Source: an archaeon
GTDB lineage: Archaea; Aenigmatarchaeota; Aenigmatarchaeia; Aenigmatarchaeales; DATDXV01
NCBI GenBank assembly: GCA_035289205.1
Contig: DATDXV010000021.1
Span: 1-49,051 of the forward strand
DNA length: 49,051 nucleotides
Direction of reading: 5' to 3'
Shown: positions 1-49,051 of the stretch, piece after piece
Layout: each line of letters starts with the position of its first letter
Numbering within the stretch: position 1 is the stretch's first letter
Notes under the pieces: model-generated
The model's input: the letters and a program-made list of their open reading frames with translations, nothing else
Databases searched by the model: none
What the model was told of the DNA's origin: nothing
Position numbers and translations under genes: made by a program

Positions 1-165
1 ACAGAAACAAAGGTCAAGCCCATAGAGAGCTGCAAGAAAATAGGCAGATTAGAGTACTGCGAAACCACGTACCAGAAGATCACTATAAACATATCTGAAA
101 AGGTCGGGATAGCGGTTGTGGAAGTTTTGAATATTGAAGAAGCAGCAAAGTACTTCTTAATATAA
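1..165 (+). CDS. 3' end of a hypothetical protein (partial, runs off left edge)
   Basis: Open frame from base 1 (TETKVKPIESCKKIGRLEYCETTYQKITINISEKVGIAVVEVLNIEEAAKYFLI) ending at TAA 163-165; no recognisable motif. Confidence 0.3.
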   Translation, partial: TETKVKPIESCKKIGRLEYCETTYQKITINISEKVGIAVVEVLNIEEAAKYFLI

Positions 166-409
166 GAAAAAAGTGGGAAAAAGCTACTTCTTCTTTCCCA
201 ATATCTTGAACATCTTTGTTCCGCAGACAGTGCAGACTCCGGACATTGCCAGCATTCCGTTCTTCATTGTTACTTCCTTTTCGTCCTTCATCTCCCTGTT
301 TTGCCTGCATTTCATGCATCTTCCTTCTACCATAATAATTCCTCCTACACTTGTGCTATAGATGACTCTAAGGGGTTTTTAAGTCTTTGCTATTAGCCGA
401 AATAAATAC

Positions 410-847
410 CTATCGCAATCCCGTTGCCTCTGTCTTTACATTTGTACAGTTGGTTGTAATCAGAACGTTCTTCACATCTGTCTTTGCAAACGGAAGGCTT
501 GCCTGCGTCCTTATGTCCCCCCTGCTTCCAGCAGCGAGTGCTCTGCCTAAAATGTCCGAATATGTTAGCACAGTGTCATTGTTCAAAGTGACACCAAACT
601 TGAAGCTCCCCAATGATACGTATTGCGCCTCCACAACAGCCACGATCTGGCTGTTAGAAGCTTCCCATTTAGGATATTCAGCGGTTGCATAGGACATCGA
701 ACCGCCTATGCATGTGCTTGAAGACTGTAGGGTCTGCTGCGTCACTCCAGTGATGAAGTTAGCTAGGATAGCAGCAACTGCCATCGTTATTGCTATCAAA
801 AGTACTGAAGCTACTAAAGGCGAAATACCCTTTTGCATATTAACCAT
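410..847 (-). CDS. archaeal type IV prepilin (Pilin_N/DUF1628-like class III signal peptide)
   Basis: N-terminus MVNMQKG|ISPLVASVLLIAITMAVAAILANFI: short basic leader, KG cleavage motif, hydrophobic helix; last gene of pilin operon. Confidence 0.75.
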   Translation of the reverse strand: MVNMQKGISPLVASVLLIAITMAVAAILANFITGVTQQTLQSSSTCIGGSMSYATAEYPKWEASNSQIVAVVEAQYVSLGSFKFGVTLNNDTVLTYSDILGRALAAGSRGDIRTQASLPFAKTDVKNVLITTNCTNVKTEATGLR

Positions 848-868
848 ACTATGCTCTGGTATTTAAAT

Positions 869-1357
869 TTAAGTTACTCTGATGCTCAAGAGCTGCTTGC
901 CTGCGGAAGCATCGAATCCTTCATTCCTTATGACTATCCTTCTCTTTCCTGCGCCGAATTTGCTTGATTCGAGAATATTATACGCGTAATCTGCCCTTAG
1001 CCTGACCTCTTCCAGATATCCTGTTACGTTAACTCCGCTTTCTATATTAGATATTCCCTCCCCAACTATCTGCGCCTTGCTCTGCATGGCAAAGACTATG
1101 TTTTCCGCGGTGCTATCTATGGAATATTCCCCCCCTGTTACAGATGTGTCAACAACCCTCGTAGAGCCATTTCCCTGGGAAACGACCTCCTTTATCGCGG
1201 CATCAAAAGCGATAAGGTTTGCTTTCGCCTCCTGAAAGATCAGGATCTCCTGGTTCCTATCAAGGCCCGGCTTTCCAAGCTGCAATGCTAAAGCTATAGC
1301 GGCTATGCTTATGGCTAGAATCAAGACTGTGGCAATAAGCGCGTCTACCCCTTTCAA
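869..1357 (-). CDS. archaeal type IV prepilin-like protein
   Basis: MKG|VDALIATVLILAISIAAIALA class III signal; 4-nt overlap with upstream gene. Confidence 0.7.
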   Translation of the reverse strand: MKGVDALIATVLILAISIAAIALALQLGKPGLDRNQEILIFQEAKANLIAFDAAIKEVVSQGNGSTRVVDTSVTGGEYSIDSTAENIVFAMQSKAQIVGEGISNIESGVNVTGYLEEVRLRADYAYNILESSKFGAGKRRIVIRNEGFDASAGKQLLSIRVT

Positions 1358-1725
1358 GCAAACACCGTCCTATCAATTATTATTGTATCAGATAGATAAG
1401 AGCCTTCAAACTTCAGGGTAAAGCTGACCTCTATAATATTGCCGTTCTGTGAAACGCTATGCTCCTGGTCATATCCCCTGGTAGAAAGGATTCCGTCTGA
1501 GTATGCAAGGAAATTATTAAGGTTCTGCGTTGCAGACTCCCCATTGGCAAGAGAGAGGTCTGCTGTTTCTATTATCTCCTTCTTGAGGTCTGCAAAGGCA
1601 TTGAAGAGCTGGTCATTTGATCTTTCAGGGGGATTGCTTATGAATATGGTTATGCCGCTGAGCAGGAGAAGTATCAAGATTGCAAATGCTATGTAAATCT
1701 GCCCTTTCATCTGTACCACATCCAC
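1354..1725 (-). CDS. prepilin-like protein
   Basis: MDVVQMKG|QIYIAFAILILLLLSGITIF; overlaps neighbours in operon. Confidence 0.6.
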   Translation of the reverse strand: MDVVQMKGQIYIAFAILILLLLSGITIFISNPPERSNDQLFNAFADLKKEIIETADLSLANGESATQNLNNFLAYSDGILSTRGYDQEHSVSQNGNIIEVSFTLKFEGSYLSDTIIIDRTVFA

Positions 1726-2075
1726 AAGTTGATCAGCTTAGGGCTGTAGCTGGTGAAGCCAGAGCTGATGTAGCTGGAGGCAAAAACGCTCTTCTCAGGC
1801 AGCTGCGCGGAACAGTCAGCTGTATCGCAGATTTCCACCTGGAAATCCAAGGCAGGCGATATGCAATTCGCAAGCTCATTCCTGAGCCCTGTTTCATCGC
1901 TGTTCGCAGCGAACGACGCGAGGAGATTCCTGTCCTCAAGCTTCTGCAAGCAATAATCTCCCACGTTTGCCAATGACTCGGTTGTTGGGGCAGGGGAAAC
2001 CAGAATAAAAAGAGAAACCATAATCATGGTAGCTGCTATAACAGCCTCAAGAGTTTTTATGAATCCCTTTACCAC
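1707..2075 (-). CDS. prepilin-like protein (start re-assigned to GTG 2073-2075)
   Basis: ORF track 1707..2183 overlaps the upstream gene. The GTG start gives (M)VKG|FIKTLEAVIAATMIMVSLFILV and overlaps the upstream TAA (2069-2071) in coupling style. Confidence 0.55.
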   Translation of the reverse strand: MVKGFIKTLEAVIAATMIMVSLFILVSPAPTTESLANVGDYCLQKLEDRNLLASFAANSDETGLRNELANCISPALDFQVEICDTADCSAQLPEKSVFASSYISSGFTSYSPKLINLWMWYR

Positions 2076-2749
2076 ATCAACAGCCTCCCGTTCAGCGGAG
2101 CTATAGAATCGCCGCTTCTTCCCAGAATAGCAAGATCTTCCTTGTAGACATCGGCCTCTGGCGGTTCTGGACCAACCGTACACCCTCCAATCTCCAGTCT
2201 AAATTGGTGCTTTGAAACAAGCAGCATATTTTCATAATCTAAGGAGCCGCAAGAAGCCAGGGAAACAACCTCGCTCTTCTTTCCAACAGCTGATGTTGAA
2301 GTTACATTGACTGCCACAAAGCTTATGGAGCTTATCGAGCCATCATAGAAGAGCTTCAGGTGCTTCTTCTCTTTCGAAAAGAAGTTCGCGCTCGCTGTTA
2401 TCTTGGTACTCCCGGAATTCTGCTCTACAACAGCAGCAACTTCATCAAAAGAATAATCATAAAGCTTTGGAGACTGTATCGCAGGAGTTACTGTCCATTC
2501 AAGGCTTTCAGAGTGCTGGTAGTCGCCAATCTCCTCTAACCTTATCGCTGCCTCATCCTGCTCTGCTACAATGCTGGCAGGGGAGTCCTCTGTAAGCAGC
2601 TGATTAGAAAAATATGACAGAGATGCCTTCAGTTCCAAATCCTTTATGTTAGACAAGCTCTTTTCAAGATTGTTCGAAGTAAAGAAGAGCGCGAACCCAA
2701 TAATTGATAGCATCAGTAAAGCGGATACTACCATATCAATGCTGCTCAT
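2069..2749 (-). CDS. pilus-associated protein with pilin-like hydrophobic N-terminus
   Basis: MSSIDMVVSALLMLSIIGFALFF N-terminal helix; ATGA overlap with upstream gene at 2746-2749. Confidence 0.5.
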   Translation of the reverse strand: MSSIDMVVSALLMLSIIGFALFFTSNNLEKSLSNIKDLELKASLSYFSNQLLTEDSPASIVAEQDEAAIRLEEIGDYQHSESLEWTVTPAIQSPKLYDYSFDEVAAVVEQNSGSTKITASANFFSKEKKHLKLFYDGSISSISFVAVNVTSTSAVGKKSEVVSLASCGSLDYENMLLVSKHQFRLEIGGCTVGPEPPEADVYKEDLAILGRSGDSIAPLNGRLLMW

Positions 2750-3186
2750 TCCACCACCCTCACTGTGTAGCTATTTCCTAGCTTCTCCAAAACAAGCTTG
2801 GCTGGCAATTTCGCTGCGCCGCTAGATTGGAAATTAGTTTGCAATACTCTTGAGTTGTTAATCTCCTTGCCGCTGCTTGTAACGCCGGTAACCCTGACAA
2901 CGCCTGAGAGAAGTTCTGCCCTTAGCGGGATCTTGGAGGAGAAAGGCATGTCCAATGAAGCCAGCACTGCTGTGGAGGACGGGGAATAGGATGAATCAGC
3001 ATAAGTATTTTCAAGAAATGAGACTTCCTCTGTTATCTTTGTGGCAATATAGAAGGTCTGATAGTTCAGAAACTGCTCTTCGGTCTGCGACTTTATAGAA
3101 GAAACATGGACGATTATAAGAGTGAAAACAGCTATAATGATTGCTAAGTCTAAGGTGTGCGAAATCAACGGTGAAACGCCTCTCAT
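2746..3186 (-). CDS. archaeal type IV prepilin-like protein
   Basis: MRG|VSPLISHTLDLAIIIAVFTLII (RGVSP is Pilin_N-like); first of six tandem pilin genes. Confidence 0.7.
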   Translation of the reverse strand: MRGVSPLISHTLDLAIIIAVFTLIIVHVSSIKSQTEEQFLNYQTFYIATKITEEVSFLENTYADSSYSPSSTAVLASLDMPFSSKIPLRAELLSGVVRVTGVTSSGKEINNSRVLQTNFQSSGAAKLPAKLVLEKLGNSYTVRVVE

Positions 3187-3306
3187 ATGGAGATTTTAGC
3201 ATATCCTGTATTTAACCTAATCGGGAATGGTTCCATAGGAAACAAAGGTATCAAAATTCACTCTATGGGGAGTTAATTGGGTATAAGCAAAGGAAAATAA
3301 TAATTA

Positions 3307-3531
3307 TTGGGAATGAAGGTAGTTTACACGAAGCATGCAGAATTCAGATTAATAGAAAGGTCAATTAAGAAGGAATGGATCGAGGCAGCCATAAAGAATC
3401 CCGATAGGATAATAGAACTGGAAAATGATCATAAGCAAGCCATAAGGCTCACAGACAAAGGCAAGATCAGTGTTATTTATACTGTAGAGAAAGAAAATAT
3501 AATTGTGATAACGGTTCATTGGGGTGAATAA
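3307..3531 (+). CDS. DUF4258-family small protein (putative toxin of a DUF4258/DUF2283 pair)
   Basis: 74 aa; YTKHAEFRLIERSIKKEWIEAAIKNPD pattern typical of DUF4258; directly abuts the partner gene (stop TAA 3529-3531, next ATG 3532). Confidence 0.6.
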   Translation: MGMKVVYTKHAEFRLIERSIKKEWIEAAIKNPDRIIELENDHKQAIRLTDKGKISVIYTVEKENIIVITVHWGE

Positions 3532-3747
3532 ATGGAAATAAGTCTAGACACAAAAGCGAATGCCCTTTATATTAAATTCCAGAAAGGAAAGTTTGCGAAG
3601 AACAGGAAATTGGACAACGACACGATAATAGATCTTGATGAAAAAGGGAGAATTCTGGGTATTGAAATGTTAAATGCAAGCAAAAGAATATCTTCAAAAG
3701 ACCTGGAAAATGTAAAGGTAAGACTGCCTCTTCAGATCTCTTCTTAG
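3532..3747 (+). CDS. DUF2283-family small protein (putative antitoxin partner)
   Basis: 71 aa; ANALYIKF...IIDLDEKGRILGIEMLNASK matches the remembered DUF2283 pattern (D.LYI...vD.d..G.i.GIEil.as). Confidence 0.6.
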   Translation: MEISLDTKANALYIKFQKGKFAKNRKLDNDTIIDLDEKGRILGIEMLNASKRISSKDLENVKVRLPLQISS

Positions 3748-4520
3748 AACAGAGCAAATGCCAAATAGCCGACTAGGACCAGTATCAGTGAATGCTTCAG
3801 TCCGGCTCGCATTCTGCCCTCGGAAAGTTTGCCGATTACTATTCCAGAGAAGAAGCCCTGTATAAGAATGAGATAGAACAAAGTCCCGCTGTACAAGGCA
3901 GTAACGTCCTTCCCTCCGGTTCCTAAGGTAGAGAGGCTTGGAACAAGGAATCCCTTCAGTGATACAAGAACGCCTAGGAAAACAAAAAATATCACATACC
4001 CTGTTAACAGCTGCGAGTATACTTCAGCCTGCCTCTCCTTCCTTATCTTCTCTATGTCATACATCGCATTGACAACGCTGTCCAAAACCTTCGAAACATC
4101 CCCTCCGCTGTCATAGGCCTCGACTATGGCAGTGGTGACCCTCTTTACGGTAGTTCCTCCCACCTTGGCAAAATCTTCGATTATCTTGTCAAAAGGGACC
4201 CCCCAGTCAATCTTGACAGCCATCTGCTTCACATGCTTTGACAGGACGCCGTAATCATTCTTCTTTGATGAATGCAGCGCCTGAGGCAGTGTCATCCCAG
4301 CCTTCATGCTTTCAGACACGTCCGTCAGGAAGTCTGGAAGCTTCTCCTCTATCTCCCTGATCTCCTTGTATTTCAGGTATTCAATGGAGAGGGGGATTCC
4401 AAACGCAAAGATCGCGGAGGCTATGACAAGCAACTGGGAATTCAGGTAGAGATAGTTAAGCGCAAACAGCACAATGCCTGCTGTGATTGAGATTAATGCA
4501 ACGGTTCTTTCGTCCTTCAT
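3744..4520 (-). CDS. FlaJ/PilC/TadC-type pilus assembly membrane protein, C-terminal half (one T2SSF domain)
   Basis: LPDFLTDVSESMKAGMTLPQAL...DWGVPFDKIIEDFAK...AYDSGGDVSKVLDSV plus TM helices; ATG directly follows the in-frame TAG of the upstream half. Confidence 0.75.
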   Translation of the reverse strand: MKDERTVALISITAGIVLFALNYLYLNSQLLVIASAIFAFGIPLSIEYLKYKEIREIEEKLPDFLTDVSESMKAGMTLPQALHSSKKNDYGVLSKHVKQMAVKIDWGVPFDKIIEDFAKVGGTTVKRVTTAIVEAYDSGGDVSKVLDSVVNAMYDIEKIRKERQAEVYSQLLTGYVIFFVFLGVLVSLKGFLVPSLSTLGTGGKDVTALYSGTLFYLILIQGFFSGIVIGKLSEGRMRAGLKHSLILVLVGYLAFALF

Positions 4521-5456
4521 CTAGATCTCCCTTTGCGCGTTATAGAGGAAAATCAGGAAAAGGACATTCAGTGTCGGAATCACTATGAAAGTTCCGAGGT
4601 TCATCAGCAGCTCTATAGGCATCCCGTAGAGCGTTCCCCCGACATAGCTGAGTATTGTCAGGATGACCATCAGCAGCAGGGGTGTTGCTACCAACAGCGC
4701 TGTATAGATGTCAGCGTAAACAGAGATCTGCTGGTTGTACTGCTCCCTCTTCAGCCTGTAGTCAAACAAGGCCTTGTCTGCCTGCTTCTTCAGGTAATCT
4801 CCGATATCCCCGCCCGTATGCGCGGTTGCATACATCCCCTCCAAGAAATATTTCAGACCAGCGGAAGGGCTCCTTGATGCAACGTCCTTTATTGCAGTCA
4901 ATGGATCCACACCGAAGACCTCGATGCCCCTCGCAACCTTCTGGAACTCCCTTGATAGCTCCCCGTAGTCCCTGTATTTCGACATCGCCTTGAACATTGC
5001 TGATGGGGGCATTCCCGATCCAGCCATAGCGCTCATATGCAAAACAGCGAACGGCAGATTCGCATCGATCTCTGCCTTCCTGCTGCTTGCCCTTCCCTGC
5101 GGATAGCTGTAAAGGAAGAAGAACACCGCCGATGATGCTGTTGCGGAGAAGAGCAAAGCTCCAAGAAGGCTGAGCAGGAAATCTATCTTCAGCAGCAGGA
5201 TAAGGGTCAGCATAGGGAAAAATGTCAGGATGAAAGCCGCGGACGACGCAAGGAACATCAGAGAAATGTAGGTTGTCAGAAGCATCCTGATATCGCTCTG
5301 AACAAGGGCAGGCTTCAGCTGCAAGAACTTGCTCTCGTACTTTTTCGCATAATCTATGAACAGGCCTGTGGCAATTTTCCTTAATTCTGTCTTTTCTTCC
5401 TTTGCCTCTATCTTTTTAGATTCAGCCTTCTTCTGCCTCTTGGACTTTTTAGGCAT
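4521..5456 (-). CDS. FlaJ/PilC/TadB-type pilus assembly membrane protein, N-terminal half (one T2SSF domain)
   Basis: LPFAVLHMSAMAGSGMPPSAMFKAM...GVDPLTAIKDVA...TAHTGGDIGDYLKKQ plus TM helices; ends TAG 4521-4523. Confidence 0.75.
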   Translation of the reverse strand: MPKKSKRQKKAESKKIEAKEEKTELRKIATGLFIDYAKKYESKFLQLKPALVQSDIRMLLTTYISLMFLASSAAFILTFFPMLTLILLLKIDFLLSLLGALLFSATASSAVFFFLYSYPQGRASSRKAEIDANLPFAVLHMSAMAGSGMPPSAMFKAMSKYRDYGELSREFQKVARGIEVFGVDPLTAIKDVASRSPSAGLKYFLEGMYATAHTGGDIGDYLKKQADKALFDYRLKREQYNQQISVYADIYTALLVATPLLLMVILTILSYVGGTLYGMPIELLMNLGTFIVIPTLNVLFLIFLYNAQREI

Positions 5457-5490
5457 TCTCTAAATTAGAGGGGGCGATATATATTGATTA

Positions 5491-6186
5491 TTAACCGAGC
5501 TTCACGAAAGTCTCTTCCTTCGGATAAATCACGATGCCCTGCTTTGCAATGATCTTGTAGGGATGTATCCTCTGCGAATGCTCTGTTCCCCTCATCTTCC
5601 AGACAGTCACGCTCCTCGCGAACTGCGAATCCGTTCTTGTGTAGTACAGGACAACAACGCCGTCTGTGACAAACTCCTCAACGCCGAACCTGGAGAGGGA
5701 CTTCTGTTCTGGAAGAATCTCAGAAAGGATCAGGCTTGTGCACTTGAGCTTTCTCAGAAGCATGGAGAGATTGAATATGGTCCTTCTCAGCTCTGCTGCA
5801 TCCCTTATGTACAAACCTAGCGCGGAGACAGAATCAATCACAACCCTCTGCGCCCCGATCTTCTTTGCGCTGCTCTCAATAAGATCATAAACATCCTCCG
5901 CATGGAAAGGGTCATACCTTACGAAAAGCACTTTCTTCTCTTTCTCAAGCTTTTCAAAATCCCAGCCGAAAACCAATGCGTTGTTCTTTATGTTCTCTAT
6001 GGGCTCTTCCAGACTTACGTAAAGGCCTGTTTCACCTGCTTTGGCGCCGTTCCAGATGTATTGGCACCCATAAGAGGTCTTGCCAGTGCCAGCTGTTCCT
6101 GTCAGAAGTACCAGGGAACTTCTCAGGAAGCCTCCAGCCATGAGGTCATCCATGCCCTCTATCCCGGTCTTAACTCTCTCAGCCAT
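5491..6186 (-). CDS. KaiC/RecA-superfamily ATPase, FlaH-like
   Basis: GIEGMDDLMAGGF...LLTGTAGTGKTS (Walker A), VVIDSVSAL (Walker B-like); 231 aa; heads the FlaJ-like genes. Confidence 0.75.
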   Translation of the reverse strand: MAERVKTGIEGMDDLMAGGFLRSSLVLLTGTAGTGKTSYGCQYIWNGAKAGETGLYVSLEEPIENIKNNALVFGWDFEKLEKEKKVLFVRYDPFHAEDVYDLIESSAKKIGAQRVVIDSVSALGLYIRDAAELRRTIFNLSMLLRKLKCTSLILSEILPEQKSLSRFGVEEFVTDGVVVLYYTRTDSQFARSVTVWKMRGTEHSQRIHPYKIIAKQGIVIYPKEETFVKLG

Positions 6187-6222
6187 AAAGCTATAAATCG
6201 CAAGGCTTCTATAAAAACCTTT
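6187..6222. promoter_or_regulatory. divergent promoter region with two TATA-like boxes
   Basis: CTATAAAT 6191-6198 lies 25-32 nt before ATG 6223 (+). TATAAAAA 6210-6217 lies 24-31 nt before ATG 6186 (-). Both suggest leaderless transcripts. Confidence 0.45.
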
Positions 6223-6621
6223 ATGTTTGGCAAGGGTGTCTCGGAGTATGTGGCAGTTCTGCTGCTGATGATCATATCCCTGGCGCTGGCAGGCCTAATC
6301 TACATCTTCTACCAGTCTAACATAAACACAATCTATCCAGGGGAGCAGATAGGGGAGAAGTATGCTTCAACCAGGTCTTGCCTGAGCATTGATGAATTGA
6401 ACGCCGCTGCGGGGACGGCTTTGATGAGAAACTGCGGCCAAGTGCCGTTGAGCAGCTTTGCGCTTTACATAGACGATGTCAAGGAAACAGTTTCTCTTCC
6501 GCAAACGCTCCAGCCAAATGAGAAGTTCAACATAGCTTTCACGCCCCTCTCCGCCGGAAAGCATGTGATATATATATCATCGGACAAGACCTCTTCCGCA
6601 ATCATGAGGATTACAATATAA
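6223..6621 (+). CDS. archaeal type IV prepilin-like protein (start re-assigned)
   Basis: The track ORF 5902..6621 overlaps the FlaH-like gene antisense. The internal ATG gives MFGKG|VSEYVAVLLLMIISLALAGLIYIF. Confidence 0.65.
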   Translation: MFGKGVSEYVAVLLLMIISLALAGLIYIFYQSNINTIYPGEQIGEKYASTRSCLSIDELNAAAGTALMRNCGQVPLSSFALYIDDVKETVSLPQTLQPNEKFNIAFTPLSAGKHVIYISSDKTSSAIMRITI

Positions 6622-6646
6622 ATATAAACTCGCAGATACTCTTCCT

Positions 6647-8296
6647 ATGAAAAAGGCCAAGCAGAAGCCCGGCAAAGAAAAAGCTCCGGCTAAGATATCA
6701 AAAGCAATAAAGCAGCCTCTGAATTTAGATACTCCTTTGGCCAAGCTCAAGGCAGGGCTGTTAGGCAAGAGAGAAAAGATAAAGCTGCCGAAATTCGAAC
6801 TGAAAGAGCCCTCCAAGATTATAGTCCTTCCTGACGGAAAGGAGTCTGTAAAGTACGTTCTAATAGAGCCCTTTGCTTCTGCAGAAATCAAAAAGGTCGG
6901 AGGAAACGAAATGGTCTACACCATTTCAGAACCGCAGCTCTCAAAGGAGGAGCAGAAGATATATGAACAGATCGTGGGAGGCCTGATGGAGATACTGGAT
7001 GTGGAGCTCTCTTCCATAAAGGAGCATGGAGAAGCGCTGAAGTACCTTATGGAAAAGACGGAGGATGTAGCAGAGGAATTGAACATCAAGCTGAAGGATG
7101 AGAGTTACAGGAAGATATTATATTATATATACAGGAACCTGATAGGCTTCAACGAGATAGAAGCTGTTCTGAAGGACCCGTATGTCGAGGATATATCCTG
7201 CGACGGCACAGGGATTCCGATATACGTTGTCCATAGAAGGTATGGATCGCTGAAGTCGAACATAATATTCAAGGATGAGAACACTCTTAAGGATTTTGTT
7301 GTAAAGCTTGCTGAAAGGGCTGGAAGATTTATCTCCTATGCAGAACCCCTGCTTGATGGAACTCTTCCCGATGGTAACAGAGTCCAGGCTTCGTTTTCAA
7401 AGGACGTAACGTCAAAAGGACCGACTTTCACAATCAGGAAGTTCGCGGAAGAACCCTTCTCCCCCGTAGAGCTGATAAAGAACGGCACATGCTCTGAAGA
7501 TGTGTTTGCATACCTCTGGCTCGCTGTTGAGTCAGGGGCATCTGTTTTGATAGCGGGAGGGACAGCAACTGGCAAGACAAGCATGCTCAATGCTCTGTCA
7601 ATGTTCATTCCCTCTGCATCAAAGATAGTATCCATAGAGGATACAAGAGAATTAAATCTTCCGCACGAGAACTGGATCCCCTCTGTTACCAGGCCAGCCT
7701 TCTCAAAGGGATACGGGGAGATAACGCTCTTCGACCTTCTGAAAAGCGCGTTCAGGCAGTCTCCAGACTATGTCATTGTTGGCGAAGTTAGAGGGCAGGA
7801 GGCTTATGTAATGTTCCAAGGGATGTCTGCAGGAATGCCCTCGATAGGGACATTCCATGCAGGGAAGATGGAGGACGTTCTAAACAGATTGCAGAGCCCT
7901 CCCATAAATCTCTCTCCAGCTCTCATAGAATCGCTTGATCTGATAGTTGTAATGGTCCATGCAAGGGAGAAGGGAGAGAACGCCAGACGATTGAAGGAGA
8001 TAGTTGAGATTGAGTCCATTGACACGAAGACTGGAACAGCGAGAACAAACAGAGTCTATAACTGGGAACCTGCGGATGATACATTCGGCTTTGCAGGAAC
8101 GTCATGGCTTGTTCAGAAAATATCACAGCTCAAAGGAAGGGCAACGGAAGATTTGGAAGCAGATCTGAAGAACAGAAAGAATATCCTGGAGTGGATGAAG
8201 AAGAACAATGTTGTAAGGTTCAGGGATGTTTCTAAGGTTGTTTCCGATTACCAGAAAGATCCTGAAGATGTCTTGAAGAGATTGAAAATAAAGTAA
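6647..8296 (+). CDS. type IV pilus/archaellum-family secretion ATPase (FlaI/PilB/VirB11 type)
   Basis: Walker A LIAGGTATGKTS, Asp box IVSIEDTRELN, Walker B PDYVIVGEVRGQEA, His box GMPSIGTFHAG. Confidence 0.9.
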   Translation: MKKAKQKPGKEKAPAKISKAIKQPLNLDTPLAKLKAGLLGKREKIKLPKFELKEPSKIIVLPDGKESVKYVLIEPFASAEIKKVGGNEMVYTISEPQLSKEEQKIYEQIVGGLMEILDVELSSIKEHGEALKYLMEKTEDVAEELNIKLKDESYRKILYYIYRNLIGFNEIEAVLKDPYVEDISCDGTGIPIYVVHRRYGSLKSNIIFKDENTLKDFVVKLAERAGRFISYAEPLLDGTLPDGNRVQASFSKDVTSKGPTFTIRKFAEEPFSPVELIKNGTCSEDVFAYLWLAVESGASVLIAGGTATGKTSMLNALSMFIPSASKIVSIEDTRELNLPHENWIPSVTRPAFSKGYGEITLFDLLKSAFRQSPDYVIVGEVRGQEAYVMFQGMSAGMPSIGTFHAGKMEDVLNRLQSPPINLSPALIESLDLIVVMVHAREKGENARRLKEIVEIESIDTKTGTARTNRVYNWEPADDTFGFAGTSWLVQKISQLKGRATEDLEADLKNRKNILEWMKKNNVVRFRDVSKVVSDYQKDPEDVLKRLKIK

Positions 8297-8302
8297 TTTT
8301 AT

Positions 8303-9040
8303 TTATCTCTTTACAGCTACTACCCGGCCGCCCGAATCCGAGCCCGCCAAGCCGCTCCAACCGGAGTCCAGGCCCAAGGACCTGTCCAGACCCAACCTGG
8401 AAAGACCAGATTCCATTGTATAGGAAGTTCTGCTTCCATTCTTATCAGGCAGAGGCATGCCGTTCTTGTCTGTCTCGTTGAAATTGGCATTATTCTTCAA
8501 TGCAGGGACAACAAGAGGTTTCGCTCCCTTGCGAAGCGTAAGGCCCAGACTATCAGGAGAATTCGCATCATTCACAAGGCTAAGATCTCCTGGAAGGATT
8601 GCAACAGGGTCCGTTATCTCCTTAACGTGAAGCGCCTTCTTTATCTGCGGCTCAATCTGCTTGGCATGATAAGAGTTCGGATTGCCCGCGCTCCTGAAAA
8701 CCAATCCGTAGTCAACATAACTTCCGCGTGTATCAATACCTAGAGCAGGATTGGATTCGTGCAGTTTTCTTGCAGCTTCCATGTCAACAGGCCTTGCCAG
8801 CTGCAGCCCTGACTCCCTTAGGATGTCAGCAGCAACAATAGAAGCATATAGGTTGGAACCCTTCACAACATTGTTTTCGAGTTGCAAAACTCCCTTTAAG
8901 TTTTTGTTGTTGTCATAGCCTTGCTCAACAGACATGTTATATGCTTGCAGGAAGTCCTTGCCGAACTCCCCTTCCAGATATCCTATCATTGGAACATCTG
9001 CCGTCATAGGCCTTCCAGTGAACTTTGGTGAGTCTTTCAT
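8303..9040 (-). CDS. hypothetical protein
   Basis: 245-aa ORF with no recognised motif; TTTATAAA at about -25 from the ATG. Confidence 0.5.
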   Translation of the reverse strand: MKDSPKFTGRPMTADVPMIGYLEGEFGKDFLQAYNMSVEQGYDNNKNLKGVLQLENNVVKGSNLYASIVAADILRESGLQLARPVDMEAARKLHESNPALGIDTRGSYVDYGLVFRSAGNPNSYHAKQIEPQIKKALHVKEITDPVAILPGDLSLVNDANSPDSLGLTLRKGAKPLVVPALKNNANFNETDKNGMPLPDKNGSRTSYTMESGLSRLGLDRSLGLDSGWSGLAGSDSGGRVVAVKR

Positions 9041-9247
9041 AACATTTACTACTTAGCAAGAGTTTATAAAGCTATCCGAAATTGTAAGCGTAACGCCTGA
9101 CGACATCTTTAGTCAATTCCAACTTCAACTCATTCTGTCCAGCAATTGTTTCAATGTCAAAGGCTTTGAGTTTATCAAGCTAATATTCCCTTGATATCTG
9201 ATTGAGAGAACATAAGATTAAATATCCATTGCGCTTATTATAAAAGT

Positions 9248-9676
9248 ATGATTAATTCTGACGAACTAAGAAAGATTGCTTCTATGGAAATTCCCCTGAA
9301 AGGCTGCTCCAATGTAACATACAGGGGAAACAGATACGGAATCGCAATGGATTCAATGGCAGAGGGGTATGAAAAGGATTGTCCTTGTGATTTCAACTGC
9401 AGCTTTACAGATAGCAAACCTTCTCAAGTTTGCATAAATGAAAAGCTTGGCAAAGACGAGATGAGAGGGACTATAGTGCATGCATTGGTCGAACTTGATC
9501 TGCATCACTTCCAAAGTCTCCCAGAATTTCAAGCGCATGAGAAAGCAAGGAAAGAAGAAAGGGATGTTGCAATAGAGAAGGGCATGAGAATACGCAAAAT
9601 AGCTATGCTAGGCGTAGATAAGGCACCGAAGCAGAGCGACTTTTATTTCTTTGAAAGGGGTAAGGTAGAGTCATAA
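9248..9676 (+). CDS. hypothetical protein
   Basis: 142-aa ORF, Cys-rich N-terminal part; no family recognised. Confidence 0.45.
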   Translation: MINSDELRKIASMEIPLKGCSNVTYRGNRYGIAMDSMAEGYEKDCPCDFNCSFTDSKPSQVCINEKLGKDEMRGTIVHALVELDLHHFQSLPEFQAHEKARKEERDVAIEKGMRIRKIAMLGVDKAPKQSDFYFFERGKVES

Positions 9677-9680
9677 AGAA

Positions 9681-9842
9681 CTATTCAGAAGATTCGATCA
9701 CTGTTCGTCCTGAATTCCTGGCAGAAGAGATATATTCCTGGAATTCATGGCTTGAGCAATAGCCTTCTTTTCCAGACTCCCGCTTGTGGCAGCCGCAGCC
9801 ATCCATCTCCACTATCCTGTCTTCTCTCATATCGAGCGGCAT
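9681..9842 (-). CDS. possible small Cys-rich protein (53 aa, below ORF-track cutoff)
   Basis: Hand translation MPLDMREDRIVEMDGCGCHKRESGKEGYCSSHEFQEYISSARNSGRTVIESSE; follows the V4R gene on the same strand. Confidence 0.25.
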   Translation of the reverse strand: MPLDMREDRIVEMDGCGCHKRESGKEGYCSSHEFQEYISSARNSGRTVIESSE

Positions 9843-9872
9843 AGAAAGAGTTCAGAACAAGAGTTCTTAAGC

Positions 9873-10964
9873 CTACTTGCTGTGTATAACAAACTCGCAG
9901 CGCTTGTCCCCGCTTCCTATGCATTTGGTCTCAACAACCGTAAACCTCTTCTTGTTCGTGTTCTCCAGGTATCCGGCTATCATTCCAGCAACATACGAGC
10001 ATAGCCGTTTGTTCATGTTCTTTACTCCGGAGCAGAACGCGCACTCCTCAAGGACAAAGGTCATTGTCCTCCGATCAACAGCAAAGTGGCCGATCTTCAG
10101 CTTTTCGAAAAGATCGCAGAAGCCCTTCAGCCTGTCCCCCTTAAGCCTTGCCCCTATCTCTTTTCCAGATTCCCTTCCAATCCAGTAGAACAGAGCATGG
10201 GCGCCCGCGGAAGATAGGAATATTCCCAAGTAGAATGCCTGCGTCAATGCAAGATTTGCGTAGTCATCAAGGTCATGCCTCTCCTTCTCATCCTCAAACA
10301 TCCTGTCATAGATTGACTGCCTGATCCTCTTGAAGTCCGCAGGCTTCAATTCATCAAACTTATGTTCAGGCAGCTGGACAGCCCCAGCGAACTCATCTGC
10401 TTCCTTCCCTGCTGCCTTGCACTCGCTCTCAACAATGTTCACGGGCTGCCCTATCACAGCTTCAACGCTTCCCCCAAGAATACCTGTAGGCAGGAAGCAT
10501 GTCCTCTTCTTCACGTTCGGCAGATCCCAAGAATACATAAGCTCATTTACTTTGACCCTGAAGGTCTTTGCAGTCTCGTCAACCCAGAGGATTCTTGGCG
10601 TTCCTATCTTGTAGTATTCCCATCCCCTGAAGATCTTGTCAACATACTGCGGATCCTTCAGTACGCCTATTCCGGTGTACCCCTTCCAAGCAGCGCCGAG
10701 TTTTGCAACAAGATGGCCAACGCCCATTGTCTGAAGCAGCTGTTTTGTAGATTCCTCCCCGATGTACTTGCCCCAGGAATAGAGATACTGCGTGTATGTG
10801 TTTGATAGGGAAAGCATTGAGAAAAACACATCCTGGAATACAAGTATGTGCAGGTCGTCTCCGATGTTGGGCCTGATCGGAGGGAGTTGCCTGAACGGCC
10901 TTACTCCGAATTCCTCAAGACTTCTCGAATAATCCTTGTATTGTTTAGCCCATACTGGCAACAT
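9873..10964 (-). CDS. V4R-domain protein (long N-terminal extension)
   Basis: C-terminus ECAFCSGVKNMNKRLCSYVAGMIAGYLEN...VVETKCIGSGDKRCEFVI is the V4R Cys/Gly pattern. Confidence 0.65.
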   Translation of the reverse strand: MLPVWAKQYKDYSRSLEEFGVRPFRQLPPIRPNIGDDLHILVFQDVFFSMLSLSNTYTQYLYSWGKYIGEESTKQLLQTMGVGHLVAKLGAAWKGYTGIGVLKDPQYVDKIFRGWEYYKIGTPRILWVDETAKTFRVKVNELMYSWDLPNVKKRTCFLPTGILGGSVEAVIGQPVNIVESECKAAGKEADEFAGAVQLPEHKFDELKPADFKRIRQSIYDRMFEDEKERHDLDDYANLALTQAFYLGIFLSSAGAHALFYWIGRESGKEIGARLKGDRLKGFCDLFEKLKIGHFAVDRRTMTFVLEECAFCSGVKNMNKRLCSYVAGMIAGYLENTNKKRFTVVETKCIGSGDKRCEFVIHSK

Positions 10965-10965
10965 A

Positions 10966-11646
10966 TCAATCCCTCAAAACCACTCCTCTTTCCGTTGTTT
11001 CAAACTCAAGCCATTCCAAGGAATGCTTTGTCCCTTTCATCTTATCTACGCGCAGATACCTTTTGTTCTCCTCTATCTTGAATGATATCGAGCCATCAAC
11101 CACATAGCTCACTGTAGAAAGAATTCTGGGATCATGAACGCCCTCCTCAAGAATCATGACAAGATTGTATCCAGCTGTCTTGATCTTTGCTGTAATGACG
11201 GGGATGAACTTTATCACAAGGGTCGGGTCTGCGTAGAGCAGCAGCGTGGAAAGGGAGTCGAAGACCCCTCTCTTTACAGGCGCCCCGTTCAGGCTCCTCA
11301 GGACATCGCCGACAGTTATGTTCAGCTCATTGATGTTGCTCAGGTCTCCAATCTTATTCTCTCCTCCGCTCTCCCCAATGCGCCATGAGTATCCGTCTAT
11401 AAACTTCAGCTTCTCCTTCTCCACCTTTCCGAACCTCTGCAGGCTGTCAGTTATCTCCTCCGGACTGCTGTCAAATGCGACATAGATGACAGGCTGCCTG
11501 TTCTTCAACCCCTCCACAACAAACTGCTGGGCAATCGTGGATTTTCCGCAGCCAGGCGGGCCTATAAGGACAATAGAAGCGTTCTTCGGATACCCGCCCT
11601 CGATATGCTTATCAAGACCTATTATCCCTGTCTTTACACGATCCAT
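10966..11646 (-). CDS. KaiC/RecA-superfamily ATPase (single domain)
   Basis: GLDKHIEGGYPKNASIVLIGPPGCGKST Walker A; 226 aa; 1-nt gap to the next gene. Confidence 0.75.
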   Translation of the reverse strand: MDRVKTGIIGLDKHIEGGYPKNASIVLIGPPGCGKSTIAQQFVVEGLKNRQPVIYVAFDSSPEEITDSLQRFGKVEKEKLKFIDGYSWRIGESGGENKIGDLSNINELNITVGDVLRSLNGAPVKRGVFDSLSTLLLYADPTLVIKFIPVITAKIKTAGYNLVMILEEGVHDPRILSTVSYVVDGSISFKIEENKRYLRVDKMKGTKHSLEWLEFETTERGVVLRD

Positions 11647-11650
11647 CAGA

Positions 11651-12124
11651 TCACTTGAATTTTATCAAGAACTCGTCCACTTCATCTCCAAGGCCGCCGC
11701 ACAAGACTTCTGTAACCACAGTCTGCCTCTTCAGCCTTGCTTCCATTGCCCCGTCAATTATCCCGGCCTCGAAAAAGCAGACCGGTCTTCCAACGCTCTC
11801 CATGCCTGAGCTCGAAGCGGAATCCTTCAAAGCAACAATTATGCTCTTCTCGTCCTTCTCTTTAATCTCAAGCCTTCCAACTCCAAAATCAGAGAACATC
11901 TTTCCCAAGTCCTTTACAACATCAGCTACCTGAGAAGACTTGAAACTCTTTGCAGCCTCTTTCCCGAATTTCTTTCCGGCAAGATACAAGCTTGAGGATT
12001 CCGCAAGCGAAACCCACTGAAGGCTATGGACAACAGCCCTGAGATACCTGATATCAACTCTGTCATTCTTCCTGGGCTTCTTTGCCTCAAGAAGTTTTTT
12101 CACAGCCCCGTCAAATCCAGTCAT
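11651..12124 (-). CDS. V4R-domain protein
   Basis: PVCFFEAGIIDGAMEARL...VVTEVLCGGLGDEVDEFLIKF. Confidence 0.6.
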   Translation of the reverse strand: MTGFDGAVKKLLEAKKPRKNDRVDIRYLRAVVHSLQWVSLAESSSLYLAGKKFGKEAAKSFKSSQVADVVKDLGKMFSDFGVGRLEIKEKDEKSIIVALKDSASSSGMESVGRPVCFFEAGIIDGAMEARLKRQTVVTEVLCGGLGDEVDEFLIKFK

Positions 12125-12126
12125 GC

Positions 12127-12477
12127 CTATTCTACCTCACGCTTCAATAAATAAACACCCCATACGAGCCAGGATATTGCAACCAGCTGATAGACCAGGA
12201 AAACTAGAATTGCAAGGTCGCCATATATCCACTCGTATGTAAAGGGAACCTTCAGGAACTGATAAAGAGCCATCAGCACCAGTCCGATAAAGAAAGTCCT
12301 CCACCCCTTTGGAGCCTCAGCAGACTCATAGAAATTTTTGTAATAGTATCTCACAAAGACCGCGCAGGCCGCAAAAGCGAGCCCTGCTATGATGCTGCTC
12401 TGCACAGTGAAAGGCCCTATGAAGGTATTCCCGAAATAAGTCAGGGGATCGGTCCACTGAATTCCGAAGAGGGTCAT
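12127..12477 (-). CDS. small multi-pass membrane protein (paralog of 12474..12821; start re-assigned)
   Basis: ATGA overlap (ATG 12475-12477 / TGA 12474-12476). Shares a W..P...G...F..YYKNFYE...W..F.GL pattern with the neighbour. Confidence 0.55.
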   Translation of the reverse strand: MTLFGIQWTDPLTYFGNTFIGPFTVQSSIIAGLAFAACAVFVRYYYKNFYESAEAPKGWRTFFIGLVLMALYQFLKVPFTYEWIYGDLAILVFLVYQLVAISWLVWGVYLLKREVE

Positions 12478-12821
12478 TGCATCGCCTCCCTGGCAAGGAA
12501 GTAGCATCCCGCTACAAGCAGAAGAAAGGAGAAGTTCTGGATAAGCAGTATCCCGCCATTTACAAACACGAAATCTGTTACCGTATCGAATATCCTGTAT
12601 GGAGTGAGGAACTGCCCGAATTCTGACAAGGCAAGGAAGGAAAGGCCTGCAATGATCAATCCCCAGCTCAGAGGCTTATCCCTGCCCTCATAGAACTGCT
12701 TCGTATACTGCCAGCCGAAGAACACTGTCATGAAGAATCCTATGGCCACAGCAAGGTTGCTTACAAAGAACGGTACGCTTAGCCAGCCTAGAATCGAAAA
12801 CGGGTCTGCCCACATGAACAA
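12474..12821 (-). CDS. small multi-pass membrane protein (paralog)
   Basis: MFMWADPFSILGWLSVPFFV...QYTKQFYEGRDKPLSWGLIIAGL; hydrophobic throughout. Confidence 0.55.
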   Translation of the reverse strand: MFMWADPFSILGWLSVPFFVSNLAVAIGFFMTVFFGWQYTKQFYEGRDKPLSWGLIIAGLSFLALSEFGQFLTPYRIFDTVTDFVFVNGGILLIQNFSFLLLVAGCYFLAREAMQ

Positions 12822-12852
12822 TAGATATAATATGCTATAATAAAAGCTTAAC

Positions 12853-13044
12853 TTAGGAGTCTTGAGAAAATGGAATTAACTCTTCGTGTTTCTTCAAGCT
12901 TTCAAGATAGCCCCTTATGGCGTCTTTGGTGTTTGCAAGAGCCTCTTCCTTTGTTTTTCCCTGAGATATGCATCCTGGCAATTCAGGAACTATCGCAGTG
13001 AAATTCTTGTCATCATCCATCTCAAGAAGTACTCTAAACTTCAT
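12853..13044 (-). CDS. hicB: HicB-family (UPF0150) antitoxin-like protein
   Basis: MKFRVLLEMDDDKNFTAIVPELPGCISQGKTKEEALANTKDAIRGYLE is a typical HicB N-domain. Confidence 0.7.
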   Translation of the reverse strand: MKFRVLLEMDDDKNFTAIVPELPGCISQGKTKEEALANTKDAIRGYLESLKKHEELIPFSQDS

Positions 13045-13049
13045 AAGAA

Positions 13050-13286
13050 TTACTGTGAATCCATAACATAGCGAAATGCTTCAGCCTCATTATCATTAAG
13101 TCTGTAACCATTTGATTTGATAAAGTATTTCATTAACAATCTAGAATCTTCTACTCTTCTGTTAAATACTTCCCACCGATCTCTGCTTTGAATTGTTTCA
13201 TAAAGCCTAAATCCATGCTCCCCGCTCATGCGCATTGTACTTCGTAATTTTTCAGCTACTCTTCTATCTTCTGAGCTCATAGCCAT
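13050..13286 (-). CDS. hypothetical small protein in the HicA position (start re-assigned to avoid overlap with Taw1)
   Basis: MAMSSEDRRVAEKLRS...; 5 nt upstream of hicB; no HicA motif recognised. Confidence 0.35.
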   Translation of the reverse strand: MAMSSEDRRVAEKLRSTMRMSGEHGFRLYETIQSRDRWEVFNRRVEDSRLLMKYFIKSNGYRLNDNEAEAFRYVMDSQ

Positions 13287-13326
13287 GGAATCACTAACAA
13301 AATGATATAACAACAGGAATAAATAC

Positions 13327-14406
13327 CTAAGCTTTTTTCTTACTAGCATCATCAAATAGTCTATCTTGTTCTTTTATTTTTTCTAGGCTCCATTTCCATG
13401 TTTCATCATCTTTGACTAATACAACAAGTCTGCTTGCAAGGTCTTTAGTCTTTATCGTATAGCCGGTAAGCTCGGCTAATTGTTTTGAAAAATCCTCGGT
13501 ATCCTGCATTGAAGGCATGTTTGACACGGCTAACCTTTCTCTGGATTCCCCCACATAAGAATAGCCTTTAACCTCTACGAAATCCGCCTCAGAGAATTTT
13601 ATCAGTTCCGCAAAGCCCTCTGGATCCTTCATATTGAGATCTTTTACAGCAGTTATTCTGAATACAGTTCTTGCTTCCTTGAAATCTTTGAGGAGTTCAA
13701 GGCTCTGCCTAACTTTCTCGAATGCATCGAAAATAAAAGAGTTTGTAATTTTCTTATAGTCTTCTGGATTAGTCGCATATACACTAACATATAGGTTTGT
13801 AGGCTCTATGCCTCTTTGCAACATCTCCTTCAGTCTGTTTGGCATTGTGCCATTCGATACAATGAATGCCGTGCAGTTTCTGTTCTTGATTTCTTTTATC
13901 AAATCGACTATCCTTGGATAAAGTGTGGGTTCCCCATCCAAACTTATAGCAAAGTGTGCTGGTTCCATAGCTTCCCCGAATAACTCTTTTGTCGTCTTTT
14001 CATTTCCACCAAAGCCACTAAGGAGTTCTTGCTGTGCAGCGATGGCTCCATCTATGATTGTCTTTGGGTCATCCCATTCCGCTTCCGCTTTAAACCTATC
14101 CTTGCCAAAGCTCCGCCAGCAAAAGCTGCACGAGAAGCTGCAGAAATCCAGTTTACCGCCAGCCAACAATGTTGCCTGGTGTCGGCGTCATCTGGACGCA
14201 GCGGTGTGATCTTTAGCAGACTTTGAAAGTCTAATGCCGTACACCGCCTTATAACAATTCTTTCCATTCTTTACGCGCTTTTTTGTCCAGCCGCACACTG
14301 AAACTCCAGAGTGCTTTTTCTCACCCACGAGCCTGTAGTGCGCATTTTTGTATTTCTGCAATCTTTCGGCAGGAAATTTGACGAAGTCTTTATTTTCGTC
14401 TTCCAT
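13327..14406 (-). pseudogene. taw1: Taw1/TYW1-type radical-SAM tRNA 4-demethylwyosine synthase, interrupted (in-frame TGA plus conserved motif out of frame)
   Basis: N-part HSGVSVCGWTKKRVKNGKNCYKAVYGI. C-part CSFSCSFCWR (CxxxCxxC) ...ISLDGEPTLYP...VSNG. TGA at 14188-14190. SHRCVQMTP at 14183-14209 lies in another frame. Confidence 0.75.
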
Positions 14407-14415
14407 ACCTGTCTC

Positions 14416-15570
14416 TTAATGCTTATCGCTTAGGTCTTTTAATATCTTTCTCAGGACGACATACTCCCAATGCTTTCTGAAATTCGTCATGATAACTCGC
14501 ATACCAATGGACTCAAATGCTTTCATGTACGTCTCATTTAGGAAATCATATCTGCAAACAAGATAACGAATGGCGTCTTGATTCAAGATGCTTTGTAAAG
14601 TGCATTGCCCTAACTTGAATTTTGGAGCTTGCGGATGTTTGCCTCTTGTTACTTCTATAGATATTCTCTTCCCAGAGCGCTCTAACAATAAATCACCGAT
14701 CCTGTCCTCAGCTGTTATCCTGTAAGGCGATATTGTAATCCCCATATTTTCCGCTGCCCTGCCCAGTATTCTGCCATCCTTGTCCTGTATAAGGTCTGAT
14801 TTGGCGATGCTGAATTCCCTGCAATTTATCAATACTTCCAACTTCTTTACACTGCTCAAATCAACGTGCAGAGGTAACGCAATCCTCATGCGATATCCAG
14901 AGGATCTTGTATCCAGAATCCTACCGGCATTCAGCGGAAATATAAGTATGCGCTTAAGATCTTTAGATAACTTTACCCCTATCCTAGTCTTTTTACCGTT
15001 TAAAATTCTTAATAATTCCCTTGAGGAGAAGGTGACTGAGAAGACGTTTCTTTCTCTCCTGACATTTCCTCTAAAGACTACAGTGCCATTTGTTATTTCT
15101 ATGTCATCTACCATTTGGATGGCAATACCCCTTCTTAGACTGCCGATAGCAGTGCTAACGACAGATGTATCAAATCTTAGACCATGACCTCTCAGTTCAG
15201 ACATGATAGGCTTCTCCGGTTTCCCCTTATCCAGCATTTCTTTGATGAGTTTCAAACCTTTCCAGCCAAGTTTTTTCTTAAGAAACTCCAAAGATTCTTC
15301 AGCACTCATCGATACATATGATTTACTCTTCTTCGTTACAGGACCTCTGCTTATGTCAAAGGATGGCTTAATGCCTGATATTTCCGACAGGATAATTACT
15401 GTTTCTAATTCAGGTGAAGATTTCCCTAGAGACCACCAATCCAGCTTTACCCTATTTGGCATTCCGAGTTTCCTAGCGAGTCTAGTGCTTCCCATTCCTA
15501 GTTTCTTCTTAACAGCAATAAAGAATCTTCTCTGCTCTTCTAAATTCTCAAACTTAGCCCTCAAAACCAT
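14416..15570 (-). CDS. hypothetical protein with N-terminal HTH-like segment
   Basis: 384 aa; GMGSTRLARKLGMPNRVKLDWW HTH-like; AT-richer than flanks. Confidence 0.45.
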   Translation of the reverse strand: MVLRAKFENLEEQRRFFIAVKKKLGMGSTRLARKLGMPNRVKLDWWSLGKSSPELETVIILSEISGIKPSFDISRGPVTKKSKSYVSMSAEESLEFLKKKLGWKGLKLIKEMLDKGKPEKPIMSELRGHGLRFDTSVVSTAIGSLRRGIAIQMVDDIEITNGTVVFRGNVRRERNVFSVTFSSRELLRILNGKKTRIGVKLSKDLKRILIFPLNAGRILDTRSSGYRMRIALPLHVDLSSVKKLEVLINCREFSIAKSDLIQDKDGRILGRAAENMGITISPYRITAEDRIGDLLLERSGKRISIEVTRGKHPQAPKFKLGQCTLQSILNQDAIRYLVCRYDFLNETYMKAFESIGMRVIMTNFRKHWEYVVLRKILKDLSDKH

Positions 15571-15629
15571 TCTAAATGGATTACATTTCCTTAGCTTATA
15601 GCCGATTAACCCTAGGAAGTGGTAATAGG

Positions 15630-16256
15630 CTACCTTGGTTTCCTGTGGAAAGGATTTTTATTAGCCTTCTTGTTATTTCCCTTGAACCAGTAGATGGCCG
15701 CTACAATCAATACAAGTATTATGGCAACCTCAAACTGCCTGAAGAAGCCCATTATCTCCTCCCACCTGTTTCCAAGAACGAAGCCTATGTAAGTTAAGAC
15801 TGCTGACCAGATGAAAGATCCAACAAATGTATAGATGGAAAAGCGCTTGAAGTTCATCTTCCCAACGCCCGCTGGAAATGAGATAAATGTCCTCACAACA
15901 GGCATCAACCTGGAGAAGAATGCTGTTACGTCCCCGTATCTCTCAAACCACTTCTCAGCGACTTTCAGATGCTCCATTCCCCTTTGTCCATGGAATCTTA
16001 GCACGATATGCCTCCCTCCCTTTGCTCCAGCCCAGTACGCGACCCATGAGCCAACAAGATTTCCCAAAGCTCCTGCAAGCACAACCTCCCAGAAACCAAA
16101 ACGTCCTGCAAAGACAAGATACCCTGAGAAGGGCATTATGACTTCGCTCGGTATGGGTATGAGAGCGCTCTCCAAAGCCATAAAAAGAAATACCCCGAGA
16201 TATCCTGTGTAGGATATTGCATCAACAACCCACTGGATAATAAACTCCAAAACCAT
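15630..16256 (-). CDS. DedA-family membrane protein
   Basis: FLFMALESALIPIPSEVIMPFSGYLV...GALGNLVGSWVAYWAG...RLMPVVRTFISFPAG. Confidence 0.75.
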   Translation of the reverse strand: MVLEFIIQWVVDAISYTGYLGVFLFMALESALIPIPSEVIMPFSGYLVFAGRFGFWEVVLAGALGNLVGSWVAYWAGAKGGRHIVLRFHGQRGMEHLKVAEKWFERYGDVTAFFSRLMPVVRTFISFPAGVGKMNFKRFSIYTFVGSFIWSAVLTYIGFVLGNRWEEIMGFFRQFEVAIILVLIVAAIYWFKGNNKKANKNPFHRKPR

Positions 16257-16287
16257 GCAGAGCTATTGCTTGGCTAGAATAAAAAGA

Positions 16288-16890
16288 TTAGGATTTCAGA
16301 ATTCTTCCGTTATCCTCGCAAAGCATCTTGGCTATCTCCCCTGCGTACAGGGAAGCCATCTCTCTTGTATAATAGAATACCTTTCTTCTAAGAGCGATCG
16401 TTTCGTCATCAATAGGAAGGCCAAACGCAGCATCTTTTATCCTATCCTTTATTCTTACTCTGATTCTTTGGCCAACTTCTGCGCCAGGCACAACAATATC
16501 CAAGCCATCCGATTCGCCTAAGCCATAAGGCTGCGGAGCACCCTTAACATTGTCAGCTTCAGTAGGATAAAGAAATTGCCTAGTAATATCCACAAACCTG
16601 TCGTCTTCATCAATATTAGCAGAATCTCTTTCCAGTTTGCATATATCTTCTAAAAGCACTTCGTTAAGAAATAGGAACTTCTCTTCTCTAGCTTTCTTTA
16701 TCTCCTCTGGTGTTGTTTTACCTTCAAACAATATCCTGTCGAGATCAGCTCTAAAGCGTTCAAAATCAGAATAAGCATTTATTCTTATATTTATTATCTC
16801 TTCCTGTGGAAATGAGGGAGTATAACCTGCAACAACTGTTCTCATATCTTCTAAATAGATTGCAGTGTCTGCCATTGCCAATCGTATCAC
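16288..16890 (-). CDS. hypothetical protein
   Basis: 200-aa ORF; no confident motif (possible small beta-barrel segment VGQRIRVRIKDRIKDAAFG). Confidence 0.45.
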   Translation of the reverse strand: MIRLAMADTAIYLEDMRTVVAGYTPSFPQEEIINIRINAYSDFERFRADLDRILFEGKTTPEEIKKAREEKFLFLNEVLLEDICKLERDSANIDEDDRFVDITRQFLYPTEADNVKGAPQPYGLGESDGLDIVVPGAEVGQRIRVRIKDRIKDAAFGLPIDDETIALRRKVFYYTREMASLYAGEIAKMLCEDNGRILKS

Positions 16891-16903
16891 TTAAAAATTC
16901 TAT

Positions 16904-17734
16904 TTACTGCAAGTCTTCCCACATGCTCTCGAACATAGGAGCCAGGACCTTGCCAGCAGCCTGCTTGCTCTGCGCCCAGATTGCCAGATCCTGCGTGGGA
17001 TGGGTCTGTTCATCATCAGTCAATGCAATAATAGCATGAGTGTCGTCAATAAGGCAGAATCTTCCGGTTGAAGCGCCCTTGCTGAACCTTACGTCAGCGA
17101 TCCCCTTCAGTTTTTCGGCAGCCTCTACTGACTCCTTGGAATGAGGAACGGCAACTCTTACCTTGACGCCTTTGGAAACAGCTTTCTTCAGGCTGTCCCT
17201 GTGTTTGTCAGCAATCTCAGAGATGTGCTTCGAGGTTGTCATAATGTATATCTTGCCCTTTGCGCCCCTGAAAGCGGAATCGAGCTGGTTTCTTATTGTG
17301 CTCCTTCCCTTCAGAGAGCCTGTAAACTCCCCGTTCTCTATGACCTGGAAGCCGTCCTTGAAGACCTTGTCAAGCTCCTTCATTATAGAAGAAGACTGGA
17401 ACTTCGATATCCTGTCAGAATTAACAACAGCGTCCTCCTGTATCTTCTTTTTAACACGATCCAAGGCTTCATGCGGAGAGATTGCAACATATTTCAACGG
17501 TTTTGTGTTCTGCGGAATCACAAATCCCTTGTCAGCCAGGCTTTCTAGAATATCATAAGTCCTAGAATAAGGAACCTTTGCCAAAGAAGCGAGCTCGCCA
17601 GCGCTTGCAGAACCCTTTGAAAGCAGAGCGACCCAGAGTTTCCTCTCGTATAAATTGAGTCCAATCTGTTTTAATGCATCTAACACGTGCTGTTGCACTA
17701 CCACATTACCACTCTTTGATGTTATCATATTCAT
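16904..17734 (-). CDS. TrmB-family transcriptional regulator
   Basis: LKQIGLNLYERKLWVALLSKGSASAGELASLAKVPYSRTYDILESLADKGFV winged-helix. Confidence 0.75.
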   Translation of the reverse strand: MNMITSKSGNVVVQQHVLDALKQIGLNLYERKLWVALLSKGSASAGELASLAKVPYSRTYDILESLADKGFVIPQNTKPLKYVAISPHEALDRVKKKIQEDAVVNSDRISKFQSSSIMKELDKVFKDGFQVIENGEFTGSLKGRSTIRNQLDSAFRGAKGKIYIMTTSKHISEIADKHRDSLKKAVSKGVKVRVAVPHSKESVEAAEKLKGIADVRFSKGASTGRFCLIDDTHAIIALTDDEQTHPTQDLAIWAQSKQAAGKVLAPMFESMWEDLQ

Positions 17735-17810
17735 GCACTGCTATATAAACCTTTCACTTACTCGTGATGAGTCTAAACATACTATGCAAAGTAGAGTATT
17801 TAAAGCTTTA

Positions 17811-18632
17811 CTATCTATTAGTAAATAAGATTTTGCTAGAATTAACCCCTTCAAGCGGGTTCAAAACCAGCATATCCGATCCTTTGAGGTTCAGCCCGCT
17901 TCCAGCCACAAGGAATCTGCATTTCGAAGCTTTTAAGAACTTGCTTATTTCCGCGGAATTCTTGGCTTTTTGGGCTCTTAATTTCCTCCCAAGGTTCCAC
18001 TTCTCAATTGCATTGAGAAGCTTCCGGTCTGAAGCGATGAACTCCAGCTCAAGCCCCCTTTTCATCATCAGCACGGCAGCCTCTAGGTCCCTCCTGCTGC
18101 GGAGAAGGGCGAAGGCGCGCCCGCTGGAGCCCAACGGCAAGCCTCCCGCTCCCCTTATCTTTTCACTGTAAACTAGTGCCTTTTCCCTCCTGCATTCTAT
18201 GAATATCTCAACATCGGGATTTGAAAGATTTACTTTGGCTCCTGTCTTTACTGCGACCGCGCTTCCGACTTCATTATTGAGCTCCCTGGAGCCTATAGGT
18301 CCGCCTTTTCTCTCTGCCCTTACTGCGAAGCTCCTTCTGCTGTTGAGGATTCTCTTTGAAACCTTCAAGGCAGTGTTCTTTATTGCGCCCATCTCTGAGT
18401 CGCATGCTAAAGCCGGGGATATTGAAGTTATTCCGAATATCCTTTTTAGAATGGGCATTGCTTTTTGCGCATTCTCGCTGTAAACAAATATCCTCTTCTC
18501 TTCCGGCACTATTCTGCACTTCTCGCCCTGCAGGGCCCTTTCCAGGTTTCCCCTTAATGTATCGAGAGCGCTCCTATAGACCCAGTCGCTCCTTAGCGTT
18601 ATTTCCCCGACCCTAAGCAACAAACACTCCAT
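17811..18632 (-). CDS. THUMP-domain, ThiI-like protein with degenerate PP-loop and truncated C-terminus
   Basis: SFAVRAERKG...ELNNEVGSAVAVKTGAKVNLSNPDVEIFIECRREKALVY (THUMP). ThiI-like LPLGSSGRAFALL then RSRRDL where SGGIDS is expected. Confidence 0.6.
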   Translation of the reverse strand: MECLLLRVGEITLRSDWVYRSALDTLRGNLERALQGEKCRIVPEEKRIFVYSENAQKAMPILKRIFGITSISPALACDSEMGAIKNTALKVSKRILNSRRSFAVRAERKGGPIGSRELNNEVGSAVAVKTGAKVNLSNPDVEIFIECRREKALVYSEKIRGAGGLPLGSSGRAFALLRSRRDLEAAVLMMKRGLELEFIASDRKLLNAIEKWNLGRKLRAQKAKNSAEISKFLKASKCRFLVAGSGLNLKGSDMLVLNPLEGVNSSKILFTNR

Positions 18633-18684
18633 AATCTTATAACAGGGTGATATCTATAAATGGTTCAGAAAAGAGGATTATTGT

Positions 18685-19056
18685 ATGAAGATCTTCTGCG
18701 AAGTGATGGTTCAGGACATCCTGCCGGCAACCAGGGCACTGTTGGCAAAAGAACTGATAGAGAAGTACAAGATGACCCAGCAGGCTGTTGCTCTTCGGCT
18801 TGGAGTTTCGCAGGGCGCAGTTTCGCAATATCTGAGAAGCGTCAGAGGTCAAAATGTAAAGCAGATTACCAATGACAAGAAAATAATGGACACTATCCAT
18901 GCCCTTGCTGCAAAGGTCGCGGCAACAGATGAAAAAACGCTTCCTGTGATGTCTATCTATGACGAAATCTGTGAGTTATGCAGGAATGAGGTAAGATCCA
19001 AATCAGCGAAGTCCAGCAAGACCACTGTTGGATTAGAAAAATGTTTGCCCGTTTAG
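18685..19056 (+). CDS. HTH transcriptional regulator (COG2522-like)
   Basis: ELIEKYKMTQQAVALRLGVSQGAVSQYLRSVRG. Confidence 0.6.
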   Translation: MKIFCEVMVQDILPATRALLAKELIEKYKMTQQAVALRLGVSQGAVSQYLRSVRGQNVKQITNDKKIMDTIHALAAKVAATDEKTLPVMSIYDEICELCRNEVRSKSAKSSKTTVGLEKCLPV

Positions 19057-21644
19057 AACCCTGAATAGCTATAGCTCTGCGGCTTCTTCTTAAACAGATT
19101 CTTTATTCTCTCCACAAGCTTGTTTGTCTGTTGCTTAATCTGCGGAGCCTGAGGATTTGCAGCGACAGGTTGCTTTGCTGCCGTTGTTTTGACGAGCTTG
19201 CCCTTCTGCTGCGGCGTGTATGGAGGGTTCGTATTCTTCGGAATGTTCAACTTCATGCCTCTGAAGCGGGCCAGAAGAATAGCTATTATTGCAACCGCAC
19301 CGCCCAAGAAAGGTAGGGGGTTGTTTGCAACATTCAAATAAAGTCCTGTCAGGTCTATGCTCCCAAGAACAGAAGAGCTTCCGGTGCTTGAGGTGTTTGA
19401 AGTCGCTGATGTATTGCTCTCAGCAGAGCCAGATATCTTCAGCTTTGCATCAGCAGACGCCTGCACGGCAGAGCTGACATAAGTTCCGTTGGCAACGAAT
19501 TTTATGCTGTGGTCGCCGGTTGCGTCAGCAGGTATTGTGAATTCTAGCGTGTAGCTCTTCTCTGTACCCTTGATAATTGTTATCGGAGAGGTCTTCGAGT
19601 TCCACCAGCTTTTATCTAACCCAGTCACAGTCATTTTGACGTCCCTGACATCGAAATCACCTGTGTTCTTGACCTTTATCGTGACTGTCTTTGATCCCCC
19701 GGGAATCATCTCTACGGTTGCAGGAAAATCTGTTATCTTAAGCTCCTTCTTGCTTGGAGTTGACAAAGGTGTTGATCCGCTGCCGCTGCCAGTGTTTGGT
19801 GTAGTTGTATTCGGGGCGGAAGCAAGACTAAGTGTAAATACAACGCTTCCTATGTCAAACTTTGCGCTGTTTGAAGCATTGACATTGAACGCAAGCGCGC
19901 AAGTGCTCGAGCCAGTGTATCTGAACTTCCAGTATGCTGGTGATGATGAGGCAATAGAGCCGGCATTAACGGTTCCTATGCTTGCGATTCCAGGAGACTG
20001 TATGTAACCAGTATCATAGATTGGAGTTAAACAGCTTCCTGCGACAGGAGTAACAAAAACATTTTGTGCTGCTACATATCCATAGTTCGTTGCATTAACA
20101 CCGCATATAATATCCGTTGAAGCCGCCAAAGAATTAGTGGCGCAGTTGCCGCCATTGCTTATTGAAAGCCTCAAAGCAATGTCGTTCAGATTCAAAACAG
20201 TTGAATAGGTCTGCGTATTCAGACCGTCGCTAACAGTGACGTAGAAATCATATGTTCCGCCCAATGCAGCTGAAGGCACAGCTCCAGTCGTAAGCGCATA
20301 AGCTGTTCCATTGCTTACAAGGCTTATTGCTCCAAGATTGCTGAGTGTTCCGCTGACATTTGTGAACGAGCTTGAATTCCTGTGGACAGCCCAGACATTT
20401 GTGATGTTTGATGTGCCCAAACCGCTGACTAGGTTTCCGTTCTGGTATGTTGGAACGAGCGTCACAGTAATGTTGTTTCCTGGCAAAGGTGTGCTCGAAC
20501 CGCTGGAGTTTGTTACATTTGTGACGAGACCAAGCAGCTCGGACGTGACATTGACAATTGCAGTCAGCTTCAGATCTCTGTATGGGTAGCCGCCGGTGGT
20601 ATTGATAATCATACTGGAAGTATAGACACCTGCAGCATTACTCGTATTTGTTGTATTCACAGCTACGGAAAAATTGAATGGAATATCGCCTGCAAGGGTC
20701 CCGCCTGTTAGATTAGTACCGACTATTAAAGAGCCTGCAACAGGAACACTCACCTCATAAATAACATCAGATGTTGTCTTGTTGTTAAGAACAAAATTTC
20801 CTAAAAGGAATGTCTGGCTGTTGCCTCTGTTAGTCTTTATAGTGAATGTTCTGTTTCCCAATGTATTGTCTATAATGAAGTTGGTGGAAAGAAGCTCTAT
20901 CGTGCCGCTAAAGCTTGAGTTTGTGCCATTGCCTGTTGCAATAGACCACCATGTCACTGGATCGATATACTGGCTCAGAACAACGCCCTCAGCAGATTTG
21001 TATTCTATGATATTATAGGCAGATTGCTGCGGTATCTCTACCAAACCTGTGCCATTCCTCAGATTTATGCCAGGGAAACCTGCTGTTGTATTGAAAATGC
21101 TTATCCTGAAAGCTGAAGTATAGTTGATGGAGCTCATATTGAAGTAGTAGGTGTCATTTATTGTACCGTTTGTCATACCGGCGAATAAGCCAGTCCCGCT
21201 CGGATTGAAGCTAATAGGCACAAATATCTCCACAGGCACTGTTGCATTGTCACTGCTATTTGCCTCGTCATTTATCACAAACATGCCTGAGTATCTTCCA
21301 GGATTGGTCGCGGTATCAATATCAAGAGAAAGATCTGCAGTGCTGTATGCCTCCAAGGTGTAGGGGTCGGTTGCACTGCCATTCCATAACGGAGTATAAG
21401 TAAGCTGATCGCCGGTAGAGTTGATTACGTATGGTGGCTGGAGATACGTCAGATCAATGTCTAACGAACTATTCGACCAGACAGAATAAATTGGATCTCC
21501 TATAAAGGAAGCGGGAACCTCTGCGGCAGCATTGTTTAACTGAGTGATATTGAAGCTCCCTAAAACAGAATACATGCCATATCCAGACGCCAGAAATATC
21601 GACAGGGCTAGAAAAAACGAAACTGCAACTAACGGGATCTTCAT
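19053..21644 (-). CDS. large secreted, C-terminally membrane-anchored surface protein (S-layer/adhesin-like)
   Basis: Signal peptide MKIPLVAVSFFLALSIFLASGYG. Asn/Ser/Thr-rich with many N-x-S/T sequons. CARDB-like segment LKITDFPATVEMIPGGSKTVTIKVKNTGDFDVRDV. C-terminal TM GGAVAIIAILLARF plus basic tail. Confidence 0.7.
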   Translation of the reverse strand: MKIPLVAVSFFLALSIFLASGYGMYSVLGSFNITQLNNAAAEVPASFIGDPIYSVWSNSSLDIDLTYLQPPYVINSTGDQLTYTPLWNGSATDPYTLEAYSTADLSLDIDTATNPGRYSGMFVINDEANSSDNATVPVEIFVPISFNPSGTGLFAGMTNGTINDTYYFNMSSINYTSAFRISIFNTTAGFPGINLRNGTGLVEIPQQSAYNIIEYKSAEGVVLSQYIDPVTWWSIATGNGTNSSFSGTIELLSTNFIIDNTLGNRTFTIKTNRGNSQTFLLGNFVLNNKTTSDVIYEVSVPVAGSLIVGTNLTGGTLAGDIPFNFSVAVNTTNTSNAAGVYTSSMIINTTGGYPYRDLKLTAIVNVTSELLGLVTNVTNSSGSSTPLPGNNITVTLVPTYQNGNLVSGLGTSNITNVWAVHRNSSSFTNVSGTLSNLGAISLVSNGTAYALTTGAVPSAALGGTYDFYVTVSDGLNTQTYSTVLNLNDIALRLSISNGGNCATNSLAASTDIICGVNATNYGYVAAQNVFVTPVAGSCLTPIYDTGYIQSPGIASIGTVNAGSIASSSPAYWKFRYTGSSTCALAFNVNASNSAKFDIGSVVFTLSLASAPNTTTPNTGSGSGSTPLSTPSKKELKITDFPATVEMIPGGSKTVTIKVKNTGDFDVRDVKMTVTGLDKSWWNSKTSPITIIKGTEKSYTLEFTIPADATGDHSIKFVANGTYVSSAVQASADAKLKISGSAESNTSATSNTSSTGSSSVLGSIDLTGLYLNVANNPLPFLGGAVAIIAILLARFRGMKLNIPKNTNPPYTPQQKGKLVKTTAAKQPVAANPQAPQIKQQTNKLVERIKNLFKKKPQSYSYSGF

Positions 21645-21696
21645 TTCATCACAAACTGCTGTTCCTTATTTGAGATTTAATGTATTTAAACTTAAT

Positions 21697-22830
21697 TCAA
21701 GCGAAGAATTTGCGTATAAATGCATCATAGACCTTCACGCCCTTCTCCAGATCCTCTATTTCCACATATTCGTCGCTTATATGGCTCAGCGAAGGCTTTC
21801 CGATGCCGAAAACTATGGTCTTGATTCCCTGTTTTATGAAGATATTCGATCCGGTTGACCCATGCTCAGCCTTCATCTTAGGTGCCCTTCCCAATGCCTC
21901 CTTCACAGCCTCTGATAGAAGGGCAACCTCCTTGCTCTTCGTATCAAGCTCTACAGGCTCGAAGTAGACAAGCTCCTTCACTTCAATGTTCATTGTCTTG
22001 TCTTCAGACTTCAGCTTCTTTATGAGATCACTAATAATCTTCATTACAACCTCTTTTTTGTCCCCAGGAACCAACCTTATATCCACAGAAGCGGTTGCAG
22101 ATCCGGGAACAACGTTTGTCTTGAACCCCCCGGAGATAGTATTGATTGAGATCGTTGATTTTCCCAGGATCTTGTGATTGGCAGGGAACTGCATCCTGTC
22201 CAAAGCGATGAGGAATTTTCCCAGGTTCTTTATGGCATTCACCCCTTCCCATGGCATCGAGCCGTGCGCCTCTTTTCCCTTGGATTTCACATCAAGCCAC
22301 AGTACGCCCTTCTCCGCAACCTCAATGTCAAAATCGGTTGTATCGCTCAGAAGCAGAACATCAGGCTTGATCTGCTTTGCCATATGCGTCATTCCAATGC
22401 CCTCCCTGTCCCCCATCTCCTCATTGCAGCAGGCAAGGAAGATCAATTCTCCTTTGGGAGTCCACTTGGCTTTCTTCAGGTTCTCAATGGCAATTATTAT
22501 CGAGGCAAGATTCCCTTTCATGTCTGTTGCCCCCCTGCCATAGATTCTCCCTCCAGAAACCTCCCCTCCGAAAGGCTGATGCGTCCATCCGTCCCCTGCA
22601 GGGACAGTGTCCATATGACCTTCTATTGCCAGTTTCTTTGATCCTTTTCCTTTCCAAGAAATCAGCAGATTCGGCCTTCCGTGAGCAACTTCAAACATTC
22701 TAACATCAAGCCCGATCTTTTCCATCCTCTTCTTTATTAGATCAGCAACCTCCTTCTCCCTTCCAGGCGGATTGCTGCTATATGCTTTGATAAGTTCCTG
22801 CGTTAAAGCAATTAGTTCTTTATTAGGCAT
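21697..22830 (-). CDS. M20-family metallopeptidase/deacylase (ArgE/DapE/LysK-like)
   Basis: EGHMDTVPAGDGWTHQPF, GRGATDMKG, CNEE. Confidence 0.8.
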   Translation of the reverse strand: MPNKELIALTQELIKAYSSNPPGREKEVADLIKKRMEKIGLDVRMFEVAHGRPNLLISWKGKGSKKLAIEGHMDTVPAGDGWTHQPFGGEVSGGRIYGRGATDMKGNLASIIIAIENLKKAKWTPKGELIFLACCNEEMGDREGIGMTHMAKQIKPDVLLLSDTTDFDIEVAEKGVLWLDVKSKGKEAHGSMPWEGVNAIKNLGKFLIALDRMQFPANHKILGKSTISINTISGGFKTNVVPGSATASVDIRLVPGDKKEVVMKIISDLIKKLKSEDKTMNIEVKELVYFEPVELDTKSKEVALLSEAVKEALGRAPKMKAEHGSTGSNIFIKQGIKTIVFGIGKPSLSHISDEYVEIEDLEKGVKVYDAFIRKFFA

Positions 22831-22879
22831 GGAGACATTAGCGACAATTGATTTATAAAGTTTATTCGGAACTAGTCAT

Positions 22880-23311
22880 TCAACGAACTTCCAAAACATC
22901 TCCGATTGTAAGAGATTTCTTCTCTGATTTAGTTTTAATTTTAGTATCTGCAACCCCTTCTTTCAGGCTGACCTTGAAGAATCTCTCAAGTTTCTCCAGA
23001 AGGCTGAAAGGAGGCTCCCATCCCTCCTCAATCCTCTTTACAACGTTGGACTTCTCGCTGATCTTCACTGCAACCTGCTCCTGAGTCAGGTTCATTTTCT
23101 CCCTGGAAGCTCTGATTATCTTAGAAAAATCCTCCCTGATGACTATAGTAGGTTCTTCTCTCATAGGTTTCAGGGTCTGCAGAACAACCTTTGCAACAGG
23201 CATCTCCCTAACGCCGCTGCACTTGGAGCAGAGATGCAGCTGAGCGCCTTCTACGTTCATCTTTGTTACAGCCTCTTCTGATCCGCAAAGTTCGCATAGC
23301 AAAGAAACCAC
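22880..23311 (-). CDS. mbf1: archaeal multiprotein-bridging factor 1 (zinc ribbon + HTH)
   Basis: CELCGSE...CSKC followed by MNLTQEQVAVKISEKSNVVKRIEEG. Confidence 0.75.
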   Translation of the reverse strand: MVSLLCELCGSEEAVTKMNVEGAQLHLCSKCSGVREMPVAKVVLQTLKPMREEPTIVIREDFSKIIRASREKMNLTQEQVAVKISEKSNVVKRIEEGWEPPFSLLEKLERFFKVSLKEGVADTKIKTKSEKKSLTIGDVLEVR

Positions 23312-23364
23312 TCACTTTATTATAGTTGAGGAAAATATAAAAGCATCTAATACAATGTGTTCCT

Positions 23365-26349
23365 ATGTTCGACCATCATCATATCGAGGAGAGCGTTGAA
23401 GCTCTTTGGAAGAAGGAAAGAAGCAAAATAAAGAAGAGCCTGCAGTTTGAGAAAGGTAAGCCTTTATTCTCATTTCTGGAAGGCCCCCCTACAGCAAATG
23501 CCCCACCGGCATTACATCACTTAGAAGTTCGAGTCTTCAAGGATCTGGTCTGCAGGTACAAGTACATGAAAGGCTTCACTGTTCCAAGGAAAGGCGGCTG
23601 GGACTGCCATGGACTCCCCGTAGAGGTTCAAGTGGAAAAGAAGCTCGGACTGAAGACAAAGAAAGACGTACTAAGCTATGGAATAGACAAGTTCAATGGA
23701 GAATGCAGAAGGGATGTCTTCTCATTCATTGACGCATGGAACAAATTCACTGAGAAATCAGCGTTCTGGCTCGATCTGAAGAACCCTTACAGCACACTCG
23801 ACAAGAACTATATGGAAAGCGTCTGGTGGTCCCTGAAAGAGTTATATAAGAAAAAACTATTGTACGAAGCACATAAGGTTGTTCCTTACTGCCCGAGATG
23901 CGAAACCGCTCTGAGTTCGCATGAGGTTGCTCTCGGTTATGAAAAAGCTTCTGTCGAATCAATAACGGTGAAGTTCAAGATCAAAGGCAAGAATCAGTAT
24001 TTCCTCGCATGGACTACAACTCCCTGGACTTTGCCGAGCAACGTTGCACTAATGGTGCATCCTGACATAGATTATGTTTACATCAAAAGTGGAGATACTG
24101 AATACATTCTTGCAGAAAACAGGGTTGGTCATTATTTTCCTAATGCGCATGCTGTAAAGAAAGTTAAGGGAAAGGCTCTTGAGGGCATACAGTACGAACC
24201 TTTGATGGATTATTTTGTAGGGAAGCTCAAGGATCCCGCTTGGAAGGTCACGCTCTCCAAAGAGGTGACAAGCACGGACGGGACAGGAATTGTGCATAGC
24301 GCTCCCGCCTTCGGTGAAGTCGACTACGAGGTTTCAAGGAAGTACAAGATGGCTTTCGTCCAGCCTGTAAACAAGGACGGGACATTCTCGGAAGACGTGA
24401 AAGATTATGCGGGAAAGTTCGTTCTTGATGCTGACAAGGACATAATCAGGGATCTGAAAGAGCGGGGCAAAATCCTGAAAGTCGAGACATACAAGCATGA
24501 CTACCCGTTCTGCTGGCGATGCAAGAGCCCTCTTCTCTACTATGCATTGATATCGTGGTTCATTGCAACAAGCAAATTCAGGAAGCAGCTGGTTGCAAAC
24601 AACAATAAAATAAACTGGTTTCCAGAACATATCAGGGAGGGAAGGTTCGGAAACTGGCTCTCAGAAGGCAAGGACTGGGCCCTCAGCAGGAACAGGTTCT
24701 GGGGAACGCCTCTTCCCATATGGCGATGCGCAGACTGCAAGAGGGAGGAATGCATTGGAAGCATTGCAGAGCTGGAGAAGAAAGCGAAGAAAAGGGTAAA
24801 TGATATTCACAAGCCTTATGTAGATGAAATAAAGTTGAAGTGCAGGTGCGGGGGGGTGATGCAGAGGGTTCCATTCGTCATAGACTGCTGGTATGACTCT
24901 GGAGCAGCGCAGTTCGCTCAGTTCCATTATCCATTCGAGAACCAAAAACTCTTCGAGAAGAGATTCCCATATGACTTCATAGCGGAAGCGATTGACCAGA
25001 CCAGAGGATGGTTCTATACGCTTCATGCGCTATCCACGCTTCTATTCAACAAACCCGCCTACAAGAACGTTGTCTGCGCCGGCCATCTTGTTGATGAGAA
25101 GGGCGAGAAGATGTCCAAGTCAAAAGGCAACATAATCAATCCCTGGGAGCTCTTCGAAAAATATGGAGTGGATGCCACGAGATTATTGATGTGCACTTCG
25201 GCTCCAGGCAACACCAAAAGGGTAGGCTTCAGGAATGCTGAAGAAAGCGTTATCCCTTATCTCAATATTCTTTGGAACACAACGCTTTTCACAAAGGAAT
25301 TCGTCAAGCTTAACAGCAAGGCAAAGCTTCAGTTGGAAGATGAGTGGCTGGTATCCAGAGCAAACAGCCTTGTGGAAGATGTTGAAAGCGCGATAGAAAC
25401 AAATGAGTATCAGAAGGCATTCGAATCATTGAAGAATTTCGTGATGAACGACCTTTCTAGGTGGTACATCAAGCTTGTCAAGGACAGGAATGACGGCGGA
25501 GTTGGCTGCGCACTGAATCATGCATTCCGCACAATCAGCCAGGTTTCAGCGCCGCTCTCCCCATACATATCAGACTACATCTGGATTGACCTGTTGAAGA
25601 ATAAGGGGAGTGTTCATTTTGCAGGCTGGCCAAAGAGAGGCAAGGCAAACAAAGCCTTAGAATCTGACATGAAGATAGCGATGAGCGTTGTCGAAGCTGT
25701 AAATGCCCTACGACAAGAGAACAAGATCAAGCTGAAGTATGTCCTCTCCTCTGCAAACGTGATAGGTAGCGATGAGGCTGCAGAAGCAGCAAAGAGGATG
25801 GAGGATGCTATAATGAAGATGGCGAATGTCAAATCCCTGCAGACAAGCAGCATGATGATAAGCTATATTGCAAAACCAAACTGGCCTGTTGCTGGAAAGA
25901 AGTTTGGAGACAAGATAAAGCGCCTGGCAAGGCTGCTGGAAACATCTGATGCAACAAAACTTAAGGCGGAGATGGGCAAGAAGGGCAAAGCCAAGCTGGA
26001 GAACTTCAACCTTAGCAAGGATGATGTGATCTTCTCACAGAAAACAGCAATGGAGGCTGGAAAGGAGTTTGAAGGGGGCAGGGTAATTCTTGATCTGAAG
26101 ATAACAGAAGAGCTAAAGGAGGAGTGGCTTGTACGAGAACTGATAAGAGCTGTGCAGGATGAGAGGAAGAAGATGAAACTGAAGGTAAAGGACAAGGCAA
26201 CCCTCTATCTGACTGAGAATATCTTCAAGATGTGGAAGGATGATATAGAAGAAGCCACAGGAACAAAGGTTGTATTTGGAACAGTCAAGGGATCAAAAAG
26301 GGAATTTGAATTCGAGGAAAAAGTCTACGAATTTGGAATACACATTTAA
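23365..26349 (+). CDS. ileS: isoleucyl-tRNA synthetase
   Basis: GGWDCHGLPVE, WTTTPWTLPSN, DQTRGWFYTLH, KMSKSKGN; 994 aa. Confidence 0.9.
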   Translation: MFDHHHIEESVEALWKKERSKIKKSLQFEKGKPLFSFLEGPPTANAPPALHHLEVRVFKDLVCRYKYMKGFTVPRKGGWDCHGLPVEVQVEKKLGLKTKKDVLSYGIDKFNGECRRDVFSFIDAWNKFTEKSAFWLDLKNPYSTLDKNYMESVWWSLKELYKKKLLYEAHKVVPYCPRCETALSSHEVALGYEKASVESITVKFKIKGKNQYFLAWTTTPWTLPSNVALMVHPDIDYVYIKSGDTEYILAENRVGHYFPNAHAVKKVKGKALEGIQYEPLMDYFVGKLKDPAWKVTLSKEVTSTDGTGIVHSAPAFGEVDYEVSRKYKMAFVQPVNKDGTFSEDVKDYAGKFVLDADKDIIRDLKERGKILKVETYKHDYPFCWRCKSPLLYYALISWFIATSKFRKQLVANNNKINWFPEHIREGRFGNWLSEGKDWALSRNRFWGTPLPIWRCADCKREECIGSIAELEKKAKKRVNDIHKPYVDEIKLKCRCGGVMQRVPFVIDCWYDSGAAQFAQFHYPFENQKLFEKRFPYDFIAEAIDQTRGWFYTLHALSTLLFNKPAYKNVVCAGHLVDEKGEKMSKSKGNIINPWELFEKYGVDATRLLMCTSAPGNTKRVGFRNAEESVIPYLNILWNTTLFTKEFVKLNSKAKLQLEDEWLVSRANSLVEDVESAIETNEYQKAFESLKNFVMNDLSRWYIKLVKDRNDGGVGCALNHAFRTISQVSAPLSPYISDYIWIDLLKNKGSVHFAGWPKRGKANKALESDMKIAMSVVEAVNALRQENKIKLKYVLSSANVIGSDEAAEAAKRMEDAIMKMANVKSLQTSSMMISYIAKPNWPVAGKKFGDKIKRLARLLETSDATKLKAEMGKKGKAKLENFNLSKDDVIFSQKTAMEAGKEFEGGRVILDLKITEELKEEWLVRELIRAVQDERKKMKLKVKDKATLYLTENIFKMWKDDIEEATGTKVVFGTVKGSKREFEFEEKVYEFGIHI

Positions 26350-26373
26350 AAGCTATGAATCTCACTGATTACT

Positions 26374-26970
26374 ATGGTTAAGCTTAAAGACGCTCTAGAA
26401 CTGGCTGAAAAGATAAAAGACAAATCACTGAGGGAGAAGACAATAAAGCTCCTGAAAGAACCTGAGATATCCAATCCTGAGATCATCTACCCGGCGGCAA
26501 AGTTTGAGGAGATCCCTGCATGGCCCATAGGTGCGCATCACCATCATGCAGGAGGGGAGCTTGAGCATACGGTCTCCATAACAAAGATAGTGATGGCGCT
26601 GGCAGATCATTTTGAGAACATGTATAAAATGAAGATTAACAAGGACCATCTCATTGCCGGGGCTCTGCTGCATGACATTGCAAAAGTGTTTTTGTACAAG
26701 AAGATAGGAAACGAGTGGCAATTTACCGGGGCAAACCTGGATCATGCGGACTTCGGAGCATGCGAATTGTACGCAAGGGGTTTTCCGGAAGAGGTTGTGC
26801 ACATTGTTGCCTCGCACGGGGGAGAGCAGGGCGCAGCGGGAGCAAACCCCCGAACAGTAGAAGCCCTGCTTGTGTATTGGGCTGACTTCCTTGACGCCTC
26901 TGTTGAGAGCTCAACTGGAGGCGAAGCAATAAAGCAGCTCCTGCAACTGGCTCTCAAGGGCTCTGAATGA
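26374..26970 (+). CDS. HD-domain metal-dependent phosphohydrolase
   Basis: HHHAGGELEHT ... GALLHDIAK ... ASHGGE. Confidence 0.7.
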   Translation: MVKLKDALELAEKIKDKSLREKTIKLLKEPEISNPEIIYPAAKFEEIPAWPIGAHHHHAGGELEHTVSITKIVMALADHFENMYKMKINKDHLIAGALLHDIAKVFLYKKIGNEWQFTGANLDHADFGACELYARGFPEEVVHIVASHGGEQGAAGANPRTVEALLVYWADFLDASVESSTGGEAIKQLLQLALKGSE

Positions 26971-27977
26971 GACACATCAATTTTCTAAAAGAAATAAATC
27001 CAGCTTCCGTAGTCACAATAATCTCCCACAAGGACTGCGTGGATGGCCTTGTATCTGCAACCCTGATGAGCAAGGTGCTTGCAAAGAACAGAATAAAGGC
27101 AAGAATATTTTTCAGCTCCGTTAAGGACGTTGCCAAATCTGTGGAGAGGTTCAGGAACTGCGACTATCTGATTATACTTGATCTGGCATCCGAATACTAT
27201 GTGGATGCGCTTTCCGGAATTAAGGCGAAGGTCCTTGTTATAGACCATCATGTTGTTCACAAAGACGGAAGCAACAAGAATGTTGTATTCATCAATCCCA
27301 GGCTTGAGCACAAGGAAAGATACCAACCTGCTTCTTATCTTATCTGGAAGCTGTTTCCAGAGGTTAAGGAACTTAATTGGCTCTCAGCAATTGGAACAAC
27401 CGCAGATTATGGTTACGATGACTGCAGGGATCTTTTAGACAAATTCTTCAAGATAGATGACAAGAACAAGCTGCTTGACACGGAAATGGGATTGATGGGA
27501 AAGATGGTAGCAGCAGCAATAACAAAACATGGCCACAGAACCACGATGAACATTCTATACAATGCGAAGAGCCTGAAGGAGATAGAGAAGAACAAGAAGT
27601 TTGTAGAAGCCTTCAAGGAAGCTGAGACCAGATTCGCTGCTGCGCTTGAAGAGTTCTATACAAACAAAGAGAATTATGGCAACGTTGTTTTCTCCCTTCT
27701 GAGCGAGGATAACAGCAGATATGGAGGAGCTATTGGCACGAAGCTCTCTTCCCAGAACAACGAGGAGGCTTACATAATTTTCGCTAAGCTTACCAGTAGG
27801 GAGTGTTCAGTTCATGGCAGGACCCATAATAAAAAATACAATCTCGCTGAAGCGTTCAAGAAGGTGTCTCATGAGCTTGGGGCACTGGGCGGCGGGCACG
27901 AAGCTGCCTCTGGAAGCAGGATAAAAATTAAGCAGATTGGAAAATTCAAGGAACTATTTCTAAAACATTTTCAATAA
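26967..27977 (+). CDS. DHH/DHHA1-family phosphoesterase (NrnA/RecJ-like)
   Basis: ISHKDCVDGLVSA, ILDL, VIDHH, GGGHEAASG; ATGA overlap with the HD gene. Confidence 0.8.
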   Translation: MRHINFLKEINPASVVTIISHKDCVDGLVSATLMSKVLAKNRIKARIFFSSVKDVAKSVERFRNCDYLIILDLASEYYVDALSGIKAKVLVIDHHVVHKDGSNKNVVFINPRLEHKERYQPASYLIWKLFPEVKELNWLSAIGTTADYGYDDCRDLLDKFFKIDDKNKLLDTEMGLMGKMVAAAITKHGHRTTMNILYNAKSLKEIEKNKKFVEAFKEAETRFAAALEEFYTNKENYGNVVFSLLSEDNSRYGGAIGTKLSSQNNEEAYIIFAKLTSRECSVHGRTHNKKYNLAEAFKKVSHELGALGGGHEAASGSRIKIKQIGKFKELFLKHFQ

Positions 27978-28965
27978 TATTTCTTCGCAACTTAAAAGTA
28001 TTAGCCCACATCGCATAACCGTTCCAACCGATAAGGACCTTGTCAATGTCGGAACGTTTTAGACCGCTAAGCTTCCTCTTCATCTTCGCCGTGCTGCTCT
28101 TTCTAAGCAGGCTATGATAATAGAACATGCGGTAGCCAAGCAGCTTTATGCCTTTATGGAGAGGACCGATCATTGATTTCTCAGGATGTAGCTCTAGCTT
28201 CAGGATATTCAGAAAAGCAGCTATCTGCTGCTTGTAGCCCTCCAGAACATGTCTATCCCTGTGAAGAATCACGAAATCATCCACATACCGAAGGTAATAT
28301 TTGGCCCTCAGCTGATGCTTCACGAACTGGTCGAGCTCGTTGAGGTAGAGGTTGGCGAAGAACTGGCTGGTCATGTTGCCAATCGGCATGCCCCTGCCCT
28401 CTGGAGCGTTCTCTTTCAGGATAGTCGTTATAAGCATAAGAACGTTTTCGTCTGTTACCTTTCTTCCCAGTATGCTGAGCAGTATATCGTGGTCAACGTT
28501 GGGGAAGTAATGCCTGATGTCTGCCTTGAGGAAGTAGCCTATAACCATATTGCTGTACTTGGCCCTTTTTACTAATCTGCCATTCTTCGAAACCTTTCTT
28601 TTGAATTCATCAAAACGCTTCAAAGCCGCATGCGCGCCCTTGCCTTTGCGATTGGCTACGGAATCATAAATGAAAGTCTTGTCGAAGATTGGTTCTAAGA
28701 TGTTGCAAATGGCATGGTGGACAACTCTATCTCTAAAGACGGAAGCGTGGATGACACGGGTCTTAGGATCCCTTATGATGAATCTCTTGAGTGGTCTTGG
28801 TTTGTAATTACAGTTCTCTAGCTCTGACTTAATTTTAGCGAGCTCTTGCTCCAGATTCTCCCTGAACTTTATCACATACCACTTCTTAGACTTGCCTTTG
28901 CTTGCCTTCCTGTAAGCCAGCAGCAGGTTCTCCATGGAGCAGAGCCTGTCGTAAAGCTCACCCAT
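27946..28965 (-). CDS. diversity-generating retroelement (DGR) reverse transcriptase
   Basis: RT motifs RFIIRDPKTRVIHA, KADIRHYFPNVDH, PIGNMTSQFFANLYL (DGR-type [ILV]GxxxSQ), RYVDDFVIL. 339 aa with no maturase/endonuclease domain. The TR lies 73 nt upstream. Confidence 0.9.
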   Translation of the reverse strand: MGELYDRLCSMENLLLAYRKASKGKSKKWYVIKFRENLEQELAKIKSELENCNYKPRPLKRFIIRDPKTRVIHASVFRDRVVHHAICNILEPIFDKTFIYDSVANRKGKGAHAALKRFDEFKRKVSKNGRLVKRAKYSNMVIGYFLKADIRHYFPNVDHDILLSILGRKVTDENVLMLITTILKENAPEGRGMPIGNMTSQFFANLYLNELDQFVKHQLRAKYYLRYVDDFVILHRDRHVLEGYKQQIAAFLNILKLELHPEKSMIGPLHKGIKLLGYRMFYYHSLLRKSSTAKMKRKLSGLKRSDIDKVLIGWNGYAMWANTFKLRRNIIENVLEIVP

Positions 28966-29038
28966 TAAATATCTCCTTTAGGCAGCCTAGGCTATTGGAG
29001 AGCCCATTGGAAAACAGGCCCATCTTAATGACTAAGAA

Positions 29039-29153
29039 GGATTTCCTGTTCGAGGGTCTGTTCGCATTTACGCCTCCATAGGAGTTCGCGTTGAACGACG
29101 CTTGACGGCAACTTCTGCTGCTATCGTCCGGATTCCAGTTGGACCTGAGCGAA
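29039..29153 (-). repeat. DGR template repeat (TR)
   Basis: Collinear with the VR in three blocks; all 14 differences are at TR adenines (coding strand); AAC/AAT-rich. Confidence 0.85.
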
Positions 29154-29372
29154 CGGTTTTGTAGCCTGTACATTAAAGAACCGCTTTTGGCGGCTACCAC
29201 TGCTACTTCAGCCTTGACTGTCGTAGCTGTATTTAATGGCTCTATTGGAGCGCTATGGACAGGCGTATAGCCTAGGCTTTTGCCTGGAGAAGTAAGATTG
29301 TCGGAGTGCCCCCCCCCGAAGGGAGAGGAAGGACTAGCTGCATAACTATCTCTAGAAACTATAGAGCCTAGG

Positions 29373-29380
29373 TTTTATAA
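29373..29380 (-). promoter_or_regulatory. candidate TATA box for the TR-RT transcript
   Basis: Minus-strand TTATAAAA 7-14 nt after the target stop codon; about 220 nt upstream of the TR. Confidence 0.3.
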
Positions 29381-29386
29381 GACTTT

Positions 29387-29920
29387 CTAGGAAAAGAATT
29401 TTCTTGCTTCCCTGTATTTCAGGGCGTCTTCCTTGAAGCTAAGAAGCTCCTGATACTCTGCCTCGTCTACCTGCCTTGTCTCTGCAGATTTCTGTGCAGC
29501 ACTTTTCTTTTCATCCTTCTCTCCAACCACAAAAGCGGAGAGCCCACGGGAATACCCGCCCGAGGGTCTGTCCGCATCCGCGCGGAACGACGCATCGCCC
29601 GGAGCCCAGTAGGACCAGAGCGAAGCTACATCATTCTCAAAATAAATAGGACCTTTCCAGACCTTCTTCTTCGGCTTTTCAAACAGTCCCGCTCCGATGA
29701 GCGTGTCTATGGCTGTTTCCTTTATCTTAGTCGTTATCTTTTCTCCGGTAAACGCCAGCTTCCCGTCCTTGATCTCCACCTCGGGGTTCGCTATGACAAA
29801 CCCTGCGGAAATTATGACCTCAGCATTATGAACCCAGTAATTGGTCGTTAAAGCCTTATATTCCGCGTTAGAGAATGTCTCATTGTAAGCCCTCTTTGTT
29901 GGAAGGACTCCTACCGCCAT
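29387..29920 (-). CDS. DGR target protein carrying the variable repeat
   Basis: 177-aa ORF. The VR encodes SLWSYWAPGDASFRADADRPSGGYS, an R...P...R..G..F pattern reminiscent of C-type-lectin/FGE-fold DGR targets. Confidence 0.75.
   Translation of the reverse strand: MAVGVLPTKRAYNETFSNAEYKALTTNYWVHNAEVIISAGFVIANPEVEIKDGKLAFTGEKITTKIKETAIDTLIGAGLFEKPKKKVWKGPIYFENDVASLWSYWAPGDASFRADADRPSGGYSRGLSAFVVGEKDEKKSAAQKSAETRQVDEAEYQELLSFKEDALKYREARKFFS
29519..29542 (-). promoter_or_regulatory. inverted repeat immediately 3' of the VR (possible DGR target-recognition hairpin)
   Basis: CTCTCC 29519-29524 / GGAGAG 29537-29542, 12-nt loop, 7 nt beyond the VR boundary. Confidence 0.4.
29549..29624 (-). repeat. 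DGR variable repeat (VR)
   Basis: 76 nt aligned to the TR; 62 identities, 14 mismatches, all opposite TR adenines. Confidence 0.85.
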
Positions 29921-29953
29921 TCCTGACTTCTTGCGAAGCTCCTTTCCGAGCTA

Positions 29954-30094
29954 GCCGGTCTGCCACCTGTCAAGGCCGGTGACGTATTTGCCGCTCTTCA
30001 GCTTTACAATCTGCACGCCAGGCTTGTCGAAAAGCTCCATCTTGTCAGCTGTATCGTATGCAACCTGCAGGTGAGCCTCCGCTTCGTTTGACAT
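29954..30094 (-). CDS. 47-codon ORF in frame with the DGR target, separated from it by TAG 29951-29953
   Basis: MSNEAEAHLQVAYDTADKMELFDKPGVQIVKLKSGKYVTGLDRWQTG*; TATA box 23 nt upstream of its ATG. Confidence 0.4.
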
Positions 30095-30116
30095 ATCTAT
30101 TATCACTATTCGGTAG

Positions 30117-30124
30117 TTTATAAA
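30117..30124 (-). promoter_or_regulatory. TATA box upstream of the 47-codon ORF / DGR target transcript
   Basis: TTTATAAA 23-30 nt upstream of ATG 30092-30094. Confidence 0.4.
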
Positions 30125-30190
30125 GGTTACTGTTTAAGCATCTTAGAATTAGCTTATGCATATTTGAACATTAGAATATAAACAATCATT

Positions 30191-30505
30191 ATGCCAAAAC
30201 TGGAAGAAACGCATGTCATTAAGTTCAGGAGAAAAACAGAGATCATGGCAAGACTTATGCGCGAAGACGGGTACGATGCTAAGACTTCGGATAACGGCGA
30301 AACATTCTACTTGGATGTCAGGCACATGAAGGAAGGGAAGCTGGAGCGTCTGGGAAAAATAAGAACGAGAGCTGATAGCTATAAGTGGCGTGTAGACATC
30401 TATCAGACCGATGCGGCTCGGGATTTCAGGGAATATGTGATAAACATGTCAAATGCCTTCTTCGGACCAACATTGGAAATAGAATGGGATTCTAAAACAT
30501 CTTAG
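30191..30505 (+). CDS. hypothetical protein
   Basis: 104-aa ORF; no motif recognised. Confidence 0.45.
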   Translation: MPKLEETHVIKFRRKTEIMARLMREDGYDAKTSDNGETFYLDVRHMKEGKLERLGKIRTRADSYKWRVDIYQTDAARDFREYVINMSNAFFGPTLEIEWDSKTS

Positions 30506-31145
30506 CTGAAACAAAGAAATGCCTTTCTTCGAAAGGCTCAAGATTTATCAGTTCTAAAACTTGGAATCCTGCTGCCTTCAATTTGTAGACCTGTTCGTCT
30601 GTGACTTTCTTCGGAGACTTTGTTATGTCTATCGACTGCGTCTTTATGGCAAGCATCAAATGCCCGCCTCTCTTCAAAAAATCCTTGGCAACCCTTATAG
30701 CTATGTCCGTCTGGTCCGGCTGCGCAATGTCAACATATAGAACATCAGATTTCTCTACCCAGGAGAACTGCTCAGGCTTTCTCGCATCGGCAAGTATGGG
30801 AACTATGTTCTCATACTTCTCGCAGACAGGCAACAGTTCATTGAAAGGCCTCTCGGAAAATTCCAGTGCATAGACTATTCCTGTTGTACCAACAATGTCT
30901 GCAACATAGCTCGGAGTGAATCCATGCGCAGCGCCGAGGTACAAAATCTTTGAGCCCTGTCTTATTGGAAGCTGCTTCAGGCCTTTCATTATTGCCGCGC
31001 CTAGCTTGCTTCTTGTCGGATCCCACAGCCTGTATTCCCCGTTCAGTTCCTCACCAAAAAGCCTCTCCTTCAGTGTTGCAAGCGTTGCTAGCCTGTCTTC
31101 CACCTTAAAGACGCCTGTAAATATTTCCTTAACCATCTCCCCCAC
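30492..31145 (-). CDS. flpA: fibrillarin (C/D box sRNP rRNA/tRNA 2'-O-methyltransferase)
   Basis: YRLWDPTRSKLGAAI, KILYLGAAHGFTPSYVADIVG, VYALEFSERP, ILADARKP. Confidence 0.9.
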   Translation of the reverse strand: MGEMVKEIFTGVFKVEDRLATLATLKERLFGEELNGEYRLWDPTRSKLGAAIMKGLKQLPIRQGSKILYLGAAHGFTPSYVADIVGTTGIVYALEFSERPFNELLPVCEKYENIVPILADARKPEQFSWVEKSDVLYVDIAQPDQTDIAIRVAKDFLKRGGHLMLAIKTQSIDITKSPKKVTDEQVYKLKAAGFQVLELINLEPFEERHFFVSAKMF

Positions 31146-32148
31146 CCATTATCCTCTTCAGTTTCTCCTTGTAATCCCTGACAGCCTCCTCTGACTTGTC
31201 CTCTTTCGTGTAGAAATCTGTCCTGACTGTGATTGTAAGCTTTGAAGCGATCAGCCTGGCAACCTTCCCCTGCAGCTCCTTCTTTGCTGTTGACACATCG
31301 GGATGTGTAAACAGGATTCCGAATCTGGGCGGCCTGGCATCCTTGCTCTTCGATTTCATGAACCTGAACAAGGCCCTTTCCGCTCCCAAAAGCTGTATTG
31401 TTGAAGAGCTCATCTTCGACAGCCTCTCCAATGACCCTGTCTGCTTCAGGATTCTTGCAGCTAGCAAAGAGCCAACAAGAGCGGATGTGTTCGGCATCTC
31501 CTTCTTCGTCAGGTCCTCAAGGTATTTCTCCAGTCCCGCTTTCATCTCGAAGGCCTTCTTTGAAAGGACGGCATATTCCCTTACATTTTCTATATCCTCC
31601 TTGCTGAAGCTCATCCCCATGCTGGCTTTGAAGCTCGGAATCTTCTCCCTTTCCCCATATTCAGCGATTGTAGCAAGATATCTCTCATGGTCCTTTGTTG
31701 ACAGCTCAGGATAATGCAACCCGTACCACTCCCTTATCCTTTCGGAAAAGAGGTTTGTTATCTTTTCCAGGTCCTCTAAGGCGGAAACGGTTTCTATGAT
31801 CAGTTTGTCCCTCCTGACAAGCGAAGCGATCCTCTTCTTGGAAAGAAGCACTCCGAACTGGGAAAGGAACTTGTTCAGTTCATCGTCCTTCATCTTTGCC
31901 ATTGAACGAATATTCTCCCTTATGTAGAGGGTAGCTTTATTCGGGGAAGTTGAATAAGCAGTATACCCCTTCTTTTCCAGATCAAACTTCAGCTGCCTGA
32001 CCTCTTCTATCTCTTCGCCCTTAAAGCATTTGGCAACCTTCTGCGCAGCCTCCTCTGCATCCAGCTTGAACATCTTTGAGGCTAGGAACTTGCCCTTGTC
32101 ATCTACTGCAATAACGCCCAAAGGCGAGACATCAACGTACGCATCCAT
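31129..32148 (-). CDS. nop5: Nop5 (Nop56/58) C/D box sRNP protein (start re-assigned to MDAYVDV)
   Basis: Nop domain LLGAERALFRFMKSKSKDARPPRFGILFTHPDV; overlaps flpA by 17 nt as in the conserved operon. Confidence 0.85.
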   Translation of the reverse strand: MDAYVDVSPLGVIAVDDKGKFLASKMFKLDAEEAAQKVAKCFKGEEIEEVRQLKFDLEKKGYTAYSTSPNKATLYIRENIRSMAKMKDDELNKFLSQFGVLLSKKRIASLVRRDKLIIETVSALEDLEKITNLFSERIREWYGLHYPELSTKDHERYLATIAEYGEREKIPSFKASMGMSFSKEDIENVREYAVLSKKAFEMKAGLEKYLEDLTKKEMPNTSALVGSLLAARILKQTGSLERLSKMSSSTIQLLGAERALFRFMKSKSKDARPPRFGILFTHPDVSTAKKELQGKVARLIASKLTITVRTDFYTKEDKSEEAVRDYKEKLKRIMGGGDG

Positions 32149-32189
32149 AACCTTTTTATGCGTTCCAGAAGGTATAAAAAGAAGATTAC

Positions 32190-32381
32190 ATGGGCCGAAT
32201 AAGGACAAGATGGATAAAGAACATTGCAGAGGAGATAGCTCTAAAGTTTCCTGACAAGGTCTCTGCCGACTATGAACAGAACAAGGCCCTCATAGATTCC
32301 ATGAATCTCGGGGAGGACAAGTTCGTCAGGAACAAGGTAGCAGGCTACATGGTCAAGATCGCCCAGAGAAAAGCAGCATAG
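32190..32381 (+). CDS. rps17e: ribosomal protein eS17
   Basis: MGRIRTRWIKNIAEEIALKFPDKVSADYEQNK. Confidence 0.85.
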   Translation: MGRIRTRWIKNIAEEIALKFPDKVSADYEQNKALIDSMNLGEDKFVRNKVAGYMVKIAQRKAA

Positions 32382-32418
32382 TTTTAATATTAAGTCACAG
32401 CATATCTTTCTAGATAAT

Positions 32419-32688
32419 ATGGGTACACTGAATCCAAAACAAGTAGCAGTTTCACTGGGACTGTTGGCAGCGGCAATGCACCTGATATGGTCAGTGATGG
32501 TTGCTCTTGGCTTCGGACAGGCATGGATAAACTGGATAATTGGATTGCACTTTGTAAGCGCAACAGTTACTGTAATGCCATTCAATGCTGTGACAGCAAT
32601 AATTCTATTGGTCGTGACGTTCGTATTGGGATCTATAGTAGGATTTGTCTTTGCGACAGCATGGAACTGGACAGGCAAGAAGTTGTAG
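32419..32688 (+). CDS. small membrane protein
   Basis: 89 aa, three hydrophobic helices. Confidence 0.4.
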   Translation: MGTLNPKQVAVSLGLLAAAMHLIWSVMVALGFGQAWINWIIGLHFVSATVTVMPFNAVTAIILLVVTFVLGSIVGFVFATAWNWTGKKL

Positions 32689-32744
32689 ATGCGATCTAGA
32701 ATCTAAAGAAGACTTTTGTTTAGTTTTATTTGCCTATTTTTAAT

Positions 32745-32867
32745 TGGTGCGGGGGGCAGGATTTGAACCTGCGGACCTCTAAAGGACCAGATTTCTCTAT
32801 CATCTCAGAGATCAAAACTCAAGAGTTTCTTGAGTCTGGCGCCATTGCCGGACTAGGCGACCCCCGC
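32745..32867 (-). tRNA. tRNA-Leu(CAA) with about 36-nt intron at canonical 37/38 position, encoded CCA
   Basis: Hand fold: acceptor GCGGGGG/CCCCCGC, 3-bp D stem, anticodon stem CCAGA/TCTGG, loop CTCAAG|intron 32793-32828|A. 14-nt variable arm, T arm GCAGG TTCAAAT CCTGC, A73, CCA. Confidence 0.85.
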
Positions 32868-32892
32868 ATGAGAAGTGTTTCTGCGAGAACGA

Positions 32893-32899
32893 TATAAAG
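32893..32899 (-). promoter_or_regulatory. TATA box for tRNA-Leu(CAA)
   Basis: Minus-strand CTTTATA 26-32 nt upstream of the tRNA 5' end. Confidence 0.4.
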
Positions 32900-32901
32900 A
32901 T

Positions 32902-33471
32902 TTATCCATGGTAGGGAGTCGCAGCGTTTTCTTGTTTTCCGTTGTGCTCTTCTTTTCTGCAATCGGAAACATATGTCGCTGAACCTTCCACCCTAGCCAA
33001 TTCATCGCCTTTCAATGTTCTGGGATCAACATGGAATACAAACATTCCTTCTCCTATAAAGTCTCTTATCCGATAAAACACTTTCAGGGTTTCGTCAAAA
33101 CCGTTGACAGTGCGCAACCTCTCAAAGGAGTCTGTAGCAGCAACTCCGGACTTGCCATTTTTCTCAAGAAATTTGGTTATAGTATCAAAAAACGAATTTG
33201 AATTGGTTGGATTTATGACATCTGGACCAGCCACAGTGCTAATCCTGTAGACCGTTAATTCCTCGACTCTTTTGCTAAACTCTTTGAAGTCTTTGAATCC
33301 CTCATGATCGTAATTGGAAGAAAGCGCCAATATTCTTCTTCGAGTATCTTTTATGTCTAGAAATATGCCGTATAGAACACTAACACTATGGGATTTCAGG
33401 AGATAAGATCCTGGACCCCTATCCTCGAATTTTATCTTTTTTGTCTCCTTCCCAACATCTGCTGTATCCAT
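32902..33471 (-). CDS. hypothetical protein (start re-assigned to MDTADV)
   Basis: The track ORF extends to 33630, but that part overlaps a better small gene. TATA-like TATATTTAAATA lies about 25 nt upstream of ATG 33469-33471. Confidence 0.5.
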   Translation of the reverse strand: MDTADVGKETKKIKFEDRGPGSYLLKSHSVSVLYGIFLDIKDTRRRILALSSNYDHEGFKDFKEFSKRVEELTVYRISTVAGPDVINPTNSNSFFDTITKFLEKNGKSGVAATDSFERLRTVNGFDETLKVFYRIRDFIGEGMFVFHVDPRTLKGDELARVEGSATYVSDCRKEEHNGKQENAATPYHG

Positions 33472-33565
33472 AGAAAAACTTACTACCACACAGTATTTAA
33501 ATATACCTATTGCACGCTGATTGCCGAATAAGAAAATGTGAAGAAAAAGAAAAGATATTACTTGA

Positions 33566-33736
33566 CTAGAGGTCTGCTGGCCTGATTGTTGCTCTTCCGT
33601 TTGCCTTTGCTCTCTTTGATGCATCAGCAAGCAATTCAGCGACTTTCTTGTCCATAGCGCCCATGAAGTCGCCGGAGCATCTCATTCCTTTGCAAGCAGC
33701 CTTTACAGCCGACTTTACAACTAAAGCTTTGCCCAT
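33566..33736 (-). CDS. DUF1931-like small histone-fold protein (56 aa, not in ORF track)
   Basis: Hand translation MGKALVVKSAVKAACKGMRCSGDFMGAMDKKVAELLADASKRAKANGRATIRPADL. Confidence 0.55.
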   Translation of the reverse strand: MGKALVVKSAVKAACKGMRCSGDFMGAMDKKVAELLADASKRAKANGRATIRPADL

Positions 33737-33853
33737 TCATATCACCTCATTTTTTCTTGAGAGTTAAAACCCTCGTATATGAGTGCTGTTCGACTCTATT
33801 TAAAGGTATATGAATCTGGATTATAGACTGACCAGTAGGCAAAATAACGGCTT

Positions 33854-34933
33854 TTACGAAGAATCTAGCCTTTTTACAGCTACGCCAGGCACCCCGAGCC
33901 TCACTGTGAATGCGTCATATCCATCATTCTCAAATTCCTGTATCAGCTTCACCCTTTGCCCATCGTCTTTGGCAAGCACTATGCAGCTTCCCCCTCCCCA
34001 GCCGCCGGTAGGCTTGGCGCCAAGAGCGCCCTTCTTCATAGAAGTCTCAACAATGTCATCAAGCTTCTCTGTGGAAATGTCAAACTCACTCAAAGCCTTG
34101 TAGTATAGGTTCATCAGTCTCCCTATCTTCTCCAGATCCTTCGCCCCTATAACAGACAGCGCAGTACTGGCTATGTTCTCAGCCTTCTTCATCGTCTCTT
34201 CAAACATCTTCGGCTGCGTGTCCTTTATCTTCCATACCTTCTCTACCATCTCGCTCGTCTTCGCGGCCTCGCCGCTGTTGACAATTATAAGCGGGAATTC
34301 GAAGTCAATGGTCAGATGCTCTATGCTTCTTCCGGTCTTAACAAGATAGCCGCCGTGAGTAACCGTGTTTGCATCTATGCCCGAAGGGGTGACATGCACA
34401 GACCTCTCCGCCTCATTCGCATAATAAATTATCTCCTCTTTGGAGAAGTTGCGGCCGAAAAGCTCTGAAACTGCAGCAACCAAACCAGCACTAACAGAGG
34501 CGCTTGACCCGAGGTTCTTTGTAACTGCGGAATTTATCCTTGCCCTAAAAGGCTTGTGCCCATAGTCTTCCCCTATCTCAGCTACAGCAACAAGGCATGG
34601 GATCAGCTTGTTGCTTTCAGTCATTTTCCTGATCTCCTTCGAAGCAGGTTTCTCCTTGCTCTTATCTAGATTGTATGCATCCCTAAGCTCGTAGACCCTG
34701 TTCATTAAATTGTCCAATTCGGTAAAACTGATTCTCGCAATTCCAAACTCTCCGGCATCAATCTCTATTCCCTCATATGCCTTTCCCGCCTCGACGGTTG
34801 TGTATATTCCGGCTGCCGCGGCGATGCCAGGCTTCCCATGGACAACAGCATGCTCGCCAAAAAGTATTACCTTTCCTGGCGCAACAGCCTCAACCTCATA
34901 AACAGCCTCCTCCTTTGCTTCAGCAATTGCCAT
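33854..34933 (-). CDS. mvk: mevalonate kinase (GHMP family)
   Basis: APGKVILFGEHAVVHGKPGIA, LGSSASVSAGLVAAV, KPTGGWGGGSCIVL. Confidence 0.8.
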   Translation of the reverse strand: MAIAEAKEEAVYEVEAVAPGKVILFGEHAVVHGKPGIAAAAGIYTTVEAGKAYEGIEIDAGEFGIARISFTELDNLMNRVYELRDAYNLDKSKEKPASKEIRKMTESNKLIPCLVAVAEIGEDYGHKPFRARINSAVTKNLGSSASVSAGLVAAVSELFGRNFSKEEIIYYANEAERSVHVTPSGIDANTVTHGGYLVKTGRSIEHLTIDFEFPLIIVNSGEAAKTSEMVEKVWKIKDTQPKMFEETMKKAENIASTALSVIGAKDLEKIGRLMNLYYKALSEFDISTEKLDDIVETSMKKGALGAKPTGGWGGGSCIVLAKDDGQRVKLIQEFENDGYDAFTVRLGVPGVAVKRLDSS

Positions 34934-34998
34934 AGAGAATGTTGCACAGTAAAGGTTAAATTCTTATTTGCACGCCTCCCAATAGCTTCTGTGAAACA

Positions 34999-35799
34999 AT
35001 GAAGGATCTGATTGTTTTGAAGGTTGGAGGATCTGTAATAACCGATAAGAAAAGCGAAAAGCCTAAAGCGAACCTGAAAAACATAAATAGGATAGCTGAA
35101 GAGATATCAGAAGCTTATGCTTCCGGCAAATTTGACTTGATCTTGGTTCATGGAGCTGGCTCATACGGTCATCAGATTGTGAAGAAAACAGGAATTGACA
35201 AGGGAATAAAAAACGATGAACAGAGGGTTGCGTTCGCGGAGACGCAAAGGCTGCAGAATGATTTGAACTCGATCGTAACGAAAGCTTTGATAAAGAATGA
35301 TGTGCCAGCAATGCCCCTGCAGGCCTCTGCGCATGCTATAATGAGAGCGGGAAGGCTTGTGAAGTTCGATCTTGAAGCTACACGCGGATTTCTTAGAAGC
35401 GGGCTTGTTCCAGTCTTCTATGGCGTTCCTGCATTTGATACGGAACAGGCATGCTCCATTCTTTCCGGAGACCAGATAACGCCTTATGTTGCAAAAGAAC
35501 TTTACGCCAGAAAAATAATCCACGGGACAAATGTTGACGGCATTTTCACAGCAGATCCCAACAAGGACAAGAGTGCGAAATTGATTCCATTGATAAGGGA
35601 GGAGAACTTCGAGAAGATAAGCAGCTGGATGTCTGGCTCTTCAGCTGTTGATGTCACAGGCGGGATGCTTGGAAAGATATCAGAACTTTTGGATGTTGCC
35701 AAGTCTGGAATAGAATCGCAGATAGTTAATGCTCTGAAGGCTGGAAATGTCAAGAAGGCTCTCCTTGGAGAGAAGATAGGGACAGTCGTAGTGCGCTGA
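34999..35799 (+). CDS. isopentenyl phosphate kinase (amino-acid-kinase fold)
   Basis: LKVGGSVITDK, LVHGAGSYGH, GTNVDGIFTADP, VTGGM. Confidence 0.8.
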   Translation: MKDLIVLKVGGSVITDKKSEKPKANLKNINRIAEEISEAYASGKFDLILVHGAGSYGHQIVKKTGIDKGIKNDEQRVAFAETQRLQNDLNSIVTKALIKNDVPAMPLQASAHAIMRAGRLVKFDLEATRGFLRSGLVPVFYGVPAFDTEQACSILSGDQITPYVAKELYARKIIHGTNVDGIFTADPNKDKSAKLIPLIREENFEKISSWMSGSSAVDVTGGMLGKISELLDVAKSGIESQIVNALKAGNVKKALLGEKIGTVVVR

Positions 35800-36519
35800 T
35801 TATTTCTCCGCAACGCTCCACAGGAACTCGAAGTGGTGCCTGTATGAATCAGCTATCTCCTTGCTCTCTATCATTACAACCAGGGGCTGCTCAGACCAGA
35901 TTATTATTGCAACCTTGTCACCCCATATGTTTGTGGCAGCTGGACCAAGGTATTTCTCAGGCAAGAACTTCCATTGCGCCATCGGAACCTTTATTCCACG
36001 CGCCTTCTCTCCGTAGATCATCTTAAGCAGTACCTTCTTCTTTACCCTCCTCATCGTGTATTGCGGAGCATAGTACTTCAGGATCTCGCCAAAATGTGTT
36101 GTCCCTCCGAGCACAAGGATTTCCTTGTAGTTAAGCTGATCGTCAAGGATTGTCTTCAGTCCTCTTTTCCCCCTATAGATCCTAGCCTCCTGCTTTGCCT
36201 CTACAGCTCCATATTGCTTCTCAAGCTTCGGAACAACCGCGCTCAGATCCTCCATCTTGAAATTCATGATCTCAATAAGCCTCTGCGGATTTTCTGCTTG
36301 GAAATATCTCCTTGTTCCATGCATCACATAGCTTACAAGGCCCTTCGCAACCAGCCTTTCAATGGAATCATACACGTTCCTTCTATGCATCCCTATCTTC
36401 TGAGCAATCTGTCCTGCCAACCCTGTCCGCATCCTTATCAAAGCCAGGTATACCTTTGCCTCCCCTTTGCTCAGGCCCACGTATCCCAATAGTTTTTCCT
36501 CAAGGGTTGTTTCTGGCAT
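35800..36519 (-). CDS. TrmB-family transcriptional regulator
   Basis: GLSKGEAKVYLALIRMRTGLAGQIAQKIGMHRRNVYDSIERLVAKGLVSYV. Confidence 0.7.
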   Translation of the reverse strand: MPETTLEEKLLGYVGLSKGEAKVYLALIRMRTGLAGQIAQKIGMHRRNVYDSIERLVAKGLVSYVMHGTRRYFQAENPQRLIEIMNFKMEDLSAVVPKLEKQYGAVEAKQEARIYRGKRGLKTILDDQLNYKEILVLGGTTHFGEILKYYAPQYTMRRVKKKVLLKMIYGEKARGIKVPMAQWKFLPEKYLGPAATNIWGDKVAIIIWSEQPLVVMIESKEIADSYRHHFEFLWSVAEK

Positions 36520-36620
36520 AGAAGGTATTCATTCTCCAAGGAATATAAGCATTGTGGTATTCTCTATCACCACACTAATTAAACAGCCAGCTGGAGTAAA
36601 CTCTGTTTAGGTGGTTAACA

Positions 36621-37553
36621 ATGATAGCTGAGCATCCCTCTTTCCGGGAACCGAAAATTGGCGAGATAAGATCGAAGATTCAGGTCCAGTCTTATGCTGA
36701 CCTTGTTACAGGTATAAAGAACCTGAACAGGGACCAGTACATAGAGATACCCCTGTGTGAGGAGATCGTTTCTCCAGAATTTGCCGATGGAATTCACTAC
36801 AAGAAAGCAGGCCCTCATCTTTCTGTGAGCATACCTGATGCGAGATACAGATGCGTCGGGGTGCGTTCAATAGATGACAGGATAAGGGACGCAATGAAAC
36901 AAGCAGAAGGCGATCTGCGAGGATACGGCTGGACAGGTTTCAGGGACAGCAGGCACAGGCTGATTGGTCTTGCAGACTTGATTGACGGGATGGAACTCTT
37001 CACTTACATAAGAGATGTTGAAAACGATGAGAATATCAAGATACAAGACTACTCGCAAAGGATTGTTGCATTCGTCCCATCAAGGACAAAGGAGAAGGAA
37101 TACAACGTTGCACTGAATTCTCTGCCGATAGCAACGAGCGACAACCCCCTGGCGGATGCGATAGATCTGTTCGGGAGCTGCAACTGCGAGGACAAGGTAT
37201 TCAACGGGGAGCTAAACACAAAATACAAATCAGGCGAGGAGAGATTCTGCGCGCACGAAGTAGCTGCATACTATGAAACTGCTGCATTCAAGGAGGAGAA
37301 ACAGTTCGCGCACATTGCGCAGAACCCATTTCCGATAGCAAGAGGCAAGGCAATCAAGTTCAACAGGAAGCTAAAAAACAATGTTGTAAAGGAAGTTGAA
37401 TACTCTGGGAAGATGCATAGAAGAGCGTTGACAAAGATCGAGAAGGAACTGCTGAACTGGATATACCTGCAAAGGGAAGGAGCGGATGAGATGTTCAAGT
37501 TCGAGGATGCAGGAATGGCTGCGCAGGCTGCAATGTACTATGCAGAGCTTTAG
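36621..37553 (+). CDS. SWIM zinc-finger protein
   Basis: CNCEDKVFNGELNTKYKSGEERFCAHE fits CxCxnCxH. Confidence 0.5.
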   Translation: MIAEHPSFREPKIGEIRSKIQVQSYADLVTGIKNLNRDQYIEIPLCEEIVSPEFADGIHYKKAGPHLSVSIPDARYRCVGVRSIDDRIRDAMKQAEGDLRGYGWTGFRDSRHRLIGLADLIDGMELFTYIRDVENDENIKIQDYSQRIVAFVPSRTKEKEYNVALNSLPIATSDNPLADAIDLFGSCNCEDKVFNGELNTKYKSGEERFCAHEVAAYYETAAFKEEKQFAHIAQNPFPIARGKAIKFNRKLKNNVVKEVEYSGKMHRRALTKIEKELLNWIYLQREGADEMFKFEDAGMAAQAAMYYAEL

Positions 37554-37704
37554 TATAGGTTGCAAAGCGTTCCGTAGTCAGCAAGAGTTCTTTCTTTATA
37601 TTTCGGAATCACGTTCTTGATCTTTTCATCCGGAGCTTGGCTACAAACTTCATCCACTTTATCTTTTGTCATGGCAATATCACCGATTTAGGCTTTTTAA
37701 AGAT

Positions 37705-37885
37705 TGGTGCTCCCAGCGGGATTTGAACCCACGTTTCCAGTAATCCGAACCGAAGTTCAGATATCACCGGCTAACTTCGCTATCATAGGCTTGCGCCTCA
37801 ACCCTTTCGAGTCGCTCGATTGGCCAGCAAAAAGTTATCTTTTTGCTTAAGGCCGGTATCCTTGACCGGGCTAGACGATGGGAGC
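37705..37885 (-). tRNA. tRNA-Leu(UAA), 181 nt: 73-nt canonical intron plus an abnormally long (34 nt) variable region, encoded CCA
   Basis: Acceptor GCTCCCA/TGGGAGC, anticodon stem CCGGC/GCCGG, loop CTTAAG|intron 37773-37845|A, T arm GTGGG TTCAAAT CCCGC. TATA at -26. Confidence 0.7.
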
Positions 37886-37908
37886 CTATGATTGATTACT
37901 AGTCTATC

Positions 37909-37918
37909 TTTTATAAAA
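37909..37918 (-). promoter_or_regulatory. TATA box for tRNA-Leu(UAA)
   Basis: TTTTATAAAA about 24-33 nt upstream of the tRNA 5' end. Confidence 0.45.
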
Positions 37919-38012
37919 TAACCTTCCACAGGAAATCCGGAAAAAATTAACTCTTCCACTGCAAAATGGCATTTAAGAATTATAATCTGATTTATTTTAT
38001 ACAGATGAAAAT

Positions 38013-38735
38013 ATGAACATTAGAAAATTCTGCAATACTGATTTTGCTTATTGGATAGGTATAATTCAGACAGACGGCTATTTCCAGCATTATGAATATA
38101 ATAAAAAGAAAATGGTTTTAGCCAGAGCGTTTAATAAGAACTTGGCTATTATAGAGAGGTTCAAAGATATTTCCTATAGATTGTTTAATAGAAAATCGAA
38201 GATAGTAAAATACAAAGACAGGTCCGCTATGGAATATAGAATAGGTGTAAAGGAATTTGTTCCATTGTTCCATAAACTAAAGATTAAATTATCTAAACCG
38301 CCTACTCCACCGAACTGGATATTAAATTCTAATAAGTTCTTTGGTGCCTATTTAGCAGCTATTATAGACGGTGATGGCGGTGTTAGAATAAAACGATATA
38401 AATATCCTCAATGTGTTATTAGAATAATAAGTGGTGAATTTCCTCATAAATTATCAAAGGCAGTTGAAAGAATACTCAGATGCAGTATCTACTCTGAGTA
38501 TAGAGAACGAACAACCTTCATAGGTAATAGAAAAATCTCTGGAAAATCTTATACATTAGAATTTAATATAACTAAGAAAAATATTGGCTTTGTTAAGAAT
38601 TTCATACTTCCACATATAGTATCTTCTCATAAATCTGACAAAATAAAAGAGTTCCTTATAATGAAAGATTATCAATTCATGACAAGGTCTTCCAGTTCTC
38701 CTTGTAATGCTAGTATTTTTCACGCCGATCATTAA
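38013..38735 (+). CDS. free-standing LAGLIDADG homing endonuclease (two-motif, monomeric type)
   Basis: FAYWIGIIQTDGYF and FGAYLAAIIDGDGGV; markedly AT-rich relative to flanks. Confidence 0.8.
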   Translation: MNIRKFCNTDFAYWIGIIQTDGYFQHYEYNKKKMVLARAFNKNLAIIERFKDISYRLFNRKSKIVKYKDRSAMEYRIGVKEFVPLFHKLKIKLSKPPTPPNWILNSNKFFGAYLAAIIDGDGGVRIKRYKYPQCVIRIISGEFPHKLSKAVERILRCSIYSEYRERTTFIGNRKISGKSYTLEFNITKKNIGFVKNFILPHIVSSHKSDKIKEFLIMKDYQFMTRSSSSPCNASIFHADH

Positions 38736-38742
38736 AAAGTAA

Positions 38743-38837
38743 TGGTGGGCCGAGCAGGATTTGAACCTGCGACCTTTACCGTGTGAGGGGTCCGCTCCTC
38801 GAAGAGGATTAACGTCATACCGCTAGACCATCGGCCC
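38743..38837 (-). tRNA. tRNA-Val(CAC) with 20-nt non-canonical intron inside the anticodon stem (about position 29/30), encoded CCA
   Basis: Acceptor GGGCCGA/TCGGCCC, Val-like D arm GGTCTAGCGGTATGAC. Anticodon stem TTA|intron 38790-38809|CC pairs with GGTAA, loop CTCACAC, variable AGGTC, T arm GCAGG TTCAAAT CCTGC. Confidence 0.7.
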
Positions 38838-38842
38838 ATAAT

Positions 38843-38928
38843 TGGCGCTGAGGGGGAGATTCGAACTCCCGGATCATTTCTGAAACCAGCTTAGCAGACT
38901 GGCGCCGTAACCACTTGGCTACCTCAGC
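38843..38928 (-). tRNA. tRNA-Ser(GCU), intron-less, encoded CCA
   Basis: Acceptor GCTGAGG/CCTCAGC, anticodon stem CCAGT/GCTGG, loop CTGCTAA, long variable arm, T arm GGGAG TTCGAAT CTCCC, G73. Confidence 0.85.
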
Positions 38929-38951
38929 ATGCTATATCATTCGATCTGATA

Positions 38952-38960
38952 CTTTAAAAG
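38952..38960 (-). promoter_or_regulatory. TATA box for the tRNA-Ser/tRNA-Val pair
   Basis: CTTTAAAAG 24-32 nt upstream of the tRNA-Ser 5' end. tRNA-Val starts 5 nt after tRNA-Ser ends, so they are probably co-transcribed. Confidence 0.45.
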
Positions 38961-39053
38961 TTTAGCAATTTTTCTCGCCAAAGTGAAGGAAACCTTTGCT
39001 AAAACCTTTAAATATTTGATTGTTGCCAATATTCATATCAGTTTTGTGATTTT

Positions 39054-39380
39054 ATGGCAATAACAATAAAAAACCTGTCTGAAATGTTCGGAAAAGACGT
39101 CTTCACTGACAAGGGCGTATACACGGGAAAGGTTGTTGACATCGACGTAAGCCTATCGAAATTCAGGGTAAAATCGCTTGTTGTTGAAGTAGCGAGGGGC
39201 TCATTCTTATCAAATCTCGTTGGCGGAAAGAAAGGCGTGATAATTCCATACAGCCTTGTCCAGAACGTGGGGGATGTTGTGATAATCAGGCACATCTCAA
39301 CACCAACCTCATCTGAGGATGCAAAAGGACCTGCAGGTCTGAGCGGATCAGAAGAGCCGATGACAATTTCTTCGTTCTAA
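39054..39380 (+). CDS. PRC-barrel domain protein
   Basis: LSEMFGKDVFTDKGVYTGKVVDIDVSLSKFRVKSLVVE...IIPYSLVQNVGDVVII. Confidence 0.65.
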   Translation: MAITIKNLSEMFGKDVFTDKGVYTGKVVDIDVSLSKFRVKSLVVEVARGSFLSNLVGGKKGVIIPYSLVQNVGDVVIIRHISTPTSSEDAKGPAGLSGSEEPMTISSF

Positions 39381-39389
39381 ATTAAGCCT

Positions 39390-39938
39390 TTAACACAGCC
39401 ACTTGTTCGTTCCACTGTCATAGCTGCAGATCTTCTGATAAGCAGCTTCAACCGCGCTTATCAGCCTGATTGAAACGCTGTAACCGTTGCTCAGGACAGA
39501 AGCAGGGACATTGTCTATCTTTGCCTCAAAGTAGCCTGTTCCATCAGTTCTCGTGTTTTTGAAGAAAAACTGTGAAGTCACAGCGTCCTTCACCCCAACT
39601 TCTATGTCAGAGTTCGGAATGACTGTTCCGTTGGAATACGTAACAGTCCCGCTGAATCTCATGCTATAGATCTGCGAGCTAGGTATGCTCGATAGCGCGG
39701 GGCACCAGGCACCAAGGCAGGTTGAAAGACTGATTCCTGATGTATACACAGAAGCATCATATGCTATGAACTGTATTTTCAGGTTAGCAGAGCTGACCTC
39801 CCCTGCGGAGCCGAATGTTGCAGCATTCCTGAAGCTCGAAGAGGTCTGGTCAGGAACAAGAGGACCCGCAGCGAATGCTATCGAGACTAGAGCAGAAAAT
39901 GCCAAGGTCAATATCGCAGCCTGCTTTAGCATAAACAA
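39390..39938 (-). CDS. secreted hypothetical protein
   Basis: Signal peptide MFMLKQAAILTLAFSALVSIAFA; no motif. Confidence 0.5.
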   Translation of the reverse strand: MFMLKQAAILTLAFSALVSIAFAAGPLVPDQTSSSFRNAATFGSAGEVSSANLKIQFIAYDASVYTSGISLSTCLGAWCPALSSIPSSQIYSMRFSGTVTYSNGTVIPNSDIEVGVKDAVTSQFFFKNTRTDGTGYFEAKIDNVPASVLSNGYSVSIRLISAVEAAYQKICSYDSGTNKWLC

Positions 39939-39950
39939 CTTACCTAGAAC

Positions 39951-40700
39951 TCACTTAAATCCTTTAGCCCTGACTATTTCTGCTAGAGTGGCGTAAATGA
40001 CCTTTCCTGCAAGAAGCGTATAGACATCCTCCTCTGATGAAGAGAGGGGGGTGAATTCCACAAAATCAACAGCAGCAAGATTCTTTCCCAGGGCTCTCAC
40101 GGCTTCCAGAAGATTATTCACAGTTATCCCGTCCGGTTCTGGGTTTCCCACGGCGGGAACAATTGAAGGGTCAAGAACGTCATAGTCTATTGAAAGGTAT
40201 GCTCTTCCCTCGATATTAGAAAGGTCTTTCAGCGAAGCTACTTTGATACTCTTCTCTTTTATGAACTCCTCCTCCTTCCTGGACATGCATCTGATCCCAT
40301 ACATGTAGATGTTCTCAGGCCCTATCATCTCGCTGATCCTTCTGACAACCCCATTATGCCCGTTTGAATCCTCGCAGTCTGGATGCGCATCCAACACAAC
40401 TAAAACATCAGGCTTCAGCTCCTTGACAGCTCCCAATGTGACTGTGTGCTCTCCTCCCAGAATAATTGGGAACTGTTTCAGCCCTCTCAGCTTTGCACTT
40501 GTCTGGCTCATGAGCTGTTCAAGAGTTTCAGGATGTATGTCACCCAAGTCCTTGATGAATGCAGAATCTGTCAAATCTATTCCTCTGATGTATGTTTCCA
40601 ACTTGGGAAAGATGGAACGCAGCATCTGTGGTCCTTTGGCTGAGCCTCTCCTGAAAGTTTGCGTCCTGTCGTAGCAGATGCCTAGCAGAGCAAAGTCCAT
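39951..40700 (-). CDS. speB: ureohydrolase-family enzyme (agmatinase-like)
   Basis: ILGGEHTVTLG, VVLDAHPDC, SIDYDVLDPS metal-binding motifs. Confidence 0.75.
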   Translation of the reverse strand: MDFALLGICYDRTQTFRRGSAKGPQMLRSIFPKLETYIRGIDLTDSAFIKDLGDIHPETLEQLMSQTSAKLRGLKQFPIILGGEHTVTLGAVKELKPDVLVVLDAHPDCEDSNGHNGVVRRISEMIGPENIYMYGIRCMSRKEEEFIKEKSIKVASLKDLSNIEGRAYLSIDYDVLDPSIVPAVGNPEPDGITVNNLLEAVRALGKNLAAVDFVEFTPLSSSEEDVYTLLAGKVIYATLAEIVRAKGFK

Positions 40701-40725
40701 AAACTAATCAGAATGGCGGAGGCTT

Positions 40726-41640
40726 TTAAAGGTGATTAGGTCTCTTCTGGCTAAGCAAATAATTGGTTACCTCAGACCTATAGGCAGGCGCTATGTCCTC
40801 TGGCCTTGTAACAGTCACATAGAACAGTGCAAAGTATACTGTCTTGACCATGCCTATGTATATGCCTGCGGCAATGGCCAGTCCGATCCCTATGATCACC
40901 CAGAGCGCCAAGGGAACCACAAGGTATGTGGCATTAAGGAATCCGAGCATGAACGCCATTATGAAAAACGGTATCAGCAATATCATCCAGACATATCCCA
41001 AAGCAACGTTTCCCACAAAATCTATGCCAAAGACGCCTGCGAGAGCCCCGGGAACGTTCTTCCTTATGTTGTTTATCTCAGGCAGCGTATCAACAACGCT
41101 GTTCTCGCTAATGATCGACGCAGGCAGCAAGAAGTTTCCTATAAGATCCCAGCCCTCTTCCACGACCTTGCCTAGGATATACATCAGTCCGTTTATGATT
41201 GCAAAAAGAATTCCCTTTCTTCCCGTTCCGGCCTTCAGCTGGTTTGCAAGGGCTGTGAAAATGATGGTAAAGAGCCCTATCCAGAATATGTCGGACTTGT
41301 TCTCCTTTGCCCTGGCCAAGCCCTCTCCATAAGAAACCTTCTTCCCCGCGAACGTATTATAGACCAGCCAGCACTGCGCGCCGTTGTAATGGACTTTTAT
41401 GAATGGGAACAGAATCATCAGAACCAGTAGGCTGACAAATATAGCAAGGAATCCTATTGTCCCAAGCGCCGCGCCCCCGAAGATTATCGAAGCCCCTCCC
41501 AGAAGCAGGACAAGGTAGAAAAGCAGCGCAATCTTGACCTGAGCTGTTGTAGGCTTTATTATTTCCGGGTTCTTGGCAATAACAACAAATGTATTCTTCA
41601 GAAGATTTAGCGTGTCCTTTATACTGCCAAACATTGACAT
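40726..41640 (-). CDS. multi-pass membrane protein, function unknown
   Basis: 304 aa, about 6-7 hydrophobic helices. Confidence 0.55.
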   Translation of the reverse strand: MSMFGSIKDTLNLLKNTFVVIAKNPEIIKPTTAQVKIALLFYLVLLLGGASIIFGGAALGTIGFLAIFVSLLVLMILFPFIKVHYNGAQCWLVYNTFAGKKVSYGEGLARAKENKSDIFWIGLFTIIFTALANQLKAGTGRKGILFAIINGLMYILGKVVEEGWDLIGNFLLPASIISENSVVDTLPEINNIRKNVPGALAGVFGIDFVGNVALGYVWMILLIPFFIMAFMLGFLNATYLVVPLALWVIIGIGLAIAAGIYIGMVKTVYFALFYVTVTRPEDIAPAYRSEVTNYLLSQKRPNHL

Positions 41641-41707
41641 CTCCCTGCGCTAGAATGGAGGCATTTGCTTATAAAGTTTATATAGAAGTGATTCCCATAG
41701 ATAAGGC

Positions 41708-42433
41708 ATGGCTTCTAAAAAGGCTAAACACAAGGCAAAACCGGTTCATAAAGTTCATAAAAAACCGGAGAAAAAGGCTGCGCCAAAGGCAGTGCCAAAG
41801 ATGCCTCCTGTAGAGAAGATGGCCGATGAGAAGGCGTTCGAGCTTCTGAAGAAATACAAGATCAGTCTGGTTCCGCAGATGGTTATAAAGAAGGATTCTG
41901 AGCTCCCTGCGGCTCTGAAGAAGATAGGCTTCCCCTGCGTCATGAAGGTCTCCTCCTCCAAGATTATTCATAGGACGGAAGTCGGAGGGGTTCTGAGGAA
42001 CATCAAATCAGATGCGGAGGCCATGGAAGCGTTCGGCAGACTCATGAAGATAAAGAACAACGAGAAGGTCATAGTCCAGAAGCATCTTGAAGATCTTGAG
42101 ATCATAGTCGGAGGGAAATACGATCCGCAGTTCGGCTACGTAGTTTCCGTTGGCCTTGGAGGGCAGTTTGTTGAAATCCTCAAGGACATAACATTCAGGA
42201 TAGCTCCTGTTACCCCTGCAGATGTCCATGCAATGCTCAAGGAGCTGAAGGGGTATGATGTGCTGAAGGGGTTCAGGAACTTCAAGCCCGTCAACATGGA
42301 AACGCTCGCCGAAGCTATTGTGAATGTTTCTAGGATGATTTCAAACGAGAAGATCAAGGAGATGGACCTGAATCCTCTCTTCTGCAGCGACAAGGGCTGC
42401 TGGGCAGCTGATGTCAGGCTAATCAAGCAATAG
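41708..42433 (+). CDS. ADP-forming acetyl-CoA synthetase beta-type subunit (ATP-grasp) with Lys-rich N-terminal tail
   Basis: AFELLKKYKISL...IGFPCVMKVSSSKIIHRTEVGGVLRNI...DLNPL; tail MASKKAKHKAKPVHKVHKKPEKKAAPKAVPK. Confidence 0.7.
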   Translation: MASKKAKHKAKPVHKVHKKPEKKAAPKAVPKMPPVEKMADEKAFELLKKYKISLVPQMVIKKDSELPAALKKIGFPCVMKVSSSKIIHRTEVGGVLRNIKSDAEAMEAFGRLMKIKNNEKVIVQKHLEDLEIIVGGKYDPQFGYVVSVGLGGQFVEILKDITFRIAPVTPADVHAMLKELKGYDVLKGFRNFKPVNMETLAEAIVNVSRMISNEKIKEMDLNPLFCSDKGCWAADVRLIKQ

Positions 42434-42434
42434 G

Positions 42435-42617
42435 CTAGACTTTCTTGTAATTGATTGCTATAAGAATCAGAATTGCAATCCAGATGAAACCTACTATCAA
42501 GCTGATTAGATTTGGAGGCAGGACACCGAAATTAAGTATGTCATCCACATTCTGTGCCAAGGCAGTTCTGCTGTTTAAAATCATAAACAAAGCTAGCATG
42601 ATGGATATATTTCTCAT
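42435..42617 (-). CDS. possible small membrane/secreted peptide
   Basis: 60 aa with a signal-like N-terminus and a C-terminal TM; weak. Confidence 0.3.
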   Translation of the reverse strand: MRNISIMLALFMILNSRTALAQNVDDILNFGVLPPNLISLIVGFIWIAILILIAINYKKV

Positions 42618-42658
42618 AAAGAAATTGCATTGCTATTGAATAAAAACATTAACTTTTA

Positions 42659-42847
42659 TCAGAATTTCTTCTTCGGATGCCAGACAAAATCATTTCCAGG
42701 GCTCATAAGATCATCTTGGACATCATTTATAGAAAATTCCTCGCCACAATCGTCGCAAGTGAAGCCGGAATCATCCATGGAAAAGTTGCTATTGCCACTG
42801 CAGGATGGGCAAAGAACAAGACGCGGCGACATCGAGGGGCTATCCAT
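42659..42847 (-). CDS. small zinc-ribbon protein
   Basis: CPSC...CDDC in 62 aa. Confidence 0.45.
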   Translation of the reverse strand: MDSPSMSPRLVLCPSCSGNSNFSMDDSGFTCDDCGEEFSINDVQDDLMSPGNDFVWHPKKKF

Positions 42848-42931
42848 GCTAGATTAGTAGCACAAATAAGTATTTATACGCATCAGGACTGAAAAAATTT
42901 ACTTTAAATTAAAGTTTGCATCATATTTTTC

Positions 42932-44107
42932 ATGCCGCTTCGACAAATCCTCTCCGAAAGGGAGGAGGAGCTTGAAAAACTGGAGATGCAGAAGCTTTTG
43001 AGGGTTGCAACAGAGTCAAAAAACATAATTTCTCTTGGTCCAGGGGAGCCAGACTTCGGACCACCCAAGCAAGTTGTTGCAGAACTGAAGAGAGCTGTGC
43101 AAAAGGGTTATTCAAGGTATTCGGCGGTTGAGGGAAGGAAAGAGCTCTTGGAACAGGTTGCAAAAAAACTTAGAAAGGAGAATAAAATCAGTACGGACAC
43201 CGAAAATATTGTTGTGACATCAGGAAGCAACGAGGCCATAATGCTCTCCCTGATGTGCGTTGTTGACCCCGGGGAGCAGGTGATGGTGCCTGACCCTGGA
43301 TATGTCACATACATACCAACAGTTGAACTATTGAATGGACAGGCCATCTCAATTCCTTTGCTTGACAGGAAGAATTTCGAGCCTACAATTGAATCGCTTA
43401 AATGGCTGCTAAAGGAGCCTAAAAGAACGCGGGCAATAATCCTGAACACTCCTTCGAATCCTACAGGAAGAACCTACAGCAGGAAGGTTCTGGAAGAGAT
43501 AGCGGATTTTGCGGTTCAGCACAATCTTCTGGTCATCTCGGACGAGGCTTATGAGAAGTTCGTCTATAATAAGTCCAAACATATTTCCATAGGAAGCTTC
43601 AACGGAATGCAGGACTATGTTGTGACAGTCCACAGCTTCTCCAAGACATTCGGGATGCCAGGCTTCCGAGTCGGCTATGCGTCAGGGCCAAAGAAGGTCA
43701 TTGATGCGATGAGAAAGCTGCATCTCTATGCCTCAATCTGCGCTCCGACAATATCGCAGATTGCTGCAACGAAAGCGCTGAAGGTAGGCACTGGATTCTT
43801 GAAGAAAATAGTGAAGGAATACGACAGAAGAAGGAAGCTTGTCGTGAAAAGAATCAAGGGCATAGACAGCCTGTCAATGGTGGAGCCGAACGGGGCGTTC
43901 TATGCATTTGTGAAGTATCAAAACATTCACAAAAGCTCTCTCAAGCTTTGCAGGAAAATTCTAGAAGAATACAAATTGGCTCTTGTTCCTGGATCCGATT
44001 TCGGAAGGTATGGTGAAGGTTATTTCAGGATTTCCTATGCAACATCACGGCCTCTCCTGGAAAAGGGTCTGGACAGATTGGAAAAGGCTTTCAAGAAAAT
44101 GAAGTGA
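42932..44107 (+). CDS. class I/II PLP-dependent aminotransferase (aspartate aminotransferase-like)
   Basis: NTPSNPTG, SDEAYE, SFSKTFGMPGFRVGY (PLP Lys), R near the C-terminus. Confidence 0.85.
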   Translation: MPLRQILSEREEELEKLEMQKLLRVATESKNIISLGPGEPDFGPPKQVVAELKRAVQKGYSRYSAVEGRKELLEQVAKKLRKENKISTDTENIVVTSGSNEAIMLSLMCVVDPGEQVMVPDPGYVTYIPTVELLNGQAISIPLLDRKNFEPTIESLKWLLKEPKRTRAIILNTPSNPTGRTYSRKVLEEIADFAVQHNLLVISDEAYEKFVYNKSKHISIGSFNGMQDYVVTVHSFSKTFGMPGFRVGYASGPKKVIDAMRKLHLYASICAPTISQIAATKALKVGTGFLKKIVKEYDRRRKLVVKRIKGIDSLSMVEPNGAFYAFVKYQNIHKSSLKLCRKILEEYKLALVPGSDFGRYGEGYFRISYATSRPLLEKGLDRLEKAFKKMK

Positions 44108-44906
44108 AAGGCCTTCCAAATTCAGGCAATGCTTCTTTAGGAACAAGATTCCATGGCTTAACAGGGCTCTTGGAATTTATGACAACCCATCTTCCTCTTC
44201 TTTTGTTGAAGACCAAAGTTGTGTCATGCAGTGTTTCCGAACTATCAGACCTTGCATATGTGTATCCGTATAATTCTTCCATTCTAAGGCTTAGCAGAAG
44301 TTCTCTTATTCTGTCTCCGGCATCTTTGCAGACACCCCTAACAACTTCCTTGCCAGAAGGCTTGTAAACTTTCTTTGCATGTTCCACCCTCTCATCAAAT
44401 TCTTCCATATCTCTCTCCCTCTCCTTCTTCTTCATTCCCAGTGCCTCTTGGTGCTCAATCCTCAGAGCACGCAACCTTTCAAAATTATACTCCATCAAAT
44501 CATTGACAATAAAGCCGACATCCTCAAACAAGAAATTCGATCTCATGGATTTGGAAAACAATAGCTTCTCATATTTCCTCTTGGCATCAGGGTAAAGAGG
44601 TAGATCTATTCTTCTCGGACTTATCTTGATATGTTCATCGTCAGAAAAGCCATATCTCTCCAGATCAAATGCAATGGCAAGCTGAGGTTCGCCAGCTATC
44701 GGCACAATAACGCTTCTATCATTCTTGGTAAAAAAGAAATAAACCTGATTAAGCGTGCCATGCTTGTCTAAAGAAACATAATCCACAGCACTGCGGTAAA
44801 GCTCGCTGGATGTAAGATTTGTTAAACCGTTTGGTTTGTAGTTTCGCAGAGCATCTTCCACTATATCCCGCGGGACAGTCTTCTGCTTAGCCAGCTGACT
44901 CACCAT
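44091..44906 (-). CDS. hypothetical protein (co-transcribed with the kinase-like gene)
   Basis: 271-aa ORF; 20-nt overlap with the upstream gene; no motif. Confidence 0.45.
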   Translation of the reverse strand: MVSQLAKQKTVPRDIVEDALRNYKPNGLTNLTSSELYRSAVDYVSLDKHGTLNQVYFFFTKNDRSVIVPIAGEPQLAIAFDLERYGFSDDEHIKISPRRIDLPLYPDAKRKYEKLLFSKSMRSNFLFEDVGFIVNDLMEYNFERLRALRIEHQEALGMKKKERERDMEEFDERVEHAKKVYKPSGKEVVRGVCKDAGDRIRELLLSLRMEELYGYTYARSDSSETLHDTTLVFNKRRGRWVVINSKSPVKPWNLVPKEALPEFGRPFTSFS

Positions 44907-45474
44907 TCATCCTTAGAATAGACCTTTCAAATTCCCTGTCAAAATAATCCAATAAATCTTTCTCCATCTTGTCTTCATCGCCAAAAACATCCTCTAAAGT
45001 GCGCTTCATGCTCATGTAATCGATCTTCATACCCTTTATAAAAATCTCTTCAAAGTTCTCTTCCAATGGAGAAACAGCACTCTCACCGAAATCAATTATC
45101 TTAATTTCTGGATCATACCCATCTGGAGAAATTATTATGTTGCCTGCACCAATGTCGCGATGCGTAAACCCTAATCTAATTTCATCTGCCAAGAGCCTTG
45201 CCAAATTCTTCGCTACTTTAGCCGATGTTTCATCCCTCCATTTTTTCTCATCAGCAGCAGACCTATAATCGCGGATTACGTCCCTGCCTTGGGCATAAAC
45301 ACCTACAGCCCTCTGTGTCTTATAGGGATCTTCTGTAACAAGCACTAATTCCTGCACATACTTCGAAGGCTGCCCAACAAATTGAGCCATAAGTGAAGGG
45401 ATTCCTTTGCAGTCCAAATCAGAAAGCATATTTCCCTCCTTTGTCTTACCGATTATCTTAAAGGTCATAATCAT
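44887..45474 (-). CDS. minimal protein-kinase-like protein
   Basis: FTHRDIGAGNIII (HRDxxxxN catalytic loop) and IIDFGES (DFG). Only 195 aa; no clear Gly-rich loop. Confidence 0.5.
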   Translation of the reverse strand: MIMTFKIIGKTKEGNMLSDLDCKGIPSLMAQFVGQPSKYVQELVLVTEDPYKTQRAVGVYAQGRDVIRDYRSAADEKKWRDETSAKVAKNLARLLADEIRLGFTHRDIGAGNIIISPDGYDPEIKIIDFGESAVSPLEENFEEIFIKGMKIDYMSMKRTLEDVFGDEDKMEKDLLDYFDREFERSILRMNGESAG

Positions 45475-45581
45475 AGTTGTGTAAGCGATTATTTAAAGCT
45501 TACTTATTTTAACTACTTAAAAGTGATTATACTATTAAGTGGCAATCTTTCTTATAAATAATCTCAGGAAATATTGTTAGT

Positions 45582-45833
45582 ATGGCAAAAACTCTTGTGG
45601 GAAAGGTTGAACACTACTTCGGAAAGGTCGGCGTTGCAATAGTGGATCTCTCGGACACAGTAAAAGTCGGGGATAAGATCGCCATAGAGGGCCCTTCTAC
45701 GATGTTCGAGCAGGTGATAGATTCCATACAGGTCGAGCATAAGCCTGTCCAGTCTGCAAAGAAGGGCGACGCGATAGGGATCAAGGTCAAGGACAAGGTT
45801 CGAGAGAAGGACAATGTTTTCCGCGTTGTTTAG
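45582..45833 (+). CDS. small EF-Tu domain-2-like beta-barrel protein
   Basis: GKVEHYFGKVGVAIVDLSDTVKVGDKIAIEG...KKGDAIGIKV. Confidence 0.5.
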   Translation: MAKTLVGKVEHYFGKVGVAIVDLSDTVKVGDKIAIEGPSTMFEQVIDSIQVEHKPVQSAKKGDAIGIKVKDKVREKDNVFRVV

Positions 45834-45873
45834 ACTGAAAATCAATAAATAGAAGTGGCTACATCTATAGGGA

Positions 45874-47253
45874 ATGCATGACCTCGAGAAGTTCTTTTCA
45901 CCCCAGTCCATAGCCGTGATCGGTGCAAGCAGAACACCTGGCAAGATTGGTTACACTATTCTGGAAAACCTAAAAGTCACCTTCCAAGGCAAGCTATACC
46001 CTATAAATCCTAATGCAGACGAAATACTAGGTTTAGCAGCTTTTCCCTCTGTATTAGAGGTGCCTGAACCCATTGATCTCGCTGTAGTGAGTGTGCCAGC
46101 AGAAAAGGTCAAATCTATCATAGAAGAGTGTAAAAAGAAGAAGATAAGGTCTTGTATCATAATATCGTCAGGATTCAGTGAGATAGGGGATAAAGAAGCT
46201 GAATTAGAGCTTCGTCAGATTTCTAAAGGTTCTATGAGGATAATTGGTCCGAATACACTAGGTGTCTTTGCACCAACTAAGCTAGATACGCTGTTTCTGC
46301 AGAGAGAGAGGCTCAAAAGACCTTCTAAGGGAAATATAGGTTTCATAACTCAATCTGGAGCCGTAGGGTCAGCTTTAATCGACTCCTTATCCTTGGAGGG
46401 TGTTGGATTAGCTAAGTTCATCTCTTTAGGCAATAAAGTTGATATCAATGAATTAGACTGCTTAGAGTACATGGAGAACGATGTAGAGATACGCTGTATT
46501 TCAATATATCTAGAGTCCATAACAGACGGAAGAAGGTTGATAGAGCTCGGTAAGAAGGTCTCTAAGAAAAAGCCGGTTGTTATACTGAAAGCTGGCAAAT
46601 CAGAGGCTGGCAACAGGGCTGTTGCTTCGCATACAGGAGCCTTGGCGGGACCTTATGCAATTGCCTCAGCAGCTATGCGGCAGGCAGGCTTTATAGAGGT
46701 AGAAAGCTCAGAGGAGCTCTTTGACGCCTCCAAAGCCCTGGCAGACCAGCCAATACTCAAGGACAAGAAGATAGCTATTATCACGGATGGGGGAGGTTTT
46801 GGTATCCTGGCGGCAGATGCTGCAACCAAGCTTGGCCTGGAACTGCCTGAGCTATCTGACCATGCAAAGAAAGTTCTAAAGAATCTCTTGCCAAAATACG
46901 CCTCCATTGCAAATCCCATAGACCTGACAGGCGATGCCACTTCAGAAAGATACAAGAAAACCCTTGATGCGGTATTCAAAGATGGCAACATTGCAGGGGT
47001 TGTCCTCGTTGTTCTTCTGCAGATACCTACGCTGGATGATAATGTTCTAACGGTGATCAGGGACTGCAAGATCTATGGGAAGCCCTTCACAGTCTGCATG
47101 ATGGGAAGCCAGTGGACCCAGGAGCGCACTAGAAAGCTGCAGGAGTTCGGCGTTCCCGTATATCCTACACCTGAAAGGGCAGTAAAGGCCATGCATGCCC
47201 TCTATAGATATGGCCAGTATCTGAAGGAAAATACAACTACCTCTAAGAAGTAA
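45874..47253 (+). CDS. ADP-forming acetyl-CoA synthetase alpha-type subunit (CoA-binding + ligase-CoA domains)
   Basis: FFSPQSIAVIGASRTPGKIGYTILENL, LYPINP, GPNTLGV, ITQSGA, ASHTGALAG. Confidence 0.8.
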   Translation: MHDLEKFFSPQSIAVIGASRTPGKIGYTILENLKVTFQGKLYPINPNADEILGLAAFPSVLEVPEPIDLAVVSVPAEKVKSIIEECKKKKIRSCIIISSGFSEIGDKEAELELRQISKGSMRIIGPNTLGVFAPTKLDTLFLQRERLKRPSKGNIGFITQSGAVGSALIDSLSLEGVGLAKFISLGNKVDINELDCLEYMENDVEIRCISIYLESITDGRRLIELGKKVSKKKPVVILKAGKSEAGNRAVASHTGALAGPYAIASAAMRQAGFIEVESSEELFDASKALADQPILKDKKIAIITDGGGFGILAADAATKLGLELPELSDHAKKVLKNLLPKYASIANPIDLTGDATSERYKKTLDAVFKDGNIAGVVLVVLLQIPTLDDNVLTVIRDCKIYGKPFTVCMMGSQWTQERTRKLQEFGVPVYPTPERAVKAMHALYRYGQYLKENTTTSKK

Positions 47254-47286
47254 CATATTTAAAAACCCTCCGGAACAATAGTTCTC

Positions 47287-48057
47287 ATGGCAATTGGATA
47301 CTCATGGCCCGTTGAAAGAGTAGACATTTCAAAGGCATTGGCAGTTTATCCCAATGAGGATCTGTTATTGCAACCAGCTTCTTACAGGAGCGTATTCAAG
47401 AAAGAACAGTTGCTAGATATAAAAGAAGCCTCAAAAAAGAGAGAGGTAAGATCTGTTCATATAAAGCCCTATGGCTGGGCGGATGCCGATGAAAAAAGCG
47501 CGGAAGAGCTAACCGGAGAACTTCAGCATATAGAAGAAATCCTTCCGGGCGTGGAAACTATAGTCACCCATCCTCCGATAGCCATATTTGCTGATGCCTA
47601 TCAAAATATCTTCAGGAGATATATTGGTATTCTGAGTAGAGCTGTAAATAATACCGACAACATAAGGATAGCTATAGAAAACATGAGAAGTGCAAACACT
47701 ATGTGCTCTCCGGAACGAATAAGGTATGTTAGAAAGCTTCTTGACAGATCGCAGGAACCAAGAATCGGCTTTGCCATAGATACATCGCATCTTCATCTGA
47801 GAAACAGAAAGAAAATGTCTAGAAGGAATGCGAATATGCGAACTTTCAATGAATTTTATGAGGAGGCAGGGAAAGAGAGGGTATTCCAGCTGCATATATC
47901 CGACCCCAAGCACAGCGCACTGAGCGATAGGCACTTTGACTGGAATGATATAATAGCAGGCGAAAAGACAGTTTTGATTGACAAGATAATGGAAGTCAAG
48001 ACGCCTGAAGAACTTAAGAGCTCTGTAGAATATCTAAAAGAAAATAAATTTATCTAA
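47287..48057 (+). CDS. xylose-isomerase-like TIM-barrel protein (endonuclease IV / sugar-phosphate isomerase superfamily)
   Basis: AIENM, IDTSHLHL, LHISD metal-ligand-like motifs. Confidence 0.45.
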   Translation: MAIGYSWPVERVDISKALAVYPNEDLLLQPASYRSVFKKEQLLDIKEASKKREVRSVHIKPYGWADADEKSAEELTGELQHIEEILPGVETIVTHPPIAIFADAYQNIFRRYIGILSRAVNNTDNIRIAIENMRSANTMCSPERIRYVRKLLDRSQEPRIGFAIDTSHLHLRNRKKMSRRNANMRTFNEFYEEAGKERVFQLHISDPKHSALSDRHFDWNDIIAGEKTVLIDKIMEVKTPEELKSSVEYLKENKFI

Positions 48058-48887
48058 AGAACCTTCTGAAGCCTTCTTGCCTTGGAAGCTATATATCCTC
48101 TGTTTCTCTCTGGAGTTCCATTCTGTTCCAAAACCTTTCTTGTTTCCTCCAGATGAGGGGCTATTCCCAAGCCGTCTTCAATTACTCTGTACCTCAGAAG
48201 GCAGTTTGAAACCTTCTCAGCATCAACCTCGAAAAGCTTGCCAGAGACCGGAATCATAAAACTGGCGCTCTGTCCCTCTCTAACTGCGTCGAGAAGCCTT
48301 CTGAATTCGCCCTCTGTATAGATCGACTCGTTTGTCTTTATCCATGAGGTCAAAACTGGGTCGTCTATCCCCTTCTTTCTGAGTTTCCTTCTCTCATTTC
48401 CCAGCCCTGCCCTAACGCGATTGACAGTAGCGGCAACATCGTCCTTGCTCAAAGCAGAAGATTGCATATCAGCATATTCAGGCCTGAATCCTGCCAGATG
48501 TTCTATAAGATCATTCTGTCTTTCCCCAACTATCACATAAAGGTCAAGGTCGCTTATTCCAGGAACAGCCAAGCCTCTTTCAGTAGAGCCAAAGACTACA
48601 AGACTGTAAGGAGCGCCTGTCTGCTTCAATCTTTCATTTATTTCATAAGCAACATTCTGAATTGACCAGCTGTCAATCCTAGCCTGATAGCTAGAACCGT
48701 TGTAAGGAAGCGGTGAAGGTTTCTTTGCAGTGGGATCCCTTCTCTCCTTCTCCTTTTCCGGCTTTCCCTCATCTTCAAAGTTGTCTATATCAGCATAATT
48801 TCCGTCAGAGTCTATGCCCAGTCCGAAGGCCTCATATTGAGGCTTCTCTACAACAAGATCATTTATATCAGATGCTGCTATTGCCAT
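48054..48887 (-). CDS. Pol-beta-type nucleotidyltransferase-domain protein (start re-assigned to MAIAAS)
   Basis: VVFGSTERGLAVPGISDLDLYVIV (GS...DxD). The upstream ORF stops at 48892-48894, 5 nt before this ATG. Confidence 0.55.
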   Translation of the reverse strand: MAIAASDINDLVVEKPQYEAFGLGIDSDGNYADIDNFEDEGKPEKEKERRDPTAKKPSPLPYNGSSYQARIDSWSIQNVAYEINERLKQTGAPYSLVVFGSTERGLAVPGISDLDLYVIVGERQNDLIEHLAGFRPEYADMQSSALSKDDVAATVNRVRAGLGNERRKLRKKGIDDPVLTSWIKTNESIYTEGEFRRLLDAVREGQSASFMIPVSGKLFEVDAEKVSNCLLRYRVIEDGLGIAPHLEETRKVLEQNGTPERNRGYIASKARRLQKVL

Positions 48888-48891
48888 AATA

Positions 48892-49051
48892 TCACTTCTC
48901 CTGAACATACCTCCATTTTGAGGCAGCATAGACAGGGTCAGAGTTAAAATCCAGCCTCATCTGTTCCTCCATCCTCTGCTCCTCATAGCGATCGAGCCAG
49001 ACAGAGCTAACCAAGCCTTCTCCTAGAATAGTCCTGATCAGAGGTTCTGTT
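48892..49051 (-). CDS. 3' end of a hypothetical protein (partial, runs off right edge)
   Basis: Open frame TEPLIRTILGEGLVSSVWLDRYEEQRMEEQMRLDFNSDPVYAASKWRYVQEK ending at TGA 48892-48894. Confidence 0.3.
   Translation of the reverse strand, partial: TEPLIRTILGEGLVSSVWLDRYEEQRMEEQMRLDFNSDPVYAASKWRYVQEK

Follow-up and report, generated by a model that had tools for sequence, protein, structure and literature searches.

Bulge-helix-bulge intron cores in the template repeat of an archaeal diversity-generating retroelement, probably spliced out before reverse transcription

The window, a 49,051-nt stretch of archaeal DNA (contig DATDXV010000021.1), carries on its minus strand a reverse transcriptase (RT) gene at 27946–28965, which encodes 339 aa with the motifs IGNMTSQ and YVDD and no maturase or endonuclease domain; the coordinates, strand, length, and motifs in the initial annotation were all confirmed. 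The ORF matched Pfam RVT_1 (E = 4e-21). Its closest solved structure was the Bordetella phage bRT (8ub7, E = 5e-55, residues 4–326), whereas group II intron RT structures gave a weaker match (~1e-20), and the NCBIfam group II, retron, Drt, and Abi models all scored under their cut-offs, which favors a diversity-generating retroelement (DGR) RT. The 8ub7 match and the adenine-only mismatches described below strongly support the original call of a DGR, with an RT, a template repeat (TR), and an adenine-mutated variable repeat (VR) in an adjacent target gene, and no Avd gene is present, as first noted. The element is a genuine chromosomal DGR in a small groundwater DPANN-type archaeon. DGRs had been described as rare in archaea, which does not hold for the DPANN group: 7,495 of 8,000 scored candidates were RT relatives at E ≤ 1e-40, and among the best-scoring matches, the majority of which lack a source name, those bearing one were nearly all Aenigmarchaeota or Woesearchaeota. 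A DGR in a DPANN archaeon is ordinary in itself.

The target gene (29387–30094, minus strand) encodes 235 aa in sister assemblies. It is interrupted in the window, where T at 29953 creates an in-frame TAG (29951–29953), leaving the 177-aa ORF at 29387–29920 as the annotated product. In three other assemblies, this locus reads G at position 29953 (GAG), so the start moves from 29920, as previously assigned, to 30094. The protein family comprises 52 relatives. The AlphaFold model of the target was confident (pLDDT 91.8), and Foldseek searches with this model against PDB and BFVD returned zero matches at E ≤ 1e-3; the predicted C-type-lectin/FGE fold was thus not found.

The TR spans 28993–29153 on the minus strand and is split by three inserts. 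Based on the TR/VR alignment, we assigned exon 1 (TTCGCTCAGGTCCAACTGGAATCCGGACGAT, 29123–29153), exon 2 (GCGTCGTTCAACGCGA, 29086–29101), exon 3 (ATGCGAACAGACCCTCGAACAGGAA, 29043–29067), in which mismatches to the VR occur at adenines only, and exon 4 (TTCCAATGGGCTCTCCAATA, 28993–29012), an IMH*-like terminal segment that pairs with VR positions 29552–29533 and has all four of its mismatches at TR adenines. The VR (29533–29624, minus strand, 92 nt), which codes for SLWSYWAPGDASFRADADRPSGGYSRGLSA, is contiguous and is the only one in the window. The TR without its inserts is also 92 nt long and aligned to the VR without gaps, with 18 mismatches, all on TR adenines (18/25), and no difference at the other 67 positions (P ~8e-14). 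The three blocks in the initial annotation had the right coordinates, and its 14 mismatch positions (29042, 29044, 29047, 29049, 29050, 29062, 29086, 29091, 29092, 29127, 29133, 29134, 29140, and 29146) are all minus-strand TR adenines; across those 76 positions, the chance of all 14 falling on the 21 adenines under random placement is 1.7e-10. That anatomy was incomplete, lacking the fourth block (TR 29012–28993) and its four additional adenine-only mismatches. The earlier limits (TR ending at 29039, VR at 29549–29624, and a 73-nt TR-to-RT spacer) are superseded, and the spacer is only 27 nt (28966–28992, minus strand). The unusual feature overlooked at that stage is the extra TR sequence between the blocks.

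The spacer holds the palindrome GCCTAGGC at 28985–28992. This sequence occurs twice in the window, and its second copy lies within an RT-16 RNA motif (Rfam RF03019, 29156–29288, minus strand; 58.1 bits, gathering score 50) that extends to the 5′ edge of the TR. Of 16 related loci, 14 likewise have the RT-16 motif directly beside the TR.

The inserts, all on the minus strand and missing from the VR, read as follows with their flanks (slashes mark junctions): insert 1 (21 nt, 29102–29122), GACG AT/A-GCAGC-AGAA-GUUGC-CGTC AA/G; insert 2 (18 nt, 29068–29085), ACGC GA/A-CTCC-TAT-GGAG-GCGT AA/A; and insert 3 (30 nt, 29013–29042), CAGG AA/ATCC..TCTTA-GTCAT-TAAGA..GGG CCTG TT/T. All three lengths are multiples of 3. 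In unconstrained minimum free energy folds, insert 3 formed both the CAGG:CCTG helix and the inner hairpin, and insert 2 gave exactly helix, 3-nt bulge, and helix. The predicted exon–exon junctions of a spliced TR would be GGACGAT/GCGTCG, AACGCGA/ATGCGAAC, and CAGGAA/TTCCAATGG.

We surveyed 81 archaeal-type and 14 bacterial loci, each with a clean TR/VR pair, and counted inserts of 12 nt or more. TR-only inserts were present in 16/81 archaeal relatives versus 0/14 bacterial loci, and in 13 of the 20 loci with an RT sharing 55% or more identity with the present one; the surveyed loci showed no clean VR-only insert of this size. The inserts occupy three homologous sites of TRs whose sequences later diverged, and on either side of them each VR follows its own TR.

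The 23 unique inserts (17–49 nt) display a common geometry, which was complete in 22: an inner hairpin, a 3-nt bulge, a 4-bp helix between the upstream flank and the insert 3′ end, and junctions 2 nt beyond this helix on both strands. Complete 4-nt pairing of exon[-6:-2] with insert[-6:-2] occurred in 22/23 inserts, compared with 1.9 on average and at most 6/23 for shuffled inserts and 0–3 for unequal offsets; the exception, insert 1 of locus L008, forms just three of the four pairs. Overall, 91/92 helix pairs were formed, with four pair types at each position, indicating covariation, and sliding the partner reduced the count to 21–44/92. The helix measures exactly 4 bp, with a fifth pair in just one insert, and the bulge exactly 3 nt, as the first two inner-helix pairs formed in 23/23 inserts, versus 1 or 8 with a bulge of 2 or 4 nt. 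The inner hairpin averaged 5.0 bp, against 0.68 in shuffled inserts, while the outer helix closing the 3′ bulge is weak (~1 bp). The first insert base is A in 22/23. Junctions are ambiguous by 1–3 nt in most inserts because the flanking bases are adenines. The length is not divisible by 3 in 11/23, so a copy of the unspliced TR would disrupt the reading frame.

This motif is the core of the archaeal bulge-helix-bulge (BHB) intron and fits the definition in PMC5829648, which also describes relaxed forms and DPANN EndA variants. Like the BHB introns found in tRNA, rRNA, and a small number of mRNAs, which are cut by EndA and joined by RtcB, the inserts combine an inner hairpin with a 3-nt bulge, an exact 4-bp helix, and, on either strand, a junction located 2 nt into the bulge. 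The same rule is obeyed, at the true junction only, by the 37/38 tRNA-Ala intron of a related Nanoarchaeota single-cell genome (AAA011-G17; RT identity 53%). Unlike typical BHB introns, the inserts begin with A almost without exception and reside in a retroelement template, where cleavage is predicted. Their near lack of a helix closing the 3′ bulge makes the motif a relaxed form, like hBH or BHL, and only some EndA types cut relaxed forms (PMC5829648).

One relative has undergone repeated homing with insert-free products. Loci L007, L091, and L166 share an identical insert-bearing TR and carry three different VR alleles, all without the insert. The L007 and L091 VRs differ at nine positions, all opposite TR adenines, and the L166 allele differs from the TR solely at adenines. 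The two bulge adenines retained in the exon read TT, TT, and GA in the three alleles, indicating that they were templated and mutagenized. The single insert of this element adjoins a terminal IMH-like segment that is identical in all three alleles, so RT passage across this junction is shown less directly than it would be for an internal insert; the segment has a fixed GGAAT-versus-GGGGT difference.

As the inserts are shaped like BHB introns and are missing from the rewritten gene, the TR RNA is probably spliced by the host tRNA-splicing enzymes before mutagenic copying. We infer removal at the RNA level, EndA and RtcB as the agents, and timing before reverse transcription. A single RNA would comprise the RT-16 motif followed by the TR with its 21-, 18-, and 30-nt inserts, each folding as a BHB intron core. 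The host endonuclease EndA would cut at the insert junctions and the RtcB ligase would join the exons. The DGR RT would then copy the spliced 92-nt TR with misincorporation opposite adenines, and the cDNA would replace the VR of the 235-aa target gene. No EndA or RtcB gene was detected among the 30 window ORFs scanned. We found no report in the literature of BHB-type introns spliced from a DGR TR. A td group I intron placed in the TR has been used as a laboratory assay for the DGR RNA intermediate; it is missing from cDNA and VR because the RT copies the spliced TR RNA (PMC5703328). This is an experimental precedent for splicing before copying, with the difference that the td intron is artificial, self-splicing, and several hundred nt long, whereas the present inserts are natural, 17–49 nt, and would need host protein enzymes.

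Alternatively, the TR RNA could stay unspliced, with the RT hopping from the first base past each insert onto base 2 of the 5′ bulge, guided by the hairpin and the 4-bp helix. RNA structure does steer priming in the Bordetella DGR (PMC5703328), the motif is conserved beside a dedicated structured RNA (RT-16), and the near absence of the canonical outer helix might mean that it is not an EndA substrate. However, such a hop would skip two unpaired bases on the 3′ side of the helix although nothing there blocks the RT, and it would lose only the 3′ strand of the helix while copying the 5′ strand, unlike hairpin-bypass deletions. The bulge size, helix length, and cut positions are those of EndA substrates and are reproduced by a real tRNA intron, and the inserts are confined to archaeal relatives. 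We therefore regard programmed template jumping as unlikely, albeit with some chance of being correct. Instead of an intron, the terminal insert (insert 3 in this TR; many relatives have no other) could be a hairpin for priming or recognition, placed between the mutagenic template and the IMH*-like tag, with cDNA starting at its 5′ edge. The invariant IMH-like segment past the insert in the three L007-type alleles, whose fixed GGAAT-versus-GGGGT difference resembles the Nanoarchaeota IMH*/IMH pair (PMC4372165), is consistent with this possibility, to which we assign a low probability: the terminal insert is as strict in geometry as inserts 1 and 2, and copying and mutagenesis of the two bulge adenines 3′ of the helix argue against snap-back priming from it. 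Inserts 1 and 2 have mutagenized template on both sides and must in any case be crossed.

The inserts might also be static, gained by the TR, or matched by VR deletions, after the last homing event, with neither transfer across them nor processing. The copy in the window does look quiescent, because its VR is identical in all four covering assemblies and also in a strain variant with a change at another site (T39A), and because the target carries a nonsense SNP; the three window inserts are, in addition, all multiples of 3. Yet a precise RNA geometry shared by nearly all inserts is not expected of random insertions or deletions, and the motif recurs at homologous positions in many diverged loci whose VRs match their own TRs on both sides. 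Moreover, three distinct insert-free alleles exist under one insert-bearing TR, and 11/23 insert lengths are not multiples of 3, which makes a relic quite improbable. Integration of the cDNA is understood less well than any other step of DGR homing, and heteroduplex or gene-conversion repair of a cDNA copied from unspliced TR could in principle move point differences and discard insert loops. This would leave the conserved, symmetrically placed 4-bp helix and 3-nt bulge unaccounted for, and a 36-nt exon tag in the Bordetella TR does reach cDNA (PMC5703328); we consider it the least probable explanation. Wu et al. (2018, PMC5758913) noted unequal TR and VR lengths in ~7% of surveyed DGRs and explained them by RT slippage at AAC repeats. 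Indels of 3–9 nt in some relatives fit slippage, whereas the structured 17–49-nt inserts do not.

The locus resembles the Bordetella phage BPP-1 DGR (bRT, Avd, TR, Sp RNA, mtd VR) in its RT, which is homologous over the full length with IGxxTSQ in both, in the TR adjoining the RT, in the VR located in the 3′ part of the target gene, and in the adenine-only differences. It departs from BPP-1 in the missing Avd gene, the short TR-to-RT spacer, the lack of a detectable C-type lectin fold in the target, and a TR that is collinear with the VR only after removal of three inserts. The Nanoarchaeota/DPANN DGRs (Paul et al. 2015, PMC4372165) belong to the same RT clade, as does the genome AAA011-G17 mentioned above, and are likewise chromosomal and without Avd; they were described with collinear TR/VR pairs, and a text search of the paper turned up nothing on TR insertions, gaps, or splicing. 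Relatives of the present element share with them GGAAT (IMH*) versus GGGGT (IMH) and trinucleotide-loop hairpins downstream of the VR, whereas this locus has neither the GGGGT/GGAAT motif nor a G+C-rich hairpin. The 6-bp inverted repeat reported here (CTCTCC/GGAGAG, 29542–29537/29524–29519, minus strand) exists, but it does not lie just 3′ of the VR, as its first arm falls within the final VR block. This repeat is weak, with a 12-nt loop, and indistinguishable from chance. Relatives instead have G+C-rich hairpins with 3-nt loops immediately downstream of the VR.

The reverse transcriptase (RT) is encoded by a 339-aa ORF at 28965-27946 on the minus strand and was matched to Pfam RVT_1 with an E-value of 4e-21. 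In a search against all solved structures, the Bordetella phage diversity-generating retroelement (DGR) RT, 8ub7, was the top match by far (E = 5e-55, residues 4-326), with the group II intron RTs following at ~1e-20. The alignment places the window IGNMTSQ opposite the IGSLTSQ of 8ub7, and also contains the C-terminal W.G...WA.T region. The protein has the features of the DGR clade, namely an IGxxxSQ motif 4 and a compact size without a maturase or endonuclease domain. A group II, retron, Drt, or Abi identity was rejected, as all of the corresponding NCBIfam models scored far under their cut-offs (152 bits for the group II model TIGR04416, whose cut-off is 300). The DGR-type RT proposed in the initial annotation is confirmed by both searches. 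The same annotation had taken rarity as a mark of interest; a DGR as such is ordinary in a DPANN archaeon.

The initial annotation had aligned the template repeat (TR, 28993-29153) with the variable repeat (VR, 29533-29624) in three collinear blocks and listed 14 mismatches. All of these blocks and positions are correct, and every listed mismatch is a coding-strand TR adenine, the chance of which under random placement is 1.7e-10. A fourth collinear block, TR 29012-28993 versus VR 29552-29533, had been missed, and adds four adenine-only mismatches. The TR comprises 161 nt and the VR 92 nt, and a gap-free alignment over 92 positions was obtained after the removal of three minus-strand segments present only in the TR: insert 1 (29122-29102, 21 nt), insert 2 (29085-29068, 18 nt), and insert 3 (29042-29013, 30 nt). 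In the computed alignment, all 18 mismatches fall on TR adenines (18 of 25) and none on the other 67 positions (P = 8e-14). The pair therefore departs from the collinear, equal-length TR and VR by which DGRs are recognized, and is collinear solely once the inserts are removed. The insert-free TR, SLRSNWNPDDASFNANANRPSNRNSNGLSN, is rich in Asn codons, as is usual for DGR templates, and two of its AAT codons arise across the junctions. The exon-exon junctions predicted for a spliced TR, marked by a slash, are GGACGAT/GCGTCG, AACGCGA/ATGCGAAC, and CAGGAA/TTCCAATGG. The TR is non-coding and placed 27 nt upstream of the RT start, while the VR corresponds to codons 157-187 of a 235-aa target. No second VR was detected in the window by an A-tolerant k-mer scan.

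The terminal block differs between TR and VR at adenines only (AATA versus GCTT). The inverted repeat at the VR end is weak, with 6 bp and a 12-nt loop, and overlaps the VR; in the relatives, the GGAAT/GGGGT motifs are clear and the hairpins are G+C-rich. Between the target and the RT, there is no ORF as a candidate Avd-type gene except one overlapping the TR (80 aa, 28958-29200), which was rejected as an accessory gene with no family match. A neighboring divergent ORF of 104 aa (30191-30505) was likewise rejected, having no Pfam match and being absent at other DGR loci. Avd is not universal among DGRs.

The 233-nt spacer reported between the target and the TR is not empty. A covariance model search identified the RNA motif RT-16 (RF03019) within it, at 29288-29156 on the minus strand, with 58.1 bits against a gathering score of 50, and the match ends 2 nt before the TR. 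At 14 of 16 related loci, RT-16 scored 65-107 bits and in every case immediately precedes the TR on its 5' side; the motif stops at the TR edge in L006, L007, L011, L020, L028, L049, L052, L063, L081, L086, L092, L098, L100, and L101 (numbers denote loci encoding relatives of the window RT). This orphan Rfam family, previously published only as "found near RT genes", gains a context in this DGR clade, as a structured element of the DGR RNA that abuts the TR at its 5' edge. The palindrome GCCTAGGC occurs in just two copies in 49 kb, one just 3' of the TR (28985-28992) and the other within the first hairpin of RT-16 (29270-29277); 0.8 copies are expected by chance, and at least two were found in 19 of 100 shuffles. 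Pairing between the two copies could enclose the TR in a loop. In the relatives, the spacer between TR and RT repeatedly carries a CTAGG-like motif.

The window has a T at 29953 that creates an in-frame TAG (29951-29953, minus-strand codon), where three other assemblies have a G and thus GAG. Because of the GAG in these assemblies, the target is assigned as a 235-aa gene at 30094-29387 on the minus strand. The 177-aa target described initially is the NCBI-annotated ORF of the window copy, which carries the nonsense change. The TAG may be a genuine nonsense allele, or may reflect a difference in assembly or sequencing. A strain variant of the target, T39A, has an identical VR. The target protein showed no sequence match in Pfam, NCBIfam, or the PDB. 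An exhaustive HMMER search collected a family of 52 proteins of about 230-260 aa, in which the variable stretch resembles S-V-W-S-x-W...CF-A-x-A...P-S. An AlphaFold model built from 28 sequences was confident (pLDDT 91.8), and a Foldseek search with the whole chain returned no match at E <= 1e-3 in the PDB or BFVD, so that the C-type lectin/FGE fold anticipated for the target is unsupported. In the homologous target at L006 (3728-4558), the domains seem to be arranged differently, beginning with the segment that is in the middle of the window protein, which points to a circular permutation or rearrangement.

The element is located in an archaeal chromosome, and its neighbors encode isoleucyl-tRNA synthetase, an HD-domain protein, a DHH phosphoesterase, fibrillarin, Nop56/58, ribosomal protein S17e, a wyosine-formation enzyme, a KaiC-like ATPase, and a secretion-type ATPase with membrane proteins. 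A gene cluster at 3744-8296, encoding two T2SSF-like membrane proteins and a T2SSE-like ATPase, probably belongs to an assembly system of the pilus or archaellum type. The interval 9873-12124 contains KaiC-like and V4R-domain genes.

The recurrence of the inserts was surveyed at 160 loci encoding RT relatives, half of them (80) from genomes and half (80) from metagenomes. At each of these, the RT-proximal region was aligned to the locus itself, using a scoring that forgives TR-adenine changes and permits long gaps, and a TR/VR pair was recovered at 113 loci. After the removal of duplicates and messy cases, TR-only inserts of at least 12 nt were counted at 16 of 81 archaeal-type loci versus 0 of 14 bacterial loci, and at 13 of the 20 loci in which the RT is at least 55% identical to the window RT. 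No clean VR-only insert of at least 12 nt was found among the loci surveyed. Some relatives have small TR/VR indels of 3-9 nt, of the type that was earlier ascribed to slippage at AAC repeats (PMC5758913). When the insert-free TRs were aligned together, the inserts occupied three homologous positions, with their presence or absence varying by lineage. The exons have diverged between lineages, yet each VR follows its own TR on either side of the inserts. In-frame VR deletions were rejected as the source of the gaps because the inserts of the relatives measure 17, 19, 22, 26, 28, 29, 44, and 49 nt. Slippage between direct repeats at the junctions was also rejected, since the microhomology is 0-3 nt and inconsistent, and what is conserved is an inverted complement rather than a direct repeat.

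This complement lies between exon[-6:-2] and insert[-6:-2], four bases each, which are fully paired in 22 of 23 unique inserts; shuffled inserts reached 1.9 of 23 on average and 6 of 23 at most. Unequal offsets on the two strands gave full pairing in just 0-3 of 23. In total, 91 of the 92 base pairs of the helix are formed, versus 21-44 when the partner is slid, and four pair types occur at each position, indicating compensatory covariation. The central helix is exactly 4 bp (a fifth pair forms in 1 of 23 inserts), and the bulge on the 5' strand is exactly 3 nt: with this bulge, all 23 inserts form the initial two pairs of the inner hairpin, compared with 1 or 8 of 23 for a bulge of 2 or 4 nt. 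The inner hairpin averages 5.0 bp, in comparison with 0.68 for shuffled interiors. All three window inserts have the 4-bp exon-intron helix and the 3-nt 5' bulge, as represented by GACG AT/A-GCAGC-AGAA-GUUGC-CGTC AA/G (insert 1), ACGC GA/A-CTCC-TAT-GGAG-GCGT AA/A (insert 2), and CAGG AA/A..TCTTA-GTCAT-TAAGA..CCTG TT/T (insert 3). For inserts 2 and 3, an unconstrained MFE fold recovered the helix-bulge-helix; for insert 1, it recovered the inner hairpin and most of the 4-bp helix. The overall folding energy of the TR region is not unusual (z = -1.1), and the argument accordingly rests on conserved geometry, not on stability. The predicted splice sites lie 2 nt into the bulges, symmetric about the 4-bp helix, and only equal offsets pair fully; for most inserts, the absolute junction offset is uncertain by 1-3 nt owing to flanking adenines.

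The archaeal bulge-helix-bulge (BHB) motif consists of two 3-nt bulges with a 4-bp helix between them, at the intron-exon boundaries (PMC5829648). The geometry predicted from the insert sequences is that of the core of this motif. As a positive control, the 23-nt intron at position 37/38 of the tRNA-Ala of L050 (Nanoarchaeota AAA011-G17), CTTG CA/...CAAG AG/, fits the rule solely at its true junction. For the tRNA genes of the window itself, a simple one-intron model did not fit and an exhaustive enumeration gave no further information, and the clean L050 intron served as the control instead. The window has four tRNA-like genes, of which three are oversized, namely a 95-nt tRNA-Glu (38743-38837), a 123-nt Leu-like tRNA (32745-32867), and a 181-nt tRNA-like sequence (37705-37885), all on the minus strand, which suggests that they are intron-disrupted. 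The outer helix closing the 3' bulge of the inserts averages ~1 bp versus 0.44 when shuffled, and the inserts do not form the canonical hBHBh' structure. Because this helix is almost absent, they resemble the relaxed hBH or BHL forms. Such forms are cut only by variants of the tRNA-splicing endonuclease (EndA) with added loops, which are widespread in DPANN lineages with many disrupted tRNA genes (PMC5829648).

Three near-identical genomes, represented by L007, L091, and L166 (99.1% identity over 3.4 kb between L007 and L091), have identical TRs, including an 18-nt insert, and three different VR alleles. The VRs of L007 and L091 differ at nine positions, all opposite TR adenines, and the L166 VR departs from the TR at adenines only. 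The insert is absent from all three alleles at the same junction. The two bulge adenines kept in the exon read TT, TT, and GA, and were therefore templated and mutagenised. This insert is terminal, and the three alleles share an identical segment beyond it, as expected of an IMH (the terminal segment of a VR). The evidence for RT passage across this junction is therefore less direct than for internal inserts such as window inserts 1 and 2, which have mutagenised sequence on both sides. In two further pairs of near-identical loci, which have no inserts (L112/L113 and L137/L138), the TRs are identical within each pair and the VRs are distinguished by 10 substitutions, every one of them opposite a TR adenine. 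These pairs show that DGRs of this clade are active in the sampled populations. At the window locus, an assembly-level comparison detected no VR diversification, the VR being identical in the four assemblies covering it and in the T39A strain variant. The same RT is present on nine public contigs, in which the 1.26 kb upstream of it matches the window at every position but 29953. The window sequence, which comes from aquifer samples, is also found in ERZ27254752, ERZ28563803, SRR3989344, and JGI 3300025323.

Removal of the inserts at the RNA level by the EndA pathway is the most economical reading of these comparisons, and we consider it fairly probable. The TR RNA would contain BHB-type introns, which EndA would excise; the ligase RtcB would rejoin the exons, and the DGR RT would copy the spliced RNA. 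The absence of the inserts from the cDNA-derived VR bears only indirectly on EndA cleavage and RtcB ligation, and neither EndA nor RtcB was found among the 30 window ORFs scanned. In Bordetella, the RT copies the spliced RNA of a TR tagged with the td intron (PMC5703328), of which the TR inserts would be the natural counterpart. Slightly more cautiously, we still favor the view that host EndA and RtcB form an obligatory step in the information flow of the retroelement, in which the template is stored intron-interrupted and the target receives only the sequence of the spliced RNA.

The main rival, template jumping by the RT on an unspliced TR, appears unlikely. Jumping does not account for the skipping of the two unpaired bases 3' of the helix, for the loss of just one helix strand, or for the fact that the inserts match the geometry of an EndA substrate and occur in archaeal relatives only. 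An exclusion of insert loops at integration, instead of at the RNA level, similarly gives no reason for an RNA motif. A dead element that acquired late insertions is excluded as a general explanation by the recurrence at homologous positions, the shared RNA geometry, and the repeated insert-free VR alleles; regarding the current activity of the window copy alone, the VR that is invariant in all assemblies and in the T39A variant speaks in its favor.

Among the papers searched, none joined DGRs with BHB introns. DGRs and the splicing endonuclease appeared together only in a general study of protein-family variability, and text searches of the archaeal DGR paper, two large DGR surveys, and a review returned no mention of interrupted TRs or TR introns. 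As far as could be checked, a DGR template stored with tRNA-type introns is new. If splicing of the TR RNA is true, it would provide natural evidence for an RNA intermediate in archaeal DGRs, mirroring the intron-tagging experiment in the Bordetella phage, and would add a new class to the substrates of the archaeal splicing endonuclease, which comprise tRNA, rRNA, and a few mRNAs. It would also link a host housekeeping pathway to targeted hypermutation, and DGR finders assuming collinear TR/VR pairs would truncate or miss the insert-bearing elements.

The inserts may be more than passengers, as they break the DNA homology between TR and VR and would make the cDNA non-collinear with the TR. They could thereby protect the master copy from self-homing and TR-VR recombination, a natural case of which is the deletion at L087 (2700-3510, Ga0315282_10000062). 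At this locus, the target runs into a hybrid repeat, whose upstream part resembles a VR and has no insert, and whose downstream part resembles a TR and retains two unspliced inserts. With the spacer and RT-16 deleted, the RT gene comes immediately after the repeat, and the insert sequence is translated into the C-terminus of the target protein (P0178).

Follow-up and report, generated by a model that had tools for sequence, protein, structure and literature searches.

A template repeat probably in pieces: putative bulge-helix-bulge introns in a diversity-generating retroelement of DPANN archaea

Introduction

Why is the template repeat (TR) of a diversity-generating retroelement (DGR) 69 nt longer than its variable repeat (VR)? 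The question is raised by a locus on contig DATDXV010000021.1 from an archaeon of the Aenigmatarchaeota; the whole stretch of DNA analysed, 49,051 nt, is referred to here as the window. The locus shares with canonical DGRs, such as those of Bordetella phage BPP-1 and of DPANN archaea of the Nanoarchaeota (PMC4372165), a reverse transcriptase (RT) gene beside the TR, a VR in the 3′ part of the target gene, adenine-specific mismatches and a template in which AAY codons are frequent. It differs from them in that the TR DNA is interrupted by three non-template blocks, the 5′ flanking RNA is the motif RT-16 and no Avd-like gene was recognised.

About 7% of DGRs have a TR and VR of unequal length, with differences of multiples of 3 bp being commoner, and such indels have been put down to slippage of the RT at AAC repeats (Wu et al. 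2018, PMC5758913). Unlike those indels, the TR-only blocks described here are long and structured, lie always on the TR side and occupy fixed sites. We consider it probable, at roughly 0.8, that the TR of the window is interrupted by three short bulge-helix-bulge (BHB) introns of the relaxed HBh′ type, which would be spliced out before the template is copied into the VR; this reading is built on sequence comparison. The BHB motif consists of two 3-nt bulges around a 4-bp helix and is known from pre-tRNA, pre-rRNA and some pre-mRNA (PMC5829648). Loop insertions in the splicing endonuclease EndA of DPANN archaea go with more disruption of tRNA genes, an association that has been connected with broader substrate recognition (PMC5829648).

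Results

Cassette and neighbouring genes

The locus is a DGR of a DPANN archaeon. Its parts lie on the minus strand in the order target gene, RT-16 RNA motif, TR and RT gene (Table 1). The RT that adjoins the repeat is of DGR type, as judged from its RVT_1 match and from its nearest homologues, which are found in cassettes with adenine-biased TR/VR pairs. Homologues of the RT number in the thousands, the closest being 60–65% identical and mostly from metagenome-assembled genomes of Aenigmarchaeota and other DPANN lineages, and other assemblies encode the identical protein on 9 contigs, a Rifle aquifer scaffold among them. Upstream of the RT gene is a 420-nt non-coding stretch, part of which is repeated in the next upstream ORF (ending at 29387). 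No Avd-like accessory gene was recognised adjoining the cassette, the interval between target and RT being without an ORF; a Pfam scan of the neighbouring 104-aa ORF (30191–30505) gave no match. The genes around the cassette, which encode among others isoleucyl-tRNA synthetase, fibrillarin, Nop56/58, an archaeal pilin, KaiC-type ATPases, TrmB regulators and a wyosine-synthesis enzyme, are those of an archaeon.

The RT-16 motif was also matched in 15 related loci, with scores of 55.7–98.5 bits, and in 14 of these (L012 is the exception) it ends about 3 nt or less from the start of the TR. This arrangement is found in loci with TR-only blocks and in loci without them. RT-16 was originally described as lying "near RT genes", and a role of RT motifs in DGRs was raised as a speculative possibility (Weinberg et al. 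2017, PMC5737381); its abutment on a TR, with candidate introns downstream, is absent from that description.

In the window the target gene is broken by an in-frame TAG at 29951–29953, upstream of the VR, where other assemblies have GAG at the same codon. The VR corresponds to residues 158–187, approximately, of the 235-aa ORF, near its 3′ end. The protein has no Pfam match, and its AlphaFold model, which is confident (pLDDT 92), has no significant match in the PDB. A C-type lectin fold came second in that comparison with E = 0.18, which is no evidence for such a fold. A word-indexed search with the target returned only the target itself; an exhaustive HMMER search gave 52 representatives of 215–270 aa. 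The short VR region is present in all of these approximately 50 homologues, with the consensus ..ASVWSxWxxxxxCFxAxAxxPSxxxxxGxAAF...

Template and variable repeats

Gapped local alignment and adenine-tolerant TR/VR alignment were used to define the repeats. The first-pass annotation of this DNA had called a DGR TR/VR pair with mismatches at adenines only, and both calls hold: an RVT_1 RT lies beside the repeat, and all 18 mismatches (18/18) coincide, on the coding (minus) strand, with adenines of the TR. The TR is indeed the longer of the two, although the lengths first given, 115 and 76 nt with an excess of 39 nt, are replaced by 161 nt for the TR (29153–28993, minus strand) and 92 nt for the VR, an excess of 69 nt.

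The two repeats share four homology blocks, listed in Table 1 as exons, separated by three TR-only blocks of 21, 18 and 30 nt. Two of the TR-only blocks had been noticed. The first is recovered by the alignment at the same positions, 29102–29122 (21 nt), and the second at 29068–29085 (18 nt), one nucleotide away from the earlier 29067–29084 owing to an ambiguity at an A. A 9-mer, GGGCTCTCC, had been reported at 29537–29545 and 28997–29005 and taken as a hint of further gapped homology; it is present at both places and belongs to a fourth homology block (TR 29012–28993, VR 29552–29533) behind the third TR-only block, of 30 nt (29042–29013).

At the DNA level TR and VR are thus neither collinear nor equal, and only with the three blocks removed are they 92 nt each. 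In that alignment 74 of 92 positions are identical and the 18 mismatches all fall among the 25 TR adenines, a placement expected by chance with P = 8e-14. Read in the VR frame, the block-free TR gives RSLRSNWNPDDASFNANANRPSNRNSNGLSN and is rich in AAY codons. An equal-length realignment gave no better global alignment, gaps being required, and the blocks cannot be assembly artefacts because the other assemblies of the organism that cover the repeats (four for the VR, five for the TR) agree with the window at every base of both. No VR variation was found at the consensus level among the four other assemblies that cover the VR, so there is at that level no sign of ongoing variation.

Further copies resembling the full TR had been proposed; a search of the 49-kb window found no second VR. 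A 21-nt adenine-tolerant match at 1902–1922 was judged to be chance, having one non-A mismatch and no flanking homology. JGI metagenome contigs gave no match to the block-1/exon-2 junction (A-to-N tolerant) or to the TR itself, which indicates that this collection is without the organism.

Table 1 Features of the DGR cassette and of an intron-bearing tRNA gene in the window (^, predicted cut)
Feature	Positions	Strand	Remarks
DGR reverse transcriptase (RT) gene, 339 aa	27946..28965	-	Pfam RVT_1, E = 4e-21
TR exon 4, 20 nt, holds 9-mer GGGCTCTCC	28993..29012	-	ungapped to VR 29552-29533, 5 mismatches, all at TR A
TR-only block 3, putative BHB intron, 30 nt	29013..29042	-	CAGG AA^A [UCCUUCUUA GUCAU UAAGAUGGG] CCUG UU^U
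TR exon 3, 25 nt	29043..29067	-	VR match, A-only mismatches
TR-only block 2, putative BHB intron, 18 nt	29068..29085	-	ACGC GA^A [CUCC UAU GGAG] GCGU AA^A
TR exon 2, 16 nt	29086..29101	-	VR match, A-only mismatches
TR-only block 1, putative BHB intron, 21 nt	29102..29122	-	GACG AU^A [GCAGC AGAA GUUGC] CGUC AA^G
TR exon 1, 31 nt	29123..29153	-	matches VR 29624-29594, 5 mismatches, all at TR A
Structured RNA motif RT-16 (Rfam RF03019), directly 5′ of TR	29156..29288	-	58.1 bits vs gathering score 50
DGR target gene, 235 aa in other assemblies	29387..30094	-	VR-bearing ORF
VR, 92 nt, encodes ..SLWSYWAPGDASFRADADRPSGGYSRGLSA..	29533..29624	-	same length as block-free TR
tRNA gene with 20-nt intron (38809-38790)	38746..38837	-	ACGU UA^A [UCCUC UUC GAGGA] GCGG AC^C

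Predicted fold of the TR-only blocks

The blocks are written in Table 1 in the form exon ..[c1-c4] b1 b2 ^ b3 [hairpin] [c4'-c1'] b1' b2' ^ b3' exon. All three have a complete (4/4) central helix, in which exon bases −6 to −3 pair with block bases −6 to −3; 3-nt bulges flank this helix and an inner hairpin lies within each block, with an inner helix of 5 bp in block 1 and 4 bp in block 2. The rule that cutting takes place after the second bulge base comes from the canonical 37/38 tRNA intron, where the third base from the intron's 3′ end forms a pair with nucleotide 32. Applied to the TR, the rule predicts segments of 21, 18 and 30 nt, exactly the lengths observed. No other register yields each TR-only length together with a junction compatible with the VR, which here reads out the putative ligated product. 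The register of a block was picked among the shifts permitted by adenine ambiguity, which entails a degree of fitting; the random control described below was given the same freedom. For the whole TR region the minimum-free-energy fold does not stand out (z = −1.2), and block 1 is paired somewhat differently in it; the case for BHB pairing rests on covariation and not on energy.

Covariation is already visible in a related locus, L006, whose RT is 64% and whose target is 34% identical to those of the window. In L006 these three sites are likewise occupied by TR-only blocks, which measure 21, 31 and 17 nt, and the mismatches are again at A only. Its counterpart of block 1, in the same position, contains compensatory changes and reads AUAGC UUAA GCUAU; its orthologue of block 2, 31 nt long, pairs AUGC with GCAU, also a compensatory change. 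Between the window and L006 the TRs have many non-A differences, and in both loci the VR agrees with the TR beside it. This argues that information has passed from TR to VR since the two lineages split, and that it has done so without the blocks; the conservation of the gapped layout argues against decay.

Introns of the host

The window contains a tRNA gene (38746–38837) with an insertion of the same build as the TR blocks. It was matched as a tRNA by Rfam with a 20-nt excess in the anticodon arm, and ARAGORN called it as a 95-nt "tRNA-Glu"; removal of the 20 nt at 38809–38790 turns it into a regular 72-nt tRNA-Val(CAC). Introns built in this way therefore appear to be processed, and removed, by the host. 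A second intron-bearing tRNA (32748–32867) has 36 extra bases, in which no clean BHB introns were resolved.

EndA and the RNA ligase RtcB are to be expected in any archaeon; neither gene is among the approximately 35 ORFs scanned in the 49-kb window. At one related locus, L020, the RT gene has genes for RtcB and archease at a distance of 1.4 kb, which may be coincidence.

Survey of related loci

We collected 80 further loci by searching with an RT alignment, giving 61 loci in all with a clear VR. TR-only blocks of 15–57 nt, one to three per locus, were found in at least 34 of these 61, and the gapped TR/VR layout recurs in DGRs whose RT is only 50–65% identical. VR-only blocks of at least 10 nt were found in none of the surveyed loci. 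More distant loci have ordinary collinear repeats of 82–100 nt.

A strict motif was defined as a 4/4 central helix with an inner helix of at least 2 bp. In the register that gives the observed TR-only length, it fits 51 of 66 TR-only blocks from 34 DPANN loci and is not reached in 15/66; by comparison, 1.2% of random pseudo-introns with the same register freedom fit, and when the register is shifted by 1–3 nt none does (0/48). A mini-alignment of 64 junctions has the central helix paired in 93.8% of cases and the inner helix in 94.3%, against 32–42% for slid controls, and double-sided, covarying changes are present at every pair of both helices. The central helix alone occurs in about 25 different pairings, among them CTCG/CGAG, CAGG/CCTG, GACG/CGTC, TGCG/CGCA, ATGC/GCAT, CACG/CGTG, GGTG/CATC and CCAC/GTGG. 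Every block has a BHB-like geometry, and that geometry covaries across loci. All blocks with three or more central pairs (64/66 blocks) begin with an A. The outer helix, which should close the 3′ bulge, is paired in 53% of cases, close to the background of the slid controls, which makes the motif one of the relaxed HBh′ form and would require an EndA of broad specificity.

Alignment of the block-free TRs reveals three conserved insertion sites, the 3′-most of which is occupied in 32 loci. Near-identical TRs either carry a block (L034/L036, ..AACTCGAA^TTCC..) or are contiguous (L049/L047) at the same position, as would follow from presence/absence polymorphism of an intron. Neither the sequences nor the lengths of the blocks are conserved between loci, which speaks against an earlier suggestion that the block-bearing TR resembles a C-type-lectin VR pattern. 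The idea that retrohoming itself creates indels is likewise not the best account of blocks whose sites are fixed and whose RNA structure is conserved.

Another possibility is that the TR RNA stays unspliced and the DGR RT jumps each hairpin during cDNA synthesis, omitting the block by template switching. The product would be the same as the spliced one, but we think it unlikely to have arisen in this way. Although the blocks are hairpins and 1–4 nt of microhomology is present at 37/62 junctions, there is none at 25/62, and the excision is staggered, in that it takes out one strand of the basal 4-bp helix and leaves the other behind in the exon, a pattern that is the signature of BHB cleavage and not of the skipping of a whole hairpin. 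RT slippage has already been invoked for TR/VR indels (Wu et al., PMC5758913), and the block kept in one VR of locus L055 (below) could be a failed jump; template switching does not, however, predict an invariant 4-bp helix with 3-nt bulges, whose fit is abolished in all cases by a register shift of a single base, nor a tRNA intron of the same build in the window.

Variable repeats as a record of the template

In many loci the blocks are missing from the VR with boundaries that coincide exactly with the predicted cuts. Six loci have 2–3 VRs each, and the blocks are absent at the same place from every one of these 13 VRs. The exons on either side of a junction carry independent A-substitutions, which differ between the VRs of such a locus; a single cDNA has therefore spanned the junction without the block.

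Locus L055 is an exception. It has one TR and two VRs, of which the proximal lacks the 18-nt block, whereas the distal keeps 15 of the 18 nt, with A-to-G changes inside. Unspliced RNA thus seems to be used as a template now and then.

The L055 distal VR also bears on the suggestion, made in the first-pass annotation, that the local VR is a deletion derivative. On this account it would be a decayed or deleted copy, and the real, full-length VRs with blocks would lie in other genes elsewhere in the genome. That a VR can contain a block with A-to-G changes, that the three blocks of the window are in frame and stop-free, and that the part of the genome examined amounts to 49 kb are all in keeping with such a history, which we nevertheless regard as improbable: about 50 homologous targets have, as a rule, a short VR, the layout recurs between lineages, and VRs follow their own diverged TRs at non-A positions, so that information does enter the short VRs. 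Moreover, all 13 VRs of the six other multi-VR loci with block-bearing TRs are without blocks, the window holds no second VR, and decay would leave the BHB geometry unexplained. In view of L055, block-retaining VRs may exist in the window's genome outside the 49 kb. Hardly credible at all is that full-length cDNA is made and the blocks are lost at integration, as heterologous loops repaired away, or that TR and VR are alike through ordinary gene conversion, which would yield gapped homology with a one-directional length difference but predicts neither conserved RNA structure and covariation nor an exact cut register, and would need exons of only 13–17 nt to support recombination. Among the three readings first offered for the unequal repeats, TR expansion came closest, in that the TR has gained sequence, in the form of intron-like insertions.

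Block length and reading frame

The first-pass annotation had attached meaning to the in-frame lengths of the blocks, and a family-wide bias bears this out: 42 of 62 block lengths are multiples of three (binomial P = 4e-8, relatedness not being corrected for). Of the blocks with such lengths, 38/42 are stop-free in the VR frame, against 44/84 in the other two frames. The three blocks of the window are in frame and stop-free, with the translations SSRSCRQ, NSYGGVN and KSFLVIKMGLF. Occasional use of unspliced template would select for introns that are in frame and open and so, as a secondary inference, could account for the bias towards multiples of three and against stops.

Discussion

The TR-only blocks probably explain the TR/VR length mismatch through splicing. 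Under this reading, transcription would yield a TR-containing precursor that also comprises the RT-16 motif and the introns. EndA, the tRNA-splicing endonuclease of the host, would cut after the second base of each 3-nt bulge, at six bulges, and the ligase RtcB would join the four exons. The resulting 92-nt template could then be reverse-transcribed with adenine-specific errors, and the cDNA would replace the 92-nt VR. Splicing before copying would make TR and VR equal in length at the RNA level, as in a canonical DGR. We infer the part of EndA and RtcB, and that they would act on RNA before reverse transcription, from the shape of the blocks.

The survey makes it likely that this holds beyond the window, and that a large clade of DPANN DGRs keeps its template in pieces, with one to three tRNA-type BHB introns per TR whose removal by the tRNA-splicing machinery would be required before copying into the targets. 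Unspliced RNA copied now and then, as seems to have happened for the second VR of L055, would add length variants to the targets and select for stop-free introns of a multiple of three.

The blocks share with archaeal BHB introns the 4-bp helix, the 3-nt bulges, the cut (here predicted) after the second bulge base and the inner hairpin. Like them, they are small (15–57 nt), may be several per gene, occupy fixed sites and show presence/absence polymorphism. Several introns per gene, at fixed sites and polymorphic for presence, are typical of DPANN tRNA genes. Unlike known BHB introns, the TR blocks would have a non-coding retroelement template as their host RNA, with the spliced sequence being written into DNA elsewhere; they also differ in their weak outer helix (HBh′) and in lengths biased to multiples of three and open frames.

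An intron in a DGR template has an experimental precedent. A td intron in the TR of BPP-1 was reportedly first used by Guo et al. in 2008. In the same phage an engineered td group I intron in the TR was spliced and the ligated exons served as template (Naorem et al. 2017, PMC5703328). As proposed for the TR introns here, that intron was removed from the RNA and the ligated exons were reverse-transcribed and mutagenised. The td intron is artificial, self-splicing and in a bacterial phage, whereas the putative TR introns are natural, multiple, conserved across archaeal lineages and, as we propose, spliced by proteins. If so, nature would have repeated the classic "intron in the template" experiment that demonstrated an RNA intermediate.

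If the reading is correct, this would be the first natural intron-bearing DGR template, and a new class of host RNA for BHB introns, whose known range would be widened to non-coding retroelement RNA. The VRs would be a natural record of DGR information passing through a processed RNA. Splicing would account for a class of "non-canonical" TR/VR length differences so far credited to RT slippage, and DGR finders that demand collinear repeats would cut short or miss many archaeal TR/VR pairs. The introns would by their presence protect the TR DNA from overwriting by cDNA copied from it. They would also tie a retroelement to the tRNA-splicing pathway of its host, a possible control point for hypermutation, and the bias towards multiples of three and open frames, together with the block retained in L055, points to alternative templates as an extra source of diversity.

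DGRs and archaeal BHB introns are two known kinds of element, probably joined here in a way not found in the literature searched. Within that literature no paper joins DGRs with BHB introns, although an earlier description may exist, and the one paper that names both DGRs and the splicing endonuclease appears to concern a different topic. The 2015 paper on the Nanoarchaeota DGR uses "intron" for group II introns only (PMC4372165). One of the loci surveyed here, L024, is a contig of Nanoarchaeota AAA011-G17, the organism of that study.

RT-16 and the flanks of the TR

Fifteen related DGR loci have a match to the structured RNA motif RT-16 (Rfam RF03019). In 14 of them, whether introns are present or absent, no more than about 3 nt lie between the end of the motif and the start of the TR; in the exception, L012, about 97 nt separate the two. 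Given this near-constant spacing, RT-16 apparently serves as the 5′ element of DGR RNA in DPANN archaea. Upstream of RT-16 lies a run of G residues, G9 in the window RNA and conserved as a G9–G10 run in L006, the locus whose RT is 64% identical to that of the window. An 8-nt palindrome, GCCTAGGC, follows TR exon 4 closely on its 3′ side in the window and recurs within the first hairpin of RT-16; the same two places in L006 hold GCCTAGAC and GTCTAGAC. The copies may form a long-range pairing with RT-16 and the TR enclosed by it.

At the other boundary of the template, the last TR exon of four related loci (L036, L024, L061 and L071) ends in ..CGGAATA, against ..CGGGGTA in every VR. An AA-to-GG difference fixed in this way is more like an IMH/IMH* distinction than the outcome of random mutagenesis. 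The equivalent ..CCAATA of the window's subfamily differs among VRs.

Positions of features in the window and in two related loci.
Feature	Record	Position	Strand	Remark
RT-16 RNA	window	29156-29288	-	Rfam; matches also in L006, L010-L015, L020, L024, L033, L045, L059, L070, L072, L082
G run	window	29309-29317	-	C run on + strand
Palindrome, TR copy	window	28985-28992
Palindrome, RT-16 copy	window	29270-29277
Target gene	window	29387-30094	-
In-frame TAG	window	29951-29953	-
Match to TR exon 2	window	1902-1922	-	within ORF 1707-2183
tRNA	window	32748-32867	-	Rfam match; missed by ARAGORN
240-aa ORF	window	38013-38735	+
tRNA-Val(CAC)	window	38746-38837	-	ARAGORN call: 95-nt tRNA-Glu(ttc)
tRNA-Val intron	window	38809-38790	-	20 nt, BHB type, anticodon stem
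TR	L055	3850-3959
Proximal VR	L055	3493-3584
Distal VR	L055	969-1075
RtcB and archease genes	L020	6450-8367

Block lengths and template use

Across 34 loci (the window and L006–L083), 42 of 62 TR-only blocks have a length that is a multiple of three, a count that ignores the relatedness of the loci. With relatedness again ignored, 38 of these 42 blocks are stop-free in the VR frame, against 44/84 in the other frames. L055, a related locus with a single TR and two VRs, carries both outcomes for one block: the 18-nt BHB block is absent from the proximal VR, and the distal VR keeps 15 of the 18 nt, with A-to-G changes within. Judged from these repeats, it looks as though both spliced and unspliced template RNA are used. 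Elsewhere in the window, a stretch of 21 nt matches TR exon 2 when changes at adenines are tolerated. It was considered as a further VR and put down to chance, as it has one non-A mismatch and lacks flanking homology.

Target gene and protein

The target gene of the window contains an in-frame TAG. Three further assemblies of this organism have GAG (Glu) there and an uninterrupted ORF of 235 aa. This codon is the sole difference across 1.3 kb, and in the window copy it reflects either a nonsense mutation or an error in the base call. The AlphaFold model of the target protein is confident (pLDDT 92, pTM 0.79) and places the VR on three consecutive predicted strands (residues about 156–193). Comparison of the model with the PDB gave no significant match (best E = 0.14; C-type lectin domain, E = 0.18).

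RtcB neighbourhood and tRNA genes

L020, an intron-bearing DGR (putative introns) with a cassette of the DPANN type in a record labelled ‘bacterium’, has genes for the tRNA-splicing ligase RtcB (E = 5e-161) and archease 1.4 kb downstream of its RT.

In the window, removing the intron from the called tRNA-Glu yields a normal 72-nt tRNA-Val; the ‘anticodon’ of the call is the loop of the intron hairpin. In the second tRNA the variable arm is long, and 36 additional bases follow the anticodon loop sequence CUCAAG. These may comprise two introns, and a search within them for clean BHB introns gave no such fit. The 240-aa ORF lies beside the two tRNA genes and matches LAGLIDADG_3 weakly (E = 2e-4, short of the Pfam cut-off), and an ORF with a faint LAGLIDADG_3 match is found on the L006 contig too.
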